In this document: positions 1 to 17,906 of the stretch, one piece after another
Layout of the letters: the number at the start of each line of letters is the position of its first letter
Position numbering within the stretch: position 1 is the first letter of the stretch
NCBI GenBank assembly: GCA_018400815.1
Contig: JAGYLS010000034.1
Location: 1-17,906 of the forward strand
Length of the DNA: 17,906 bases
DNA from: Candidatus Oleincola secundus
GTDB lineage: Bacteria > Atribacterota > Phoenicimicrobiia > Phoenicimicrobiales > Stramentimicrobiaceae
Direction: 5' to 3'
The notes under the pieces: generated by a model
What the model saw: the letters and a program-made list of their open reading frames with translations, nothing else
The model's database searches: none
Told to the model about the DNA's origin: nothing
Position numbers and translations under genes: made by a program

Positions 1-9218: not shown

Positions 9219-10382
9219 ATGAATCTATTTAATGATGAAGATTTAAGTTTTACAGATGATTTTGAAATTGAAGATGCAAAGACTCCTGTAGAAACTAAAG
9301 AAGATAAAGATACTGAAGATAAGACTGATTCTAAACCTACTGAAGAAGTAGAAGATGGTCTTATTGAAGTAGAAGATAAAAGAAGTTCTTTGAATACTGA
9401 AGAAACTGAAGAAACTATTGAAGATAATCTTGATGGTGAAGATAATAATGATATTGATGATGATGAGCCCCTCGATAAAAGCGACTCTTCTTCTTCACCA
9501 TTTAAACCTTTCGCAAAAGCTTTACATGAAGAGGGGCTCATATCATCATTTGATGATGACGAGTTTGATAAGCTTACAGAAGAGTTAGGTAGTCCTGAAG
9601 AAGCCCTTATGGAAGTGACAAGAAGATCACTTTTACAAGAAGTTGAGGATTACAAAAAAGAGCAGGAAGAAGATTATAAGAAATTTATTGAAGCTAAAGA
9701 AAAAGGCTTAGATTTAAATGAGTGGTATAAAATTACAGAAAATAAGAAATTTTACAGTTCTGTTTCTGAAGAAAAATTATCAGAAGATGAGAATTTACAA
9801 AAACAAATAGTTAGTAAATATCTTACTGAGAAAGGACATTCTAAAGAAGAAGTAGATGAATTGGTAGAAGCTTATGAAGATACTGCTAAATTAGAAATTA
9901 CAGCCAAAAAACATTTAAGCAAACTAAAAGAACTTGAAGATAAGAAAGAAAAAGATCTTGAAGTTAAGAAGGTTGAGGAAGAAAAGATTAGAGAACAAAG
10001 TAGAGCTAAAACTATTGAAACTCTTAAAACTAAGATTGATGAGTATAAAGAGATTGTTCCAGGTCTTGTAATTAATAAACAGACTAAAGATAAGCTTTTT
10101 AAAAATATTACTCAGCCTGTTAAAGAAGGGCCTAATGGAGAACCTCTTACTGTTGCTGCTGCTAAAAGAATGGAAGACCCATTTAAATATGCAATTATAG
10201 AAAACTACTTAATTGAACTTGGAGTATTTGATGGAAAATTTGATAAAATTACAGCTAAACAAAAAAGTAAAGCAGTTTCTCAATTAAAGAATGCTCTTTC
10301 AAATAGTAAAAATACATCTTTTAAAGCAGGAAAAGATACAATTAAAGAAAACTTTGATGATTTTTCTTTACCTGATTTTTGA
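9219..10382 (+). CDS. Putative capsid scaffolding/assembly protein (387 aa)
   Basis: Very acidic, low-complexity N-terminus and charged coiled-coil body, directly upstream of the major capsid gene. Start moved to ATG 9219 because the track's TTG 9171 lies inside the -7 promoter box. Confidence 0.7.
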   Translation: MNLFNDEDLSFTDDFEIEDAKTPVETKEDKDTEDKTDSKPTEEVEDGLIEVEDKRSSLNTEETEETIEDNLDGEDNNDIDDDEPLDKSDSSSSPFKPFAKALHEEGLISSFDDDEFDKLTEELGSPEEALMEVTRRSLLQEVEDYKKEQEEDYKKFIEAKEKGLDLNEWYKITENKKFYSSVSEEKLSEDENLQKQIVSKYLTEKGHSKEEVDELVEAYEDTAKLEITAKKHLSKLKELEDKKEKDLEVKKVEEEKIREQSRAKTIETLKTKIDEYKEIVPGLVINKQTKDKLFKNITQPVKEGPNGEPLTVAAAKRMEDPFKYAIIENYLIELGVFDGKFDKITAKQKSKAVSQLKNALSNSKNTSFKAGKDTIKENFDDFSLPDF

Positions 10383-10439
10383 GAATAGATAAATAAATAA
10401 TTAAACAAACAAAAGATAACCTTTTAAATTAATATAAAA

Positions 10440-11909
10440 ATGAGAATTTCACCTTTTCAAATGTACGAAAATGATGATATTGCAGGTCTGGTAACTAAAA
10501 CACACTTGGGATATCGTTATGGTATAGAGCCACAGAAGGCTTCTAAAACTGCTACTATGATTCACCAAGCTAATTCTGGTGCTACTGTAGCTGCTTATTT
10601 AAATCAGTTCCCTATTTTGGAACTTGAATCTGATGATGACTTTACTTGGGACTTGATTGGTAATGGTAAGAAGAATATTCCTCTTGTCAAAGCTAGTCTT
10701 AGTTCTGGAGGTAGTGCTGTAAGTGTTACCGATAAAGTAGGTAAAAACTTTACAGAATTTTATCTTACATTCCCTGAAGCTTACTTTACTGATGTAAATC
10801 AGATTGTAGGTGAACGTAACGAAGTATATCCTATTCTTATCTTAGATGAACCTAAAGCTGTAGGAAGTTATTGGGAATACAGATGTCGTCTTAATACTGG
10901 TGATACTAACCTGTTTATTCCTTACGATGAGGTACTTGCAGGAAAAAGATTTAGTAAAGACTTCTCACCTGTTGAAGATACTTTATCTAAAAAGGGTGGT
11001 GGAGTACATTACAACTTCCCATTCAAAATGATGAATCATTTTACTATGATTCGTATGGAAGATACAGTTCCTGGTAACATGATTAAAAGACCAGTTAAAT
11101 TTAGCTGGAAAGGTAATGATGGTAGAATTATGACTACTTGGATGGACTATAGAACATATCAGTTTGAAATGCAATATCAGGATGAAGTTGCTAAAATGAT
11201 TATGTATTCTACATCTAATAAATCTGATGATGGTGGATTTAAAATTAAAGGAAAATCTGGATACTCTATTAAAATGGGTGCTGGTATTAAGCAGCAGATG
11301 GAAGCTTCTAACTTCTATGCTTATTCAGACTTTAATATTAAGAAGTTTACTGAAATGTTGCTTGACCTTACTGTAGGTAAGATTGTAATGGGACAACGTG
11401 AAGTTACTATTTCTACAGGTGAGTGGGGTATGTATCAGTTTAGTGAAGCTCTTGAGTATCACTCAACTCTTTATACTCCTGCAAGAGATAACTTTAGAAT
11501 TTATGCCAAAGGTGGAAACACAATGGGCTTCAGAGGCCAATTCCTTGAGTTTATTGGACCTAATGGTATTAAAGTAAATGTTATCCATGATGCACTTAAA
11601 GATGACTTTGAACGTAATAAGATTAGAATGCCTGGTAAACAAGGTCTTGCAGAATCTTATGTATATGATATTCTTAACATGGGTACTTCAGATGGTAAAC
11701 CTAATGTTCAGAGAGTATATCTTAAAGGTGGTGGTGATATTAGAGGATTTATGCCAGGTCTTAGAGACCCATTTACTCCTGACAATAAACAAACCAGAAT
11801 TATGTCAACAGCTGTAGATGGATGGACAGAGCATAGAGCCTTTACTGGTGGTGCTATTGTTTATGATCCTACTAGAACTGCTACATACAAACCTAATGTA
11901 TTACAGTAA
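10440..11909 (+). CDS. Major capsid protein (crAss-like)
   Basis: 489 aa in the expected position. GLVTKTHLG, DDFTWDLIG, FSKDFSPVEDTLS, STGEWGMYQF, FLEFIGPNGIKV and GLRDPFTP resemble crAss-like capsid proteins. Confidence 0.88.
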   Translation: MRISPFQMYENDDIAGLVTKTHLGYRYGIEPQKASKTATMIHQANSGATVAAYLNQFPILELESDDDFTWDLIGNGKKNIPLVKASLSSGGSAVSVTDKVGKNFTEFYLTFPEAYFTDVNQIVGERNEVYPILILDEPKAVGSYWEYRCRLNTGDTNLFIPYDEVLAGKRFSKDFSPVEDTLSKKGGGVHYNFPFKMMNHFTMIRMEDTVPGNMIKRPVKFSWKGNDGRIMTTWMDYRTYQFEMQYQDEVAKMIMYSTSNKSDDGGFKIKGKSGYSIKMGAGIKQQMEASNFYAYSDFNIKKFTEMLLDLTVGKIVMGQREVTISTGEWGMYQFSEALEYHSTLYTPARDNFRIYAKGGNTMGFRGQFLEFIGPNGIKVNVIHDALKDDFERNKIRMPGKQGLAESYVYDILNMGTSDGKPNVQRVYLKGGGDIRGFMPGLRDPFTPDNKQTRIMSTAVDGWTEHRAFTGGAIVYDPTRTATYKPNVLQ

Positions 11910-11926
11910 TCTGTAATATGTTCTTT
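11896..11926 (+). terminator. Possible hairpin terminator or attenuator at the end of the capsid gene
   Basis: TATTACAG(11899-11906)-TAAT-CTGTAATA(11911-11918) is a perfect 8-bp stem, extendable by G-U pairs and followed by TTCTTT. The capsid stop codon is in the loop. Confidence 0.45.
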
Positions 11927-11974
11927 GAAATAATACAAATAATTTAATTAATTAACTAAAGAAGAAGAAGAGTT

Positions 11975-12880
11975 ATGAGTGATTTTAAATTACCAAATAG
12001 AAAGGTTTTGGTTAAACCAATAATTAGAGAAGGTAAGTGGCTTGGAAAAGGGCACAGTGGTAACTTTATGTATGATAATACTAAACTATACATTACTGTG
12101 CCTATTTCTAGGCAAACTGGTGGATTGATTGATCCTCTTACAAGAGAAGAAAGAGATTTTCTAGAGAACAGGAAATTATCTGGACTTGATTTTGTAGAAG
12201 GAGACCTTAATCCTAATAAAAAACCTAATCCTAAAACAGATGAAACACCATTTTGGTATGACTACCAATATACAATTATTAAGAATGAAAGTATAATTAA
12301 TTCAGATACAGTTCTTACTGTACTTGATTTATCAAATGCTAATGATTATATTGCGTATAAAGTGTTAATGGCTAATACAGCTTCTGGTGGAATGGTAGCT
12401 CCTTCATGGGAAGATAGATTTAATCAAGGTTCTTATAAAATTGCCTTAGTTGATTCTGAATATGAAGTAGAAGAGAAATCTTCAAGAGCTATGAGATTAG
12501 GAAAAGCTTATGCTTTCTTTAATAAGATTATGAAATCTGATTTGAAAATGTATGAACTTCTTTCAGTATATTGGCTTGAGAATAGAAGGGCTACAAAACC
12601 TTCTAAAGATTCATCTACTAAATGGCTTATTTCTGAAATTGAATCTGTTATAGATAAAGATCTTGATAATTTCTTGAGACTTATTGAAACAGACTATGAA
12701 GAAAAGTTGATGATTCATCAAGCTATGGTTGCTGGAGCACTTACAAGAGAAGGGGCTACATTCCTTAATATGGATGGTACTCCTATTGGAAATAGTGTAC
12801 AAGAAGTAATACTGTACTTTAAAGATGAGAGACATCAAGAAGATAAACTAAAACTGCTTGCTTTAATAGATAAAGGATAA
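11975..12880 (+). CDS. Conserved crAss-like protein encoded directly after the major capsid gene (function unknown)
   Basis: 301 aa with LPNRKVLVKPI, PLTREE, PFW, LDLSNANDYIAYKVL and PIG. The call rests on synteny with the crAss-like capsid module. Confidence 0.7.
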   Translation: MSDFKLPNRKVLVKPIIREGKWLGKGHSGNFMYDNTKLYITVPISRQTGGLIDPLTREERDFLENRKLSGLDFVEGDLNPNKKPNPKTDETPFWYDYQYTIIKNESIINSDTVLTVLDLSNANDYIAYKVLMANTASGGMVAPSWEDRFNQGSYKIALVDSEYEVEEKSSRAMRLGKAYAFFNKIMKSDLKMYELLSVYWLENRRATKPSKDSSTKWLISEIESVIDKDLDNFLRLIETDYEEKLMIHQAMVAGALTREGATFLNMDGTPIGNSVQEVILYFKDERHQEDKLKLLALIDKG

Positions 12881-13503
12881 TGACAGCATTAGAAATGAAG
12901 GAAGAATTCTTAACCAGATATGATGCAGCTACTTCGTTAGCTGCACCTGGTTGGGAAGATTCAGAGATAAGTAAATTTCTTAATATTGCTCAATTAGAAA
13001 TTGTAAGAGAGTTATGGATGAATAAATCTTTTGAACTCATATATAATCTTGTTGATGAAGATATGACCAGTGATATATATTCAGATAACTATATTACAGT
13101 TTTATATAAAAGAGCTTTACCTGAAGATTTCTTATACTATATCAAATCTACTTCTGTTATATTTTTATCACCTAATCCAAGTTCTTTTGCTATAGAAAAT
13201 GAAAATATAAGTAAAGCTGTTTCAAGACAATTCATAGCAGATGCTACTAATAGAACCATCTTTAGAAATCCTAAAGCTTATATAAGTGGTACAGAAAGTT
13301 CTGGAACTTTGAATGTTATATATTCCTCTATACAAGAGCCTAGTGCAATATCTATAGAATATGTAAGAAAACCTATAGAAATTGATATTGATAATAGTAC
13401 TGATACAGATTTAAATATAGACTTACATGATTTAGTTGTAAATAAAGCTGTTAAAGTAGCTTTAGAATCAATTATGCAATCTAAAGTACAACAACAAGGA
13501 TAA
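12880..13503 (+). CDS. Tail ring/adaptor-like protein, paralog 1
   Basis: MTALEM..F, EISKFLNIAQ, LPEDFL, IFRNPK, YVRKPIEID and LHDLVVNKAV recur in the following ORFs. TAATG coupling to the upstream gene. Confidence 0.75.
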   Translation: MTALEMKEEFLTRYDAATSLAAPGWEDSEISKFLNIAQLEIVRELWMNKSFELIYNLVDEDMTSDIYSDNYITVLYKRALPEDFLYYIKSTSVIFLSPNPSSFAIENENISKAVSRQFIADATNRTIFRNPKAYISGTESSGTLNVIYSSIQEPSAISIEYVRKPIEIDIDNSTDTDLNIDLHDLVVNKAVKVALESIMQSKVQQQG

Positions 13504-13514
13504 AATAAATTGAT

Positions 13515-14165
13515 ATGAATTATAGACAAATTCAAACAATATTTCAAGATAAATATGAGACTGGTCTTAAAAATGCTGGTCTTGAAATGTATAAACTCCC
13601 TTCAGAAGTAATATTCAATTATATTCATGAGGCTGAGATTGAGGTTGCAGATGAATTAGCTAGAAACAGGCAGTATAATTATCTTAAAAATTTAATTACT
13701 ACTACAGAAAGAATAGAGTTTTATAACTCTCCTGAAGCAACAAATCTATCTTATTTTCTTCAACCTAATGATTTTTTATCATATGTCAGGTCAGTAACTA
13801 AAGGTACTTTCAGAAATATGACTTCTAGTGGTGTAGAAGGTCTTGTATCTAATGAATATATTGAACCTCATCAGGCAGGAATGTTTTACAACACCCCTTT
13901 TAATTCTGTACCAATATTTAGAAATCCTAAAATATTTTTACAGTCTATAAACTCTGCTGATCCTAAAAAGTTTTATATAGTTATGCCTAGTGCAAGTACA
14001 CTTACAAGAGTAGATATTACATATGTAAGAGTACCTGAATATCCTACTAATGATGGAGAAAGCCTTATTGATGAGGCTTATACAAATAAAATGATTGAAC
14101 TTGCTGTACAGAAAGCTCTTAGATATGTAGTTGCTGGAGGTGCACAAAAAGAACAGGAGCAATAA
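13515..14165 (+). CDS. Tail ring/adaptor-like protein, paralog 2
   Basis: EVIFNYIHEAE, QPNDFL, IFRNPK, YVRVP and KMIELAVQKAL align by eye with paralog 1. Confidence 0.72.
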   Translation: MNYRQIQTIFQDKYETGLKNAGLEMYKLPSEVIFNYIHEAEIEVADELARNRQYNYLKNLITTTERIEFYNSPEATNLSYFLQPNDFLSYVRSVTKGTFRNMTSSGVEGLVSNEYIEPHQAGMFYNTPFNSVPIFRNPKIFLQSINSADPKKFYIVMPSASTLTRVDITYVRVPEYPTNDGESLIDEAYTNKMIELAVQKALRYVVAGGAQKEQEQ

Positions 14166-14168
14166 AAT

Positions 14169-14918
14169 ATGACTACTTCTGAAATGTTATATAGATTTAA
14201 TGAGATTAATGATGCTGTATCTAAACTTCATGGACTTGAAGTAAGAGATGTAGATACTGAAACTATATTACATTATCTTAATATTGCTCAAAATAAACTT
14301 TTTAGAGAAAGATATCTTTCTGAAGGAGTAAATTCTACAGTTAAAATATCTAAACTTGCAGATGAATTAGGTTCTTTACTTACTACAGAAACAGCTACTA
14401 TAGAAGGAGATTCAACAGTATATCCTAAAGGAAAGATTTTACAACTTCCTGAAGATTGTGCTCTTCCTATAAAAATATCTGTTACAGGTGTACATCAAAT
14501 GCTAGGAGCAACTCCAGGAATTTTTACTGCTGATATTACAGATTTTTCAGAAATTAATAAATATATCACTAATAATTTCAATGCACCTATAATTCTTAGA
14601 CCTAAATATGTAGTATCTTATGGAGGTACAGAAATAGATTTTCAATCAGAAGAGGTTTCTCTTATATTTGTATGGTCAGATACTGTAGATATACAAACTA
14701 CTGAAACAGATGATTATAAAATTACATTTGCTTGGTCAGATCTTGTTAATGTACAAAGTGATGAAGTTGAGAAATTTACAATTACTTTTGAATGGTCAGA
14801 TTTAGTACTTGTACAAACAGATGAAATAGCTTCATTTGAAATAGAGTGGTCAGATTTAATTCCTGTACAAGTAATTACATATGAATCATTTACAACAGAA
14901 TCTTCTTCGGAAGCCTAA
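14169..14918 (+). CDS. Tail ring-like paralog 3, N-terminal part (about 153 aa) fused to an acidic WSD-repeat tail
   Basis: MTTSEM..F, ETILHYLNIAQ, LPEDC and ILRPK match the paralogs. The YxxxP...LHEE..AV C-terminus is absent and replaced by four repeats. Confidence 0.75.
   Translation: MTTSEMLYRFNEINDAVSKLHGLEVRDVDTETILHYLNIAQNKLFRERYLSEGVNSTVKISKLADELGSLLTTETATIEGDSTVYPKGKILQLPEDCALPIKISVTGVHQMLGATPGIFTADITDFSEINKYITNNFNAPIILRPKYVVSYGGTEIDFQSEEVSLIFVWSDTVDIQTTETDDYKITFAWSDLVNVQSDEVEKFTITFEWSDLVLVQTDEIASFEIEWSDLIPVQVITYESFTTESSSEA
14643..14870 (+). repeat. Four imperfect coding tandem repeats (60, 60 and 54 nt spacing) with invariant TGGTCAGAT (W-S-D)
   Basis: TGGTCAGAT starts at 14673, 14733, 14793 and 14847. 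Peptide units: LIFVWSDTVDIQ, ITFAWSDLVNVQ, ITFEWSDLVLVQ, FEIEWSDLIPVQ. Confidence 0.9.
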
Positions 14919-14944
14919 TTAACTTTAATAAATAAAATAAAATT

Positions 14945-15256
14945 ATGCCAACATATAGTTATAAAGGAATTGGTAGAAATAAAACACTTGTAATAAAATC
15001 AGTATCTTCTGCTGGTGTGGAAAGTACTTTAGAAACCTATGATTTCTTAGCATCATTTACTTGGGCAGGAGTAACATATCCTTTACTTGCTACAGATACA
15101 GCACTAGCTCAGCTATCTGCTGCTGATTACAATAAAAGATTAAATGCTTTTGTAGCATATGTAAAAGATGATCTAGATTCTTATCCACAATTAGCTAACT
15201 ATAATTTACTTGAAGGTGCTGTAGAAGGAACTAATACATTTGGAACTGTAGCGTAA
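14945..15256 (+). CDS. Hypothetical 103-aa protein lying between the two halves of ring paralog 3
   Basis: A-rich leader (aaataaaattATG), codon style like its neighbours, stop overlapping the next ATG (TAATG). No ring motifs. Confidence 0.8.
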   Translation: MPTYSYKGIGRNKTLVIKSVSSAGVESTLETYDFLASFTWAGVTYPLLATDTALAQLSAADYNKRLNAFVAYVKDDLDSYPQLANYNLLEGAVEGTNTFGTVA

Positions 15257-15453
15257 TGAATATACTATTATTAATTGATAAATATACTACATCTGTAACT
15301 AATACAACAGCCACTTATTTAAAGAATCCATCACAGATTGATTTAAATAATGACTGTAAGCTTGCTACTCAATTACATGAGGAGCTTATTAGACTTGCTG
15401 TAGATATGTATCATGCAGATAAATTTAAATTAAATTCAGGAAAAAATGACTAA
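15256..15453 (+). CDS. Tail ring-like paralog 3, C-terminal part (65 aa)
   Basis: YLKNPSQIDL...LATQLHEELIRLAV corresponds to YVRKPIEIDI...LNIDLHDLVVNKAV (paralog 1) and HIKIPTKINL...INEEFHEEVVDFAI (paralog 4). Overlaps both neighbours. Confidence 0.78.
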   Translation: MNILLLIDKYTTSVTNTTATYLKNPSQIDLNNDCKLATQLHEELIRLAVDMYHADKFKLNSGKND

Positions 15454-16129
15454 TCTTGAGCTTCAGTATAGATTTACACAAAAACTTGGAGATTCTATTA
15501 ATTTCCAGTATGATATACCTACTATAGATATTGAAAGATATCTTAATGTGGGATATAATGAATTTATAGATTTTTGGTATAAACAATATGACCAATCTGA
15601 AGCTTCTAAAAAAAGGTTAAACTCACTTACTAAAAGAACTACAATAGCTTTAAGTACTGCTACAGAATCTAGTAATGAATATATTATTAATCCTAATAAT
15701 TTCAAAATATATTCAATAACTTTACCAAGTGACTGTTTATATGTACTTAGAGAAAAGGTAGATTTATACAATAGTGTATCAGAAATTTATACTACAATAG
15801 CCGTTAAACCTATAGGACTTGATTATATGAATAAACATATAGATAATTCCTTTAAACAGCCTTATTCTAAGTTATATTGGAGAATTGATGTTGCTGGTAA
15901 ACATGAACTTATACTTCCAACATCTATAGATATATCTACTTCCAATTATATTTTAGAACATATAAAAATACCTACAAAAATAAATCTTCTTACAGGTACT
16001 CCTGTAACAGATAAAATAGAAATTAATGAAGAATTTCATGAAGAAGTTGTAGATTTTGCAATCAGAAAATTTCTAAATGATTATTCATTAGTAAATCAAA
16101 ATAATAATTCAAACAAAAATTCAGAATAA
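15446..16129 (+). CDS. Tail ring/adaptor-like protein, paralog 4
   Basis: MTNLEL.YRF, DIERYLNVGY, LPSDCL, NSFKQP, HIKIPTKINL and FHEEVVDFAI. Confidence 0.75.
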   Translation: MTNLELQYRFTQKLGDSINFQYDIPTIDIERYLNVGYNEFIDFWYKQYDQSEASKKRLNSLTKRTTIALSTATESSNEYIINPNNFKIYSITLPSDCLYVLREKVDLYNSVSEIYTTIAVKPIGLDYMNKHIDNSFKQPYSKLYWRIDVAGKHELILPTSIDISTSNYILEHIKIPTKINLLTGTPVTDKIEINEEFHEEVVDFAIRKFLNDYSLVNQNNNSNKNSE

Positions 16130-16162
16130 ACATTCTTTTTATTAACTTAAATATTTATAAAA

Positions 16163-17494
16163 ATGCAAAAAGAACGTAATATTGGAGAAATCCTAATTGT
16201 TAATGATGTGGCTGCTACCGCTGGAATGGAAACTAACAATGTTGATGGTTATATCAGTTCAATGAATACTGGTGAAGCAGTTGTTGTTTCTCCTGCTGGG
16301 GTTGTAGTAGATGCTACAGGAACACTTCCTGCACAGTTTAAAATTGGAACCAAACTTACTGATGGTACAATACAGTGGACAGATCTTATTGATGCTGCTT
16401 CCATTAAGTCTATCTATACTAAAAGATATGCTGCTGCTACTCTTCAGAAAGATTATATTGGATATAATGGTACAAGTGGAGACATTGATGTAATTAATAG
16501 TAATATGTATTACATTAGGCTTTATATTCAGGATAATGATGGTTACACATTTAATTCACAGAAAGTTAAATGGGGAGTTTATACATCTGATGCTTCAGCA
16601 ACTCAAGCAGAAATTGCTTATGGGCTTACTGCAAGTTTGATTGGTAATCTTTCACGTGAACCTGAGAAACTTAAATCAGGTATTGATGTTATCTCTGTAA
16701 ATAGAGTAAACTCAGGAACTTCTACTGCTACTAGTGGTGGTGCGGTTACTGTAACTAAAGGTTCTAAATATGTAAGTATTGCTGGAACTGGTGCTGATGC
16801 AGGTAAATATAATGGAGATGCAGCTACTATTGTAGCTGGTGATTACATTAGATTTGGACATGCTACTACTACTACATATCCTGTTTATAAAGTAGCTAGA
16901 GTTGTATCTGGTGGTGGAGCTACTACTATGGTTGTAGAACTTGACATTGCATATCAGGGAACTTCTGAAGCAATTGCTGCTGCTAATGTGGGTGTAGTAC
17001 CTATTGCAGATATTGGAGATTTTGGAATTGTACTTTCTGGTACAGCTTATTCCTATGATCCTCCTAAATTTGGATATATGTTACCTAGATGGGAAACTAC
17101 TATTCAAGACTTTGGTGATACTACTGTAACTAATAGTGTATCTACAGATGAAGGTAATGGTGATTGGAGATGGGTTAAAGAGCTTGAGCAACAGTTCCTT
17201 GGAAATGAAGGTAACTATTACAGAGCACAAGTACCTTCACCAACATTCAGAAGTGAAGTAACTACTAGTGGTCAATATGCAGTTATTGTAATTGAGCATG
17301 AAGATGTAATGACTGGTAATCTTGGTAATACTGAAAAATCTCTTAAACAGACATATATTGCTTGTGTAAAAGGAGATGGAACTACTTACTCTGATGCTAA
17401 TACAGGTCTTGGAACTACTCTTAATGCTTATCTTACTGCTTATAGTGGTATTAAGTCTAATGGAGTAACAATTGCTACTGAGATTGATGCTTAA
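16163..17494 (+). CDS. Virion structural protein, probably the auxiliary capsid protein of crAss-like phages
   Basis: 443 aa, G/T/A/V-rich and beta-type. It follows the ring genes as the auxiliary capsid gene does in phiCrAss001. C-terminal GNG...VKELE.Q..GNEG and YAVIVIEH. Confidence 0.55.
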   Translation: MQKERNIGEILIVNDVAATAGMETNNVDGYISSMNTGEAVVVSPAGVVVDATGTLPAQFKIGTKLTDGTIQWTDLIDAASIKSIYTKRYAAATLQKDYIGYNGTSGDIDVINSNMYYIRLYIQDNDGYTFNSQKVKWGVYTSDASATQAEIAYGLTASLIGNLSREPEKLKSGIDVISVNRVNSGTSTATSGGAVTVTKGSKYVSIAGTGADAGKYNGDAATIVAGDYIRFGHATTTTYPVYKVARVVSGGGATTMVVELDIAYQGTSEAIAAANVGVVPIADIGDFGIVLSGTAYSYDPPKFGYMLPRWETTIQDFGDTTVTNSVSTDEGNGDWRWVKELEQQFLGNEGNYYRAQVPSPTFRSEVTTSGQYAVIVIEHEDVMTGNLGNTEKSLKQTYIACVKGDGTTYSDANTGLGTTLNAYLTAYSGIKSNGVTIATEIDA

Positions 17495-17538
17495 CATAAT
17501 TTATAACAATAATGTTAAGAAATTAGTGGTAATTTAAC

Positions 17539-17569
17539 TTGACAAATAGAATTTAAAATTGTAAATTTG
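17539..17569 (+). promoter_or_regulatory. Bacteroidota-type promoter
   Basis: TTG 17539-17541 (in ACTTGAC, as at 9141), 20-nt spacer, TAAATTTG 17562-17569. Intergenic. Confidence 0.65.
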
Positions 17570-17570
17570 C

Positions 17571-17605
17571 AGGGAGATATTATACTATTAATATCTCCCT
17601 TTTTT
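17571..17605 (+). terminator. Rho-independent terminator
   Basis: Perfect 12-bp stem AGGGAGATATTA(17571-17582)/TAATATCTCCCT(17589-17600), 6-nt loop, followed by a T run. Confidence 0.8.
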
Positions 17606-17620
17606 AATAAATTTAAACAT

Positions 17621-17893
17621 ATGAATTTAGAACAATTATTCAATAAAAAGTTTGCATTCCTTAGAGATTCTTTAATTGCAAGAAGCTGTAAACTTATCAC
17701 TCCTTCTGATACAGAATTACTTAGTGGGGAAGGATTTATAATGGTACTTGGAGATTCTGGAAATGTAAAAGTCCAAACTTCTGCTGGAGATATTGTAACA
17801 ATATCTTTAGACACAAAAGAGATAATCCCCCTTGTAGTTAAAAAAGTATTTTCCACAGGAACAGATGCTACTAATATATATCTTTTAAAATAA
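17621..17893 (+). CDS. Small beta-rich protein resembling the head-spike base family (RcGTA Rcc01079-like), 90 aa
   Basis: ITPSDT..L, GNVKVQTSAGDIVT and PLVVKKVFSTGTDATNI match my recollection of that family. Start moved to ATG 17621 because TTG 17567 lies in the promoter box, upstream of the terminator. Confidence 0.65.
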   Translation: MNLEQLFNKKFAFLRDSLIARSCKLITPSDTELLSGEGFIMVLGDSGNVKVQTSAGDIVTISLDTKEIIPLVVKKVFSTGTDATNIYLLK

Positions 17894-17906
17894 AAAAAAT
17901 GAGCAA

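What the first reader, a model, noticed from the sequence alone, without database searches (positions are those of the whole stretch)
14169..15453. Naturally split tail-ring gene with a two-part module between its halves
Seen: paralog 3 follows the ring pattern to ILRPKYVVSYGG (about 14627), diverges into four WSD repeats and stops at 14918. A 103-aa gene follows. The missing ring C-terminus then appears as its own 65-aa ORF (MNILLLIDKY...YLKNPSQIDL...LHEELIRLAV). 153+65 gives about 218 aa, matching the intact paralogs (207, 216, 227 aa). The break falls in the loop that varies among them after the FRNPK-like motif. The three ORFs are in three different frames, uninterrupted and tightly coupled (TAATG at 15254-15258, 8-nt overlap at 15446-15453), which argues against decay or a simple indel error. 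Inference: the ring subunit assembles from two polypeptides, and the split creates a free C-terminus at a surface loop to display the repeat arm. No transposase, intein or ribozyme is evident. I know of no description of this arrangement.
Basis: partly seen in the sequence, partly recalled or inferred. Interest (0 to 1): 0.85.

Follow-up and report, generated by a model that had tools for sequence, protein, structure and literature searches.

The report
Plug-in repeat arm splits tail ring
A crAss-like phage builds one tail-ring subunit from two separate genes because a portable cassette (a repeat arm plus a small partner protein, also bolted onto unrelated tail proteins of other phages) has landed in the middle of the gene, probably to hang a beaded fibre on the tail.

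Summary
The split is real and conserved. In this crAss-like phage the third gp34/gp35-type ring paralog is encoded as an N-part (153 aa) plus an acidic arm of four FxW repeats, a 103-aa gene, and a separate 65-aa C-part. The parts match non-overlapping columns of a profile of intact rings, and the break lies in a variable loop. The same three-gene layout occurs in a 91%-identical contig and in a distant phage (ring about 41% identical, 17 arm tryptophans). All parts have dN/dS 0.16-0.35, and relatives' RNA-library contigs cross both junctions unspliced. The new result is that the insert is a portable cassette: homologues of the 103-aa gene sit directly behind a C-terminal FxW-repeat tail in 15 of 15 unrelated sipho- and myophage-like loci, on four other host proteins. 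Best reading: the halves reassemble non-covalently, and the freed C-terminus displays a rope on which copies of the partner bind, working like the rope-and-bead fibres of GP4, Bas63 and A1002 but with no detected homology to them. Neither binding was modelled or shown.

The parts
14169..14627 (+). Ring N-part, residues 1-153 of the 249-aa ORF (gp34/gp35-type ring, up to the variable loop)
   Evidence: Profile columns 1-156 of intact rings; intact syntenic orthologues hit it; dN/dS 0.29 vs L001
14628..14918 (+). Acidic C-terminal arm with four FxW(SD) repeats, 18-20 aa apart; first half of the cassette (putative rope)
   Evidence: dN/dS 0.27; 4-17 arm tryptophans in 11 split-type proteins; same motif C-terminal on four other host proteins
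14919..14944 (+). 26-nt A/T-rich spacer before the partner start
   Evidence: similar A-rich leader in L070 and before the capsid and auxiliary capsid genes
14945..15256 (+). 103-aa partner gene, second half of the cassette (putative bead or adaptor); family of no named kind
   Evidence: 22 homologues; hhalign 99.5% to the sipho/myo subgroup; model pLDDT 73.7, four strands then two helices; dN/dS 0.35
15256..15453 (+). Ring C-part, 65 aa, own ATG
   Evidence: Profile columns 160-228; 48% identical to the L070 C-part; 20 of 20 cluster members are stand-alone 64-65-aa proteins; dN/dS 0.16
12880..13503 (+). Intact ring paralog 1 (context)
   Evidence: PF24175 above cut-off, PF25710 just below
13515..14165 (+). 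Intact ring paralog 2 (context)
   Evidence: Paralog of ring 1, E about 4e-10
15446..16129 (+). Intact ring paralog 4 (context)
   Evidence: PF25710 above cut-off
10440..11909 (+). Crassvirus major capsid protein (context)
   Evidence: PF23898 E 6e-120
16163..17494 (+). Crassvirus auxiliary capsid protein (context)
   Evidence: PF25650 E 5e-9

Best explanation
A portable two-part cassette (C-terminal FxW-repeat tail + about 103-aa partner gene) inserted into a loop of a crass-like ring gene. Because the tail must end in a free C-terminus, the ring gene became two genes, and the downstream part gained its own start. SHOWN: the layout, its conservation, complementarity of the halves in sequence, selection on all parts, cassette linkage on five unrelated hosts. 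INFERRED: both ring parts are translated separately and co-fold non-covalently into one ring subunit (about 0.85); the arm is an extended rope and each repeat binds the partner, alone or as a dimer, by beta-strand addition with F/W buried, so repeat number sets fibre length (about 0.65); the resulting fibres, up to 12 per ring if it is dodecameric like gp34/gp35, act as whiskers for reversible host-surface attachment or as docking arms (about 0.45).
For: Three-gene layout read directly in three genomes: window, L001, L070. The six best phmmer hits of the N-part among 26 are split-type (one, P0012, a fragment whose cluster mate P0037 is split-type), down to 37% identity. The C-part starts Met-Asn at the same column in L070 and the window; in L070 an in-frame TAA lies two codons before its ATG and after the partner's stop, which excludes fusion to the partner. 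15 of 15 loci found with the partner subgroup have an FxW-repeat C-terminus on the gene 8-75 nt upstream; 20 of 585 ORFs of 200 aa or more in the loci then held have such a C-terminus, and all 20 precede a partner (4 of the 20 are one contig). Hosts: a 750-810-aa protein after a tape measure gene (11 loci), a 545-aa protein (L082), a protein after a baseplate-wedge-like gene (L084, L086), a LysM protein (L080). In the 750-810-aa family 30 of 38 loci are complete: 11 have both parts, 19 neither, 0 one only. Cys at W+5 in most repeats goes with 2-4 Cys in the partner in 15 of 15 sipho/myo loci; neither has Cys in 3 of 3 crass loci. Repeat number varies freely, 4 to 17. Precedents: PMC13730344, PMC12609058.
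Against: The partner model matches no known bead: best Z 4.2 and 3.2 among 48,161 chains, no Foldseek hit at E<=0.001, and its strands-then-helices order differs from the Bas63 whisker description. Arm and partner are both net acidic (arm D+E 15-23%, K+R 1-6%; window partner 7 K+R vs 10 D+E). The linkage counts are not independent: the 11 positive sipho-type loci are close kin and were the query, and the Cys pattern rests on two groups. No protein, virion or host data exist. Only 3 genomes show the full crass layout directly; no partner was matched to P0015.
Confidence: 0.6

Rival explanations
1. The split and reassembly are as above, but the partner is not a repeated bead. It is a single cap, adaptor or assembly chaperone, and the repeats fold on themselves, zip with neighbouring arms, or dock other fibre proteins.
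For: The last repeat often differs from the others. No bead fold match. In several sipho/myo loci the partner is followed by a 545-613-aa gene, one with a sub-threshold Phage_fiber_2 hit, which could be the real appendage. Both parts are acidic.
Against: Spacers between repeats vary in length and sequence (13-24 aa) while the short F/W core is kept, which suits independent binding sites more than a regular solenoid (inference). The partner has an A-rich leader like the high-copy capsid genes (weak).
Confidence: 0.27
2. The 628-nt insert is removed at the RNA or translation level (an unrecognised intron, or ribosome bypass), so an intact ring is made besides the arm-bearing form.
For: Removing the insert would give a loop of the usual short length (conserved Pro to conserved Asp 15-16 residues; 14-15 in the shortest intact rings, counted by eye). 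A G precedes the Asn codon of the C-part in the window, L001 and L070. Crass-like phages are rich in group I introns (PMC7886860, passages). Synonymous divergence from L001 is lower in the split gene (dS 0.12-0.23) than in rings 1, 2 and 4 (0.39-0.51).
Against: No Rfam match of note in 14000-15700 (best E 0.48) or L070 (best E 0.92). The insert is almost all protein-coding under selection, and its length runs from 628 to about 1,410 nt. The U at 14627 is A in L001. Contigs of three RNA libraries from three studies cross both junctions, with no joints (contigs drop rare forms and may hold DNA). No stop follows a take-off codon, and the same cassette elsewhere is a plain C-terminal fusion.
Confidence: 0.06
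3. The C-part does not rejoin its own N-part: the N-part plus arm works as a truncated accessory protein, and the C-part is vestigial or used elsewhere.
For: Three intact ring paralogs remain, and many relatives have only one to three rings, so this ring could be dispensable.
Against: The C-part is as conserved as the N-part (48% vs about 41% to L070; dN/dS 0.16) and covers exactly the columns the N-part lacks.
Confidence: 0.06
4. Misassembly or recent gene decay.
For: The window carries one apparent frameshift elsewhere, in the portal gene.
Against: Same layout in L001 and L070, one X1 contig spans it, dN/dS 0.16-0.35, and 20 stand-alone C-parts are on record.
Confidence: 0.01

Closest known systems
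crAss001 ring proteins R3 (gp35) and R4/R5 (gp34), PF25710 (PMC10172136; PDB 7qoj)
   Same: Same gene order: capsid, gp33-position gene, rings, auxiliary capsid protein. The profile of intact orthologues matches gp34 (hhalign 96.9%; PDB search E 2e-6) and gp35 (81.1%; E 2.7e-5).
   Different: gp34 and gp35 are single chains, and fibres attach through separate hub proteins on R1/R2. Here one ring is two genes and carries a repeat arm at the break.
Pseudomonas podophage A1002 split nozzle gp39/gp42 with chain-like fibre (PMC13730344)
   Same: One canonical tail protein divided between two genes that complement each other; one half carries a rope of about 300 A that binds 11 small-protein dimers by beta-sheet augmentation; bead genes lie between the two halves (gp40, gp41 between gp39 and gp42 by numbering).
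   Different: Nozzle (hexamer), not adaptor-type ring; beads of 147-171 aa with no detected sequence or fold match to the 103-aa partner; rope internal and ended by an Ig-like domain, not a free C-terminal FxW tail; no evidence there of a cassette moving between unrelated hosts.
GP4 rope + Fiber-1, Bas63 collar rope + whisker dimers (PMC12609058; GP4 as cited there and in PMC13730344)
   Same: Beads-on-a-string appendage on a 12-fold neck ring, rope length setting bead number (2 vs 5 dimers), shared between a podophage and a myophage.
   Different: Rope is a separate protein or an N-terminal extension of an Ig-like collar; whisker monomer has an N-terminal helix and incomplete sandwich, unlike the partner model; no split host gene.
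Group I introns and inteins of crAss-like phages (PMC7886860)
   Same: An insert carrying ORFs interrupts a structural gene, the first ORF in frame with the upstream part.
   Different: No ribozyme, endonuclease or Hint domain detected; the insert appears to be kept, not excised.

Membership tests
Crassvirus ring protein R3/R4/R5 (gp34/gp35 type) | Position between capsid-gp33 and auxiliary capsid gene | tested here: met
Crassvirus ring protein R3/R4/R5 (gp34/gp35 type) | Sequence homology over the whole ring | tested here: met
   Indirect, through intact orthologues; the fragments alone have no Pfam hit
Crassvirus ring protein R3/R4/R5 (gp34/gp35 type) | One polypeptide holding three helices and the beta-sandwich | tested here: not met
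   Two ORFs separated by stops and another gene
Crassvirus ring protein R3/R4/R5 (gp34/gp35 type) | Forms a dodecameric ring in the tail barrel | not testable with these tools
   Needs virions
Rope-and-bead fibre (GP4, Bas63, A1002, VP1) | Extended rope with periodic binding sites on a neck or tail protein | tested here: inconclusive
   Periodic FxW repeats of variable number; extended state not modelled
Rope-and-bead fibre (GP4, Bas63, A1002, VP1) | Bead protein of the Fiber-1/whisker fold | tested here: inconclusive
   Not listed in fold searches of two models or PDB sequence searches; models moderate (pLDDT 70-74)
Rope-and-bead fibre (GP4, Bas63, A1002, VP1) | Bead dimers augment the rope strand | not tested
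Split tail protein of the A1002 kind | Two genes cover complementary parts of one fold | tested here: met
   Columns 1-156 and 160-228
Split tail protein of the A1002 kind | The two chains co-fold | not tested
Group I or II intron | Ribozyme core | tested here: not met
   insert nearly all coding
Group I or II intron | Spliced junction in RNA | tested here: inconclusive
   No joints in 3 of 3 RNA-library contig sets, which cross both junctions; contigs drop rare forms
Group I or II intron | Conserved U at the 5' site and G at the 3' end (rule recalled) | tested here: inconclusive
   G kept in 3 of 3; U at 14627 is A in L001, though a nearby U is kept
Split intein | Hint fragments and Cys/Ser/Thr at the C-extein start (rule recalled) | tested here: not met
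   No Pfam hit on the three ORFs; C-part starts Met-Asn with no intein piece
T4 gene 60-type ribosome bypass | Matched take-off and landing codons, stop right after take-off, short gap (rule recalled) | tested here: not met
   Frame stays open 96 codons past the break; gap 628 to about 1,410 nt

The most novel reading that the evidence does not exclude
A previously undescribed mobile 'plug-in fibre' cassette: an FxW-repeat tail plus a bead of a fold not yet matched, grafted independently onto at least five unrelated virion proteins of podo-, sipho- and myophage types, tunable in length by repeat number, and able to create its own attachment point by splitting an essential oligomeric ring gene that then reassembles from two chains.
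Probability: 0.5. Interest if true: 0.82.

Novelty: new variant of a known kind. Interest (0 to 1): 0.7.

Why it matters
Multiple single-chain rings are a hallmark of crassviruses; a ring built from two chains and carrying an appendage is a new way to arm that tail. The cassette gives a direct view of how tail mosaicism works below the gene level: the same tail-plus-partner unit moves between tail morphotypes and can split a host gene to gain a free terminus. It names a function to test for an unannotated family, explains small orphan ORFs that annotation would call fragments, and suggests a natural length-tunable display tag for phage structural work. The concept has a precedent in the A1002 nozzle, which lowers surprise but raises plausibility.

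Tried and rejected
Complex prediction (halves together; arm with partner) was not available, so there is no structural verdict on either contact. Pfam and PHROGs gave no hit on the three ORFs and nothing at E<0.02 on 23 partner sequences. The multicystatin hit is a summed 24-27-residue helix match, no single stretch significant: rejected. ESM Atlas gave no usable hit for two partners. Fold searches gave no clear match, which does not show a new fold. GenBank phages: no match for the 249-aa protein, P0055 or the L084 repeat tail. Genome contigs: nothing for two ring alignments. IMG/VR holds only one crass-type split contig by four queries (one search missed even that one). The partner is in 0 of 85 other genomes of the bin's phylum. 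A frameshift fusing partner to C-part is excluded in L070, and the A-run at the C-part/ring-4 overlap is broken in L001. The insert is not the gene that follows ring 4 in relatives: the partner profile hits none of L003-L069. Tree of N-parts: split forms need one change, support only 71/68, so a single origin is not ruled out and not shown. Earlier findings: four look-ups returned nothing.

Full report
CONTEXT. The window is contig C142 of a 2.0-Mb binned genome and is a crAss-like phage fragment: capsid PF23898 (E 6e-120), rings PF25710, auxiliary capsid PF25650. Gene order matches crAss001 gp32-gp33-gp34/35-gp36. The capsid is only 35-37% identical to the best named phages. The host is unknown; the partner gene is in 0 of 85 other genomes of the bin's phylum, so the bin need not be the host.

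OBSERVATION. All coordinates, the four WSD repeats, the TAATG coupling and the 8-nt overlap are as stated. A capsid query fetched 68 related loci. Among those with enough downstream DNA, L003, L007, L008, L009, L042 and L043 carry an intact 231-240-aa ring just before the ring-4 orthologue that hits both halves. A profile of 23 intact rings aligns to the N-part over columns 1-156 (99.8%) and to the C-part over columns 160-228 (99.4%), and to crAss001 gp34 (96.9%; PDB 7qoj_E, E 2e-6). The break lies in a loop whose length varies from 14 to about 24 residues between a conserved Pro and Asp (counted by eye). That it is a surface beta-turn is inferred from this variation; I had no coordinates.

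THE SPLIT IS OLD AND SELECTED. L001 (91% nt identity) has 247/103/65 aa. L070 (N-part about 41% by its close relative P0013) has 506/105/64 aa with 17 arm tryptophans; its C-part starts Met-Asn at the same column, 11 nt after the partner's stop and two codons after an in-frame TAA. Of 26 phmmer hits to the N-part, the top six are split-type with long arms and no ring end (one a fragment of such a cluster); the other 20 are 175-245 aa and keep the ring's continuation after the loop. Arms hold 4-17 tryptophans in 11 proteins. All 20 members of the two C-part clusters are stand-alone 64-65-aa proteins. Matching contig lengths tie N-parts, partners and C-parts together for further genomes (12653, 23287, 13094; N-part and partner also 32981 and 11906); this is inference, as those contigs were not read. 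dN/dS against L001: N-part 0.29, arm 0.27, partner 0.35, C-part 0.16, neighbours 0.07-0.27 (one pair, few sites). The relative frames are not conserved.

NOT SPLICING, AS FAR AS TESTED. Rfam finds nothing of note. Contigs of relatives in three RNA libraries of three studies cross both junctions, with no joints; they break in the repeats in two of the three, may contain DNA and drop rare forms, so this is moderate evidence. For the rival: removing the insert would restore a normal short loop, a G precedes the resumption point in 3 of 3 genomes, and dS is low in the split gene (0.12-0.23 against 0.39-0.51 in rings 1, 2, 4; the auxiliary capsid gene is also low at 0.22). A clean insertion into a turn, with a Met start, explains the first two equally well; the dS dip is unexplained.

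THE INSERT IS A PORTABLE CASSETTE. A partner profile found 22 proteins in two subgroups (hhalign between them 99.5%). The second subgroup gave 15 IMG/VR loci, none crass-like in layout. In 15 of 15 the gene 8-75 nt upstream ends in 2-7 FxW repeats. As control, 20 of 585 ORFs of 200 aa or more in the loci then held had such an end, and all 20 precede a partner (4 are the same contig as L001). The carriers are unrelated outside the tail (matrix): a 750-810-aa protein after a tape measure gene (11 loci), a 545-aa protein (L082), a protein following a baseplate-wedge-like gene (L084, L086) and a LysM protein (L080). The sipho and myo labels are my reading of gene context. L080 and L084 are reciprocal by eye: the tail sits on the LysM-type gene in one and on the wedge-position gene in the other. 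In the 750-810-aa family, 38 loci were fetched, 8 dropped as cut (one of them shows repeats); of 30, 11 have tail and partner, 19 neither, none one only. The 11 are close kin and supplied the query, so this is about one gain, not eleven. A Gly-Gly precedes the first repeat in 10 of these 11, in L080 and in the crass arm (read), so the cassette may begin at residue 152 rather than 154. Cys in repeats and partner appear and vanish together between the two groups (two groups only).

MECHANISM. On every other host the tail is C-terminal. Insertion into the ring loop gave it a C-terminus at the price of cutting the gene; the cut-off 65 aa were kept with their own start and are conserved as strongly as the rest, which is best explained by non-covalent reassembly (inferred). 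A short hydrophobic F/W core in acidic spacers of variable length, variable copy number and a constant small neighbour suggest a rope with one partner site per repeat (inferred). The partner model has four strands, two helices and poorly predicted ends, although the N-terminal motif is the most conserved part; those ends could order on binding (inferred). Against: no match to known beads, both parts acidic, no binding model. The cap/adaptor/chaperone rival remains at about one in four. The role in host attachment is by analogy only.

COMPARISON. It works like the A1002 split nozzle with rope and fibre dimers (PMC13730344: abstract, outline and sections 9, 11, 12 read) and the Bas63/GP4 collar rope with whiskers (PMC12609058: passages; the GP4 and VP1 papers were seen only as cited there). 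Membership in that fibre family is not established. It is a gp34/gp35-type ring by homology and position, but not a single chain (PMC10172136: passages). PMC7886860 (passages) describes crass genes fragmented by introns, inteins and recoding and allows for unknown forms of fragmentation; the passages seen mention no split ring. Seven searches (listings only, apart from the four papers named) showed no split crass ring and no FxW-tail cassette. The library lacks most subscription journals and no supplements were read, so absence from print is not proven.

VERDICT. Real, conserved and more general than first seen: a new variant of a known kind, with an unnamed portable cassette at its core. Best explanation 0.6, interest 0.7.

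Noticed in passing
window 5542-7838: The portal-position gene is in two overlapping frames (721 aa and 91 aa), whereas both pieces match one frame in L002: a frameshift near codon 655-663, error or real.
   Followed up: partly
window 7929-9095: A 388-aa ORF with no Pfam or PHROG hit lies between portal and scaffold-position genes and is absent from the 91-93% identical L002.
   Followed up: partly
window 2070-5444: The 1124-aa terminase-like ORF seems to hold an intein with a homing endonuclease (motifs recognised from memory, not scanned).
   Followed up: no
G000:C1 33790-37881: An 88.5-kb, 27% GC contig in the same bin has weak capsid (E 3e-6) and ring (E 0.04) hits: probably a second crass-like phage.
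   Followed up: no
L011 4006-4998, L014, L020, L022, L026, L059, L069: Single rings of 330-343 aa appear to carry an in-frame insertion of about 90 aa (by eye): another way of decorating a ring, without a split.
   Followed up: no
L003 7831-8289, L008 9928-10494, L021 6388-7308 and others: Many relatives have a variable 129-315-aa gene between the last ring and the auxiliary capsid gene; the window has none. Ring number runs from 1 to 5 (L008).
   Followed up: partly
L078, L079, L080, L082, L085, L087 downstream of the partner: A similar 545-613-aa gene follows the partner in both sipho- and myo-type loci, while cassette-free members of the sipho family mostly have a different 565-900-aa gene there: the cassette may replace a fibre module.
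   Followed up: partly
L080 7343-7975: The repeat tail has a sub-threshold match to DUF5874 (PF19202, E 1.6e-4, 22.4 bits against 27.1).
   Followed up: no
window 14100-14400 and 15256-15453: The split gene is closer to L001 (98% in 14100-14399; dS 0.12-0.17 in the ring parts) than its ring neighbours are (82-90%): recombination or a nucleotide-level constraint.
   Followed up: partly
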